Shown here one piece after another: positions 1 through 37,114 of a DNA stretch of 37,114 nt; position 1 is the first letter of the stretch, and the number at the start of each line of letters is the position of its first letter. The stretch is from a virus (lineage: Duplodnaviria; Heunggongvirae; Uroviricota; Caudoviricetes). The stretch lies in IMG/VR virus record IMGVR_UViG_3300029084_000052, positions 1 to 37,114 of that record; one strand, 5' to 3'. Made by a program: the position numbers and the translations under genes. Below the pieces are notes generated by a model, which saw only the letters and a list, made by a program, of their open reading frames with translations, was not told the DNA's origin and ran no database searches.

Positions 1-258
1 ATGCAAACCGTTATTTTTGGTCGTCCGGGTTGCCCTTACTGTGTGCGTGCAAAAGATCTGGCTGAGAAATTGAGCAATGAACGCGATGATTTTCAGTATC
101 AGTATGTTGATATTCGTGCGGAAGGGATCACTAAAGAAGATCTACAACAAAAGGCAGGTAAACCCGTAGAAACCGTGCCGCAGATTTTTGTCGATCAGCA
201 ACATATCGGCGGCTATACCGATTTTGCTGCATGGGTGAAAGAGAATCTGGACGCCTGA
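1..258 (+). CDS. grxA: Glutaredoxin 1
   Basis: 85-aa ORF with the CPYC active-site motif (GRPGCPYCVRAKDL); the sequence matches E. coli GrxA from memory. Confidence 0.9.
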   Translation: MQTVIFGRPGCPYCVRAKDLAEKLSNERDDFQYQYVDIRAEGITKEDLQQKAGKPVETVPQIFVDQQHIGGYTDFAAWVKENLDA

Positions 259-268
259 TCGTCTGACA

Positions 269-300
269 AGCCCTCACGTTGAGGGCTTTACTGATTTTTT
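269..300. terminator. Hairpin plus T-run between convergent grxA and ybjM, probable bidirectional terminator
   Basis: agccctc / gagggct stem with acgtt loop, followed by ttactgatttttt. Confidence 0.5.
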
Positions 301-665
301 CTGTGCTGTGGTTTAAACAAACTACTGATAAATAAGAAACACAGTGCCCCCAGCGCACACCAGAACACCGCACTTAATAACCATGCCAGCTCTTGCCAGA
401 ATGAGCGCGTCGGTGAAAAAAACAGCCGCATAATAAGCATTGAACAGGGTGCCGCCAGCATTGCGCCAAACAGAGGTTTCAGGACTTCTCTACGCTGTGA
501 AAAAAAGCTGGCAACTGCTCCAGGAAGAATGAAAAACAGCAAGCCGATTTCAGGATGCCCGGCAGCCCGAAAAGCGCCTTTCATGTGCGTTGCCAGAAAA
601 AGGCACACCACAATGAAGAGGACAAAACAGCAGATTGCCCCCGCCCAACGTTGTTTATGTTTCAC
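288..665 (-). CDS. ybjM: Inner membrane protein YbjM
   Basis: 125-aa hydrophobic ORF matching E. coli YbjM from memory; the start codon appears to be GTG. Confidence 0.8.
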   Translation of the reverse strand: MKHKQRWAGAICCFVLFIVVCLFLATHMKGAFRAAGHPEIGLLFFILPGAVASFFSQRREVLKPLFGAMLAAPCSMLIMRLFFSPTRSFWQELAWLLSAVFWCALGALCFLFISSLFKPQHRKNQ

Positions 666-934
666 TCGTTCCTCCTGACACTGCGTCTATCGAACACATT
701 TTTCGCCAGTGTGGCGTTCAGTAAGATAAAGCCGCTTCGCATTCCATGCTAATATAGGCCAACGCAATTCATATAGCCGTTGATACCTAATGTGATTACA
801 CTAGTAAAATATATTGTTACTTTACTATCGTTTAGGTGCGCTGAATGAATCTGCGCCCTGAATTCTGGTAAAAAACATTATCGTAAATTACCATTTCTTT
901 CAACAGCTTACTAGTAAACAAGAAGTTAGCCTCC

Positions 935-2620
935 GTGAATATAAACGTCGCCGAATTGTTAAATGGGAATTACATTCTGTTATTATTTGTGGTCCTCGCG
1001 CTTGGGCTATGTCTCGGAAAGTTACGACTTGGTTCGATCCAACTGGGTAATTCCATTGGCGTTTTAGTCGTATCGCTGTTATTAGGCCAACAACATTTCA
1101 GCATTAACACCGACGCGCTTAATCTTGGCTTTATGCTGTTTATTTTCTGCGTCGGGGTCGAAGCCGGACCGAACTTTTTTTCCATTTTTTTTCGCGATGG
1201 GAAAAATTACCTAATGTTAGCACTGGTGATGGTTGGCAGTGCGCTGGTGATCGCCTTAGGGTTAGGTAAGCTGTTTGGCTGGGATATTGGCCTGACGGCC
1301 GGTATGTTAGCAGGCTCTATGACGTCAACACCGGTTCTGGTCGGTGCTGGCGATACACTGCGTCATTCCGGCATGGAAAGCAGGCAGCTCTCACTGGCAC
1401 TGGATAATCTGAGCCTCGGGTATGCCTTAACCTATTTAATCGGTCTGGTGAGTTTGATTGTTGGTGCGCGTTACTTGCCGAAATTGCAGCATCAGGACTT
1501 ACAGACCAGCGCCCAGCAAATCGCCCGCGAACGTGGCCTGGACACTGATGCCAACCGTAAGGTTTATTTACCGGTGATCCGGGCCTACCGCGTCGGCCCG
1601 GAGCTGGTGGCCTGGACCGACGGCAAAAATCTGCGTGAACTGGGTATTTATCGACAAACTGGCTGTTACATTGAACGTATTCGGCGTAACGGGATTCTGG
1701 CAAATCCAGACGGTGATGCCGTACTACAAATGGGCGATGAAATAGCGTTGGTAGGCTATCCTGACGCCCACGCCCGACTCGATCCCAGTTTCCGTAATGG
1801 CAAAGAAGTTTTCGATCGTGACCTTCTCGACATGCGTATCGTCACTGAAGAAGTGGTCGTTAAAAACCATAACGCTGTTGGCAAACGCTTGGCACAACTG
1901 AAGTTGACCGATCACGGTTGCTTCCTTAACCGCGTCATTCGTAGCCAGATTGAGATGCCGATTGATGACAACGTCGTGCTTAACAAAGGTGACGTTTTAC
2001 AAGTCAGCGGCGATGCCCGTCGCGTAAAAACCATCGCCGATCGCATCGGCTTTATCTCGATTCACAGCCAGGTCACTGACTTGCTGGCATTCTGCGCCTT
2101 CTTTGTTATTGGGCTGATGATCGGGATGATCACCTTCCAGTTCAGCACATTCAGTTTCGGCATGGGGAACGCTGCCGGGTTGTTATTCGCCGGAATCATG
2201 CTGGGCTTTATGCGCGCGAACCACCCGACCTTCGGTTACATTCCGCAGGGTGCATTAAGCATGGTGAAGGAGTTCGGCTTGATGGTGTTTATGGCAGGCG
2301 TTGGTCTGAGCGCCGGTAGCGGTATTAATAACGGCCTGGGCGCAATTGGCGGTCAAATGTTGATTGCCGGATTGATTGTCAGTCTGGTGCCCGTGGTTAT
2401 CTGTTTCTTGTTCGGTGCTTATGTATTGCGAATGAACCGCGCACTGTTGTTCGGCGCAATGATGGGCGCACGCACCTGCGCGCCGGCAATGGAGATCATC
2501 AGTGATACAGCTCGCAGTAACATCCCGGCGCTGGGCTATGCGGGCACCTACGCAATCGCCAACGTCCTGCTGACGCTGGCAGGGACAATCATCGTCATGG
2601 TATGGCCAGGATTAGGATAA
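935..2620 (+). CDS. ybjL: Putative transport protein YbjL (AAE-family transporter with duplicated membrane domains and central TrkA-C-like domains)
   Basis: 561-aa ORF with GTG start and N- and C-terminal polytopic membrane regions; matches E. coli YbjL from memory. Confidence 0.85.
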
Positions 2621-2733
2621 AACTGAAGTTGCCCTGAAAATGAAATTTTTTTGCACAACCGCAGAACTTTTCCGCAGGGCATCAGTCTTAATTAGTGCCA
2701 CTGCTTTTCTTTGATGTCCCCATTTTGTGGAGC

Positions 2734-2776
2734 CCATCAACCCCGCCATTTCGGTTCAAGGTTGATGGGTTTTTTG
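2734..2776 (+). terminator. Stem-loop plus T-tract downstream of ybjL, at or near the left prophage junction
   Basis: cccatcaacc ... ggttgatggg stem followed by ttttttg on the plus strand. Confidence 0.4.
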
Positions 2777-2855
2777 TTGCCTGAAATTTAAGATGTTTAA
2801 AATCATGATGTTAGAAGCACTGTTTTTTAACGATGGCGACAAAATGGCGGCAGCG

Positions 2856-3074
2856 TCAAAGAGAGAGCGCCACCTGTCCTGATTTCATTGGATGCGGCTG
2901 AACTGGATTCGACTCTTTTGGTGTTGCAATCGAACGAACAAAAGTTTCATGGGTAACAAAAGTATGGCTGCAGTTAATGTTCTGGCACTGGTTATAACGC
3001 TCTTTGGTCAATGAAGATACCTGAAAACTGCTGCGAGTATGGGCGGCACTTCCACACAGTGGGCAAATCATCAT
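2856..3074 (-). CDS. ogr: Late-gene transcription activator, Ogr (P2) / B (186) family zinc-finger protein
   Basis: MMICPLCGSAAHTRSS...ERYNQCQNINCSHTF resembles P2 Ogr (CPLC ... C-x2-C-x3-NC); ATG chosen at the MMICPLCG position, giving about 72 aa. Confidence 0.8.
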   Translation of the reverse strand: MMICPLCGSAAHTRSSFQVSSLTKERYNQCQNINCSHTFVTHETFVRSIATPKESNPVQPHPMKSGQVALSL

Positions 3075-3164
3075 TTTTCGAGTTCTCCCCATTTTTGCTA
3101 AATTCACAACAATGATACCGTATTATTCCATTTTGCAAACTTAAAAGTTCTCCATTGCGAAGAA

Positions 3165-4265
3165 TCATTCCATTTCGAAATCATCAATCCTCACTTCAAG
3201 CTCCAGACTGGTCGTAAAACCGTTATCCGGGCTGACGGTATGTGTCAGGGTGGTAATGGTCCATTCCGCATCATCTATCGGCTGTTTAAAGCCGCTGACC
3301 TTCACAGGCATTTCCGTGTAGAGATCCGCCCGACCTTCCGCCAGTTGTAGCGAGAATGACGCAACACCGCGTTGCAGGCGTTCCCACTGCATTTTCGCTG
3401 CCCGTTCGGCGTTACTCCGATTAGCATAGGTGCGATTAAGTACCAGCACGTTTTCATCCGTCCCCACCAGGTAATCGCCCTGCTTCGCTTCCGGCTCTTT
3501 CTTCTGCTTCTTAGTCCTGCGCTTACGCTTCACCGTGGTGCTTTTTTTCTTCGCGGGTTCGCGGGTATGCAACCAGCTGGCTATTACACCCGTGTAAGCT
3601 CCGCGATCCGCCAGGGTAAAGCGGTGACTGTCGCCGTCCTTACGTGTGATAGTGATCACCGGTAGTGGTTTACCGCTGGCGCTTTTACCCTGTCCCTGCC
3701 GGATGAATAACAGATTGCCATTTTTCACCGACGCAATAGCACCGTACTGTCGCGCCAGCCGCATCAGAAAACTGCCGTCACTCTCATTAGTCTGGTCTAT
3801 ATGCTCCACGGGCTTATCCGACAGGTCTTTACCCAGTGCCATCTTCAGCTTGTGCCGCGCGGCTATTTCCTTCACCACTTCCCCGATGGTGGTGTTATGC
3901 CACGATTTTTCACGGCGGGTATTCAGCGTTTCACGAAAATCAGCACTTCGCGCCCGGATAGTCAGGCGGTCCGGTGCGCCAGTGTGTTCAATCTCGTCCA
4001 CCGTGAATGCCCCTTTCGGGAAAAGCGGCAGCCCCTTCCAGCCCAGCGCCAGCGTAATGACCGCACCACGGCGCGGCAGCACGATTTTTCCGTCGGCGTC
4101 GTCCAGCTCCAGATCAAGCTGGTCCGCTTCAAAGCCCCGATTGTCCGCCAGCGTCAGACTCATCAGACGGTTATCCAGCACAGTGGTGATATCCCTGCCC
4201 TCAATACTGATACTGAATGCCGGAGTTTTGTTGCCTTTGTTAAGCAGTTCAGAGCTGAAATTCAT
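3165..4265 (-). CDS. D: Tail protein D (late control gene D family)
   Basis: 366-aa ORF at the P2 gene D position; its start overlaps the gene U stop. Confidence 0.8.
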   Translation of the reverse strand: MNFSSELLNKGNKTPAFSISIEGRDITTVLDNRLMSLTLADNRGFEADQLDLELDDADGKIVLPRRGAVITLALGWKGLPLFPKGAFTVDEIEHTGAPDRLTIRARSADFRETLNTRREKSWHNTTIGEVVKEIAARHKLKMALGKDLSDKPVEHIDQTNESDGSFLMRLARQYGAIASVKNGNLLFIRQGQGKSASGKPLPVITITRKDGDSHRFTLADRGAYTGVIASWLHTREPAKKKSTTVKRKRRTKKQKKEPEAKQGDYLVGTDENVLVLNRTYANRSNAERAAKMQWERLQRGVASFSLQLAEGRADLYTEMPVKVSGFKQPIDDAEWTITTLTHTVSPDNGFTTSLELEVRIDDFEME

Positions 4266-4747
4266 GACAGCAGCCCTCCCACCGTTTTACTGATATCGCT
4301 TAAGGCAGATGTTGCCATGTCCTGCAGATTATTCAGCTGCGCACTGAGATCACCAAACATATCGGACAGGGATTCATCCACCCGTTTGAGCGACAGGGTG
4401 AACTCAATCCGGCGCGGCATACCGTCGCGGAAAAACTCCGTTTTGGTCTGATTCAGTCCCTCAATCACATACATGCCGTAAATCGTGCCGCTGCCTTCAA
4501 TCAGGGGCCATGCTTTCCCCTGTTCTGCCATCTGCTCCAGTGCCAGCAATGACAACCTGCCGCCTGTTATCTCCGGCATAAGAACACCAGAAAGCGTCAG
4601 CATGTCGTTGTCCGGTCCCAGAAACTGCGTGGATGGACGACGATTTATCCGACTGTTAGCCGCATGTCGCCAGCTGCGCTGATACTGCAGTTCCTGATAC
4701 GGCACGGTGCGCAGCATAAACACGTACAATCCCAGCACCATCATCAT
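4262..4747 (-). CDS. U: Tail protein U
   Basis: 161-aa ORF at the P2 gpU position, coupled to T and D. Confidence 0.8.
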   Translation of the reverse strand: MMMVLGLYVFMLRTVPYQELQYQRSWRHAANSRINRRPSTQFLGPDNDMLTLSGVLMPEITGGRLSLLALEQMAEQGKAWPLIEGSGTIYGMYVIEGLNQTKTEFFRDGMPRRIEFTLSLKRVDESLSDMFGDLSAQLNNLQDMATSALSDISKTVGGLLS

Positions 4748-7700
4748 GCGTCGTATCCCCCCTGATCGCTGTAGTTACTCCTGGCTTTTGCCTTCAGCCT
4801 GCGTTCACGTTCATCAAGCTGGCGGGCCACCTCCCGTGCAATATCCTGCGCACTTTGTCCTGGCTGCGTCTGGATGATGATCTGCGTTGGTGCCTCAATC
4901 TGGTAAACGGGCGGCACAGTGACTGCGCGACTCACCATCGCTTCACCGCCTTTCGCGGGAAGCGCCAAAGGATGCAACGGTGGAAACTCTGCTGGCGCGG
5001 CAGCAACGCCCATCATTCCGGCGACAACCGCAGCCAGTGCAGCGGTATTTCTCCGGCTGGTCACGTTTGCCGGGCCATTGACAATTTCAGGCCCGTTTTC
5101 ACCGACAATGCCAAACTGCCCGCGCGGGATATAGCCGCCGCGGTCATACATCCCCGCAAAGCCATATCCCCATGATGGAAAACCACCCGATGACATCATC
5201 ACTTTACCGTCTGCATTCACCGTCACAGGTTGCTGACGCGTCACGCTTTCCGGCAGTTTTGCCTTTGCGGCCTCTTTACTGACAATGCCAAGTTTCTCCA
5301 GTAACCAGGAAACACCGGATTTCAGGGAGTCCAGCGGATGCATAACCATATTCAGCCCTTCCGCCAGTGCCTCCCCGAATCGTCGCCCCATTGCCGCTGC
5401 GCTCTGCAGTTCGGCAGAGGTCGACTTAACGGGCGTCAGCAGATCAGTAAACCAGCCCCACAGCGCCTGTACTTTATCGCCAATCCACTGAAATACAGGC
5501 TTAAGTGGTTCGAATGCTGCACTGACGGGACCAGCCGCCGCTTTGAATCCTTCCACCACGCCACCGAGAAATGCGGTGATGGGTTGCCAGTATTTCCAGA
5601 CAACCAGCGCCACGCCCGCCAGTGCAGTAACCACAAGACCTATCGGACTGAGCAGAGCACCTAACAGACCAGATATGGCATACAGGGCAACGCGCAGCAT
5701 CGCCAGTGGACCAGATGCCAGTACTCGCAGCACCGTGCCTGCGGCGGCCAGTCCACCGCGCAGTACCGCCAGAGGATTCATAAACATCACAGCAACAGCA
5801 CGTAAACCGGATAATCCAGACCGCAAAAGTGCAACCGGCGCACCTGCTACAGTTTTCAGGACATTTCCCGTCAGTGATGCCGTGCGGCGCAAAGACGACA
5901 ACGGCGCAGTAAGTAAACCTGCGGCGTTGCCCGATGAAGCAAGCCCGCGTCGCAGCAGTGCCAGTGGTGCGCCAGCCAGCCAGGATAACGCGCTGCTGGT
6001 TCGAGTTACTGCTGCCGTAACGGAAGATAACGTTTTGATACCCAACACAGAGAATCCCAGACGGATCACTGCCAGCGGCCCCAGCACTGCAGCCAGCGCC
6101 ACCGCTAAGGTGCCGAGGCCGACGGTAACCGCAGCCACAACAGCCGATGCTTTCATCAGTGTGCCTGTCAGTTCCGGGTTAGCTTCCACCCAGCGACGCA
6201 ACGCCCCCGTGACGCTTTTCACCGTGTACAGAATATCCATCAGCGGCTGGCGCAGCGTTTCGCCCAGGCTGCTGAAGGTGTTCTGCGCTCCGGTTTTGAC
6301 CAGCAACCACTGCGCAGAAAGTGAATCCTTGTTAATGTCGGATTCTTTCTGCATGGAGCCGAGCGCATCATTGCCCGCTGTCAGTTTTAACTGACGCTGC
6401 AGTTCCGGCAGGTTGTTTGCCAGTTTCGCCGCGTCATCGCCAAACTCTTTACCAAACAACATAGTCATGGCAGACAGGCGCTTGTCCTGCGGCAGCGCGT
6501 TTACCTTCTCCAGCACGCGCTGGATGGTTCCCATCGCATCCTTCGTCATCTGCTTTTCAATCACTTCAGGATTGAGTTTCAGCAGATTCATCCCTTCAAA
6601 GAAACTCTTGCTTTGCATGGTGGCAATGGACAATTCACGCACCATCGCGTTTGCTGCACTGGCTGCAACCTCTGGCGCAGCGCCCAGTGTCAGGAAGGTG
6701 GAACCCAGCGCCGCCGCTTTACGATAATCCAGACGGTCAGCCACACCGCCCAGACGTTGCATCACATCAATGATGTCTGCCCCTTTCGACATGGCGTTAT
6801 CATCCAGATAGTTCAGCGCATCACCGAGCTGTTCAATATTGCGGGTGGGGATTTTGTAGAGCTGGGCGATTTTCCCCAGACTTTCTGACAGTTCATCCGC
6901 TGGCAGCTCAAAGGCTGTTGCCGCCTTTGCTGCCGTACTGGCGAAGGCCAGCAGGTCACGTTTCTGATCTTCCCAGCTGTCGTCAGGGTTTGCGACGTTC
7001 ATGCGCGCACCACCTTCAACCAGTGCAGCGAAGTCCACCGCACCGTTTTCCATCGGCAACTGTTCGCTGGCAGCCTTGATGGCATCCTGCATTTCATAAA
7101 AACGTGCAGTGCGGTTGCCATTATCGTCACGCAGACCATTGACCTGCTTTGCCACACCTTTCATGGCATCTTCCATGCTGGTATAGCTTTTTACTGCCGC
7201 CATCACTGGCGCACCCATTGCCAGCCCTGCAGCCGTGGTGGTGGCTCCGGCACCTGCAATACGATCACGCACCTCCAGCGAACGGGCATAACTGGCACGC
7301 GCTGCATTCATCCTGCGCTGAGCTTCCCCCAGTCGCTTCAGCCGCGCCTCCTGTTTCGAAAGTTCCTGGTTATAACGTGATGTTTCACGGGCTAAACGGG
7401 CAGTTGCTCCCGCATCGTCTTTCGCAGAAATTCCCGCCCGGTACAGTTCAGCACGCACAAGCGCCGTCTGCTGCTGCAGCTTTTTCTGGCGTTCTTCCAG
7501 GCGCTGAACAGCCAGCCGTTGACGGCCCAGAGCAACAACCTGACGTTGCGAAGGCGGCCCCATCGCTCCCAGTTCCTGACTGAGCAAATTTGCACGCTGG
7601 CGGGCATAGTTCAGCCTGTCGCCTAATTTCTGATTTTCTGCCTGCAGCTTTCGGAAGCTGTCCAGACTGCTCCCGGCCTGATCAAGCTGCTTTATTGCAT

Positions 7701-7821
7701 CGCGGGATTTTTTGACAGCAGCAGCCAGTTCTCTTGAACTGGCCTGCGCAGATCGAAATGGACGGGTGAGCTTGTCAACCGCATTAAGAATGACCTGCAG
7801 ACGCAGGTTGTTATCACTCAT
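4744..7821 (-). CDS. T: Tail tape measure protein
   Basis: 1025-aa ORF with coiled-coil N-terminal half and Ala/Gly-rich hydrophobic C-terminal half at the gpT position; its ATG overlaps the E' stop. Confidence 0.85.
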   Translation of the reverse strand: MSDNNLRLQVILNAVDKLTRPFRSAQASSRELAAAVKKSRDAIKQLDQAGSSLDSFRKLQAENQKLGDRLNYARQRANLLSQELGAMGPPSQRQVVALGRQRLAVQRLEERQKKLQQQTALVRAELYRAGISAKDDAGATARLARETSRYNQELSKQEARLKRLGEAQRRMNAARASYARSLEVRDRIAGAGATTTAAGLAMGAPVMAAVKSYTSMEDAMKGVAKQVNGLRDDNGNRTARFYEMQDAIKAASEQLPMENGAVDFAALVEGGARMNVANPDDSWEDQKRDLLAFASTAAKAATAFELPADELSESLGKIAQLYKIPTRNIEQLGDALNYLDDNAMSKGADIIDVMQRLGGVADRLDYRKAAALGSTFLTLGAAPEVAASAANAMVRELSIATMQSKSFFEGMNLLKLNPEVIEKQMTKDAMGTIQRVLEKVNALPQDKRLSAMTMLFGKEFGDDAAKLANNLPELQRQLKLTAGNDALGSMQKESDINKDSLSAQWLLVKTGAQNTFSSLGETLRQPLMDILYTVKSVTGALRRWVEANPELTGTLMKASAVVAAVTVGLGTLAVALAAVLGPLAVIRLGFSVLGIKTLSSVTAAVTRTSSALSWLAGAPLALLRRGLASSGNAAGLLTAPLSSLRRTASLTGNVLKTVAGAPVALLRSGLSGLRAVAVMFMNPLAVLRGGLAAAGTVLRVLASGPLAMLRVALYAISGLLGALLSPIGLVVTALAGVALVVWKYWQPITAFLGGVVEGFKAAAGPVSAAFEPLKPVFQWIGDKVQALWGWFTDLLTPVKSTSAELQSAAAMGRRFGEALAEGLNMVMHPLDSLKSGVSWLLEKLGIVSKEAAKAKLPESVTRQQPVTVNADGKVMMSSGGFPSWGYGFAGMYDRGGYIPRGQFGIVGENGPEIVNGPANVTSRRNTAALAAVVAGMMGVAAAPAEFPPLHPLALPAKGGEAMVSRAVTVPPVYQIEAPTQIIIQTQPGQSAQDIAREVARQLDERERRLKAKARSNYSDQGGYDA

Positions 7822-7947
7822 CGTTGGCCCCGCTTCTCTGAATCGCTTTATACCGCCATTCCAGCACTTCGGTCAGCGGCATAACGTCAGTAACGGATGG
7901 CGGCCAGTGAAAAATGGTGGCGATATCTGCCACCAGATCGTCAACCG

Positions 7948-8250
7948 TCAGGCTGTCGGTAAACCGGCAAGCACCGACTTCTTCAACAAAAAAGTGACAA
8001 CCTCAACCGACATGGCTGTGAGATCTGCCGGGTCCATCTCTGCAATTTCCTGTGCAGTCAGTGCCGGACTGGAGATGCGGGGGATCACGGTCATCATCGC
8101 GTTTACATCCATATCCATAATGGCCTGCAGGCGTGTACCGCGCAGCGCACCGGACTGCGGTTTACGCAGCACAATTTCGGTGATTTCTGTTTTACCGCGC
8201 TTGATGGGGGTATCCAGTTGAATGGTCTTTTCAGTCTGCTTATCGCTCAT
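7948..8250 (-). CDS. E: Tail assembly chaperone E; the zero-frame product of an E / E+E' frameshift pair whose -1 product would extend to 7814
   Basis: 100-aa ORF ending ...VEVVTFLLKKSVLAGLPTA; a TTTTTTG heptamer sits inside and the -1 frame stays open to a TGA at 7814..7816. Confidence 0.8.
   Translation of the reverse strand: MSDKQTEKTIQLDTPIKRGKTEITEIVLRKPQSGALRGTRLQAIMDMDVNAMMTVIPRISSPALTAQEIAEMDPADLTAMSVEVVTFLLKKSVLAGLPTA
7987..7993 (-). other. Programmed -1 ribosomal frameshift slippery site (T TTT TTG on the coding strand)
   Basis: Plus-strand CAAAAAA; by manual translation the -1 frame downstream reads FFVEEVGACRFTDSLTVDDLVADIATIFHWPPSVTDVMPLTEVLEWRYKAIQRSGANDE-stop. Confidence 0.7.
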
Positions 8251-8304
8251 TTTGCTGTCCTGTCAATTGGGTTCTGGCGCGGTATCCCGCGCCGTTCAGA
8301 TATA

Positions 8305-8820
8305 TCAGAGGCCGAGGGCGTTGCGGTGCGCTTCCATCAGGTCCACACCGTCCACAATTTCCACCATGTTGATAAGGTCCACTTCATAGAGCACCTCACC
8401 ATTGATGGTCAGCTTCGCGTAGCTGTTGGTACTGGTCACTTTGGTGGTGTTGCTTTCGCCCGTCTTCCACTCGCCGGAATCCACTTCTTTGTGACGTCCA
8501 CGCACGACAAGCTCCACGGCCTGCACTTCCCCGGTATCGTCACGCTGAATAGAGCCGGTAAAGCGCAGCTGGATGCCATCCACCGTGGCTTTACCCATCT
8601 GTTTAAACAGCAGCAATTCAGTACCACCAATGGAAAATTCTGTGTCCAGCGCACTGTCATCAAGCCCCAGATCCACATCCACCGCACCCGGCATTCCGCC
8701 GCCGCGATACTTCTCATATTTGCGGGTAAATTTCGGCAGCGTCAGCGACTCAACGATCCCCTGCCAGTTGTTCCCGTCGTTAAACAGGTTCAGGTGTTTT
8801 AATTTGCGTGGTAAAGCCAT
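8305..8820 (-). CDS. FII: Major tail tube protein FII
   Basis: 171-aa ORF at the P2 FII position, directly downstream of FI. Confidence 0.85.
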   Translation of the reverse strand: MALPRKLKHLNLFNDGNNWQGIVESLTLPKFTRKYEKYRGGGMPGAVDVDLGLDDSALDTEFSIGGTELLLFKQMGKATVDGIQLRFTGSIQRDDTGEVQAVELVVRGRHKEVDSGEWKTGESNTTKVTSTNSYAKLTINGEVLYEVDLINMVEIVDGVDLMEAHRNALGL

Positions 8821-8829
8821 GTTGTCCCC

Positions 8830-10002
8830 TTACGCGCTGACCTGGCTGGCGAAATTCACCAGGTACTGATCGGTGATGCGCTGACGCAGCATCAGGTTTT
8901 CAAGTGGCGGCACTGGCGTGTAGTCGTAGTCGATGGTGAGTTTTCCGGCTTTCAGCGTGTCTTTGTCGTTCACCGACTCATCCAGCCAGCAATCACCACC
9001 AATGAGATAGCCCTGACTGACCAGGCTGCGCATTTTGGCGCGGATACCTTCGATAATGTCGCGGGCCAGCGACGGGTTAAGCGGTTTATCCACCGCCCAC
9101 ATGTGTGCTTCTGCCATCGTGTCCATCAGCACCTGCGCCGTGCGGGTGTAGTTTTCGAAGGCAAAGAGCGGGTCATCACTCAGGCAGCGGGACCCCCAGA
9201 AGCGGAAACCGTCTTTACGCACAAGCGTGGTGACGTCGTTCTGGTTCAGCAGACCTGCATCGGTTGCCGGGTCCTGCAGATCCCAGAACACATCTGCAGA
9301 AATTCCGGTGACACCGTTCACGCCCACGTTGGAAAGGCTTTTGTGCCATCCGGTCTGCTCGTCAATTTTGGCGCGCAGACCAAGTGCACGGGCGGTGGCA
9401 TATGCCGTTGCTTCGGCATTCAGCACCGTGTCCCAGCCAGTAAAGTCAGGCCAGATCAGCATCCCTTCGCGCTGGCTGAAGTTTTCGCGGTAAGTGATCG
9501 CCTCCTGCACTGTCTTGCAGCCATACGCTGACAGGTAAGCAAATCCACGCAGGCTTTGCGCCACGCTCAGCAACTCAGTAGCTACCGCCTTGGTGTCGTG
9601 GCCTGGCACGCCGAGAATGCGCGGTTTAACGCCGAGCTGTGACTGGGCAGATAACAGGGCTTTCATACCTGTTTTTTTACCTTCAGCAGTCACTGCGCCG
9701 ATGATATTGGTCGTGGTTTCGTCTTCCGTTTCACCCTGCGGCACACGCACAACAATGGTCACGGGTTTTGCCTGGTCAGCGATGGCATCCAGCGAACGGG
9801 CCAGAGTACCTGACTCACCCGCTTTACCGCTGGCAGTCAGCACATCAGTGATCAGCACGGGTTTATTAAGAGGAAACATTTTTGCATCGGCATCATCGCC
9901 CGTGCAGACCATACCCACGATGGCGGTGCTCACCGTGGTAATAGATCGGGTGCCTTCGTTGACTTCAACAACGCGCACCCCGTGGTGGTAATCCTGAGCC
10001 AT
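8830..10002 (-). CDS. FI: Contractile tail sheath protein FI
   Basis: 390-aa ORF at the P2 FI position and of matching length. Confidence 0.85.
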
Positions 10003-10078
10003 AGTGGCGAACCTCCTGATTGGATTAGGCTTCGCCCTATGTTGAAGTGATTGTGCCTGACAAACAGCTAAGCGCAGT

Positions 10079-10096
10079 TGTGTCGTTATTCACACA
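10079..10096 (-). promoter_or_regulatory. TGT-N12-ACA element upstream of FI, candidate Ogr-dependent late promoter (PF-like)
   Basis: TGTgtcgttattcacACA about 85 bp upstream of the FI start codon. Confidence 0.45.
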
Positions 10097-10144
10097 AAAT
10101 AACGGTATTTGTCTGCTTGCAGGGATAATCAACATAATGCTGAT

Positions 10145-10711
10145 TCAGGGGGATTCATTGATCTTATTTGCCGGAAATTTTCTATAAATGGTAGAAACGC
10201 CTACATCAAAAATCAGTGCAATACGCTGTATTGATTCTCCGGCCTCGAGTAAACGCCCAATCTGTGCCCACTGTTCGGTGGTCAACTTAGGACGGCGTCC
10301 ACCTACTCTGCCTTTGGCACGAGCTGCAGCCAGCCCTGCCCTGGTACGTTCAACTATCAGTTCGCGTTCCATTTCAGCCAGGGCACCCATGACATGAAAA
10401 AAGAAACGGCCCATTGGGGTACTGGTATCAATACTGTCAGTCAGGCTTCTGAAATTCACACCACGCTGGCGCAACTCTTCTATCAGCGTAACAAGATGCC
10501 GCATACTGCGCCCCAACCTGTCCAGCTTCCAGACAACCAGCGTGTCTCCTGCCGATAGTGTCCTGAGCAGTTTTTTCAGCCCCGGTCTGTCGGACTTAGT
10601 GCCACTGATTTTGTCCTCAAAAATCCGCTCACATCCCGCGCAGTTCAGTGCATTTCGTTGCAAATCGGTGTTCTGGTCATTTGTTGACACGCGTACATAG
10701 CCAATAAGCAT
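10145..10711 (-). CDS. Site-specific DNA invertase, serine recombinase of the Pin/Gin/Hin/Cin family
   Basis: MLIGYVRVSTNDQNTDLQRNAL...LVVWKLDRLGRSM...GRFFFHVMGALAEMERELIVERT is near-identical in pattern to e14 Pin and Hin from memory; start set at the second ATG after a GGGGG Shine-Dalgarno. Confidence 0.85.
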   Translation of the reverse strand: MLIGYVRVSTNDQNTDLQRNALNCAGCERIFEDKISGTKSDRPGLKKLLRTLSAGDTLVVWKLDRLGRSMRHLVTLIEELRQRGVNFRSLTDSIDTSTPMGRFFFHVMGALAEMERELIVERTRAGLAAARAKGRVGGRRPKLTTEQWAQIGRLLEAGESIQRIALIFDVGVSTIYRKFPANKINESP

Positions 10712-10765
10712 GATCATCCCCCTGAATAAAAACCGGAGATGATGCCAGTTAGCTGTTACCTCTGC

Positions 10766-10791
10766 ATTTTCTTAAACGTTGGTTTGGGAGA
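10766..10791. repeat. Invertase crossover site A (26 bp, imperfect dyad, core TT)
   Basis: TTTTCTTAAACG TT GGTTTGGGAGAA; the right half-site is the inverted copy of the left half-site of site B. Confidence 0.6.
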
Positions 10792-11236
10792 AGGTGCTCC
10801 AGCTATTGGCGTTCCGTTCTTCTGGCCGTCCGCTGCAATGCCAAATACTGTAATCGACAGCTGGTCCAGTATGGTGTTTTTGAAGTTCAACGGCGCGAAA
10901 TTCTCTGCCACTGATTATCCTGTGCTGGCGAAAGTATTTCCTTCGCTGGTATTACCTGAAGCCCGCGGTGATTTCATTCGTATCTGGGATGACGGACGAG
11001 GTGCAGACGGTGGTCGCGAATTATTAAGCTGGCAGGCAGCTACAAACTTTTCTCAGTTTGCCGGGAATATAGGCGAAGGTGCGGGACACGCAATTAACTT
11101 TCATGATGGCATCGCCGGAAATCAGCCAGGATTTTCACGATTTAATTTCACCAGTAACTCTGTGGGTGATGGTGTGAATTTTGTTGCTGTCAGACCGCGC
11201 AATATTGCATTTAACTTTCTGGTGAGGGCTAAATAA
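10780..11236 (+). CDS. Alternative tail-fibre C-terminal segment, silent in this orientation and fused to the H constant region only after inversion
   Basis: Reading frame open across site A (..LGLGEGAPAIGVPFFWPSAAMP..) with no start or promoter of its own; its stop overlaps the next ATG (TAATG). Confidence 0.55.
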
Positions 11237-11829
11237 TGAAACCTGTTTTTGATAAAAATGGGCTGGCTACAGTGCCGGGCGATATGCGTTGTTTTTATTA
11301 TGATGCTGAAACATCTGAGTATACGGGCTGGTCTGATGAATATATTAATACTGGCGTAAGTATGCCCGCCTGTTCCACTGGTATTGACCCTGGCGAAAAC
11401 ATTCCGGGAAGAGTGGCAGTATTTACAGGTAAGGGATGGAGCCATGAAGAAGACCATCGCAATGAGACTGTTTACTCAATCGAAAATGGTGCTGCTGTTA
11501 CAGTGGATTATATCGGTGCCATCAAAAACGGTTATGTCACGCTTTCACCGTTAACGCCATATGATAAATGGGATGGTGAGAAATGGGTGACAGATACTGA
11601 GGCACAACACGGTGCCGCAGTAGACGCGGCAGAAGCACAGCGCCAGTCACTGATTGATGCTGCAATGGCTTCCATCAGTCTGATTCAGCTGAAATTACGG
11701 GCCGGACGGAAGCTAATGCAGGCAGAAACCACCCGACTTAACATTGTGCTGGATTACATTGACGCGGTGACGGCAACAGATACCAGCACCGCGCCTGATG
11801 TCATCTGGCCTGAGCTGCCGGAGGCGTAG
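11236..11829 (+). CDS. Alternative tail fibre assembly protein (U'/G' analogue)
   Basis: 197-aa ORF coupled to the alternative fibre segment; its C-terminus DTSTAPDVIWPELPEA parallels the minus-strand assembly protein C-terminus DTSTAPDIEWPTPP. Confidence 0.65.
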   Translation: MKPVFDKNGLATVPGDMRCFYYDAETSEYTGWSDEYINTGVSMPACSTGIDPGENIPGRVAVFTGKGWSHEEDHRNETVYSIENGAAVTVDYIGAIKNGYVTLSPLTPYDKWDGEKWVTDTEAQHGAAVDAAEAQRQSLIDAAMASISLIQLKLRAGRKLMQAETTRLNIVLDYIDAVTATDTSTAPDVIWPELPEA

Positions 11830-12244
11830 GCCATTCAATATCGGGTGCTGTTGACGTATCAACACGCATCAGCAGCACACGGTATTTCTTCCATTGGGTG
11901 AGAGTTGAAGTTTCTTCATCAGTTGCGATACCAGCATCAACAGCATCCTGACGCCAGGATATTTCACTGTCAGCTTTTGCACGAAATGTGGCTTTCATGT
12001 TTTCTGCATCTGATATTTTCTGTTCTGGTGAAAGCGGCGGCTCATCAACCCATGCAAGGGTCCCTGAAACCATTCCCAGCATTTTTCCTGTTGGCTTATT
12101 TCCCCCATTAAATCTGACAGCATCCTCATCGCTGATTTCAATACCATCCTGCGGCCATGTCCCCTCCTTGATATAACTTTCATATAGCGCTGCGTTGTAG
12201 ATTGCATTTTCGGACGGGCTGTAAACACTTTTAACTTTATTCAT
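11801..12244 (-). CDS. G: Tail fibre assembly protein (gpG-like), active orientation
   Basis: 147-aa ORF directly downstream of H on the minus strand. Confidence 0.7.
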   Translation of the reverse strand: MNKVKSVYSPSENAIYNAALYESYIKEGTWPQDGIEISDEDAVRFNGGNKPTGKMLGMVSGTLAWVDEPPLSPEQKISDAENMKATFRAKADSEISWRQDAVDAGIATDEETSTLTQWKKYRVLLMRVDTSTAPDIEWPTPPAAQAR

Positions 12245-12248
12245 TCTG

Positions 12249-13688
12249 TTATCTCCCTTTCGCTATATAGCAAAGATTAAACCCACCGGCGCCTGACATA
12301 CGGGCTGTAAAACCCGTTCTTGAAGTACCAGTTGAGTTAACTCCATAAGCAGGCATGGTTGCTGGAGAAAGCAGAGACTCCTGGATATCTGCCATTGTCA
12401 GTGTAATTGATTCGACCCGCGCGGGGAAAGGTAGCGGGAAAACAACATTCGTCCCTGTCTGTCCAACGGGGAAACCGAAAATACCCCATTGTGTAATTAC
12501 CCCATCCGGCCCCTTACTCCATCCAGATTTAGGATTCGGCCAGTCTGCTGCTCCAGAGTGCCCCGTTGTAAAACTACTCATATCTGGTACTTGCCCGGTA
12601 TCCGTTCCGACGTTCCTCGTTGCCGCTTCTCCCAAACCAAGGTATGTGAGAAGACCAGCTACATCCTTTCCACTCAAATTGGTAAGCGTATTGTCCAGCG
12701 GTTGTTTACCTGCCAGCGCATTAAGCATTGTCGTGGCAAAGTTCGGATCATTCCCCAGTGCCGCCGCCAGTTCGTTCAGTGTATCCAGTGCAGCAGGTGC
12801 AGAACCCACCATTCCTGCAATCGCCGATTTCACAAAAGCCGTAGTGGCAATCTGTGTATTGTTGACCGACTGCGCCGCCGTGGGGGCTGTTGGCTTTCCG
12901 GTGAGTGCCGGACTCGACAACGGTGCTTTTAGTGCCAGCGCATTGTTAATGGTGGTACTGAAATTCGGATCATTGTTAATGGCTGCGGCTATTTCTTTCA
13001 GCGTGTCCAGCGTGGCTGGCGCACCATTAATAAGGGCCGTCAGTGCCGCCTGTACAAACGCAGTGGTCGCAACCTGCGTGGTATTATTTCCCGCCGCTGG
13101 CGTTGGCGCTTTGGGGGTTCCGGTAAATGTCGGGCTGGCTTTTGGCGCGTACTGTGAATGCGGGTCCGGTGCGGCAAGATGTTTTGCCATCTGATCATCC
13201 GCGTACACCTTCAGCTCCAGTGCCTTGTCATCCACATACTTGCGGGTTGCCAGCACTACAGCAGGGTCGATTTTCAGGGTGATATTGTCCGTGCTGCTGG
13301 TAATCAGCACCATGCGCACGGTCTGAGTGCGCCCGCTACCTTCAGCCAGTTGCGGCTTATAGCTTTCCGGGCAGTTGCCCACGGCAATCAACGCCCCAGA
13401 CTCATCAAACAAGCCCACTTCACGTATCCACCAACCGCCCTCGTTTTCAGGGATCACCTGTTCGGCAATAATCTGGCTGCTGTTCTGCGGGTCGATATAA
13501 AGCATATTCAGCGCAGCCCGGCGTTTCTCATTTACCAGTGCCGTCTGCTTTGCGTCCGGCGTTGGCAATACTCCACCGCCATCGCCCACCGCCATATGGG
13601 TAATTTTTAGCGGCACACCGAGCGCGGCGGCGCTGGCAAGTTTCGCCGCGCCAATATCCGTCAGCAGGGTATAAAATTTTGTGCTCAT
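12249..13688 (-). CDS. H: Tail fibre protein H, with constant N-terminal part outside and variable C-terminal part inside the invertible segment
   Basis: 479-aa ORF with Ala/Thr-rich repeats; crossover site B lies at about codon 346 (..LLTYLGLGE..). Confidence 0.8.
   Translation of the reverse strand: MSTKFYTLLTDIGAAKLASAAALGVPLKITHMAVGDGGGVLPTPDAKQTALVNEKRRAALNMLYIDPQNSSQIIAEQVIPENEGGWWIREVGLFDESGALIAVGNCPESYKPQLAEGSGRTQTVRMVLITSSTDNITLKIDPAVVLATRKYVDDKALELKVYADDQMAKHLAAPDPHSQYAPKASPTFTGTPKAPTPAAGNNTTQVATTAFVQAALTALINGAPATLDTLKEIAAAINNDPNFSTTINNALALKAPLSSPALTGKPTAPTAAQSVNNTQIATTAFVKSAIAGMVGSAPAALDTLNELAAALGNDPNFATTMLNALAGKQPLDNTLTNLSGKDVAGLLTYLGLGEAATRNVGTDTGQVPDMSSFTTGHSGAADWPNPKSGWSKGPDGVITQWGIFGFPVGQTGTNVVFPLPFPARVESITLTMADIQESLLSPATMPAYGVNSTGTSRTGFTARMSGAGGFNLCYIAKGR
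12627..12652. repeat. Invertase crossover site B (26 bp, core AA), inside gene H
   Basis: TTCTCCCAAACC AA GGTATGTGAGAA; half-sites match 10 of 12 as a dyad, and a 13-bp stretch is shared in inverted orientation with site A. Confidence 0.6.
12714..13136 (-). repeat. Internal tandem duplication of about 70 codons within tail-fibre gene H
   Basis: Two consecutive units read SPTFTGTPKAPT..TTAFVQAAL..LDTLKEIAAAINNDPNF.. and SPALTGKPTAPT..TTAFVKSAI..LDTLNELAAALGNDPNF.. Confidence 0.6.
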
Positions 13689-14290
13689 GGATTCACTCTC
13701 ATTGTGTCAATAACATGGACCGCCCCGCCTTCATGCGCGGTGCCACCGGAAATAATCGTTTCGTTGATATACGGATAGATCGTGATTTCTTCGCCAAGAT
13801 AGCTGGCGGCTCCCACCCAATGCGGGCCGCTGGTCTGCAGATTGATGGACATGCCGATCATGTGGCGGCTACATGGTTTGGCATCGCTTATCAGTCGCTC
13901 AAGTTCCAGATAGGTATCTTCAGTGATGCCCTGGTCCTGCACGCCGATATCCAGGCGAAACGTGCCCGGTGTTTCTCCGGTCTGCCACCACTCAATAATG
14001 CGGATCAGGAATCCGAACGGCTCCACCACCCGCCGCACGGCACTGGTGGTCCCTTTATGCTGATGAATATAAAAAGCATCCTTCACCACCTGGCGCTTGA
14101 CGCTTTCTGTCCAGCCCTCGTCCCAGCGATCCACAGAGAACGCCCAGGCGAGATAAGGCAGGAAACTGACCGGACAGGTTGCCGGATTCCACAAGTCACG
14201 AAGCGGCACCTGCAGATCAGAAATCCCGCTGCAGGTTTGCGCCAGTCGGCGCTCCAGTGGTGTTGAACCCGGTGGCAGCAGACTATTCAT
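13685..14290 (-). CDS. I: Baseplate assembly protein I
   Basis: 201-aa ORF between J and H, in P2 gene order. Confidence 0.75.
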   Translation of the reverse strand: MNSLLPPGSTPLERRLAQTCSGISDLQVPLRDLWNPATCPVSFLPYLAWAFSVDRWDEGWTESVKRQVVKDAFYIHQHKGTTSAVRRVVEPFGFLIRIIEWWQTGETPGTFRLDIGVQDQGITEDTYLELERLISDAKPCSRHMIGMSINLQTSGPHWVGAASYLGEEITIYPYINETIISGGTAHEGGAVHVIDTMRVNP

Positions 14291-15191
14291 CCGTTCCTCC
14301 GTTGGTTACGCTCCACTGCGTACATGATGCCGCCTGTGTTTTGTTCAGGACCACATCCGCCAGAGGAGAAGCCAGCTCCACACGCTGCACCCCCTCAACA
14401 TGCAGGGCGGCAAAGATGGCGCTACGGCGAATATCCCGACCAAGACGCGTCTGACTGGCGATGTACTTCTGCAGGCTGGCTTTTGCCGCTGCCATTACCG
14501 GCTCTGCTTCCGGTCCAGGATAGAGAAAAATGGTGGCTTCCACGCGATACGGGATGATTTCTGCGCTGCGAACCGTAAGACGGTCAGCCACCGGGCGGAC
14601 GTTCTCACTGTTCAGAGCTTTTTCCACCACGTCCAGCAGGTCTTTTTCTGCAGTTCCATCGCCTTCGCGGCTAAGGACAGTCAGCACCACCTCTGCAGGT
14701 GCCGGGCTGGTTGCACTGGCATCCGCCACCCGACCGTCGGCGCTTCGGGCATGAAATTCATAAGCTGCAGTTGGCCCCGCAACAGAAAGCCCTTCAAAGG
14801 CTGCAGGCACACGCAGGCGCAACGCTTCATCGCTTTCCATCACAGCTGCAACGGGCGGCACAGCATCATTATCAGCAGGCGTCACCGTCAGGCGTGTCAC
14901 GTTGTAGTTGGCAGCGAGCTGGTCAAGATCGCCGCCCATCGCGTAAGCCACCATCACAGCATGCGCGGCTTCGTTAATGCGCTGGCGCAGAAGCAACTCA
15001 CGGTAAGCGTTCTCCTGAAGCAATTTGGTGACGGGTTCAGATTCCAGTTCCAGCGTGCGGATCACTGCTTCCTGCTCATCTTTCGGATGAAGCGCAACAA
15101 ATTCGGCCTTGCGTTCGGCAAGCAGCGTCTCAAAGTCCGGCACATCCACAATCTGCGGCGCAGGCAACTGCGAAAGGTCAATCACTGCCAT
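14283..15191 (-). CDS. J: Baseplate assembly protein J
   Basis: 302 aa from the ATG (MAVIDLSQL..); upstream codons begin with GTG; overlaps the W stop. Confidence 0.8.
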   Translation of the reverse strand: MAVIDLSQLPAPQIVDVPDFETLLAERKAEFVALHPKDEQEAVIRTLELESEPVTKLLQENAYRELLLRQRINEAAHAVMVAYAMGGDLDQLAANYNVTRLTVTPADNDAVPPVAAVMESDEALRLRVPAAFEGLSVAGPTAAYEFHARSADGRVADASATSPAPAEVVLTVLSREGDGTAEKDLLDVVEKALNSENVRPVADRLTVRSAEIIPYRVEATIFLYPGPEAEPVMAAAKASLQKYIASQTRLGRDIRRSAIFAALHVEGVQRVELASPLADVVLNKTQAASCTQWSVTNGGTDE

Positions 15192-15537
15192 TCTCTGCTC
15201 CTGTTGATACGGAAAGGGAAACAGGCACACCGTTATTACGCCGCCCGGTCAGCTCCACCACCATTGAACCGTCAAAATTGCTGTTAATGGTGATGGAATC
15301 CAGCGTCAGCCGTGGCTCCCAGCGACTCAGCGCCACATACACTGCCGACATGACCTGCAGGCGTAATGCCGGATTTTGTGGCTGGTCTATCAGTGCCGAC
15401 AGCAGGGAACCATATTCCCGACGGGCAATGCGGCTACCCTGCGGCGTCAGCAAAATGTCCCGCACCGACTGGCGCAGATGGTCAATATCAGTAATGGCTT
15501 TACCGCTGGTATTGTTCATCCCGCTATAAAGCGTCAT
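15178..15537 (-). CDS. W: Baseplate protein W
   Basis: 119-aa ORF at the P2 gpW position (GpW/gp25 lysozyme-like fold family), coupled to V and J. Confidence 0.75.
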   Translation of the reverse strand: MTLYSGMNNTSGKAITDIDHLRQSVRDILLTPQGSRIARREYGSLLSALIDQPQNPALRLQVMSAVYVALSRWEPRLTLDSITINSNFDGSMVVELTGRRNNGVPVSLSVSTGAENGSD

Positions 15538-16112
15538 ACCGGGCCTCCGGTTGCATCGCCGCCTTTCAGGACGCCAGTATGCTGATGCGCATCAACCACG
15601 ATCCCGTTAGAACTCATCGCTCCGCCGCCCTGAGTAACGCCACCATTGACCACCACTTCGCTGTTAATACGCGTGCACTCAGCCTCCAGCACAAACTCAC
15701 TGGTTTTCAGGGTGATGTTATCGGCAGCCTCAATGACCATGGATTTGATGCCCCTGACATACCAGCGCCCGGTGGCAGGTTCGTATTCAAACCAGCCACC
15801 GTCAGGATGTTCTGTCACGCAGGCGTCCGCCGACGTCGACGGTGGTGCGAACTGATTCGAATAGATGGCGGGCAGCGCAAAAGCTGTTTCCAGATTACCG
15901 CCCATACTCAGCAGCACCACCTGCTCACCTTCCGATGGTCGCCACCATGTCCGGGCATTCCCGGCACGCAGCGTCAGCCAGCTGATCCAGTTGGTTTCAA
16001 GGTCGCCCGTTTTCACCCGGCAAAGCCAGTTTGTCCTGTCCACTTCGGTGACTACCCCAGTGCGGATCAGGTTGGTGATAAGGCGCATGATTTCGGTTAA
16101 TTGTGCGTTCAT
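15534..16112 (-). CDS. V: Baseplate spike/hub protein V
   Basis: 192-aa ORF at the P2 gpV position. Confidence 0.75.
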   Translation of the reverse strand: MNAQLTEIMRLITNLIRTGVVTEVDRTNWLCRVKTGDLETNWISWLTLRAGNARTWWRPSEGEQVVLLSMGGNLETAFALPAIYSNQFAPPSTSADACVTEHPDGGWFEYEPATGRWYVRGIKSMVIEAADNITLKTSEFVLEAECTRINSEVVVNGGVTQGGGAMSSNGIVVDAHQHTGVLKGGDATGGPV

Positions 16113-16158
16113 AGGGAAAGGTTGCCATCAGGGGAAGAAAGGCGGCAGTGCTGCAACT

Positions 16159-16176
16159 TGTATCAGTGCTGATACA
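16159..16176 (-). promoter_or_regulatory. TGT-N12-ACA element upstream of V, candidate Ogr-dependent late promoter (PV-like)
   Basis: TGTatcagtgctgatACA in the short S-V intergenic region. Confidence 0.45.
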
Positions 16177-16180
16177 AAAA

Positions 16181-16627
16181 TCACCCCGCCAGCCATTGCA
16201 GAATCATGTCGCGGGTCATTGCCTCAACATCATCATTTACACCCAGAAGGCGACGCTCTGCGTAACGGACCTCCGGTCCTTTGCGGCTGACGCGATCACG
16301 TAAGCCGTAGTGATGAACACGGGCAATGCGCTGTACCTTGCCTTCAAACTGCACGCTGGCAGAGTCGGCGCTGGCGGAAGTTTTCAGGTATTTTGTGGTG
16401 CGCAGCTTTGCAAACATCTGACGTTTGATACGGCCTTTTTTACTGCGTGCTGTTACCCGTCGCGGTTCATAACTGCTGCCATCTGGATTGCGCTGCATTC
16501 TGATATTTTGCTGCTGTGTCCGGCGTAGTTCCTGCGCCAGCTGGCGCATCATGCGGCTTCTTGCGGCTGGCTCCAGATTCGCCAGCAAGGCACTCAGCCA
16601 GTCGTCCACTTTCTGCAGTTCAGCCAC
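16181..16627 (-). CDS. S: Tail completion protein S
   Basis: 148-aa ORF with an apparent GTG start, at the P2 gene S position. Confidence 0.7.
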   Translation of the reverse strand: MAELQKVDDWLSALLANLEPAARSRMMRQLAQELRRTQQQNIRMQRNPDGSSYEPRRVTARSKKGRIKRQMFAKLRTTKYLKTSASADSASVQFEGKVQRIARVHHYGLRDRVSRKGPEVRYAERRLLGVNDDVEAMTRDMILQWLAG

Positions 16628-17072
16628 GTTTCACCGTCCACATTTCTTCAGGTTCATCAGGTTCCGCTATAGCTTCAACGCTCGACACACTGCCGTCAGT
16701 GCTGACCAGCACACGCTCCGTCAGTTGCAGGTTGAGGCTGATATCACAGACATCGTTGCGCAGAATATCCACCTCAAAGGTGAATAGCTTTTCCCGTAAC
16801 GCCGGGTTATTGATGGCATCGGGCTGGTTATCACGCAGCCACAGCAAAACCGGGGCCATCAGCAGATTCTGGTCGCCGCTGAAATCCTCAATCACCACGT
16901 TCAGGGTGTAGCGGTACTCCCATGACATGGAGCTGGCCCCCGTGGCAACCAGCGAACCGTTATCCACAAACAGATGCAGTTTGTCCGGGTTATTGCGGAC
17001 ATAAGGCACCGCTTTATTGAGGGCGTGGCGCAGGGATTGTGGTTTGTTCACTGTTTCGCTCCTGACACGCAA
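16620..17072 (-). CDS. R: Tail completion protein R; start uncertain (TTG at 17072 or GTG at about 17051 after an AGGAG)
   Basis: About 143-150 aa ORF between the lysis genes and S. Confidence 0.65.
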   Translation of the reverse strand: MRVRSETVNKPQSLRHALNKAVPYVRNNPDKLHLFVDNGSLVATGASSMSWEYRYTLNVVIEDFSGDQNLLMAPVLLWLRDNQPDAINNPALREKLFTFEVDILRNDVCDISLNLQLTERVLVSTDGSVSSVEAIAEPDEPEEMWTVKRG

Positions 17073-17304
17073 TAATCATGTCTACTTTGTCTGCACAGAT
17101 CGCCCAGGCGGCCTCCGTTTCATCCAGCAACGCATTCAGATCACCGTTAGTGCGCGGTGCTGCCTGCTCCAGCCGACACGGCGTCACTCGCGGACAACCA
17201 CTGACGGTAAGCTGCACCTCCGGTGAGTACCGGACGTTCCCGCAGCCGGATAATGTCAGCAGGCAAAGGAGTATCAGCCCAGTGGCGTAAATCCTCGTTC
17301 TCAC
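17014..17304 (-). CDS. lysC: Outer-membrane spanin lipoprotein LysC (Rz1-like), nested out of frame within lysB
   Basis: Signal peptide with lipobox LTLSGC; embedded in the lysB region in another frame; no ATG, start appears to be GTG. Confidence 0.55.
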   Translation of the reverse strand: MRTRIYATGLILLCLLTLSGCGNVRYSPEVQLTVSGCPRVTPCRLEQAAPRTNGDLNALLDETEAAWAICADKVDMIIACQERNSEQTTIPAPRPQ

Positions 17305-17575
17305 GTTTCAGTTCCTCGATCCGGTGTTGTCGTTGTCTCAGCAGCGCGCTGGTCTGTTCTGCTTCGGCATAGAGCCGCGCCTGCTCCCGGTTATTGGTTT
17401 CAGTCAGAATGGACAGGCTGATAAGCTGGCTGTTGCTCTTTGCCAGTGCCTGGCTTTTGCTCTGCAGCTCGTCTGCCTGCGTGCTGATGGTCTGGCTGGC
17501 ATCAGCCAGCCGCCACGTCTGCCAGCCCAGCGCCGCCAGTAATAACGCCAGCACAACCAGCAGCAACCGGTTCAT
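17147..17575 (-). CDS. lysB: Inner-membrane spanin LysB (Rz-like)
   Basis: 142 aa with an N-terminal TM helix (LLLVVLALLLAALGW) and a coiled-coil body. Confidence 0.75.
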   Translation of the reverse strand: MNRLLLVVLALLLAALGWQTWRLADASQTISTQADELQSKSQALAKSNSQLISLSILTETNNREQARLYAEAEQTSALLRQRQHRIEELKRENEDLRHWADTPLPADIIRLRERPVLTGGAAYRQWLSASDAVSAGAGSTAH

Positions 17576-17949
17576 GCTGCTACCTGTTGAGCCATCTGAT
17601 TACGGGTGATCCAGAAGGCAATAACGGTCAGTAGATAAAAGACCAGGGTAATAGCCCACCCCGTCCAGGCGAGACTGACGACAATCAGCAATCGCATCAT
17701 CCAGCTGATAAATACGTTTTCTTTTCGGGTAATTGTCTTCAGCAAAGATGCCCTCAACTCCTGCCAGAGCGGGCCATTCTTAATTAACGCAGCCAGTGCT
17801 ACCGGAATTACCGCCCATGTCAGCAAACAGGCTACCCAAACGCCGGACGCTGCCAGTACCGGAAAAATCCCCTGCGGATACACCATTGCTTCGATTAACA
17901 GCGCCATCCATAACATCAGAAACAGCCCGCTGATTAATTTCTTTTTCAT
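17572..17949 (-). CDS. lysA: Lysis-timing membrane protein LysA
   Basis: About 125 aa from the ATG (MKKKLISGLF..) with several TM helices; sits between K and lysB. Confidence 0.7.
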   Translation of the reverse strand: MKKKLISGLFLMLWMALLIEAMVYPQGIFPVLAASGVWVACLLTWAVIPVALAALIKNGPLWQELRASLLKTITRKENVFISWMMRLLIVVSLAWTGWAITLVFYLLTVIAFWITRNQMAQQVAA

Positions 17950-17950
17950 T

Positions 17951-18463
17951 TCAGTTTGCTCCCTGTAAGCACCAGGCCATCTCCCGCGCACGGCGGTTAT
18001 CCAGCCCCTGATTAAACACACCTTTCACATAAACCCAGCGCGGCAACTGTCGGCACGCATCCGCCCAGCGCCGCTGATTGAGTAATTTCACCAGCGTGGA
18101 GCTGCAGGCATTACCTGTCCCCACGTTGAAGGCAAATGACACCACCGCGTCATACACTTTCTGCGGTGGCTGTTGCTTCACACACCTTTCCAGTGACCGC
18201 TCCACACGCAGCACGTTGGAGATAAGCCCTTCTGCTGCCTGTCGTTCCGTAATGGTTTTGCCGGGAATGACGCCAGATGTATTACCAATGCCGTCAGTCC
18301 ATACACCCGCGCTGCACTGATACGGCTGCAGACGACAGCCTTCGTAATCGGCAATCAGTTTCAGCCCCTCCACGGAGGTGTGAAGCTGCTGAAAACCCGG
18401 CAGCGTGGCAGCAATAGCCAGCACGGTCCCGACAAGGCAGCGTTTAACGATTGATGGATTCAT
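17951..18463 (-). CDS. K: Endolysin K (phage lysozyme)
   Basis: 170-aa ORF with a hydrophobic N-terminal stretch (possible SAR signal), at the P2 gpK position. Confidence 0.8.
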   Translation of the reverse strand: MNPSIVKRCLVGTVLAIAATLPGFQQLHTSVEGLKLIADYEGCRLQPYQCSAGVWTDGIGNTSGVIPGKTITERQAAEGLISNVLRVERSLERCVKQQPPQKVYDAVVSFAFNVGTGNACSSTLVKLLNQRRWADACRQLPRWVYVKGVFNQGLDNRRAREMAWCLQGAN

Positions 18464-18659
18464 AGTCCTCCCGCGAGATCTGCCCGTCGCGCAGAAGCTG
18501 GTAGGCTTTGTGTTTGTAGTACCAGTTGATAGCCAGCATCAGCACACCAATCATCAGGCCGCCCAGCGTTGAGGCATCCTTGATGGACAAATCGCCCAGC
18601 CAGGCCAGGACAACGGCGATGCAGTACGTGATAAAGGCGCTGATTCGCTCAAGCGTCAT
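18444..18659 (-). CDS. Y: Holin Y
   Basis: 71-aa ORF with two TM helices and a charged C-terminus, immediately upstream of the endolysin. Confidence 0.7.
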   Translation of the reverse strand: MTLERISAFITYCIAVVLAWLGDLSIKDASTLGGLMIGVLMLAINWYYKHKAYQLLRDGQISREDYESINR

Positions 18660-18662
18660 AAT

Positions 18663-18866
18663 TCAGTCCCATAGCTGGACGGTCTGCACGGTGGTGGTTG
18701 TCGGTATGTCCGGCAGCTCCACCTGCAGCCCGTGAGGTAAAAAGGGGCCGTATTCGGCAAGCCCCGGATTTGCCTTCAGTACCTGCTCCGTGACACCCTG
18801 CGTGCGCCCGTAATGACGCCAGCAAAGCGCGTCCACCGTGTCATACTGATACGCACGCACTTTCAT
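18663..18866 (-). CDS. X: Tail protein X
   Basis: 67-aa ORF of P2 gpX size at the gpX position. Confidence 0.75.
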   Translation of the reverse strand: MKVRAYQYDTVDALCWRHYGRTQGVTEQVLKANPGLAEYGPFLPHGLQVELPDIPTTTTVQTVQLWD

Positions 18867-19330
18867 CAGATAAGCTCCACTGTGCAGTGCGGCGCATCCT
18901 GCACCCGGCTGATGGCCCAGCGGGCGTCACGCCACAAATCACCGCTTGCTTCCGCCAGTTCCTCGCCCCGCTTCACACCAGACGCTGTGGCGTCATAGTC
19001 CTGATAACGCTCATTGAGCATGGCGCGTGCCCAGCAGTAAACCGCGTTGAAATAGTGCTGAATGCGCTCACTTTTGCCGTCCAGCTGTTCCGCCGGAACT
19101 TCTGCCAGCGAGGCATACCCCAGCATCTGCTGGCGTCTGCGAAACTCATACAGCTCTGCGTTGACCTCCGAAATTGCCGACAGGGCAACCTGCTTTAAAC
19201 GCGGCTGCGTCACCGTGCCGTCAGTGCGCATCACGCTGCGAAACTCCGACAGGTCCACATCAGGCCAGAACGGCGTATTTCTGATGATTTCCGCCTGTTC
19301 CGGTGCCTGTTCTGGCGCAACAAACTTCAT
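18866..19330 (-). CDS. L: Capsid completion protein L
   Basis: Start placed at the ATG (MKFVAPEQ..) preceded by AGGAG; the upstream in-frame start is GTG; the stop overlaps the X start. Confidence 0.7.
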   Translation of the reverse strand: MKFVAPEQAPEQAEIIRNTPFWPDVDLSEFRSVMRTDGTVTQPRLKQVALSAISEVNAELYEFRRRQQMLGYASLAEVPAEQLDGKSERIQHYFNAVYCWARAMLNERYQDYDATASGVKRGEELAEASGDLWRDARWAISRVQDAPHCTVELI

Positions 19331-19425
19331 GCTGCTTTCTCCTGAAATAGAGGGCGGTGGACGAGGTTTTGATGTGGCGGTGCCTTTCGCCACCCCGTGC
19401 CGCCCGTGCGCGGGGGCACGTTCTG

Positions 19426-20076
19426 TCAGCGACTGTCATTGCGCAATCTGCGCTCCAGCTGCTGTTTGTCTTTTTTCACGCCACAGCGGGGATCGAGCTG
19501 TAACGCATGGTTGAGATGATTAAGGGCGGAAGCCGGATTACTTTCACTCAGGACAGTGCCAATCGCTTTATGCAGACGCGCCCGTGACTGGTCCGGCATA
19601 TCCAGACCGTCTGTCAGCTCCAGCGTCTGCAGCAACAGATCGGCATCAAAGCCGGTAGTGGCAAGCATTGCGCTCTGCGCAGCGTCTGCCATTTCCTCTG
19701 CCAGCACGGTCTGCACGTTGCGGTTACCCAGCGGCATCACCCAGCCATGACGCAGGGCATGACGCCCGATCTCCAGCGCCCCGGCATAATCTCCGGCATC
19801 AATGCGCCACAGCATCACGTACATCAGCACGTCATCCTGTTGAGCGCCTCCGGCAGCCAGTACACCCTCAGCCCAGGCGGCGTACTTCGGCAGCAGCTCC
19901 ACCTTGATTTCCGCTTTTTTGACCGTGGACTGAACGCCCTTGAGACGGCGGCGGTCTTCCGCCAGTTGCAGCAGCATCAGGTCATAGCCCGACGCGTGGC
20001 GAACGCTGCCGCCCTCGCGGGCGGCCTGTTCAGCCTGAACGCGCAGGCGATGCTGCCGTGCGGGACTCAGGCTCAT
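19426..20076 (-). CDS. M: Terminase small subunit M
   Basis: 216-aa ORF at the P2 gpM position. Confidence 0.75.
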   Translation of the reverse strand: MSLSPARQHRLRVQAEQAAREGGSVRHASGYDLMLLQLAEDRRRLKGVQSTVKKAEIKVELLPKYAAWAEGVLAAGGAQQDDVLMYVMLWRIDAGDYAGALEIGRHALRHGWVMPLGNRNVQTVLAEEMADAAQSAMLATTGFDADLLLQTLELTDGLDMPDQSRARLHKAIGTVLSESNPASALNHLNHALQLDPRCGVKKDKQQLERRLRNDSR

Positions 20077-20079
20077 GGA

Positions 20080-21138
20080 TTACGCTCCGGTTTCTACTGC
20101 GACGGCGCTGAAGTCGCCAATCTGGATGTTTTCCACCAGTGCTGCGCAGCGGTAGTCCTCAACCACATAGGCTTCGTTAACGGATTCAAAGTTTTCAATC
20201 CGGTCACGTTTCGGGTTGTCGATAACTGAACGGCGGCGGGTGTCTTCCTGCCAGTAGATGGACAGGTTGTCCAGACGGGTGATCAGCAGCGCATTCGGCG
20301 GGAAAAACGGCGCACGCACGGCCTGCAGGCCCCCCATGCGCTTCTGACTGATGATCATATCGGCAGCCAGTTTTTCACTGTTTTCCTGCTCTTTGTTGAC
20401 CAGCGGGAAATACTTGTCAGACAGCAGTTCACGGCCGCAAATCACCACCAGATCGTCATCGTCCTGGTAGACCACGTCGATAAGCTCATTGACGGCATCC
20501 ATCACCACGGCGTCCAGGTTGGCATATTCGCCACCTTTCCCGACTTTCACCGCGCCCGGTGTGGTTTCACCGCCCGTGGTGGTGCTGCCCATGACATGAT
20601 CCGGTGCATCCTCACGGATTTTCTGCAGCCAGCCTTTGTTCACATCCTGCAGCAGCGGGTTTTCGCTACGGTTGGAGGTTTTCGCACGCTTCACGCCGTT
20701 AAAGCCGATCATGATGCGGTCCAGTGCCTGACGTTTCACGATGGCGTCACGGATACGCACCTGGAAATCCTGAAACTTCGCCCACAGGTCCAGCTTCGCG
20801 TAGGTCAGTACCGTGTCAAAGTTGGTCTGCTCGCATTTGTATTCCACATCGACCATCAGCGTAGGATCGACAGGTTCACGCTCTTTCGCGGTGGTGTCAG
20901 TGGTTCCGGCAATGGTGCTACCAACACCCAACCCCAGCAGCTGACCGGACTGCTCAGTCACTGGCGTGACGTTAATCAGCGTCAGGAAAGCGGCAGACTG
21001 CTGGATCTGGTCTTCCAGCGTCTGCTGTACAGACGGCTCCACGGTGAACTTGCTGGACAGTTCTTCAACTGCCACACCGTTCAGACGCGCCAGCTGCTGC
21101 AGGTAAGCGTTAAAAGCAAAGCGGGTATTCTTCTTCAT
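20080..21138 (-). CDS. N: Major capsid protein N
   Basis: 352-aa ORF at the P2 gpN position and of matching length. Confidence 0.85.
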   Translation of the reverse strand: MKKNTRFAFNAYLQQLARLNGVAVEELSSKFTVEPSVQQTLEDQIQQSAAFLTLINVTPVTEQSGQLLGLGVGSTIAGTTDTTAKEREPVDPTLMVDVEYKCEQTNFDTVLTYAKLDLWAKFQDFQVRIRDAIVKRQALDRIMIGFNGVKRAKTSNRSENPLLQDVNKGWLQKIREDAPDHVMGSTTTGGETTPGAVKVGKGGEYANLDAVVMDAVNELIDVVYQDDDDLVVICGRELLSDKYFPLVNKEQENSEKLAADMIISQKRMGGLQAVRAPFFPPNALLITRLDNLSIYWQEDTRRRSVIDNPKRDRIENFESVNEAYVVEDYRCAALVENIQIGDFSAVAVETGA

Positions 21139-21154
21139 CAGGTTTTGTGCTCCA

Positions 21155-21988
21155 TCAGCAATTGGTCAGAGTGTCAGCGGGGGCGTTACCGCCTGTTGCA
21201 CGCTGGCGGTAGTCCTGGCGGCTGTCTTCATGACTCAACTTATTCACCAGTTCGTTAAAGGCGGTTTGCTGCTCCTGCAGAGCAGTCTCCAGTTCAGACA
21301 GGCGTTCTTCCTGCTCAGACAGGGATTTTTCGGTGCGTGCGCTCAGGTTCTGCTGCTCAGTGGCGACCAGCTCCACGGCCTTATGCACATCAGCGAACCG
21401 GGCGTCATCGGACTGCTCTTTTTTGGTAAACAACGCCGTGACGCGGGCAAACAGGGACGGTTTGTCATCCTGGACTTCTTCCAGTTCGATCACCGTTTCC
21501 TCTGCAGCGGTAAAAAGATTGGCGGGATTCTGCTTGCGGTTTGCCAGCGGGTTATGGGCTGCACTGGCGCTGAATGTCAGCATTTCCGTACCCAGACTGG
21601 CAGGATCATCAGTGGCTGCCAGGCCAACCAGGTAGGCTTTGCCCGTATCAGCGAACTTCGGGCTGACTTCCATAGAGGTGAATAATTTCTGGCCTTTTTT
21701 CACCAGTTCCACCAGGGACTCCGTTGGCTCAACGTCGGCATACAGCGCCATCTTGCCTGCCAGCGGACCTTCCGTGATTTCTTCAGCAAACAGCGCCGTC
21801 ACCTTGCCGTAGCGGTTAAAGGTGCTGTCCGGCAGATAAGACTTGATGTGCTCAAGGTTAATCAGCGCGGTATACACCGCCGGGTTGTAGCTGGCTGCCA
21901 TCTGTTCCAACCATTCACGCTGGATTTCGCGTCCGTCGGTAGTGGCACCTTCCACCCCGATGCGAAAACGCTTTGCTTTCACTGTCAT
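21155..21988 (-). CDS. O: Capsid scaffolding protein O
   Basis: 277-aa ORF with an acidic coiled-coil C-terminus, at the P2 gpO position. Confidence 0.8.
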   Translation of the reverse strand: MTVKAKRFRIGVEGATTDGREIQREWLEQMAASYNPAVYTALINLEHIKSYLPDSTFNRYGKVTALFAEEITEGPLAGKMALYADVEPTESLVELVKKGQKLFTSMEVSPKFADTGKAYLVGLAATDDPASLGTEMLTFSASAAHNPLANRKQNPANLFTAAEETVIELEEVQDDKPSLFARVTALFTKKEQSDDARFADVHKAVELVATEQQNLSARTEKSLSEQEERLSELETALQEQQTAFNELVNKLSHEDSRQDYRQRATGGNAPADTLTNC

Positions 21989-22066
21989 GAGCCGTGCTCC
22001 GTTAGAAAAAACTTACTGGAGCCTTATGGTTGCGGTGATGGGGGCAGTGAAACAATGCGCGGTATT

Positions 22067-22084
22067 TGTACCGACAACCACACA
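22067..22084. promoter_or_regulatory. TGT-N12-ACA element in the divergent O/P intergenic region (PO/PP late promoter region)
   Basis: TGTaccgacaaccacACA, about 55 bp upstream of the P start and about 87 bp upstream of the O start. Confidence 0.45.
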
Positions 22085-22130
22085 AACCGCAGGCGGGGAA
22101 AGCCTTCATTCAAGGCTGTAGGTTTGTGCC

Positions 22131-23897
22131 ATGAACACCACACTGACACCCGCAGATCTCGATCCCCGTCGGCAGGCCATGCTGCTGTACTTTCAGGGAT
22201 ACCGCGTAGCCCGCATTGCTGAAATGCTGGGCGAGAAAGTTGCAACTGTTCACAGCTGGAAAAAACGCGACAAGTGGGGTGATTATGGGCCGCTGGATCA
22301 GATGCAGCTCACCACCGCCGCACGCTATTGCCAGCTCATTATGAAGGAGCACAAAGAAGGGAAAGATTTCAAAGAGATTGACCTGCTGGCGCGCCAGTCG
22401 GAACGCCACGCGCGGATCGGCAAGTTTAACAATGGTGGCAACGAAGCCGACTTAAACCCTAACGTCGCCAACCGCAACAAAGGCCCACGCCGTCAGCCGG
22501 AAAAGAACGTTTTCACCGATGAACAGATTGAGAAGCTGGAAGAAATCTTCCATTCCTCCATGTTCAACTACCAGCGCCACTGGTGGGAAGCCGGAAAAAC
22601 CAACCGCATCCGCAACCTGCTGAAGTCACGCCAGATCGGCGCGACCTTCTATTTTGCCCGTGAAGCCCTGATTGACGCCCTGCTGACCGGACGTAACCAG
22701 ATTTTCCTTTCTGCCAGTAAGGCACAGGCCCACGTATTCAAACAGTACATCATCGACTTTGCCAAAGAAGTAGAGGTGGAGCTGAAAGGCGATCCGATGG
22801 TGCTTCCCAACGGGGCCACACTGTATTTCCTCGGCACCAATGCCCGCACGGCCCAGAGTTATCACGGCAACCTGTATCTGGATGAATATTTCTGGATACC
22901 AAAATTCCAGGAGCTGCGCAAAGTGGCTTCCGGTATGGCTATTCACAAAAAATGGCGACAAACCTATTTTTCCACGCCATCCAGTCTGACACACAGTGCT
23001 TATCCGTTCTGGTCCGGTGCGCTGTTCAACCGTGGGCGCAACAAAGCCGATAAGGTGGACATCGACCTGTCCCACAGCAATCTGGCCCCCGGCCTGCTGT
23101 GCGCAGACGGGCAATACCGCCAGATAGTCACCGTGGAAGATGCGGTGCGCGGCGGCTGTAACCTGTTCGACCTCGACCAGCTACGCATGGAGTACAGCCC
23201 GGACGAATACCAGAACCTGCTGATGTGCGAGTTTGTGGACGATCTCGCGTCCGTGTTTCCGCTCAGCGAGCTGCAGGCGTGCATGGTGGACAGTTGGGAA
23301 GTCTGGACCGACTTTCATGCACTGGCGCTGCGCCCGTTTGGCTGGCGCGAAGTGTGGATCGGTTATGACCCGGCAAAAGGCACGCAAAACGGCGACAGCG
23401 CCGGATGCGTGGTGGTGGCACCGCCAGCCGTGCCGGGTGGTAAGTTCCGCATTCTTGAGCGTCACCAGTGGCGCGGGATGGACTTCCGCGCCCAGGCTGA
23501 CGCCATCAAAAAACTGACCGAACAGTACAACGTGACCTATATCGGTATCGACTCAACCGGCGTTGGTCACGGGGTTTACGAGAACGTGAAAGCGTTTTTT
23601 CCTGCCGTCCGGGAGTTTGTCTACAACCCCAACGTTAAAAACGCCCTGGTACTCAAGGCCTACGACATTATCAGCCACCGCCGTCTGGAGTTTGACGCCG
23701 GGCACACCGACATTGCGCAGTCATTCATGGCTATCCGTCGCGCCACCACCGCCAGCGGCAACCGCCCGACCTATGAAGCCAGCCGCAGCGAAGAAGCCAG
23801 CCACGCCGATCTGGCCTGGGCAACAATGCACGCACTGTTTAACGAACCGCTGCAGGGCGAGTCCGCCAATACCAGCAATATTGTGGAGATTTTTTGA
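22131..23897 (+). CDS. P: Terminase large subunit P
   Basis: 588-aa ORF at the P2 gpP position and of matching length. Confidence 0.85.
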   Translation: MNTTLTPADLDPRRQAMLLYFQGYRVARIAEMLGEKVATVHSWKKRDKWGDYGPLDQMQLTTAARYCQLIMKEHKEGKDFKEIDLLARQSERHARIGKFNNGGNEADLNPNVANRNKGPRRQPEKNVFTDEQIEKLEEIFHSSMFNYQRHWWEAGKTNRIRNLLKSRQIGATFYFAREALIDALLTGRNQIFLSASKAQAHVFKQYIIDFAKEVEVELKGDPMVLPNGATLYFLGTNARTAQSYHGNLYLDEYFWIPKFQELRKVASGMAIHKKWRQTYFSTPSSLTHSAYPFWSGALFNRGRNKADKVDIDLSHSNLAPGLLCADGQYRQIVTVEDAVRGGCNLFDLDQLRMEYSPDEYQNLLMCEFVDDLASVFPLSELQACMVDSWEVWTDFHALALRPFGWREVWIGYDPAKGTQNGDSAGCVVVAPPAVPGGKFRILERHQWRGMDFRAQADAIKKLTEQYNVTYIGIDSTGVGHGVYENVKAFFPAVREFVYNPNVKNALVLKAYDIISHRRLEFDAGHTDIAQSFMAIRRATTASGNRPTYEASRSEEASHADLAWATMHALFNEPLQGESANTSNIVEIF

Positions 23898-24928
23898 TGG
23901 GAAAGAGTAAGAAAAACCGCGCTGCGGCGACGAAACAGAGCCAGCATAAAAATCAAACTTCAGCCGAAGCTTTCAGCTTTGGTGATCCCATTCCTGTACT
24001 GGACCGCCGCGAACTGCTGGACTATGTGGAATGCGTACAGACGGATCGCTGGTATGAGCCACCCGTCAGTTTTGACGGACTGGCACGCACCTTCCGCGCT
24101 GCCGTGCATCACAGTTCACCGATTGCAGTGAAATGCAACATTCTGACCAGCACCTACATCCCTCACCCGCTGCTCAGCCAGCAGGCTTTTTCACGTTTTG
24201 TGCAGGACTATCTGGTATTTGGTAACGCCTACCTGGAGAAACGCACGAACCGGTTCGGTGAAGTTATCGCCCTTGAGCCTGCTCTGGCAAAATACACCCG
24301 ACGCGGGTTAGACCTGGATACCTACTGGTTTGTGCAATACGGTATGATCACCCAGCCATATCAGTTCACGAAAGGCAGCATCTTTCATCTGATGGAACCG
24401 GACATCAACCAGGAAATCTACGGCCTGCCCGGTTATCTTTCTGCTATTCCATCCGCCCTGCTCAACGAGTCTGCCACGCTGTTCCGCCGCAAGTATTACA
24501 TTAACGGCAGTCATGCAGGCTTCATCATGTATATGACCGACGCCGCGCAGAACCAGGAGGATGTAAACAACCTCCGCAACGCGATGAAAAGTGCCAAAGG
24601 TCCTGGTAACTTCCGTAACCTATTTATGTACTCGCCAAACGGCAAAAAGGACGGACTTCAGATCATCCCGTTGTCAGAAGTCGCGGCGAAGGATGAGTTT
24701 TTGAATATCAAGAACGTCAGCCGTGATGACATGATGGCGGCGCACCGTGTACCGCCACAAATGATGGGTATTATGCCGAATAATGTTGGGGGGTTTGGGG
24801 ATGTGGAGAAGGCAAGTAATGTATTTGTTCGTAACGAACTTATCCCCTTACAAAAACGTATAGAACAATTAAATCAATGGATAGGAAACACAATTATTAA
24901 TTTTTTACCATATTCTCTCCAAAGTTAA
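23897..24928 (+). CDS. Q: Portal protein Q
   Basis: About 343 aa; the ATG overlaps the P stop (TGATG). Confidence 0.85.
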   Translation: MGKSKKNRAAATKQSQHKNQTSAEAFSFGDPIPVLDRRELLDYVECVQTDRWYEPPVSFDGLARTFRAAVHHSSPIAVKCNILTSTYIPHPLLSQQAFSRFVQDYLVFGNAYLEKRTNRFGEVIALEPALAKYTRRGLDLDTYWFVQYGMITQPYQFTKGSIFHLMEPDINQEIYGLPGYLSAIPSALLNESATLFRRKYYINGSHAGFIMYMTDAAQNQEDVNNLRNAMKSAKGPGNFRNLFMYSPNGKKDGLQIIPLSEVAAKDEFLNIKNVSRDDMMAAHRVPPQMMGIMPNNVGGFGDVEKASNVFVRNELIPLQKRIEQLNQWIGNTIINFLPYSLQS

Positions 24929-24940
24929 AAAATAGCATAT

Positions 24941-24963
24941 GGGTGCATAATGTTTATGCACCC
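24941..24963. terminator. Perfect 10-bp hairpin between convergent Q and the TIR-like gene, probable bidirectional terminator
   Basis: GGGTGCATAA tgt TTATGCACCC, flanked by an A-run upstream and T-rich sequence downstream. Confidence 0.55.
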
Positions 24964-24968
24964 TCTTA

Positions 24969-25586
24969 TTACCAGTTAAAAATTGATGAGCTGCGAATTG
25001 CAGGAACATCCGATGGATTTCGTTTGGCAGCTGGTTCCATCAACTTACGCTTGTTAAATGCCTGATCAATATAATACTCAGGATTTTTAATAAAGACAGA
25101 GTATTTTACCAATGCACAATATACGTCAGAGTCATTATAATGGGGAACTGTTTTTTCATAAACATGATTCTTTCTAACCAGATAAGGCAAATAATAATCA
25201 TATCCCCAACCTGGCGTTCTTAGACTTATAGAACATCCGCATGATGGATCTGCACATACTGCAGGAGTAAACACACTGTCGTAAATTTCATCTCTGATAA
25301 CACCAATTAGACCATTATAGTTTTCTCCCCAGAGTGATGCTTGAATTTCAGAGTTTATAAATGGACGATTTTTGGTTTCCGTTCCAATAAGAACGACAGT
25401 AACCGTTGAGTCTTTTAAAAAATCCTCACGAATAGTCCTCATTATTGTTTCATCAGTGTTAGTTGTACTAATGTCACCATCACTTACCGACTTATCAATA
25501 AACGATTCTCCTCCGAATAAATCAATAATCTCATCTTTGAGATCTTGTTCGTTAGCATGATGATAACTAAGAAACGTCTTATGCAT
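24969..25586 (-). CDS. TIR-like domain protein (ThsB/DUF1863-like), accessory gene
   Basis: Begins MHKTFLSYHHANEQD (TIR beta-A-like F-L-S-Y); a later VTVVLIGTETKNRPFINSEIQ stretch resembles the ThsB-type core with a candidate catalytic Glu; AT-rich coding sequence. Confidence 0.55.
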   Translation of the reverse strand: MHKTFLSYHHANEQDLKDEIIDLFGGESFIDKSVSDGDISTTNTDETIMRTIREDFLKDSTVTVVLIGTETKNRPFINSEIQASLWGENYNGLIGVIRDEIYDSVFTPAVCADPSCGCSISLRTPGWGYDYYLPYLVRKNHVYEKTVPHYNDSDVYCALVKYSVFIKNPEYYIDQAFNKRKLMEPAAKRNPSDVPAIRSSSIFNW

Positions 25587-26317
25587 TATTCACTCCATTT
25601 ATCAACATTTATATCAAACTCTTTGACTACCTTATCATTGAAGAAATCGTTTACTTCTTTAAAACCTTCCAATACTTGACTAAAATGATAATAATGCTTT
25701 TGTATAGTACTTATAGGGGTTAAATGATACGGCAGTGATATAAATTCGCCGTTAGGGTCTCTATCCTTTGTGGTCACTTTATCATTATCTGAAACATATT
25801 TATGCCATCTCCGATAATTATTTTGATGCTTTGTTAAAAAAGAGTTTAACGTTTTCAAAATTTCATTTGAAAGTAAATACAGTTTTTTATCTCTTTTTTT
25901 CTTCACATCTAGTAATTTCATTTCATCTCTAATGAATTTATAGCACTCATAATATGAGTTTAAAACTTCTTCAATTGAGTCATAATTCGGATCAAATTTA
26001 AATAATGTTCGCTTCGTATCCAGATAATTTTTTACGCTCTTTTTAAAAAGAAGATCAGACTTATTTAGTAAAATATTAATACCACCAAAACTAAGTTGCT
26101 CCAATCTCAATGAATATCTTTGATGAAATGCACCGACCAGCAAGATATAAGCAACTAAAAATAGTATTAATACTGATAGAAAAGCACGAATTATGCTTAC
26201 ATTTGACATGAAATTAACTATAAACCACCATTTTTCAAACGGTGAAAACGGAATGCACCCCATGATAATAAGTAGAAGAACAAAGATACAACCCCATAAA
26301 ACCCACAATCTGTACAT
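25586..26317 (-). CDS. Two-TM membrane protein with a roughly 170-aa Lys/Glu-rich C-terminal domain of unknown family; partner of the TIR-like gene
   Basis: Start at the ATG (MYRLWVLWGCIF..) after an AAAAGGA Shine-Dalgarno; two hydrophobic helices; stop overlaps the TIR-like start (TAATG). Confidence 0.5.
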   Translation of the reverse strand: MYRLWVLWGCIFVLLLIIMGCIPFSPFEKWWFIVNFMSNVSIIRAFLSVLILFLVAYILLVGAFHQRYSLRLEQLSFGGINILLNKSDLLFKKSVKNYLDTKRTLFKFDPNYDSIEEVLNSYYECYKFIRDEMKLLDVKKKRDKKLYLLSNEILKTLNSFLTKHQNNYRRWHKYVSDNDKVTTKDRDPNGEFISLPYHLTPISTIQKHYYHFSQVLEGFKEVNDFFNDKVVKEFDINVDKWSE

Positions 26318-26470
26318 AAGAAAGATCCTTTTTCTTTTTATAATACTGCAACTACACCTCAAGTCAAAACCCTCTTCTGATATTACCCTCTACTACAGTA
26401 ACCCATCACATGACCTCCGACTTATCAGAAGACTAGCCAAACTTTCTCAATCAAATCAGGTTGCGCGCGC

Positions 26471-26495
26471 TCGTATCCCCGCCACGCCTGCCCGC
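26471..26495 (-). other. cos-like sequence (candidate phage cohesive-end site)
   Basis: Minus strand reads GGCGTGGCGGGGA.., matching the first 13 nt of the P2/186 19-nt cohesive end as I recall it; lies in a short GC-rich island. Confidence 0.4.
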
Positions 26496-26605
26496 TTTAT
26501 GTAGTAGTTTTCATGCAGGTGCATGATCTACGCGAAAGCCCGCCAATTCTGGCGGGCCCTAGCAAAAACGATCCTCAAACGATCATGCGATCTCATGCAG
26601 CATAG

Positions 26606-27448
26606 TCATGCACGATCATTTGACTCAGCATCTGCTGCACGCTTGCTGCGCGAAGATGCACTTTTACTATCAATCTTTCGACAGTTCTTTCTATCCCTGG
26701 CTTCATTTTCTTTAAATTTGTTATATGTCTCAGTATCAAAAAACGAAATTGTTTCAACCTCATCTTTTGGTATGAGCACACGGAAATCTTCGATATTAAG
26801 CCGAGACATTCCACTTATCACACCACTATCAAGATAATGTTGGTGATAGTTAGTCGTGATACTAATCGTTAGATCATCTTTATCCCGATATCCGCTTAAC
26901 ATCGGGAGAAGTTCAAGGTGCTCTGAAAGCCCGTTTTCTAACGCCGGACAAGTAACAAGACCAACATAGATTTTGCGAGACGACAGAGTTGCTATGATCG
27001 GAAACTGTCTTGCGGACGCTTCCATGAGTAATGATTCGAAAGCGTTATTACCTACAGCTTTAGCTAAGGCATCCCAGCGACGATCTCCACGTGATGTGCG
27101 TAACTTATTTCCAAAACCTGAAATCGCAGCGAGGACAATTGAAATCATAACCCATGCTATCTGTTTGATTTCATTTATTCTTTGAAGTTTGTCTTTCGAT
27201 GAAGACAACATGCCATTAAAACTGTCAGGTGTTAGATTCAAGGCATTAGCCAGCCAACGAAACCCTCCGCTGACGTTCAAAATAAAGGTGAAAAAACCGC
27301 CAAGGAGAAAAAAAACGATACCCCAGGCAGCCACAAAAAAATAAGCGTCCCAGCCGTTGGAACGCTTATATCGGTATCTTGTTGAAAGTGATAGGTTTAC
27401 ATAAATAAAACCACTAACCAAAATCACTGCTAAAAGTAATGTTGCCAT
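26606..27448 (-). CDS. Three-TM membrane protein with a soluble C-terminal domain, unknown function; accessory gene
   Basis: 280-aa ORF with three N-terminal hydrophobic helices, AT-rich; coupled to the upstream 71-aa gene (TAATG). Confidence 0.5.
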   Translation of the reverse strand: MATLLLAVILVSGFIYVNLSLSTRYRYKRSNGWDAYFFVAAWGIVFFLLGGFFTFILNVSGGFRWLANALNLTPDSFNGMLSSSKDKLQRINEIKQIAWVMISIVLAAISGFGNKLRTSRGDRRWDALAKAVGNNAFESLLMEASARQFPIIATLSSRKIYVGLVTCPALENGLSEHLELLPMLSGYRDKDDLTISITTNYHQHYLDSGVISGMSRLNIEDFRVLIPKDEVETISFFDTETYNKFKENEARDRKNCRKIDSKSASSRSKRAADAESNDRA

Positions 27449-27663
27449 TATCTGGTTCTATTAGTTTTCTCTTTTACAGTGCTCGTTTTGATGCCTTCAA
27501 GCTTATCCATCTGTGCCTTGATGGCATCCATTGCTCTTTTGTTAGACAAGTCTACGGACACAAAACCATCTTTACTAAGATTGAGTTTGTCCTGGTTCTC
27601 TTTAAGAACCCTTGCCAGACGTTCAACTGGGTTACCCAGGCTAAATGCGGCGATGCTTGACAT
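27448..27663 (-). CDS. Small 71-aa hydrophilic protein, unknown function; first gene of a coupled pair
   Basis: ATG preceded by AAGGGGGAG; stop overlaps the start of the 280-aa membrane protein. Confidence 0.45.
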   Translation of the reverse strand: MSSIAAFSLGNPVERLARVLKENQDKLNLSKDGFVSVDLSNKRAMDAIKAQMDKLEGIKTSTVKEKTNRTR

Positions 27664-27933
27664 AACTCCCCCTTTTCACATGGCGCGGAAGTCTACACTC
27701 CGACGCCTACAACCTCAACAGATTATCTTTAAAATTTAGACAACAATATCATCTGTTGATTGCGTTACTTAAACTTAAGTTCAATGCGCTCGATCATGCA
27801 AGCTGTTTCTTAAGAACTGTTAATTTCCTGGCATATATAGTGGTTAAGGTAACAAATTGACACTAACGCCTCGCATAGCTCGTTGTTCAACCTTGCTGAC
27901 GCCAGAAGCAAGTTCAGACGCCAGCAACGTTTC

Positions 27934-28167
27934 TTAATGCAGCCAGCTGTCGTCTTCCCACACCTTCTGCATAATTTTCATCACTTGTTTTCTTTCTTCG
28001 TCCAGTTGCAATCCGGTCAGTTCCACACCGTTAGAGCTACCTTTGCGGATACGAATTACCGTTTTGGGATACAGAGGACGCAGATTGCGGTAAAGCTCGG
28101 ATTCAAGGGCGTCCAGGGTAGACTGGCTAATCTTCTGCTCTTTATCGATCATTATTTCAATGCGCAT
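27934..28167 (-). CDS. DinI-family protein (damage-inducible protein I-like; 186 Tum C-terminal-domain-like)
   Basis: MRIEIMIDKEQKISQSTLDALESELYRNLRPLYP...KIMQKVWEDDSWLH aligns with E. coli DinI (MRIEVTIAK...ALAGELSRR...ILQETWESADDW) from memory. Confidence 0.75.
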   Translation of the reverse strand: MRIEIMIDKEQKISQSTLDALESELYRNLRPLYPKTVIRIRKGSSNGVELTGLQLDEERKQVMKIMQKVWEDDSWLH

Positions 28168-28178
28168 AAAAAGTCACC

Positions 28179-28367
28179 TCAACTGATGACATCCATTGAG
28201 CGGTTGTATTCGTGGGTTCTGATTTTTGCCATGAGTTCATCTGTTAGTTCAGAAACCCACTGCAAAGCCAGCCCCTTCTCTTCATCACTACACTCACTAG
28301 CCGCTACAAGCTTAAGAAAAAAATCAATGCGCTGGAGCTTCAAAGACTCCAAAAAATAGTCCTGCAT
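28179..28367 (-). CDS. Small 62-aa protein, first gene of the SOS-regulated operon (possible Tum N-terminal-like part)
   Basis: Strong AGGAGG Shine-Dalgarno; lies about 45 bp downstream of a LexA box and 11 nt upstream of the dinI-like gene. Confidence 0.5.
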   Translation of the reverse strand: MQDYFLESLKLQRIDFFLKLVAASECSDEEKGLALQWVSELTDELMAKIRTHEYNRSMDVIS

Positions 28368-28409
28368 CTTTCCTCCTATGACACCAAAGCAATACTGTAA
28401 ATATAACCA

Positions 28410-28425
28410 CTGTTTATATTTACAG
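28410..28425 (-). promoter_or_regulatory. LexA operator (SOS box) inside a 37-bp palindrome
   Basis: CTGTTTATATTTACAG (CTG-N10-CAG) within ATACTGTAAATATAACCACTGTTTATATTTACAGTAT; an overlapping near-match CTGTAAATATAACCAC lies just upstream. Confidence 0.7.
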
Positions 28426-28519
28426 TATATAATAATCTTACTGATGTAAAACGTTTTTTTACGTTCATCAGCCTGATATGCCTGGTATTATTAAGAGCAC
28501 GAATTGTTAACCCGCGTAA

Positions 28520-30934
28520 TTAATACAGGTTTCGCCACTTATCATCTTCCTGCAAACGCTGGTTCCGATAGAAGATACGCAGGCCTGCTCCTGACGGAAT
28601 ACTGCCGCCGCGAAGGAGTAAATCGACCTCTTTCTCGCTACCATCAAATCCTCTGGACTTCAGCTCATAGACGAGCTGCTGTCGCTGATGGTCTGTAATT
28701 CGCTGTTTGTAGTCTTTACGCCGTTTCGGTTTAACCAGGCGTAACCTTGCTGCCAGTTCCCGGCGCTCTTTTTTGCTCATACTGTGCAGGTAATCGTGCA
28801 ACTGCTTGTCATCCATGCGGGTAATGTCCGTTCTGGTGCCCCCATCAGCTGATTTATCTTTCTCCTGTTGGTTCAAATTTTCAGCAAGGGGACAGTTATT
28901 GCCACGAGTCCAAGGGGCGCAAGCGCCCTGGTCGGCTGCCGCCTCCTGAACGTCAACGGCTTTACGGACCATTTTCCACTTCACTGCATGAGTGCAGATC
29001 TTGCCCTCTGCAATGGGTGACCAGATGCCATAAATACGAATACCGTGATCGCCATAGGCGGTCGGCTCTTCGTTGATTTCATAAGCGGTTCTGATGAGGT
29101 GATATTTACGGGGAACCAGTACGCCGCCCTGCTTCATGATGTAGGTGGCAAAGCAACCAGCATCAGCTGCAGCCAGAATGGCATCAAGGCGCGGGTTATC
29201 CAGTACCGGCGCACCTGCTTTTTTGTCACCCTGTTGCCTTGCCGCCTGACCAGCCAGCAATCGCAGTTCACGGTAAGCCTGACGCCCCGGAATGCCAAAG
29301 AAGCGGAATTGCTGAACACGATGCAGAGACGCCCAGGCATTAACGTATTCAGCGTTATCACGCAGAGATTTACCCGTTTCCTTGCTGATCTCGCCAGCCA
29401 GACCACGCCCGTCAATGTTCTTACTGATGTATTTCGCGATGTAGCTTGTTGGTGTACCTTTGCGCGGGTTTATCAGCTCAGACTTAAAGCGTGGTCCTGT
29501 GTTATTACCCAGCTCCTCGCGGTCTTCACGAATGGCAAACTTACGCAACAAAGCAGTAATGGCGCGGCGATCTTTTTTGCGCATAAAACACAACAGGTGC
29601 CAGTGAACTGTACCGTCATGATGCGGCTCAGCCACCCGCACGCCATACCAGCGCAATCCGGCTTTGTACATCGCCTTACGAAATGCAGCAAACATGCCGA
29701 CCAGATAATCACTGCTTTGTCTTACCGTCGCATTTGTCCAAGTCGGGTTGGGCCTGCCGTTATTTAGCGTGGAATGGAAACGTGACGGACAGGTGATGGT
29801 GTAGAAAACGGCGCAGTCACCGCGCATTTCCGCGATAAGCTCCAGACCTTTAACACATGCCATCATCTCATTGCGGCGATGCGCCGGGTTGCTACTACTG
29901 GCGTTTACCACGTCCTCCATATCCAGCGTGTCGCCGTCTTCGTTCACCAGTTCATGAGAACGGAAAAACTCCAGCGACTTACGGCGCTGCTCACGTTTAT
30001 GCATCACGGCTTCATAGCTGACATAGGGAGATGCTTTTTTGCTGACCAGGCAAACAGCACGCAACTGCTCTTCCCGCCATTCGCAACGCATCTTCCATAA
30101 TTTCCGATACCACCAGTCGGCGCACAACATACGCGCCAGCGAACCCGGAATGAGTTCATAGGGTACGGGTTTACGGCGGTTTCTTTTCCGGCGGAGTTGC
30201 TCAAACGCAGGAGGGATGACATCCAGACGCAGGGTTTCCGCCGCCACCCTTTCCCATGTCTTGCGGATTTCTTCTGGCTTAACGTCATCGGTGGCATACA
30301 AATCACCACAAACTGCATCAAGGCACATGCTCATATGCGCGGCAACAAGGGTAGACAGGCGCTTCACCTGAGCCTGACTCATTTCAGGCAAGATCAGCAG
30401 GCCGTCCAGCCCTTCATGGCTTGCCATAAAACGAAAAGATGCAGATAGCTGGCTGTCGCGTACATGCTCCAGTCGTTCCAGACATGGTTTAATCGTCTCA
30501 CGCAAATAGCGGGAATAAGCCTTTGGCCTGCCCAGGCTGCTGAAGTATTCAATACGTTGCATCAGCGGCTTGCTGATATGGGAAGGCTGGGCGTTAACGT
30601 CCGCCAGTATGACCATGTCCGGATTAAAACGCTGCTGCTCATGCACCAGCTTTGCCCGGCTAATGAGCTTATCCTGCTCCATTTCGCGCTGGACAGGATC
30701 ACGGGATTCATTAAAGAAATAACGCTCCCAGACCTGATCACTCAGTGCCTCGCGGCGCAGTTGTTCCTGCTTGTTATCGGCAGCGTACAGAGTGATCAGG
30801 TTTGAAAGCGCAGAAACCGGCGCAACTTCCGCCGGGTCCAGATAAGGGTTAATCGCCTTTTTCGGGCTGTTCCATGAGAATGCTGCGGCGGCCTCGTTAA
30901 AGCCGCTGCAGTTGTTCATATCAGCATGGCTCAT
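28520..30934 (-). CDS. A: Replication initiation protein A (rolling-circle nicking endonuclease, P2 gpA family)
   Basis: 804-aa ORF of P2 gpA size (about 761 aa) at the P2 A position; its start overlaps the Dam stop. Confidence 0.8.
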
Positions 30935-31788
30935 GCACGCACTCCGTACACGGCAGAACTATCCACGCCACGCGAAGGATCAAATCCCACCCAGCAGCGC
31001 GCCCCAGAAACAGCGATGATTTCTGTTGCAGATTTACTCTCACCAGCTGCTACGCCGATGCTGCGTTTTGCCTTGATGTAGTGGTGAGTAAAATTGCGAT
31101 ACAGCGAACGGATCAGGGATGTGTCACTGTTAGAAACAATGACCGGATGTCCTTCTGATGACCGATGTTCAAGAACGGATGCCAGGTGATACTGGTCATC
31201 TTCAGTGAAACCATCAGTGTGATAGCTGGAAAACGTACCGTCATACGGCGGATCGCAATACACCACATCCCCCGCCTTCAACATCGCCAGCGTTTCATCA
31301 AAGCTGGCGCAGATAAACGTTGCTCGTTGGGCTTTCTCTGCAAATGCGCGAATTTCTTTTTCAGGGAAATACGGATTTTTATAATTACCGTAGGGAATGT
31401 TGAAATGCCCGCTCTTGTTATAGCGACATAACCCACGGTAACCGTGACGATTGAGATACAGGAAATATACCGCTTTCATGAAATCAGTAATTTCAGTTGA
31501 GTAATTAAACTCCTGCCTTATGTTGTAATAAGCCACCTCCCTGTTTGCTTCCTTAAATAAAACTCTGGCGCGAGATATAAACGATTCACAATCAGCGGCA
31601 ACCTTTTTATAGAGGTTGATTAAATCAGGATTAATATCCGCAACCAGATAGCTGGGATAATCCGTCTCCATCATCACAGCACAGGAACCCGCGAAAGGTT
31701 CAACCAGTCGCGGGCCAGCTGGAAGATGTTTTTTCAGTTCGGGCATTACGGCGGTTTTATTTCCCGCCCATTTCAGGATGGTGCTCAT
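30931..31788 (-). CDS. DNA adenine methyltransferase (Dam/D12 class N6-adenine MTase)
   Basis: FAGSCAV (motif I) and DPPY (motif IV); ATG at the [11 protein letters not shown] position overlaps the upstream gene stop. Confidence 0.8.
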
Positions 31789-32012
31789 ACAGCACCTCCG
31801 TTGTAATGTTTGCCTTTCAGCTCTGCGATTTCCTGACAGGTAATGCAAAGCTGCACACCTGGAATGGCGCGGCGGCGTGCTGGCGGAATTGGCGCTTCAC
31901 ACTCAATGCAAAGCACGCGGGACACGCCCGGCGTTTTGGCACGGGCAGCATGGATATGGCGCTGGCGTTCTTCTTCAACGCGCTGCTGTACGAGATCCAT
32001 TGCATCAGCCAT
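31785..32012 (-). CDS. TraR/DksA-family C4 zinc-finger protein
   Basis: CIEC-x17-CITC motif in a 75-aa ORF. Confidence 0.7.
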   Translation of the reverse strand: MADAMDLVQQRVEEERQRHIHAARAKTPGVSRVLCIECEAPIPPARRRAIPGVQLCITCQEIAELKGKHYNGGAV

Positions 32013-32245
32013 TAGTGGATCTCCTGCGCTTCGTTCTGGATTGCTTCAGCAGTTACACGCAGTAGTTCTGCTGCTTCGACGTGGTTTAGCTGGCGGGATG
32101 TGATATGACACGCCAGGCTATCAAGGCGAGCTGCCATTGCTTCAGCCCTTGCCCGGCGTTCTTCCAGACGAGCCTCTGTCAGTAAAATATTAAGCCCTGC
32201 ATCATCCGGTCCGGTTTTAGTCTTGAGGGTTTCAATATTACGCAT
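32012..32245 (-). CDS. Hypothetical phage early protein
   Basis: About 77 aa from an ATG preceded by GGAGAA; the first in-frame codon is TTG. Confidence 0.5.
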   Translation of the reverse strand: MRNIETLKTKTGPDDAGLNILLTEARLEERRARAEAMAARLDSLACHITSRQLNHVEAAELLRVTAEAIQNEAQEIH

Positions 32246-32312
32246 AATCAATTCTCCTGAATTTAGATAAAGGGATACCCGGCGGGTTTACGCCATTAAT
32301 TTCATTAGTTGG

Positions 32313-32654
32313 TTAATTCGGCATGGTTAGCCGTCTGGGAAATAAGCTCACCACTGCACGAAAATGATTCATTGCTTTAATCAACTCCCGCTTTTCGTCA
32401 GTGGTCAGCTCATTAATGCTGATGCTATGACGTTCAGCTGGAATTTTTGCCATAAAGAATATGGCAGCCAGTGCTCGTTTATTCTGTTCGTTATTGATAT
32501 CCCGTGGATCACGCATATCTTTAATAAACCGCTCAAGCTCTGACTCAATATTCAGGCCAAATACTTTCGCCCTTAACTCCGCAATGTGATTAAGTCCATT
32601 CAGGCGTTCACCGGGGCTTAATGGAACAGTTGCTGCAGCGCCTTCAATAGCCAT
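32313..32654 (-). CDS. Hypothetical phage early protein (at the fil/dhr position of the 186 early operon)
   Basis: 113-aa ORF with GGGGGA Shine-Dalgarno; overlaps the upstream gene by 37 nt. Confidence 0.5.
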   Translation of the reverse strand: MAIEGAAATVPLSPGERLNGLNHIAELRAKVFGLNIESELERFIKDMRDPRDINNEQNKRALAAIFFMAKIPAERHSISINELTTDEKRELIKAMNHFRAVVSLFPRRLTMPN

Positions 32655-32818
32655 TTGTTCCCCCGTTTTTTCGTAGATAGTTCTGCCAGCAATTCATCCT
32701 GTGAACGGCACGGATGCCAGCGTTTACCATCCTCCCCCATGATCCAGCCGTGACCGTAGTGCATTGCCGGGCTTTGTTTTACCAGCAGCGATGCAAATGA
32801 TGGTTCTTTCGTCAGCAT
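32618..32818 (-). CDS. Hypothetical phage early protein (position following cII)
   Basis: About 66 aa from the ATG (MLTKEPSF..), beginning 7 nt after the cII stop. Confidence 0.45.
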   Translation of the reverse strand: MLTKEPSFASLLVKQSPAMHYGHGWIMGEDGKRWHPCRSQDELLAELSTKKRGNKWLLKALQQLFH

Positions 32819-32825
32819 AAGCACC

Positions 32826-33335
32826 TCACAGCAAACCGAATGAAGCACCGAGGCCAGTAACGGTATCAACTGCACTCGCCATCGCAGGATTAGCCTGTAA
32901 ACGGGCCTGCAATGAAACAGCGGCCAGCGCCATCAGCCGTGTTACAGAGTTAATGCTGCTGATAGCATCACGACGACCTGCACTGGTTTTTACATCGCCG
33001 GATACCGCACCTGCAGCAACACGCCCGATCTCTGCGGTTGCACTCATGACATAATGCGGCAGTTTCTCTTTTGCCACCTCATTAATCGGTACACATGGCA
33101 GGCAGTGAATCTGTGCCAGAAAGCCATCTACCAGCGTTGAATCTTCAGTCAGATCGGTAAGCAACCAGATTTCTGGTGCGGTTAATAAATGAGGTTGAGC
33201 TGGGTTCAGCTTGTTCCGCAGAATCTGTACATTCATGCCTGCACGTTCTGCCAGTTGCACCAGGTTGTGGCGCAGTGCGAATGCACGACAGGCTTCGTCA
33301 AAATGTGGATGTTTGGAAACTTGGTAATCAAACAT
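32826..33335 (-). CDS. cII: CII-type transcription activator, phage 186 type
   Basis: [24 protein letters not shown]...[23 protein letters not shown]... is a close match to 186 CII from memory; 169 aa from the ATG. Confidence 0.8.
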
Positions 33336-33367
33336 AGTCGACACCCCTGATGTATCCCAAAATGGAA

Positions 33368-33589
33368 CTAGTTGAATACAACATTGCAATCAGTAAGTGC
33401 ATCAACGGTAAGAGCAGCAAGGTTGATCATTACCTTTTCTCTTTTCTTGTCTTTCCGAAGGCGATGGCGAGGGATGCGACCATCAGCCAGCATATCGTTG
33501 ATGGTGTCGATAGAAAGACCAGTAAGTTCGCTATAACGCTCAATTGTGACATGTGGCGTATTCAGAGTTATTGAAATGTTAGGGGTCAT
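33368..33589 (-). CDS. apl: Apl-like excisionase/transcriptional regulator (Cox analogue)
   Basis: About 73-aa HTH protein ([27 protein letters not shown]), first gene of the leftward lytic operon, AGGAG Shine-Dalgarno. Confidence 0.65.
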
Positions 33590-33684
33590 GATGCAACATC
33601 TCCTATTGGCTTGTGGTGAGCCTGTAGTAATCGTGATAAGTACCCAAATGGGGACAAAATTGATACTAGGATCGCAAAAGAGAT

Positions 33685-34281
33685 ATGTCAACATCAAAGT
33701 ACCCAAATGAGATCAAAATAAATCCCAATAAAGGTGGTAAGGCTGCGATTGAGCGATTAGTCGAAGCTTATGGCTTTACGACACGACAGGCTTTAGCTGA
33801 TCACTTGGAAGTATCAAAAAGCACTCTGGCGAACAGGTATTTGCGGGATACGTTTCCTGCAGACTGGATAATCCAATGTGCTCTTGAAACAGGAACCTCA
33901 CTGAAATGGTTAACCACCGGGCAAGGCCTTAAGCAAAGCTCGCTGACAGCAGCTACAGAAGAGCTTGCCAAGTTTCGCCTTACCGCAGGCAAAATGATTG
34001 AAGATGGTTCATATGTCTTCGATTCATCATTTCTTCCTGCAAATCTTTCATCACCAATTGTTATTCAGGATGGGCTCGTCACATACATTTGTGATCAAAA
34101 ATTTTCTGAAGTACTTGATGGGCACTGGTTAATCAACATCGACGGAACCTATTCCATTCGAAAAATCACAAAGCTTCCAAAAGGTATGATTAAAATTACA
34201 AGTACAGAGAATAGCTTTGAATGTGCATTTTCTGATATTGAAGTAGTTGCTTGTATAAGAAGTACAATAATTTCAAATTAA
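33685..34281 (+). CDS. cI: CI-type immunity repressor, phage 186 type
   Basis: 198-aa ORF with N-terminal motifs (AYGF...QALADHL..S.STLANRY...CALETG.SL.WL.TG.G) resembling 186 CI from memory; divergent from apl. Confidence 0.7.
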   Translation: MSTSKYPNEIKINPNKGGKAAIERLVEAYGFTTRQALADHLEVSKSTLANRYLRDTFPADWIIQCALETGTSLKWLTTGQGLKQSSLTAATEELAKFRLTAGKMIEDGSYVFDSSFLPANLSSPIVIQDGLVTYICDQKFSEVLDGHWLINIDGTYSIRKITKLPKGMIKITSTENSFECAFSDIEVVACIRSTIISN

Positions 34282-34301
34282 TATAGTAAAAGGATTTAAA
34301 A

Positions 34302-35978
34302 ATGAATTCATTTTCCATCGTTATATTCTTATTAGCATTTCTCGCCCCCATTCTAGCTGTAATATTATTTAAGCAAAGCAAAAAACATAAAGCGGCTATA
34401 AATACCTTGACAGCTAACAACATAGCCCTTTCCAACCAACTGAAAGAAAATCAAGAAGAATTAGCACAGACTGTACGAGATCTATCAGAGCTTGAAGGAC
34501 GAGCTGCGCCATTATGGCAATACGTAGAATTGCACAGCGCAGTGATGGAAGCAGAGAATAAGATAAAAAATGCAGACTCAATAGCCAGGCAAAAAATAGA
34601 AGAAGCCCAAATAAAGGCTGCTAAGACAGTAAACGAAGCAAATTATCAAGCTCAGATAAAAATAAGCAACGCTAATAGCGAAGCTATAGCAATTACTAAA
34701 GACGCTCGCGATGCACGCCTGAAAGCTAAAGAACGTCTTGATAATGCCAATAGTAAAGCAAATGAGCTGATCTCAAATGCTAATGACAATGCAGTGAAAA
34801 TTATTTCCGATGCAGAAGAAAGAGCAAAAGAGATTGCTGGTTCAGCATATGAAGCTAAAGAGTTTGCAGAAAAATATGAAGCAGTTGCCAAATCAATGAA
34901 AAATAAAATTGAAGGTTATGGTGATGAATGGATCATCCCTAACCGTAGCGTTCTCGATGAATTGGCAGAAAATTATGAGTTTACAGATGCAGGTAAGGAA
35001 TTACAAAAAGCCAGGGAGTTAACAAAATCATTAATAAAAACTAATAAAGCTGCTTCGTGTGATTATGTTGAACAAAACAGGCGTAATACTGCTATCAACT
35101 TTGTTTTAGATGCCTTCAATGGAAGAGTTGACAGTATTTTATCAAAAGTCAAACACAACAATTTTGGAAAACTTTCCCAAGAGATAAAAGATGCGTTTCA
35201 ACTTGTAAATTACAATGGTTCTGCCTTTAGGTCCGCAAAAATAAGTGACATCTATCTTCAAGCTCGACTCAACGAGCTAAAATGGGGAGTTGCAGTTAAT
35301 GAAATTATGCTCGAAGAAAAAGAAGAGCAAAGAAGGATTAAAGAACAACTTCGTGAAGAGGAAAGAGCTCGTAGGGAGTATGAAAAAGCGATAAAAGAAG
35401 CTGAAAAAGAAGAGAAAGCTATTCAGCAAGCTATAAATAAAGCAACAAAAGAGCTTATGCTTGCAAATGAAGAACAACGCTTAGCTTTAGAGCAAAAAAT
35501 AGCTGAACTACAGTTAAAATATGAAGAAGCTGAAGCTAAAAACCAACGAGCTATTTCTATGGCTCAACAAACTAGATCAGGCCACGTTTATATAATTAGT
35601 AATATTGGCTCATTTGGCGAAGATGTATATAAAATTGGAATGACACGCCGCCTTGAACCACTTGATCGTGTTCGTGAACTCGGTGATGCTAGTGTTCCTT
35701 TTTCGTTCGATGTTCATGCGATGATTTATAGTGATGATGCACCATCATTAGAAAATCATCTGCATAAAGTCTTCAACGAAAAACAGGTCAATAAAATTAA
35801 CTCACGAAAAGAGTTTTTCAACGTAAATATTAAAGAAATTAAGTCTGTTATTGAAGATATGAACATCAACGCACAATGGACAATGTTTGCGGAAGCGAAA
35901 GAATATAGAGAGTCACTGGCGATTGAGCAAGAGCGCAAAGCAGCAACTTCCGCCAACGATGAACTGCATGTTGCTTAG
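34302..35978 (+). CDS. Membrane-anchored coiled-coil protein with a C-terminal T5orf172/GIY-YIG-like domain (DUF4041-like architecture); accessory gene
   Basis: N-terminal TM helix, long Ala/Lys/Glu-rich repeats, C-terminal GHVYIISNIGSFGEDVYKIGMTRRLEPLDRVRELGDASVPFSFDVHAMIYS; AT-rich; AAAAGGA Shine-Dalgarno 20 nt after the cI stop. Confidence 0.6.
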   Translation: MNSFSIVIFLLAFLAPILAVILFKQSKKHKAAINTLTANNIALSNQLKENQEELAQTVRDLSELEGRAAPLWQYVELHSAVMEAENKIKNADSIARQKIEEAQIKAAKTVNEANYQAQIKISNANSEAIAITKDARDARLKAKERLDNANSKANELISNANDNAVKIISDAEERAKEIAGSAYEAKEFAEKYEAVAKSMKNKIEGYGDEWIIPNRSVLDELAENYEFTDAGKELQKARELTKSLIKTNKAASCDYVEQNRRNTAINFVLDAFNGRVDSILSKVKHNNFGKLSQEIKDAFQLVNYNGSAFRSAKISDIYLQARLNELKWGVAVNEIMLEEKEEQRRIKEQLREEERARREYEKAIKEAEKEEKAIQQAINKATKELMLANEEQRLALEQKIAELQLKYEEAEAKNQRAISMAQQTRSGHVYIISNIGSFGEDVYKIGMTRRLEPLDRVRELGDASVPFSFDVHAMIYSDDAPSLENHLHKVFNEKQVNKINSRKEFFNVNIKEIKSVIEDMNINAQWTMFAEAKEYRESLAIEQERKAATSANDELHVA

Positions 35979-36035
35979 CAATGTATGTTTCATAGTAATC
36001 ACACATTGATTACTGGTTGTATATACAGTTAAATT

Positions 36036-36061
36036 TAGCCCTCTGATATGAGGGCTTTTTT
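36036..36061 (+). terminator. Rho-independent terminator directly abutting the int start codon
   Basis: tagccctc tgatat gagggct followed by ttttt, with the int ATG immediately after. Confidence 0.65.
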
Positions 36062-37114
36062 ATGGCAGTACGAAAACTCACCACAGGAAAATGGCTTTGC
36101 GAATGTTACCCCGCCGGACGTAGTGGACGTCGTGTGCGTAAACAATTCGCCACCAAAGGCGAAGCTCTGGCTTTTGAGCGTCACACGATGGAAGAAACCG
36201 AAGCAAAGCCCTGGCTGGGTGAATCAGTGGATCGTCGAACACTGAAAGACGTGGTTGAACTATGGTTCAAACTACATGGTAAATCTCTGACAGCTGGCCA
36301 GCATGTCTATGACAAACTGCTGTTAATGGTTGACGCTCTGGGCAATCCCCTTGCAACCGATCTCACATCTAAAATGTTTGCCCACTATCGAGATAAACGC
36401 CTGACAGGAGAGATCTACTTCAGCGAGAAATGGAAGAAAGGAGCAAGCCCGGTCACCATTAACCTGGAGCAAAGCTATCTAAGTAGTGTTTTTAGCGAAC
36501 TATCCCGCCTGGGCGAATGGTCGTATCCGAACCCACTGGAGAACATGCGAAAATTCACCATCGCAGAAAAAGAGATGGCATGGCTTACCCATGAGCAGAT
36601 TGTTGAATTACTGGCTGATTGCAAACGTCAGGACCCAATTCTGGCACTGGTAGTTAAGATATGCTTAAGCACAGGCGCACGCTGGCGTGAAGCCGTAAAT
36701 CTTACCCGCTCACAGGTGACCAAATACCGAATTACCTTTGTAAGAACGAAGGGGAAGAAAAACAGAAGCATCCCTATCAGTAAAGAGCTTTACGAAGAGA
36801 TCATGGCGCTTGATGGGTTCAATTTCTTCACAGACTGCTATTTTCAATTTTTATCCGTGATGGAAAAAACGTCTATCGTGCTCCCTCGCGGTCAACTGAC
36901 ACACGTTCTGCGCCATACGTTTGCGGCGCACTTCATGATGTCGGGTGGAAACATCCTGGCCTTACAAAAAATTCTCGGACATCACGATATAAAAATGACG
37001 ATGCGTTACGCACATCTGGCACCGGATCATCTGGAAACGGCGCTCCGTTTCAATCCTCTGGCAACGCTGCCAAGTGGCGACAAAGTGGCGGCAGCGGTTG
37101 GCATTACCCCGTAA
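36062..37114 (+). CDS. int: Tyrosine integrase, P2 Int family
   Basis: 350 aa with LSTGARWREA and HVLRHTFAAHFMMSGGNILALQKILGH...MTMRYAHL motifs matching P2 Int from memory; the stop codon is the last three bases of the window. Confidence 0.85.
   Translation: MAVRKLTTGKWLCECYPAGRSGRRVRKQFATKGEALAFERHTMEETEAKPWLGESVDRRTLKDVVELWFKLHGKSLTAGQHVYDKLLLMVDALGNPLATDLTSKMFAHYRDKRLTGEIYFSEKWKKGASPVTINLEQSYLSSVFSELSRLGEWSYPNPLENMRKFTIAEKEMAWLTHEQIVELLADCKRQDPILALVVKICLSTGARWREAVNLTRSQVTKYRITFVRTKGKKNRSIPISKELYEEIMALDGFNFFTDCYFQFLSVMEKTSIVLPRGQLTHVLRHTFAAHFMMSGGNILALQKILGHHDIKMTMRYAHLAPDHLETALRFNPLATLPSGDKVAAAVGITP

What the first reader, a model, noticed from the sequence alone, without database searches (positions are those of the whole stretch)
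33590..33720. Lysis-lysogeny switch region with a 13-bp perfect direct repeat flanking the cI start
AAGTACCCAAATG occurs at 33638..33650 and 33697..33709, each followed by a similar 10-mer (GGGACAAAAT / AGATCAAAAT). The first copy is in the apl-cI intergenic region and the second lies inside the first codons of cI. Spacing is 59 bp. These are candidate operator or Apl/CI binding sites of a 186-type switch.
Basis: partly seen in the sequence, partly recalled or inferred. Interest (0 to 1): 0.4.

Follow-up and report, generated by a model that had tools for sequence, protein, structure and literature searches.

The report
Repressor operators flanking a prophage lytic promoter
The repeated 13-mer is real and marks two of three probable binding sites for the prophage's own 186-type CI repressor around its lytic promoter; this is an uncharacterised immunity type of a well-understood switch, not a new kind of system.

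Summary
AAGTACCCAAATG occurs exactly at 33638 and 33697, 59 bp apart (P about 1e-4 in shuffles), and is the longest local direct repeat in the window.

Each copy is the left half plus centre of a 16-bp dyad-symmetric unit:
- O1: 33640-33655, GTACCCAAATGGGGAC. It is a perfect palindrome in a 95%-identical phage.
- O3: 33699-33714.
- O2: 33670-33685, a weaker third unit that fills the 17-bp spacer of a strong minus-strand promoter (TTGACA-17-TAGTAT), which is pR for apl-cII.

O1 covers the predicted start site. O3 lies upstream of the -35, inside cI codons 5-10.

The units track the CI DNA-binding domain:
- All 42 instances found with this N-terminal domain keep them, even where the C-terminal domain falls to 35% identity.
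- Phages with a 100%-identical Apl but a different CI lose them exactly at 33636/33637.
- Other CI clades carry their own repeated units at the same three places, about 30 bp apart.
- cI codons 1-15 show almost no synonymous variation (1/14 against 56/62, p=2e-9).

Best reading: these are CI operators of a heteroimmune 186-type switch. Apl binding is not supported. No binding was measured. It differs from 186 in spacing (about 30 bp against about 21 bp) and in lacking clear distal sites.

The parts
33638..33650 (+). Copy 1 of the exact 13-mer AAGTACCCAAATG
33697..33709 (+). Copy 2 of the exact 13-mer; cI codons 5-9
33640..33655 (.). O1, a 16-bp dyad-symmetric operator candidate, GTACCCAAATGGGGAC (family consensus GTNCCCAAATGGGNAC). 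It covers about +1 to +16 of pR.
   Evidence: It is a perfect palindrome, GTACCCAATTGGGTAC, in phage 813R9. Its core CCCAAATGGG is largely conserved across 42 instances, and common polymorphism is confined to the dyad-partner positions 3 and 14. It is the top PWM hit in the window.
33670..33685 (.). O2, a weaker operator candidate, GATCGCAAAAGAGATA. It fills the pR spacer and its last base is the A of the cI ATG.
   Evidence: It sits in the same register as the central unit in every CI clade, including clades where all three units are near-identical, and in the register of the 186 central pR palindrome. It is conserved in clade A. Its similarity to O1 and O3 is only weak: PWM rank 45, top 0.12% of positions.
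33699..33714 (.). O3, an operator candidate, GTACCCAAATGAGATC, at about -44 to -59 of pR and inside cI codons 5-10.
   Evidence: It is the second-best PWM hit. It is largely conserved in clade A: five variants among 25 distinct sequences, with the only frequent change at centre position 9. It lies in the synonymous-site-depleted 5' end of cI.
33663..33691 (-). Lytic promoter pR: -35 TTGACA (33691-33686), 17-nt spacer, -10 TAGTAT (33668-33663). The predicted start is about 33655-33657, transcribing apl-cII.
   Evidence: It is the only sigma-70 consensus hit in 33250-33800, at 10/12. It is conserved across the CI family.
33685..34281 (+). cI, a 198-aa 186-type immunity repressor
   Evidence: PF07022 8e-32 and PF16452 4e-27. 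PDB 2FJR 1.6e-27.
33685..33729 (+). The 5' 45 nt of cI, under DNA-level constraint (overlaps the -35, O3 and 15 nt beyond)
   Evidence: Synonymous variation occurs in 1 of 14 degenerate codons here, against 56 of 62 in codons 16-80 (Fisher p=2.3e-9).
33368..33589 (-). apl/cox-like gene (73 aa), first gene of the pR operon
   Evidence: phrog_575 'Cox-like excisionase and repressor', 9.6e-32
32826..33335 (-). cII-like gene
   Evidence: PF06892 Phage_CP76, 3e-42
33636..33637 (.). Mosaic junction. DNA to the left (apl side) is shared with phages that carry a different cI. The O1-O2-O3-cI cassette starts here.
   Evidence: More than 20 Klebsiella phage records match only up to 33635/33636. About 185 E. 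coli genomes match only 33590-33636. Alignment.
33571..33599 (+). Possible pL (TTGAAA-17-CAACAT), placed only by analogy with 186 pL; low confidence
   Evidence: Its position relative to the apl start matches the 186 annotation. It falls below the promoter-scan threshold.
33353..33368 (.). FR-like element TATCCCAAAATGGAAC, directly after the apl stop; a possible distal CI site and/or the pE -10
   Evidence: It has the same position as the annotated 186 FR. Its core is conserved in clade A, but it is also identical in the heteroimmune phage 4LV2017, and its PWM rank is only 11.

Best explanation
The two 13-mers belong to two 16-bp dyad-symmetric operators for the prophage's own 186-type CI repressor: O1 (33640-33655) and O3 (33699-33714). 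A third, more degenerate operator, O2 (33670-33685), fills the spacer of the lytic promoter pR.

Proposed mechanism (inferred):
- CI dimers bind through the N-terminal helix-turn-helix domain. They sit at about +1 to +16 (O1), -15 to -30 (O2) and -44 to -59 (O3).
- Cooperativity through the C-terminal oligomerisation domain, as in 186, holds them together so that RNA polymerase cannot use pR.
- This silences apl-cII and the early lytic operon. It also removes convergent interference on the lysogenic transcript, which reads rightwards through these sites into cI, the PD-Lambda-1 defence gene and int.
- The three sites plus cI form the immunity cassette that is exchanged as one unit between related phages.

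Shown here: the repeat, its dyad symmetry, the promoter geometry, the co-inheritance with the CI N-terminal domain, and the DNA-level constraint.

Inferred, not shown: actual CI binding, cooperativity, the oligomeric state and the position of pL.
For: 1. The repeat is non-random.
2. Dyad symmetry. O1 is a perfect 16-bp palindrome in phage 813R9. Among 25 distinct versions from 42 instances, frequent polymorphism falls only at O1 positions 3 and 14, which are dyad partners, and at the centres of O2 and O3. The 7 nt between O1 and the -10 vary freely.
3. Promoter geometry. TTGACA-17-TAGTAT on the minus strand lies exactly between the copies.
4. The sites track CI and not Apl or CII.
   - All clade-A loci keep O1, O2 and O3. 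These include five proteins (P0076, P0084, P0085, P0089, P0099; loci L049-L055) whose N-terminal domain is 89-91% identical but whose C-terminal domain is only 35-42% identical.
   - Apl is 100% identical in 4LV2017 and 85-97% identical in at least four other operator types.
   - Similarity to those phages stops at 33636.
5. Family-wide architecture. In 27 dereplicated cI loci, the best local direct-repeat offset is 28-31 or 58-60 bp in 14, against 13 of 187 control segments. Different clades carry different units in the same three registers, for example three copies of GATYGCTTTTGGAATC in Brenneria.
6. Link to the experimentally defined 186 sites. O2 lies in the register of the 186 central pR palindrome ATCTCCCAATTGAGAGAT, inside the annotated CI-binding and vir region. 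O1 and O3 share the CCCAA(A/T)TG(G/A)G core with it. The recognition helix SKSTLANRY resembles ASSSLSNRY of 186.
7. cI codons 1-15 lack synonymous variation (p=2e-9).
8. Some sister clades have 186-like distal copies. L020 has a 16/16 inverted copy of its O1, 267 bp inside cI.
Against: - No binding data exist for this repressor. Everything here is comparative.
- O2 resembles O1 and O3 only weakly within this clade: PWM score 0.95, top 0.12% of positions. Its near-universal GATC start suggests a constraint other than CI specificity.
- Suppressed synonymous change in the first 15 codons could partly reflect translation-initiation or N-terminal peptide constraints.
- In the Serratia relative (L047), O1 is kept but O3 has diverged (GTACACAGAACGAGTA), so the O1/O3 identity is not universal.
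- Spacings of 29-30 bp are 2.8 turns at 10.5 bp per turn. This does not fit the two-turn register reported for the 186 wheel (PMC3675496).
Confidence: 0.85

Rival explanations
1. The repeats are binding sites for the Apl/Cox-like protein, which in 186 binds between pR and pL and represses both.
For: Copy 1 lies between the predicted pR and the apl start, which is roughly where the 186 Apl sites lie.
Against: - Apl is 100% identical in 4LV2017 and 85-97% identical in several other phages that have quite different sequences at these positions. The Serratia relative, with only 41% Apl identity, keeps a GTACCC-type O1.
- Known Apl sites are 6-bp units 10-11 bp apart, and three adjacent ones are needed (PMC7498355). 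Here there are two 16-bp dyads 59 bp apart.
- Copy 2 lies upstream of pR, outside the pR-pL interval.
Confidence: 0.04
2. There is no DNA-binding role. Copy 2 is conserved because it encodes the CI N-terminus (KYPNE) or serves translation initiation. Copy 1 is a relic of a local duplication or a chance match.
For: Copy 2 is coding. The 5' ends of genes often show reduced synonymous change. The peptide KYPNEIKINP is conserved.
Against: - Copy 1 is non-coding, yet its core is largely conserved across 42 instances from many genera, while its flanks vary.
- It is palindromic, which a coding relic would not be.
- Unrelated CI clades repeat their own motif in the same registers.
- Chance probability is about 1e-4.
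Confidence: 0.04
3. The units are recognised mainly by a host factor or by the methylation machinery (Dam, SeqA, or the alpha C-terminal domain of RNA polymerase at an UP element) and not by CI.
For: O2 and O3 each carry a GATC. The O2 GATC is conserved in almost every clade whatever the operator sequence. O3 sits where an UP element would sit.
Against: The O1/O3 core (GTNCCCAAATGGG) contains no GATC. It changes with the CI N-terminal domain between clades living in the same hosts, which a host-factor site would not do.
Confidence: 0.05

Closest known systems
Coliphage 186 pR operators for CI (three sites over pR; locus of vir mutations)
   Same: - Homologous repressor: both domains, 33% identity, 2FJR E=1.6e-27.
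- Same gene order: int-cI facing apl-cII.
- A central operator fills the pR spacer next to the -35.
- Shared CCCAATTG-type core.
- Three sites over the lytic promoter.
   Different: - Different operator sequence (GTNCCC arms), so presumably heteroimmune.
- Centre-to-centre spacing is 30 and 29 bp spanning 75 bp. In 186 it is about two turns within an annotated 57 bp (PMC3675496).
- The cI ATG lies at the O2/-35 junction and O3 is inside the coding sequence. In 186 the ATG is 15 bp outside the -35.
186 pB operator pair and the distal FL/FR sites (A-type sites; looping on the CI 14-mer wheel)
   Same: - The 186 pB pair is 32 bp apart, about three turns, similar to the spacing here (PMC3675496).
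- An FR-like 16-mer sits in the same place as 186 FR, directly after the apl stop.
- Sister clades have clear FL-like or FR-like copies.
   Different: - In this window no FL-like site was found.
- The FR-like and pB-region matches are not statistically significant, and they are shared with heteroimmune phages.
P2, P2 Hy dis and WPhi C-repressor operators (two direct repeats flanking parts of the early promoter)
   Same: They belong to the same phage family. They have convergent early and lysogenic promoters. Repeated operator units bracket promoter elements, with variable spacing between immunity classes (PMC1904268, PMC1904263).
   Different: P2 C is an unrelated small repressor that reads non-palindromic direct repeats (PMC2995052; PMC3448106). 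Here the repressor is 186-type and the units are dyad-symmetric. The 'direct repeat' arises only because two palindromic sites share the same left arm.
186 Apl operator arrays at pR-pL and attP
   Same: They are located in the same switch region.
   Different: Apl sites are 6-bp units at 10-11 bp spacing and need three adjacent copies (PMC7498355). The units here do not co-vary with Apl.

Membership tests
186-type CI/Apl lysis-lysogeny switch | Repressor with an N-terminal CI helix-turn-helix domain and the 186 CI C-terminal oligomerisation domain | tested here: met
   PF07022 8.2e-32 and PF16452 4.1e-27. PDB 2FJR 1.6e-27 over residues 21-189.
186-type CI/Apl lysis-lysogeny switch | Divergent operons: cI(-int) on one strand, apl-cII on the other | tested here: met
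   cI is at 33685-34281 (+) and int at 36062 onwards (+). The Cox/Apl-like gene is at 33589-33368 (-) and the CII-like gene at 33335-32826 (-).
186-type CI/Apl lysis-lysogeny switch | Face-to-face pR and pL promoters about 40-60 bp apart | tested here: inconclusive
   pR is found at 10/12. pL is placed only by analogy (TTGAAA-17-CAACAT, 8/12, below the scan threshold). There are no transcript data.
186-type CI/Apl lysis-lysogeny switch | Three CI operators covering pR | tested here: met
   Three dyad units lie at fixed registers, conserved in 42 instances and paralleled in other clades. This is sequence-level evidence only. O2 is weak.
186-type CI/Apl lysis-lysogeny switch | Operator spacing of two helical turns (about 21 bp), as at 186 pR | tested here: not met
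   Centre-to-centre spacings are 30 and 29 bp. Some sister clades (L010 type) do show 20-21 bp repeats.
186-type CI/Apl lysis-lysogeny switch | Distal FL and FR sites about 300 bp either side of pR | tested here: inconclusive
   The FR-like 16-mer at 33353-33368 is in the homologous position, but its PWM rank is 11 and it is shared with a heteroimmune phage. No FL-like site was found. Sister clades have such sites.
186-type CI/Apl lysis-lysogeny switch | CI operators at the promoter of the late activator gene (pB) | tested here: inconclusive
   The region upstream of ogr/B holds AAATGGGGA and CAAAATGGAA motifs. The region is 96.7% identical in heteroimmune phages.
186-type CI/Apl lysis-lysogeny switch | CI assembles into a 14-mer wheel that wraps or loops DNA | not testable with these tools
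   The C-terminal domain is homologous to 2FKD at 5e-9. Oligomeric state cannot be computed here.
Apl/Cox binding array (excision-directionality factor) | Short direct repeats one helical turn apart, at least three adjacent, co-varying with the Apl/Cox protein | tested here: not met
   The units are 16-bp dyads 59 bp apart. An identical Apl occurs with different units. Criteria are from PMC7498355.
P2 C-type direct-repeat operators | P2 C-family repressor that reads non-palindromic direct repeats | tested here: not met
   The repressor is 186-type. The units are palindromic.

The most novel reading that the evidence does not exclude
This widespread CI clade, and several sister clades, place their three pR operators about 29-30 bp apart, not in the two-turn register that fits the 186 seven-dimer wheel. 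That would imply a different oligomer geometry or DNA path, for example non-adjacent dimers engaging O1 and O3.

In addition, a GATC is conserved at the -10-proximal end of O2 in almost every clade, even where the sibling operators have a different base there. This could add a Dam-methylation input to the lysis-lysogeny decision.
Probability: 0.15. Interest if true: 0.55.

Novelty: new member of a known kind. Interest (0 to 1): 0.3.

Why it matters
It defines, at the sequence level, the operator set and immunity-cassette boundary of a common but unstudied 186-type immunity class. The class is present in about 165 of 5,426 complete E. coli genomes and in Klebsiella, Enterobacter, Citrobacter and other genera. 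A review of P2-like regulatory regions notes that CI immunity classes are poorly studied (PMC3448106).

It gives concrete targets for reporter, footprinting and cross-immunity tests. Set against the sister clades, it also offers a natural series of operator sequences and spacings (about 21 and about 30 bp) for testing the 186 wheel model.

It does not reveal a new mechanism.

Tried and rejected
- **PWM scan for extra CI sites.** Apart from O1, O2 and O3, no hit exceeds what shuffled sequence gives (null top score about 12.7). The 33353 and 36529 hits are not significant genome-wide.
- **FL-like site in cI.** None found by direct inspection of 33930-34000.
- **pB as a CI target.**
  - CAAAATGGAA occurs only at pB and at the FR-like site.
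  - AAATGGGGA occurs 4 times against 0.36 expected.
  - The motifs were chosen after seeing the data.
  - The pB region is 96.7% identical in heteroimmune phages, so I do not claim them as operators.
- **Link between the O2 GATC and a phage dam gene.** Uninformative. The flanks are too short and the hosts carry Dam anyway.
- **Rfam scan of 32500-34800.** Only sub-threshold noise, so no known RNA element explains the repeat.
- **IMG/VR scan for GTNCCCAAATGGGNAC.** 97 of 120 stretches lack the neighbouring O2 and promoter signature and are most likely chance matches, as expected for a 14-base pattern in a collection this large. 23 carry the full switch. None of the 23 has a second exact copy in the stretch retrieved.
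- **Original 186 operator papers (JBC 1996, Mol Cell 2006).** Not held in the library. The exact published 186 half-site definitions are therefore taken from the GenBank features and secondary papers, not from the primary source.
- **CII as the binder.** Rejected. cII lies in the segment shared with heteroimmune phages.

Full report
**Observation.** AAGTACCCAAATG occurs exactly twice in the window, at 33638-33650 and 33697-33709 on the + strand, 59 bp apart. The similarity extends to 23 nt at 20/23. In 20,000 shuffles of 33590-33720, an exact direct repeat of 13 or more appeared twice. In a sliding survey it is the only local exact repeat of 13 or more in the 37-kb window.

**Setting.** The window is a P2/186-family (Peduoviridae) prophage inserted next to grxA-ybjC-ybjL. 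The genes around the finding are:
- cI, 33685-34281 (+), 198 aa. It has PF07022 and PF16452 and matches the 186 CI structure 2FJR at 1.6e-27.
- A Cox/Apl-like gene, 33589-33368 (-), phrog_575.
- A CII-like gene, 33335-32826 (-).
- Downstream of cI, a PD-Lambda-1 defence gene and int.

The consensus scan finds one strong promoter in 33250-33800. It lies on the minus strand: TTGACA (33691-33686), 17 nt, TAGTAT (33668-33663), 10/12. By position and direction this is pR, the lytic promoter for apl-cII. Its -35 overlaps the cI start codon. Copy 1 lies just downstream of the -10 and copy 2 just upstream of the -35.

**What the repeat is.** Each 13-mer is the left arm plus centre of a 16-bp dyad.
- O1 is GTACCCAAATGGGGAC (33640-33655). 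In phage vB_EcoM-813R9, 95% identical, it reads GTACCCAATTGGGTAC, a perfect palindrome.
- O3 is GTACCCAAATGAGATC (33699-33714).
- O2 is GATCGCAAAAGAGATA (33670-33685). It lies midway between them and fills the promoter spacer, 30 bp from O1 and 29 bp from O3. Its arms (GATCGC, TATCTC) resemble the right arm of O3 (GATCTC).

With +1 near 33655, the three units lie at about +1 to +16, -15 to -30 and -44 to -59.

**Comparative evidence, same repressor.** I collected 42 instances (25 distinct sequences) of this switch from GTDB genomes, assemblies and IMG/VR. All carry O1, O2 and O3 with no indels.
- Frequent polymorphism is confined to O1 positions 3 and 14, which are dyad partners, and to the centre positions of O2 and O3.
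- The 7 nt between O1 and the -10 vary at 5 positions.
- The operator set is unchanged in proteins whose N-terminal domain is 89-91% identical but whose C-terminal domain is only 35-42% identical. The sites therefore follow the DNA-binding domain.
- cI codons 1-15, which overlap the -35 and O3, show synonymous variation in 1 of 14 degenerate codons, against 56 of 62 in codons 16-80 (p=2.3e-9). This points to constraint on the DNA itself.

**Comparative evidence, different repressor.**
- More than 20 Klebsiella phage records, and about 185 E. coli genomes, share the apl side at 91-97% identity and then diverge exactly at 33636/33637, two bases before copy 1.
- Apl is 100% identical in phage 4LV2017 and 85-97% identical in several loci with other operator types. 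The Serratia relative has only 41% Apl identity yet keeps a GTACCC-type O1.
- It also fits what is known of Apl sites: 6-bp direct repeats 10-11 bp apart (PMC7498355).

**Family-wide architecture.** After aligning 43 cI loci on the conserved pR, each clade shows its own repeated unit in the same three registers. Examples are three copies of GATYGCTTTTGGAATC in Brenneria, and GTTCAC...GAAATC in Yersinia and Rahnella. In 27 dereplicated loci, the best local direct-repeat offset is 28-31 or 58-60 bp in 14, against 13 of 187 control segments.

O2 lies in the register of the 186 central palindrome ATCTCCCAATTGAGAGAT. That palindrome lies inside the CI-binding region annotated in the 186 record as the locus of vir mutations. 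It shares the CCCAA(T/A)TG core with O1 and O3. Some sister clades also carry 186-style distal copies. The clearest is a 16/16 inverted copy of O1, 267 bp inside cI, in L020.

**Mechanism.** The best-supported reading is that O1, O2 and O3 are CI operators that occlude pR. CI would bind cooperatively through its C-terminal domain, as in 186: three strong pR sites, a wheel of seven dimers, and relief of interference on pL (PMC3675496; bioRxiv 10.1101/2021.10.29.466366). Binding, cooperativity, oligomeric state and the position of pL are all inferred. pL is placed only by analogy at 33571-33599.

**Differences from 186.**
- The arms differ (GTNCCC), so the phage is presumably heteroimmune.
- Spacing is about 30 bp, not about 21 bp. 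It is closer to the 32-bp pair at 186 pB (PMC3675496).
- The cI start codon lies at the O2/-35 junction of pR, with O3 inside the coding sequence.
- No convincing FL or FR sites were found. TATCCCAAAATGGAAC at 33353-33368 sits exactly where 186 FR sits. However, its PWM rank is only 11, it is identical in a heteroimmune phage, and it may simply be the pE -10.

**Caveats.**
- O2 resembles O1 and O3 only weakly in this clade.
- Part of the 5' codon constraint could be translational.
- O3 has diverged in the Serratia relative.
- The primary 186 operator papers were not available.

**Verdict.** The CI-operator interpretation is supported, at about 0.85. The Apl alternative is rejected. This is a new immunity-class member of a known kind of switch, and interest is modest. 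The most novel open points are the three-turn spacing and the conserved GATC in O2.

Noticed in passing
window 33670-33673 (also 33711-33714); loci L004-L044: A GATC (Dam site) at the -10-proximal end of O2 is kept in almost every CI clade, even where the sibling O1 and O3 units have GATT, GTTC or GTAC at the same place. 186 itself lacks it. The prophage encodes a Dam methylase at 30931-31788 (-). This suggests a constraint on O2 beyond CI specificity.
   Followed up: partly
window 33353-33368: The conserved 16-mer TATCCCAAAATGGAAC lies directly after the apl stop, the same position as the annotated 186 FR site. Its core TCYCAAAATGGAAC is conserved in clade A, but it is also identical in the heteroimmune phage 4LV2017. 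It could be a distal CI site, the pE -10, or both.
   Followed up: partly
window 3075-3180 (- strand), 2716-2735, 35280-35288: The promoter region of the ogr/B late activator (pB: TTTGCA-16-TATCAT) holds CAAAATGGAA, whose only other copy is the FR-like site. It also holds AAATGGGGA, which occurs 4 times in the window against 0.36 expected, including in O1 and near the prophage end. These may be weak CI half-sites. However, the motifs were chosen post hoc and the region is 96.7% identical in heteroimmune phages.
   Followed up: partly
window 33636/33637: There is a sharp mosaic junction. About 185 complete E. coli genomes and more than 20 Klebsiella phage records share the apl-cII side and then switch to a different cI cassette exactly here.
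   Followed up: yes
cI protein (window 33685-34278) and homologues P0076, P0084, P0085, P0089, P0099: Domain shuffling: N-terminal residues 1-80 stay 89-91% identical while the C-terminal oligomerisation domain drops to 35-42%. Longer variants of about 300 aa, with an extra N-terminal domain, also exist.
   Followed up: partly
window 34302-35978: The 558-aa gene between cI and int (DUF4041 plus T5orf172) matches the PD-Lambda-1 anti-phage defence model at 4.7e-120. Relatives carry different cargo in the same slot, for example AAA_15/AAA_21 ATPases in L051. This looks like a defence hotspot in the lysogenic operon.
   Followed up: partly
L020 (about 267 bp downstream of its O2, inside cI); L013 +317; L023, L033 and L043 -287: Sister CI clades have distal copies of their own operators about 270-320 bp from pR. 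L020 has a 16/16 inverted copy. This matches the 186 FL/FR layout.
   Followed up: partly
window 33612-33639: Three loose direct repeats, YGTRRTRA (TGTGGTGA, TGTAGTAA, CGTGATAA), lie 11 and 9 bp apart in the segment shared by all phages with this Apl. They are candidate Apl/Cox sites by eye only. The middle one is not well conserved.
   Followed up: no
window 3141-3162 (- strand): There is a 21-bp insertion, CTTCGCAATGGAGAACTTTTAA, upstream of pB relative to Fels-2 and Cartapus. It resembles the O1-position sequence of the 4LV2017 immunity type (CTTCACAAAACGGAGAAT). It may be a leftover operator from another immunity class.
   Followed up: no
window 1-2860: Host genes grxA, ybjC and ybjL occupy 1-2620. 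The prophage end lies between about 2650 and 2850. There are 186-type Int arm-like repeats (GCCGCCATTTTGTCGCCATCG, about 2830-2850) and a terminator hairpin after ogr (consensus from PMC3448106).
   Followed up: no

What the first reader, a model, noticed from the sequence alone, without database searches (positions are those of the whole stretch)
34302..35978. Membrane-anchored coiled-coil protein with T5orf172/GIY-YIG-like domain inserted between cI and int
In 186-type phages int follows cI directly in the lysogenic transcript. Here a 1.7 kb AT-rich gene sits between them, starting 20 nt after the cI stop, so it is probably expressed in lysogens. The product combines an N-terminal TM helix, a long coiled-coil and a C-terminal T5orf172-like domain, a DUF4041-like architecture. 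A lysogen-expressed candidate nuclease-like effector in this position fits a superinfection-exclusion or defence moron.
Basis: partly seen in the sequence, partly recalled or inferred. Interest (0 to 1): 0.7.

Follow-up and report, generated by a model that had tools for sequence, protein, structure and literature searches.

The report
Prophage-borne SNIPE-family membrane nuclease defence gene

Summary
The ORF is real: 34302..35978 (+), 558 aa, 20 nt after the cI stop, 36.8% GC against 52% for the prophage. It has an N-terminal transmembrane helix, a roughly 180-residue helical stalk, a DUF4041 domain (which newer Pfam calls 'SNIPE'), a helical linker and a C-terminal T5orf172/MUG113 GIY-YIG domain.

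It matches the PADLOC PD-Lambda-1 model at E=4.7e-120, and newer PGAP annotation calls identical genes 'SNIPE associated domain-containing protein'. PD-lambda-1/SNIPE has been characterised experimentally (Vassallo 2022; Saxton et al. 2025). It is an inner-membrane GIY-YIG nuclease that cleaves siphovirus DNA during injection.

The window protein is about 50% identical to that protein over its C-terminal ~290 residues, and the catalytic Glu is conserved (E484 = E414). Its N-terminal ~260 residues cannot be aligned to the reference and its stalk is longer.

The gene is not a fixed part of the cI-int region. Phage 186 has nothing there. Sibling prophages with the identical integrase carry Old, a KAP NTPase, or only a 63-aa ORF in that slot. 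The gene is, however, strictly linked to one 198-aa cI allele, across E. coli, Klebsiella and Citrobacter.

This is a new member of a known kind, of low to moderate interest.

The parts
33663..33691 (-). pR-like sigma-70 promoter (TTGACA-17-TAGTAT) driving apl/cII leftwards. It marks the 186-type switch region. The lysogenic promoter (pL equivalent) for cI and the cargo should lie just upstream of cI on the + strand, but it was not found by the consensus scan.
   Evidence: 10 of 12 consensus positions matched. Geometry compared with the annotated phage 186 pR/pL region. A candidate pL, TTGAAA(33571-33576)-17-CAACAT, is inference only.
33685..34281 (+). cI repressor, 198 aa, 186-type. This allele is always found together with the 558-aa gene.
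   Evidence: Pfam Phage_CI_repr E=8e-32 and Phage_CI_C E=4e-27. The full allele is in 165 of 5426 E. coli genomes, the same count as the full cargo gene. The same pairing occurs in Klebsiella and Citrobacter.
34282..34301 (+). 20-nt spacer between cI and the gene, with the ribosome-binding site AAGGA at 34290..34294. No terminator is predicted between cI and the gene.
   Evidence: The spacer length is 20 nt in every genus examined and its sequence is nearly the same.
34302..35978 (+). SNIPE/PD-lambda-1 family gene, 558 aa.
   Evidence: PADLOC PD-Lambda-1 E=4.7e-120 and E=2.1e-116. PHROG 1847 E=4e-132. PGAP names it 'DUF4041' or 'SNIPE associated domain-containing protein'.
34311..34370 (+). 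Codons 4-23: single N-terminal transmembrane helix. Only 3 residues lie outside, and K24/K27/K28/K30 lie on the inside.
   Evidence: KD hydropathy 2.99; helical in the AF2 model. 102 of 125 full-length family representatives have such a segment.
34371..34910 (+). Codons 24-203: long Ala/Glu/Lys/Asn-rich helical stalk with a repeat pattern of about 11 residues. This is the most variable part and cannot be aligned to the characterised SNIPE.
   Evidence: AF2 helix over residues 3-203. Self-similarity at offsets 11, 25, 36, 47 and 58. Only sub-threshold DivIVA and ATP-synt_B matches. Highest entropy within its clade. The hhalign alignment starts only at residue 262.
34950..35246 (+). Codons 217-315: globular alpha/beta domain. 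The Pfam DUF4041/'SNIPE' match (residues 267-322, nt 35100..35267) lies largely within it and runs 7 residues into the linker helix.
   Evidence: PF13250 is labelled SNIPE.
35247..35576 (+). Codons 316-425: Glu/Lys-rich helical linker between the DUF4041 domain and the nuclease.
   Evidence: AF2 helices H316-387 and H390-425. About 50% identical to the reference linker.
35580..35891 (+). Codons 427-530: GIY-YIG (T5orf172/MUG113) nuclease domain. Motif residues are Y430, Y443/K444/G446, R449/R450/R456, E484 (codon 35751..35753, equivalent to the catalytic E414 of SNIPE) and N500.
36037..36061 (+). Terminator-like hairpin AGCCCTC-TGATAT-GAGGGCT followed by T6, ending 1 nt before the int ATG. It belongs to the conserved int leader, not to the cargo, and it probably closes the cI-cargo transcription unit.
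   Evidence: DNA conserved with sibling prophages begins at about 35981-36003. The hairpin is kept, with a different loop, in Klebsiella and Citrobacter.
36062..37114 (+). Tyrosine integrase, 350 aa. It is the right-hand conserved anchor of the variable slot.
   Evidence: Pfam Int_N and Phage_integrase. The identical protein is found next to different cargos.

Best explanation
The gene encodes a SNIPE (PD-lambda-1) family anti-phage nuclease carried as cargo of a P2/186-like prophage.

Shown here by sequence and structure prediction:
- a single N-terminal transmembrane helix with almost no periplasmic part;
- a long helical stalk;
- a DUF4041/SNIPE domain;
- a helical linker;
- a GIY-YIG nuclease domain with all motif residues, including the Glu that is essential in the characterised protein.

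Inferred by homology to the characterised E. coli SNIPE: the protein sits in the inner membrane with its DUF4041 and nuclease domains in the cytoplasm. Anchoring there keeps it away from the chromosome. When a phage injects, the DUF4041 region engages the injection machinery (the tape measure protein) and the DNA, and the nuclease cuts the entering genome. The cell survives, so this is direct defence, not abortive infection.

Inferred from gene order: the gene is co-transcribed with cI from the lysogenic promoter and is therefore made in lysogens. The hairpin at 36037..36061 ends most of these transcripts before int.

The N-terminal ~260 residues are the family's variable 'adapter'. They differ completely from the studied protein, so the range of phages excluded is unknown.
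For: - PADLOC PD-Lambda-1 models match at E=4.7e-120 and E=2.1e-116 over residues 114-550.
- Pfam DUF4041, T5orf172 and MUG113 all score above their gathering thresholds. PF13250 is now named SNIPE, and PGAP uses 'SNIPE associated domain-containing protein' for the same gene.
- A 500-aa E. coli protein (L001 6984..8486) carries all nine residues named in the SNIPE paper: E223, N250, L253, W257, E264, K305, I308, T319 and E414. It also has the published length, so I treat it as the characterised allele.
- The window protein is 49% identical to that protein over residues 265-555 (E=3e-76). Profile-profile probability is 100%, E=6.4e-78. E484 aligns with E414.
- GIY-YIG motif residues are invariant in 105 sequences.
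- The transmembrane helix and positive-inside pattern are present.
- The mechanism of the reference protein is taken from bioRxiv 10.1101/2025.11.03.685801.
- Defence by the family was shown independently in E. coli (PMC9519451) and in S. thermophilus (10.1101/2024.10.22.618286).
- The slot holds other defence genes in sibling prophages: Old at E=5.6e-234 and KAP/PDC-S20 at E=4e-82.
- Operon geometry fits co-transcription: same strand as cI, 20-nt gap, a ribosome-binding site, and no + strand terminator before 36037.
Against: - No experiment exists for this 558-aa clade.
- Its first ~261 residues do not align to the characterised clade even at profile level.
- Part of its DUF4041 globular domain is shorter than in the reference.
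- Of the residues whose mutation changed specificity in SNIPE, several differ here: S292, Q320, K327, Q375 and N389.
- In S. thermophilus, two PD-Lambda-1 homologues 98.5% identical differed between no defence and strong defence, so activity and range cannot be read from homology.
- The lysogenic promoter was not detected by the consensus scan, and there are no expression data.
Confidence: 0.8

Rival explanations
1. It is an abortive-infection effector. The membrane-tethered nuclease is released or activated after infection and degrades host and phage DNA alike, so the infected cell dies.
For: Removing the transmembrane helix from reference SNIPE makes it a toxic nuclease that cuts chromosomal DNA. 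Many single-gene nuclease defences act abortively. The divergent N-terminal half could respond to a different trigger.
Against: The characterised homologue gives direct defence with cell survival at high multiplicity of infection. The nuclease, linker and core DUF4041 are about 50% identical to it. No protease or release module was detected.
Confidence: 0.08
2. It serves the prophage's own life cycle or intra-family competition. For example, it might exclude superinfecting P2/186-like myoviruses or P4-like satellites, rather than giving general defence against siphoviruses. This could explain why it co-evolves with one immunity (cI) type.
For: The gene is strictly linked to the 198-aa cI allele across genera, with a conserved 20-nt spacer. 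Its N-terminal adapter is distinct. P2 hotspot systems can act against P2-like phages (Rousset 2022).
Against: Reference SNIPE did not act on any BASEL myovirus or podovirus. Linkage to cI is also what simple physical proximity within the mosaic immunity module would produce: both are AT-rich, at 39.7% and 36.8% GC.
Confidence: 0.08
3. It is a selfish GIY-YIG homing-endonuclease-like cassette that spreads by cutting empty cI-int sites, with no benefit to the host.
For: The gene is an AT-rich GIY-YIG gene sitting between two conserved genes.
Against: It has a transmembrane anchor, a ~180-residue stalk and a DUF4041 domain, not the DNA-binding modules (NUMOD/IENR-type) of homing enzymes; none were found. 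The left border of the mosaic lies in the apl/cI operator region, so cI moves with the gene. The whole family is validated as defence.
Confidence: 0.03

Closest known systems
SNIPE / PD-lambda-1 of E. coli ECOR26 (RCP76574.1, 500 aa; Vassallo et al. 2022, PMC9519451; Saxton et al. 2025, bioRxiv 10.1101/2025.11.03.685801)
   Same: - Both are single-gene systems with the same domain order: N-terminal TM, helical stalk, DUF4041, helical linker, GIY-YIG nuclease.
- The two proteins are about 50% identical over the last ~290 residues, and the nuclease core is nearly identical (GHVYIISNIGSFGE.VYKIGMTRRL.P.DRV.ELGDASVPF.FDVHAMIYS.DAPSLE).
- The catalytic Glu is conserved (E484 = E414).
- L253, E264 and I308 are conserved as L323, E334 and I378.
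- Both are carried by prophages.
   Different: - The window protein is 58 residues longer overall, with DUF4041 offset by +70.
- Its N-terminal ~261 residues (TM, stalk, first part of the globular domain) cannot be aligned to the reference.
- The globular domain lacks the ~12-residue 'CTTQWTVEGSRAEGKK' stretch.
- Position W257, where the W257R change boosted defence against Bas14-18, is natively Lys (K327).
- E223, N250, K305 and T319 correspond to S, Q, Q and N here.
- The reference sits in a lambdoid prophage on its own strand. This gene sits in the lysogenic operon of a P2/186-like prophage.
- The target range of this gene is untested.
PD-Lambda-1 homologues of Streptococcus thermophilus (10.1101/2024.10.22.618286)
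   Same: They belong to the same family as called by defence-finder models, and defence against siphoviruses was shown experimentally.
   Different: They come from Gram-positive hosts and are chromosomal. I did not compare their sequences here. They show that the activity spectrum can change with 1.5% sequence difference.
Prophage defence hotspots
   Same: - The known examples are: the P2 tin/old and Z/fun loci; the cI-integrase hotspot of Vibrio K139-like P2-related phages (Rousset et al. 2022, PMC9122126); and the 'integrase-primase' minor hotspot of P2-like prophages (bioRxiv 10.64898/2026.02.27.708500).
- Like those, this is a small slot between conserved anchor genes with high cargo turnover.
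- Behind the identical integrase, sibling prophages hold SNIPE, Old, KAP NTPase/PDC-S20, an unknown 329-aa protein, or only a 63-aa YdcA-like ORF.
- The cI-int position matches the one described for K139-like phages and falls within the int-primase hotspot.
   Different: This is the enterobacterial 186-type lineage integrated beside rcdA/ybjJ. The cargo here is tied to a particular cI allele rather than swapping freely.
Membrane-located entry blockers: Zorya, Kiwa, HK97 gp15, P22 SieA, K139 Glo
   Same: They also act at the inner membrane at the time of genome injection, and several are prophage-encoded and expressed in lysogens (discussion of the SNIPE paper).
   Different: There is no sequence relationship. 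Those that block entry lack a nuclease, and Zorya and Kiwa are multi-gene systems.

Membership tests
SNIPE / PD-lambda-1 defence family | Significant match to the family's defence-finder profile as a single-gene system | tested here: met
   PADLOC PDLC03976 at E=4.7e-120 (residues 114-550, profile positions 35-481 of 491) and PDLC03977 at E=2.1e-116. No partner gene fits in the 20-nt upstream gap or the 83-nt downstream gap.
SNIPE / PD-lambda-1 defence family | Central DUF4041 (Pfam PF13250, now named 'SNIPE') domain | tested here: met
   46.6 bits against a cut-off of 27, residues 267-322. It lies largely within a globular alpha/beta domain at residues 217-315 in the AF2 model.
SNIPE / PD-lambda-1 defence family | C-terminal GIY-YIG nuclease with the catalytic Glu (E414 in SNIPE; the E414A mutant is dead) | tested here: met
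SNIPE / PD-lambda-1 defence family | N-terminal membrane targeting: a single-pass TM with N-terminus out and C-terminus in | tested here: met
   Hydrophobic residues 4-23 (KD 2.99) are followed by KQSKKHK and are helical in AF2. The topology itself is a prediction only.
SNIPE / PD-lambda-1 defence family | Homology to the characterised protein along the whole length | tested here: inconclusive
   BLASTP and hhalign align only residues 262-555, and global identity is about 36%. The SNIPE paper reports that the N-terminal region is not conserved across the family, so this does not exclude membership.
SNIPE / PD-lambda-1 defence family | [quoted passage not shown] | not testable with these tools
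   This needs plaque assays, labelled-DNA injection and proximity labelling.
Prophage defence hotspot (variable slot between conserved anchors) | Conserved flanking genes with different cargo, including known defence systems | tested here: met
   The identical 350-aa integrase lies next to SNIPE558, Old589, YdcA+KAP443 or YdcA63 only. Old scores E=5.6e-234 and PDC-S20 E=4e-82. The slot is empty in phage 186. The gene is in 165 of 1135 genomes carrying this integrase family.
Free-standing GIY-YIG homing endonuclease | A GIY-YIG domain joined to a sequence-specific DNA-binding module, soluble, and inserted at its own target site | tested here: not met
   No NUMOD, IENR or HTH modules were found. 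Instead there is a transmembrane helix, a stalk and DUF4041. The gene moves together with cI.

The most novel reading that the evidence does not exclude
The 558-aa clade may be a functionally distinct SNIPE subtype. Its unrelated, ~70-residue-longer N-terminal adapter, and its altered DUF4041 interface (native Lys at the W257R position), could retarget the nuclease to a different injection route or class of phages than the lambda/ManYZ siphovirus route. That could include other P2/186-like phages. Its invariable pairing with one cI allele, across genera and with a conserved 20-nt junction, could then reflect a co-adapted module combining repressor immunity with injection-stage exclusion, rather than mere linkage.
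Probability: 0.2. Interest if true: 0.5.

Novelty: new member of a known kind. Interest (0 to 1): 0.25.

Why it matters
The result gives a specific, testable function to a gene that many records still label 'DUF4041', 'chromosome segregation ATPase' or 'V-ATPase subunit H'. That gene is very common: the exact protein is found on at least 1000 contigs, and it is in 165 of 5426 complete E. coli genomes.

It also shows that the cI-int slot of enterobacterial 186-type prophages behaves as a defence hotspot, holding SNIPE, Old or a KAP NTPase. This extends what has been described for Vibrio K139-like phages and for P2-like prophages in general.

As a natural SNIPE variant with a completely different N-terminal adapter, the gene would be a useful comparison for working out what sets SNIPE's phage specificity. 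It does not reveal a new kind of system.

Tried and rejected
- PDB sequence search with the nuclease domain found nothing meaningful; the best hit was E=0.05 to a DARPin.
- NCBIfam gave only far-sub-threshold DivIVA_Wag31 and SMC coiled-coil matches.
- Pfam on the N-terminal 241 residues alone gave only sub-threshold DivIVA, ATP-synt_B and V-ATPase_G matches. The source names 'chromosome segregation ATPase' and 'V-ATPase subunit H' are therefore coiled-coil artefacts, and I rejected them.
- The sigma-70 consensus scan found no + strand promoter upstream of cI or of the gene. A candidate pL placed by analogy with phage 186 is weak and I do not rely on it.
- The accession RCP76574.1 could not be displayed directly. 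The reference allele was identified instead by its length and the nine published residues.
- A homing-endonuclease reading and a partner-gene (two-component) reading were considered and rejected, because of the domain content and the tight gene spacing.
- I did not run a large anchored survey of the slot across genome contigs. Fifteen sibling loci and two papers already settle the hotspot question.

Full report
**Observation.** The window holds about 2.85 kb of host DNA (grxA-ybjM-ybjL) followed by a P2/186-like prophage running from ogr to int. At its right end, on the + strand, lie three genes:
- a 186-type cI (33685..34281; Phage_CI_repr + Phage_CI_C);
- a 558-codon ORF (34302..35978);
- a tyrosine integrase (36062..37114).

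The ORF starts exactly 20 nt after the cI stop and is preceded by AAGGA at 34290..34294. Its GC content is 36.8% (GC3 27%), against 52.1% for the rest of the prophage; cI is also AT-rich at 39.7%. In phage 186 itself, cI and int abut with nothing between them.

**What the protein is.** Pfam gives DUF4041 (residues 267-322), T5orf172 (427-520) and MUG113 (443-520), all above their gathering scores. PADLOC gives PD-Lambda-1 at E=4.7e-120 and E=2.1e-116, and PHROGs gives an 'unknown function' family at E=4e-132. In RefSeq E. coli genomes the same gene is labelled 'DUF4041 domain-containing protein' or, in newer annotation, 'SNIPE associated domain-containing protein'. The precomputed Pfam table now calls PF13250 'SNIPE'.

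PD-lambda-1 was found in a functional selection against lambda (Vassallo et al. 2022, PMC9519451; ECOR26 RCP76574.1, 1503 nt). It was renamed SNIPE by Saxton et al. (bioRxiv 10.1101/2025.11.03.685801). That work reports the following:
- The E414A mutation abolishes defence. Removing the TM makes the protein toxic.
- Phage DNA is cleaved during injection.
- The protein associates with ManYZ and with the tape measure protein.
- It acts on siphoviruses but not on the myoviruses or podoviruses of the BASEL set.
- The N-terminal region is the least conserved part of the family and is proposed to be a specificity adapter.

**Direct comparison with the characterised protein.** A weaker class of DNA matches in 143 E. 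coli genomes led to a 500-aa protein in a lambdoid prophage (L001 6984..8486). It has the published length and all nine residues the paper names: E223, N250, L253, W257, E264, K305, I308, T319 and E414. I take it as the reference allele.
- The window protein is 49% identical to it over residues 265-555 versus 196-487 (E=3e-76).
- Profile-profile comparison of the two clades gives probability 100%, E=6.4e-78, over 262-545 versus 195-478 and nothing before that.
- E484 aligns with the catalytic E414.
- Y430, K444, G446, R449, R450, R456, E484 and N500 are invariant in a 105-sequence alignment spanning both clades.
- Of the specificity-altering positions, L253, E264 and I308 are kept. E223, N250, W257, K305 and T319 are S292, Q320, K327, Q375 and N389 here.

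**Structure.** The AlphaFold2 model (pLDDT 75.6) has five parts:
- one helix over residues 3-203, comprising the TM and the stalk;
- a globular alpha/beta domain at 217-315;
- helices over 316-425;
- a beta-alpha domain at 427-530;
- a terminal helix.

**Family size and variability.** An exhaustive phmmer search over 1.84 billion cluster representatives gives 3384 clusters at E<=1e-3 and 1413 at E<=1e-30. Of the 125 full-length top representatives, 102 have an N-terminal hydrophobic segment. The exact window protein occurs on at least 1000 contigs. Within its own 82-100% identity clade, variability is concentrated in residues 1-120 and in the C-terminal tail, while DUF4041, the linker and the nuclease are conserved. 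The SNIPE paper reports the same pattern for the family.

**Context: a variable slot, but a fixed partner.**
- In 5426 complete E. coli genomes, 1135 carry this integrase family and 165 carry the full gene.
- In the others, conserved DNA starts at window position ~35981-36003, just after the gene's stop codon.
- Sibling prophages at the same rcdA/ybjJ site hold different cargo between cI and int: an Old homologue (PADLOC E=5.6e-234), a KAP NTPase (PDC-S20, E=4e-82), an unknown 329-aa protein, or only a 63-aa YdcA-like ORF.
- The identical 350-aa integrase protein is found next to each of these.
- The slot therefore behaves as a defence hotspot. This is already described for the cI-integrase interval of Vibrio K139-like P2-related phages (Rousset 2022, PMC9122126). 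It is also described as an 'integrase-primase' minor hotspot of P2-like prophages holding 8% of their systems (bioRxiv 10.64898/2026.02.27.708500).
- On the other hand, the full 198-aa cI allele occurs in the same number of genomes (165) as the full gene. Every listed hit covering the full cI-gene-int block carried both. The left mosaic border is at about 33636, in the apl/cI operator region.
- In Klebsiella and Citrobacter the 558-aa gene again follows a 198-aa cI with the same 20-nt spacer. Identities to the window are cI 85% and 80%, gene 83.5% and 84.8%, and int 90% and 93%.
- The gene is thus an old companion of one immunity type rather than a recent insertion.

**Expression.** The following is shown: same strand as cI, a 20-nt gap, a ribosome-binding site, and no predicted + strand terminator until the hairpin AGCCCTC-TGATAT-GAGGGCT-T6 at 36037..36061. 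That hairpin belongs to the conserved int leader and is retained, with a different loop, in other genera. The following is inferred: cI and the gene form the lysogenic maintenance transcript, and most of these transcripts stop before int. The pL-equivalent promoter was not found by the consensus scan. Reference SNIPE is made constitutively from its native promoter.

**Mechanism and rivals.** The best-supported reading (confidence about 0.8) is a SNIPE-type, membrane-sequestered GIY-YIG nuclease that is made in lysogens and cuts incoming phage DNA at the injection site, giving direct defence. Less likely readings are:
- an abortive-infection variant (0.08);
- a function directed mainly at related P2/186-like phages or satellites (0.08);
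- a selfish homing-endonuclease cassette (0.03; the domain content argues against it).

The phage range cannot be predicted. The adapter half is unrelated to the studied protein, and S. thermophilus homologues 98.5% identical differ between no defence and strong defence.

**Novelty and score.** Standard defence-annotation tools would label this gene automatically. Both the family's mechanism and the hotspot concept are published. What is new is modest: an uncharacterised, very common SNIPE subtype with a different and longer adapter, tied to one cI allele in the lysogenic operon of 186-type prophages. I rate it a new member of a known kind, interest 0.25.

Noticed in passing
window 24969..27663 (- strand): This is the classical P2 hotspot between the portal gene (ends 24928) and the DinI/replication side. 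It holds a ThsB-like TIR protein (24969..25586; Pfam ThsB_TIR E=1.5e-14), a 258-aa protein with two hydrophobic segments (25586..26362, 29% GC), a 280-aa membrane protein (26606..27448) and a 71-aa ORF. The three larger proteins were scanned; the two membrane proteins had no Pfam or PADLOC match, and the 71-aa ORF was not scanned. The whole cassette is in only 6 of 5426 complete E. coli genomes. It resembles the TIR-plus-transmembrane cassettes mentioned by Rousset 2022 and may be more novel than the assigned finding.
   Followed up: partly
window 36037..36061 (+): A terminator-like hairpin plus a T6 run ends 1 nt before the int start codon. It is conserved in sibling prophages whatever the cargo, and the loop sequence differs in Klebsiella and Citrobacter. 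It is absent from phage 186, where cI and int overlap. It probably attenuates int expression from the lysogenic transcript.
   Followed up: partly
L006 5799..6551; L007 5746..6974; L020 6910..7770: Sibling prophages have a second variable slot between int and the attachment site. It holds a DUF2971/PDC-S31 protein, a Panacea-domain protein plus an unknown 251-aa protein, or a pentapeptide-repeat protein in Klebsiella. The window ends at the int stop codon, so its own content there is not visible.
   Followed up: partly
L010 4293..5917: This is a deletion variant of the module: a truncated cI (110 aa) followed by a 426-aa SNIPE-type ORF that lacks the N-terminal part. A TM-less SNIPE is toxic in the reference system, so this allele may be inactive or unexpressed.
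   Followed up: no
window 10793..12625: The region between the tail sheath gene and the tail fibre genes, which in strain L73 holds a recombinase-family (invertase-like) gene and tail-fibre-associated genes, does not align with the otherwise collinear prophage of strain L73. This is consistent with an exchanged or inverted host-range segment.
   Followed up: no
window 30931..31848 (-): A Dam-type DNA adenine methylase (MethyltransfD12) lies next to the replication endonuclease gene. It is common to this prophage group.
   Followed up: no
L001 6984..10393: The reference-type SNIPE allele sits in a lambdoid (DLP12-like) prophage between the nin region and ren. It is followed by an HD-domain protein on the same strand, which may be another cargo gene.
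   Followed up: no

What the first reader, a model, noticed from the sequence alone, without database searches (positions are those of the whole stretch)
36036..36064. Intrinsic terminator ending one base before the int start codon
The accessory gene upstream of int ends with a strong hairpin and T-tract whose last T directly precedes the int ATG. In 186-type phages int is transcribed with cI from pL, so this terminator may uncouple or attenuate int expression from the repressor transcript. It may have arrived with the inserted gene.
Basis: partly seen in the sequence, partly recalled or inferred. Interest (0 to 1): 0.4.

Follow-up and report, generated by a model that had tools for sequence, protein, structure and literature searches.

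The report
Insulating hairpin inside integrase control module
The terminator-like hairpin just before the prophage integrase gene is real, but it did not come with the neighbouring defence gene: it is the last part of a conserved about 85-base control region that probably shields integrase from the always-on repressor/defence transcript and gives it its own promoter, one that appears to respond to DNA damage and to the phage's lysogeny activator.

Summary
Observation confirmed. AGCCCTC-TGATAT-GAGGGCT (36037-36056) followed by six T (36056-36061) abuts the int ATG (36062). The fold is stronger than shuffles.

Interpretation partly supported. The hairpin did not arrive with the accessory gene (PD-Lambda-1, 34302-35978). 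Hairpins at the same place precede this integrase family behind about 38 different cI-int spacings holding many unrelated, mostly defence-like genes, and about 1,100 of 5,426 complete E. coli genomes carry this int 5' region.

The hairpin is the 3' end of a conserved module:
- two half-sites like the annotated 186 CII site (35981-87, 36000-06);
- -35 TTGATT;
- a 17-bp spacer holding the best LexA-box match in the whole window (36011-30; 25 bits);
- -10 TTAAAT (36029-34);
- the hairpin, whose 3' arm carries the int Shine-Dalgarno GAGGG.

The arms differ among relatives while the fold and the SD position are kept. The T-tract occurs only in the Escherichia/Klebsiella-type branch; 12 of 20 relatives without it have a separate terminator upstream.

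Best model (inferred, no experiment): transcripts from pL/pE/cargo are terminated and have the int RBS occluded. Transcripts from the module's own promoter start inside the 5' arm and are translatable. That promoter is predicted to be LexA-repressed and probably CII-activated.

This is a new variant built from known kinds of elements. No report of it was found in the searched literature.

The parts
33685..34281 (+). cI repressor gene (186 type), the first gene of the lysogenic transcript
   Evidence: Pfam Phage_CI_repr and Phage_CI_C match at E = 8e-32 and 4e-27. The ORF is listed.
34302..35978 (+). Accessory (cargo) gene: a PD-Lambda-1-type anti-phage protein (DUF4041 + T5orf172). It starts 20 nt after cI and is probably co-transcribed with it.
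   Evidence: Pfam. PADLOC PD-Lambda-1 at E = 4.7e-120. No terminator-like site lies between cI and this gene.
35981..36006 (+). Inverted half-sites ATGTATG (35981-35987) and CACACAT (36000-36006) with a 12-bp spacer. They resemble the 186 CII binding site (ATGTTTG-N13-CAAACAT).
   Evidence: This is the only match in the window to ATGTWTG-N12-CAWACAT at up to 2 mismatches. The annotated CII site of 186 pE has the same half-sites. The window's own pE position holds a perfect site at 33309-33335. In 67 distinct relatives the half-sites are conserved while the spacer sequence varies.
36006..36011 (+). -35 hexamer TTGATT (TTGACC or TTGACA in most relatives) of the proposed int promoter (Pint)
   Evidence: Conserved position and sequence in 67 distinct modules. 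The 17-bp spacer to the -10 is read.
36011..36030 (.). LexA (SOS) box TACTGGTTGTATATACAGTT (core CTG-N10-CAG at 36013-36028), filling the promoter spacer and abutting the -10
   Evidence: At 25.0 bits it is the highest-scoring LexA-PSSM site in the 37-kb window. The same PSSM recovers the annotated LexA site of 186 p95 at 27.7 bits and finds nothing above 7 bits in 186 int-cI-cII. CTG-N10-CAG is present at this position in 123 of 157 int loci.
36029..36034 (+). -10 hexamer TTAAAT of the proposed Pint. The predicted transcription start is about 36041 (range 36040-36043).
   Evidence: A T(A/T)A(A/T)(A/T)T-type hexamer directly follows the CAG of the LexA box in most of the relatives shown. The distance from the right half-site to the predicted start (35 nt) equals that in annotated 186 pE. 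The promoter scan tool did not list it because it requires A at -10 position 2.
36037..36056 (+). Hairpin: 5' arm 36037-36043, loop 36044-36049, 3' arm 36050-36056
   Evidence: It appears in the centroid structure of the read-through RNA.
36050..36054 (+). int Shine-Dalgarno GAGGG, inside the 3' arm and 7 nt before the ATG
   Evidence: Read from the sequence. An SD-like purine run lies in the 3' arm in 39 of 45 distinct relatives.
36056..36061 (+). T-tract (six T) forming the terminator tail. It ends at the base before the int ATG.
   Evidence: It is present in all modules with int at least 82% identical and absent in more distant ones.
36062..37114 (+). int, a tyrosine integrase (350 aa). The window ends at its stop codon.
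   Evidence: Pfam Int_N and Phage_integrase. It is 54.5% identical to 186 Int.
33309..33335 (+). Context: a perfect CII-type site ATGTTTG-N13-CAAACAT at the apl/cII boundary, the position of pE in 186. It reads towards cI.
   Evidence: The only zero-mismatch hit in the window. Sequence. The 186 annotation is.
28393..28427 (-). Context: LexA box or boxes of a tum/DinI-type SOS operon, which shows the phage is wired to LexA
   Evidence: PSSM 24.6 bits (28408-28427) and 16.8 bits (28393-28412). The downstream ORFs on the - strand at 28179-28367 and 27934-28167 include one that reads as DinI-like (judged by eye, not tested against a family library). The 186 p95/tum annotation is.

Best explanation
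The hairpin is the downstream end of a conserved, roughly 85-nt int regulatory module, and it acts on RNA made from upstream. Transcripts that enter from the cI/defence-gene unit (pL in the lysogen, pE during establishment, or any cargo promoter) contain both arms. The hairpin forms, RNA polymerase terminates in the U-tract at the int start codon, and in any read-through RNA the int Shine-Dalgarno stays paired. Int is therefore insulated from the constitutive lysogenic transcript. Int is instead supplied from the module's own sigma-70 promoter (-35 36006-11, -10 36029-34). Its predicted start (about 36041) lies inside the 5' arm, so its mRNA cannot form the hairpin and has a free, short leader of about 21 nt. 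That promoter carries a strong LexA box in its spacer, so it should be off in an undamaged lysogen and on during SOS, in step with the phage's LexA-controlled tum-type antirepressor operon. It also has CII-type half-sites placed as at 186 pE, so it is probably boosted by CII during establishment of lysogeny, like lambda pI. Shown here: the sequence anatomy, its conservation independent of cargo, and motif scores with controls. Inferred: termination, RBS occlusion, the transcription start, and LexA and CII binding.
For: (1) Anatomy and stability of the hairpin.
(2) The hairpin belongs to int, not to the cargo. Klebsiella phage 4LV2017 has different cargo and a hairpin of different sequence at the same place (ATGCTCTCC-ACT-GGAGGGCAT-TTTTT-ATG). 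Across 157 int loci the module accompanies about 38 different cI-int gaps of 385-3286 nt. The module is absent where int directly follows cI, in 186 and in the 16 loci with gaps of 1-10 nt.
(3) The fold is conserved while the sequence changes. Of 45 distinct -10-to-ATG segments, 38 fold better than 99% of dinucleotide shuffles, with 17 different 5-bp stem cores, and an SD-like run lies in the 3' arm in 39. G-U pairs make the sense-strand RNA more stable than the antisense in 29 of 45 (p = 0.03).
(4) Termination looks selected. The T-tract is present in all close types, and a separate upstream terminator is present in 12 of 20 types that lack it.
(5) Promoter. The -35, the 16-17-bp spacer and the -10 are conserved, with a constant -10-to-ATG distance giving leaders of 17-24 nt. 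The hairpin begins 0-3 nt after the -10 in the types examined.
(6) LexA box. It is the top PSSM hit in the window (25.0 bits), within the range of the E. coli sites the matrix was built from (12.9-28.9). The positive and negative controls on phage 186 behave correctly. The phage also has a tum-type LexA-boxed operon.
(7) CII. The half-sites match the annotated 186 CII site and the window's own pE site. The distance to the predicted start is the same as at 186 pE. A cII homologue lies within the sequence held for 104 of 123 module-bearing loci, and 4LV2017 has an annotated cII.
(8) RNA from the predicted start is unstructured (z = +0.9), whereas read-through RNA keeps the hairpin in its centroid. 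Mean RBS unpaired probability is 0.29 for read-through versus 0.49 for the own transcript across 45 types.
Against: - There are no experimental data: no mapped 5' or 3' ends, and no LexA or CII binding assays.
- The promoter scan tool did not call Pint, because the -10 TTAAAT lacks A at position 2.
- For the window's own variant the predicted gain in RBS accessibility is small (0.22 to 0.32).
- The -35 is already good, so activation may not be needed.
- How CII and LexA would act together on one promoter is unclear. If LexA fully blocks the promoter on infection, Int for integration would have to come from read-through.
- Within the closest type, covariation is weak: one compensatory pair, matched or exceeded by 44 of 500 shuffles.
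- Sequence-based alignment across all types gave no consensus structure.
Confidence: 0.6

Rival explanations
1. A plain intrinsic terminator of the cI/accessory-gene transcript and nothing more. Int is made only from the fraction of upstream transcripts that read through, so the element is an attenuator, and the upstream LexA-like and CII-like motifs do not drive a separate int promoter.
For: The terminator anatomy is clear. 186 makes int from the cI transcript. The promoter scan tool did not call a promoter here.
Against: It does not explain four observations. First, -35, CTG-N10-CAG and -10 are conserved at fixed spacing in 123 of 157 loci. Second, relatives without any T-tract keep a hairpin over the SD. 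Third, some relatives place a separate terminator upstream of the module, and a further promoter would then be needed for int. Fourth, in read-through RNA the SD would remain paired, making such RNA a poor template.
Confidence: 0.15
2. The hairpin is part of int's own 5' leader: the true start lies upstream of 36037. It would then act on every int mRNA as a translational brake or premature terminator, relieved by some factor such as temperature, a protein or an sRNA.
For: SD-in-3'-arm is the most conserved property. The transcription start is only predicted. 5' stem-loops are common mRNA stabilisers (established knowledge).
Against: The only conserved promoter-like hexamers put the start 7 +/- 2 nt after 36034, inside the 5' arm. 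The hairpin begins 0-3 nt after the -10 in the types examined, which leaves no room for a start upstream of it from this promoter. No alternative -35/-10 pair with acceptable spacing was seen on reading the conserved block by eye; this was not scanned systematically.
Confidence: 0.15
3. The terminator is part of the PD-Lambda-1 defence cassette and was imported with it.
For: It lies 58 nt after that gene's stop codon, and no other terminator follows the gene.
Against: The same or a structurally equivalent hairpin precedes int behind Old, AbiU, HEC-01, PDC-S20, PDC-M11, PDC-M18, a 63-aa ORF and many others. The conserved int-proximal block starts 2-3 nt after the cargo stop codon.
Confidence: 0.03
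4. A DNA palindrome bound by a protein (Int, Apl/Cox or CI) rather than an RNA structure.
For: It is a perfect 7-bp inverted repeat next to int. Recombination and regulatory proteins do bind near int genes in some elements.
Against: The arms differ completely between types while pairing is kept, including G-U pairs that exist only in sense RNA. In 186 the annotated Int, IHF and Apl sites at attP lie on the far side of int, beyond its stop codon and orf69.
Confidence: 0.03

Closest known systems
Phage 186 lysogenic operon (pL/pE - cI - int) and its CII-activated promoter pE
   Same: Same phage family and the same switch genes (cI, apl, cII, and a tum-type SOS operon). Identical CII half-site sequence at pE. 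The int-proximal half-sites and the predicted start have the pE geometry.
   Different: In 186 the int ATG overlaps the cI stop and has no regulatory region of its own. 186 is stated to have a single CII-activated promoter (PMC7708051). Here int is 1.78 kb from cI, behind a defence gene and a terminator, and has its own promoter-like module. The half-site spacing here is 12 bp rather than 13 bp.
IS10/IS50 'protection from outside activation' (fold-back inhibition of read-through transcripts; Davis, Simons and Kleckner 1985; Krebs and Reznikoff 1986 - cited from my own knowledge)
   Same: An inverted repeat pairs the ribosome-binding site only in transcripts that start upstream. The element's own promoter starts inside or after the 5' arm, so its own mRNA is translatable.
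   Different: Here the gene is a prophage integrase, not a transposase. In the Escherichia/Klebsiella branch the same hairpin also carries a U-tract, so it should terminate as well as occlude. The start site is predicted, not mapped.
LexA-repressed integron integrase promoters (Guerin et al. 2009; Cambray et al. 2011, PMC3108266)
   Same: A canonical LexA box overlaps the promoter of a tyrosine recombinase gene, tying recombination to the SOS response.
   Different: Different recombinase clade and element type. Here the LexA box is combined with an activator-type site and an upstream-transcript-specific hairpin. In 186-type phages SOS control was known only through the tum antirepressor.
Lambda pI (the CII-activated int promoter; established knowledge, summarised in PMC7708051)
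   Same: A second CII-type site would give int a burst during establishment of lysogeny, independent of the repressor-maintenance transcript.
   Different: 186 CII is unrelated to lambda CII. Lambda pI has no LexA box. Lambda controls int from pL through sib retroregulation downstream of int, not through a hairpin upstream.
Canonical Rho-independent terminators
   Same: A G+C-rich 7-bp stem, a 6-nt loop and six U, placed after a gene on the sense strand.
   Different: It lies downstream of a promoter's -10 and contains the next gene's SD. Related sequences keep the hairpin without the U-tract.

Membership tests
Intrinsic (Rho-independent) terminator | G+C-rich stem-loop immediately followed by a run of U on the transcribed strand | tested here: met
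   7 pairs (5 G-C), a 6-nt loop, then T at 36056-36061. The fold is -13.3 kcal/mol with p = 0.002 against shuffles.
Intrinsic (Rho-independent) terminator | Lies at the 3' end of a transcription unit, in the sense orientation | tested here: met
   It is 58 nt after the stop codon of the accessory gene, which starts 20 nt after cI on the same strand. It is the only terminator-like site on the + strand between cI and int.
Intrinsic (Rho-independent) terminator | Produces RNA 3' ends or stops transcription in vivo or in vitro | not testable with these tools
   Needs 3'-end mapping or a read-through reporter.
LexA (SOS) box, gammaproteobacterial type | Palindrome CTG-N10-CAG with an A/T-rich centre (consensus TACTGTATATATATACAGTA) | tested here: met
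   TACTGGTTGTATATACAGTT at 36011-36030.
LexA (SOS) box, gammaproteobacterial type | Score comparable to proven sites and above background | tested here: met
   25.0 bits, the top site in the window. The 20 E. coli sites used to build the matrix (sequences recalled from memory) score 12.9-28.9 on it. The largest score in 50 shuffles of the window was 21.1 (mean 11.3). The annotated 186 p95 site scores 27.7, and the 186 int-cI-cII region has a maximum of 6.9.
LexA (SOS) box, gammaproteobacterial type | Overlaps a promoter so that bound LexA excludes RNA polymerase | tested here: inconclusive
   The box fills the 17-bp spacer between conserved -35 and -10 hexamers, but the promoter itself is predicted, not mapped.
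LexA (SOS) box, gammaproteobacterial type | Binds LexA, and the gene is induced by DNA damage | not testable with these tools
   Needs EMSA or ChIP and expression assays.
186 CII-activated promoter (pE type) | Inverted 7-bp half-sites ATGTTTG / CAAACAT | tested here: met
   ATGTATG / CACACAT here, with one deviation from ATGTWTG/CAWACAT. Many relatives have perfect ATGTWTG/CAWACAT half-sites. The reference is the annotated 186 site.
186 CII-activated promoter (pE type) | Half-sites separated by 13 bp (20 bp centre to centre) | tested here: not met
   The spacer is 12 bp in the window and in 41 of 67 distinct modules, and 13 bp in 23 of 67. All pE sites found have 13 bp.
186 CII-activated promoter (pE type) | Right half-site abuts the -35, with the start about 35 nt downstream of it | tested here: met
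   The right half-site ends at 36006 and the predicted start is about 36041. In 186 the site ends at locus position 2436 and the promoter feature ends at 2401.
186 CII-activated promoter (pE type) | The phage encodes a 186-type CII | tested here: met
   A 169-aa CII homologue is encoded at about 32826-33335 on the - strand. A cII homologue lies within the sequence held for 104 of 123 module-bearing loci, and 4LV2017 has an annotated cII.
186 CII-activated promoter (pE type) | CII binds and activates transcription | not testable with these tools
   Needs a reporter assay with CII supplied in trans.
IS10/IS50-type read-through protection hairpin | The 3' arm of an inverted repeat covers the SD and/or the start codon | tested here: met
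   GAGGG 36050-36054 lies in the 3' arm. This holds in 39 of 45 distinct relatives.
IS10/IS50-type read-through protection hairpin | The gene's own transcript starts within or after the 5' arm and so lacks the structure | tested here: inconclusive
   Predicted only. The -10 ends 0-3 nt before the 5' arm in the types examined. RNA from 36041 is unstructured. No start-site data exist.
186-type cI-int operon (int co-transcribed and coupled with cI) | int starts at or within a few nucleotides of the cI stop, with no intervening signals | tested here: not met
   The gap is 1780 nt and holds a gene, a promoter-like module and a terminator. In 186 the cI stop and int ATG overlap as TAATG.
Rfam RyhB (RF00057) | Score at or above the family's gathering threshold | tested here: not met
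   30 bits against a threshold of 55. The match rests on the terminator stem and U-tract.

The most novel reading that the evidence does not exclude
A large lineage of 186-like prophages, present in about a fifth of complete E. coli genomes, has moved int out of the repressor operon to make room for a defence-gene hotspot. It has given int a three-input control region in about 85 nt. The region has a promoter that is LexA-repressed (Int made together with Tum at SOS induction, for excision) and CII-activated (Int made at establishment, for integration). Its start site lies inside a terminator/anti-RBS hairpin that acts only on transcripts arriving from the constitutively expressed cI-defence unit. 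A terminator placed downstream of a promoter, invisible to that promoter's own RNA, would be an unusually compact insulator.
Probability: 0.4. Interest if true: 0.7.

Novelty: new variant of a known kind. Interest (0 to 1): 0.55.

Why it matters
- It would revise the textbook picture of P2/186-type phages, in which int rides on the repressor transcript, for a very common prophage lineage.
- It would show direct SOS control of a prophage integrase, alongside the antirepressor route.
- It would give 186-type CII a second target, analogous to lambda pI.
- It would explain how a defence-gene hotspot can sit between cI and int and be expressed in the lysogen without driving unwanted Int synthesis and prophage instability.
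- The module is short, self-contained and easy to test with reporters, and it could serve as a compact insulator-plus-inducible-promoter part.
- If only the terminator function is real, the finding is ordinary.

Tried and rejected
- MAFFT plus RNAalifold on all 45 distinct -10-to-ATG segments gave no consensus structure. The arms of different types cannot be aligned by sequence, and types A and B end up one column out of register.
- A covariance model built from the window's hairpin type recovered only that type, plus the upstream terminators of two Pantoea loci. It could not be used to build a cross-type structural alignment.
- Pair counts within the closest type show 97.6% pairing but only one compensatory change (C-G to U-A in L146). 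That is not significant on its own: 44 of 500 shuffles reach it. The case for a conserved structure therefore rests on per-sequence stability against dinucleotide shuffles and on the fixed position.
- Rfam gave only sub-threshold hits; the RyhB hit at 30 bits against 55 was rejected as terminator resemblance.
- The sigma-70 scan tool did not report the proposed promoter.
- Literature searches for LexA control of, or a CII site at, int of P2/186-like phages found nothing relevant. The P2 review PMC4836473 is not held.
- Rejected ideas: that the hairpin came with the cargo, that it is a DNA palindrome for a protein (the arms differ freely and include G-U pairs), and that the CTG-N10-CAG motif is a CI operator (no such motif lies in the window's pR/pL interval, about 33600-33690).
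Full report
**1. The observation**

Reading 34800-37114 shows AGCCCTC (36037-36043), TGATAT (36044-36049) and GAGGGCT (36050-36056). Six T follow (36056-36061), and then the int ATG at 36062. The consensus scan lists this as the strongest terminator-like site on the + strand of 30000-37114, with 7 pairs, 5 of them G-C, and a loop of 6. The 56-nt context folds at -16 kcal/mol with z = -3.2, and 0 of 200 shuffles are as stable. The 36-nt segment from the -10 to the ATG folds at -13.3 kcal/mol, with empirical p = 0.002 against 500 dinucleotide shuffles.

**2. Context**

The region is a 186-type switch. cII and apl lie on the - strand. cI is at 33685-34281 (Pfam Phage_CI_repr and Phage_CI_C). A 558-aa DUF4041/T5orf172 protein is at 34302-35978. 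The integrase is at 36062-37114, and the window ends at its stop codon. PADLOC identifies the accessory protein as PD-Lambda-1 at E = 5e-120. It starts 20 nt after cI, and no terminator-like site lies between them, so it is probably expressed with cI.

**3. The hairpin belongs to int, not to the cargo**

Megablast against phage records found two phages with the same cI-cargo-int arrangement. It also found 13 records (4LV2017-like) that match only from window position 36050 onwards. In 4LV2017, which carries different genes between cI and int, the sequence before the int ATG is ATGCTCTCC-ACT-GGAGGGCAT-TTTTT-ATG. That is a hairpin of different sequence at the same place.

I then collected 157 loci that encode this integrase family: 77 from one-per-species genomes and 80 from IMG/VR. 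I compared the 150-200 nt upstream of the int ATG. Two groups appear.
- In 186 itself and in the 16 loci with a gap of 1-10 nt, int begins at or just after the cI stop codon. In 186 the two overlap as TAATG.
- In the other group a conserved block of about 85 nt precedes int, and cI lies 385-3286 nt away.

The second group shows about 38 different gap lengths, holding at least 20 unrelated gene families on the same strand. These include Old (E = 9e-235), AbiU, HEC-01, PDC-S20, PDC-M11 and PDC-M18. The conserved block begins 2-3 nt after the cargo stop codon. The suggestion that the terminator arrived with the inserted gene is therefore not supported. The int 5' region occurs in 1,120 of 5,426 complete E. 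coli genomes.

**4. Anatomy of the conserved block**

From 5' to 3' in window coordinates:

(a) Inverted half-sites ATGTATG (35981-87) and CACACAT (36000-06).
- In relatives the half-sites follow ATGT(A/T)TG and CA(A/T)ACAT, while the 12-13-bp spacer varies freely.
- The annotated CII binding site of phage 186 pE is ATGTTTG-N13-CAAACAT.
- The window has a perfect copy at 33309-33335, the position of pE. This is the only zero-mismatch hit in the window.

(b) A -35 hexamer TTGATT at 36006-11, which is TTGACC or TTGACA in most relatives.

(c) A 17-bp spacer occupied by TACTGGTTGTATATACAGTT (36011-30), a CTG-N10-CAG LexA box.
- I built a position matrix from 20 E. coli SOS boxes recalled from memory. 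On it this is the best site in the 37-kb window, at 25.0 bits.
- The sites used to build the matrix score 12.9-28.9, and the best score in 50 shuffles of the window was 21.1.
- The same matrix picks the annotated LexA site of 186 p95 at 27.7 bits, and finds nothing above 7 bits in the 186 int-cI-cII region.
- CTG-N10-CAG is present at this position in 123 of 157 loci.
- The second-best site in the window (28408-27; 24.6 bits) precedes an operon on the - strand whose second ORF reads as DinI-like, resembling the 186 tum operon. The phage is therefore already wired to LexA as 186 is.

(d) A -10 hexamer TTAAAT at 36029-34, directly after the CAG. Other types have TAAAAT, TAGAAT, TAATAT or TATAAA.

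(e) The hairpin, which begins 0-3 nt after the -10 in the types examined.

(f) The Shine-Dalgarno GAGGG (36050-54), inside the 3' arm and 7 nt from the ATG.

**5. The hairpin as a conserved RNA structure**

Among 45 distinct -10-to-ATG segments, 38 fold better than 99% of dinucleotide shuffles. They use 17 different 5-bp stem cores, for example:
- AGCCCTC/GAGGGCT
- ATGCTCTCY/GGAGGGCAT
- TCACATTCTC/GAGRATGTGA
- ACCCCCTT/AAGGGGGT
- CTCTCCTAA/TTAGGAGAG
- TCCTCCATT/AATGGAGGA

An SD-like run lies in the 3' arm in 39 of the 45. G-U pairs make the sense RNA more stable than the antisense in 29 of 45 (p = 0.03). This argues for an RNA-level role on int-sense transcripts rather than a DNA palindrome.

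Formal covariation statistics could not be obtained across types, because sequence alignment fails there and a covariance model from one type finds only that type. Within the closest type there is one compensatory change and two G-U substitutions, which is not significant alone.

**6. Termination compared with RBS occlusion**

All modules whose int is at least 82% identical to the window's have 5-7 T in the 8 nt before the ATG. With two weak exceptions they have no other terminator upstream. Modules with int at or below 78% identity (Kluyvera, Serratia, Yersinia, Rahnella, Pantoea, Brenneria and others) keep the SD-containing hairpin without a T-tract, often running right up to the ATG. Twelve of these 20 carry a canonical terminator, such as GCCCGC-loop-GCGGGC-TTTT, just upstream of the half-sites.

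So two functions recur in this family: stopping upstream transcription before int, and pairing the int SD. In the Escherichia/Klebsiella branch one hairpin appears to do both.

**7. The proposed mechanism**

With the -10 at 36029-34, the start is expected at about 36041 (range 36040-36043), inside the 5' arm. RNA from that point has no significant structure (z = +0.9). RNA entering from upstream keeps the hairpin in its centroid. Averaged over the 45 types, the predicted unpaired probability of the RBS is 0.29 for read-through RNA and 0.49 for the own transcript. For the window's variant the gain is small, 0.22 to 0.32.

The distance from the right half-site to the predicted start is 35 nt, the same as in annotated 186 pE.

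I therefore propose the following. Transcripts from cI, the cargo gene or pE are terminated and occluded at the hairpin. int is expressed from its own promoter, which is LexA-repressed. Int would then appear together with the antirepressor at SOS induction, when excision needs it. The promoter is probably also CII-stimulated, so Int would appear at establishment, when integration needs it. All of these steps are inferred from sequence.

**8. Weak points**

- The half-site spacer is 12 bp here and in 41 of 67 modules, against 13 bp at every pE site found.
- The -35 is already good, so activation may not be needed.
- The interplay of LexA and CII on one promoter is unclear.
- The start site is unmapped.
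- The promoter scanner did not call this promoter.

**9. Comparison with what is known**

[quoted passage not shown] Its int is coupled to cI.
- The closest functional analogue of the hairpin is the protection of IS10/IS50 transposase genes from read-through transcripts by an RBS-pairing inverted repeat whose 5' arm precedes the element's own start (my own knowledge).
- LexA boxes on integrase promoters are known for integrons (PMC3108266).
- CII-activated int transcription is known for lambda pI.
- A cI-int defence hotspot has been noted for K139-like Vibrio phages (PMC9122126). [quoted passage not shown] Neither paper mentions LexA or a terminator.
- Searches for LexA or CII control of int in P2/186-like phages found nothing.

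**10. Verdict**

The feature is real and is more than a terminator. It is best classed as a new variant built from known kinds of elements, with moderate interest. Everything beyond the sequence anatomy and its conservation needs 5'/3'-end mapping and reporter tests.

Noticed in passing
window 34302-35978, and the cI-int interval of loci L007-L160: The interval between cI and the int control module is a hotspot of co-oriented defence genes. It holds PD-Lambda-1 here, and Old, AbiU, HEC-01, a KAP-type PDC-S20, PDC-M11 (in tandem copies), PDC-M18, an AriA/OLD-like 662-aa ATPase and several unknowns elsewhere. There are about 38 different gap lengths next to near-identical integrases.
   Followed up: partly
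window 27934-28427 (- strand): A tum-like SOS operon with a strong LexA box (28408-28427; 24.6 bits) and an overlapping weaker one (28393-28412; 16.8 bits). The protein appears split into a 62-aa ORF (28179-28367) and a 77-aa ORF (27934-28167) that reads as DinI-like (judged by eye), instead of the single 146-aa Tum of 186.
   Followed up: partly
window 35981-36006 versus 33309-33335: The CII-like half-sites in front of int are 12 bp apart in the window and in most relatives. The same phages' pE sites, where one was found, always have 13 bp. This could mean weaker or graded CII binding, or a different binding protein.
   Followed up: partly
window 35995-36063: A sub-threshold Rfam match to RyhB (30 bits against a gathering score of 55, E about 1e-3). 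It covers the promoter/LexA-box region plus the terminator stem and is most likely a chance resemblance driven by the terminator.
   Followed up: yes
L001/L162 (Klebsiella phage 4LV2017, KY271398.1): The deposited integrase CDS (102-1082) starts 72 nt downstream of the conserved MAVRKLTTGKW start (homology runs to 1154). The annotation therefore hides the hairpin/SD/ATG arrangement.
   Followed up: partly
L005 and L069 (genome contigs): Two short contigs labelled 'MAG: Bacillota bacterium' carry this enterobacterial prophage integrase, L005 at 99% identity and with the module. This probably reflects mis-binning or contamination of the MAGs.
   Followed up: no
L002 (Klebsiella phage KP12, OM835953.1): The record's taxonomy line says Vequintavirinae, but this clone is a 186-like Peduoviridae prophage sequence with ogr, cII, cI and int. 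It is probably a co-assembled prophage fragment.
   Followed up: no
window 37112-37114 (end of window): The window, like most IMG/VR relatives, ends exactly at or 3 nt after the int stop codon. attP/attR and any signals downstream of int are therefore not available here.
   Followed up: no
L017 and L070: Two relatives carry degenerate modules. In L017 the left CTG of the LexA box is GTG and the 3' arm is damaged. L070 has a deletion that removes the -35 and left half of the box but keeps the hairpin and T-tract. These may be decaying prophages.
   Followed up: no
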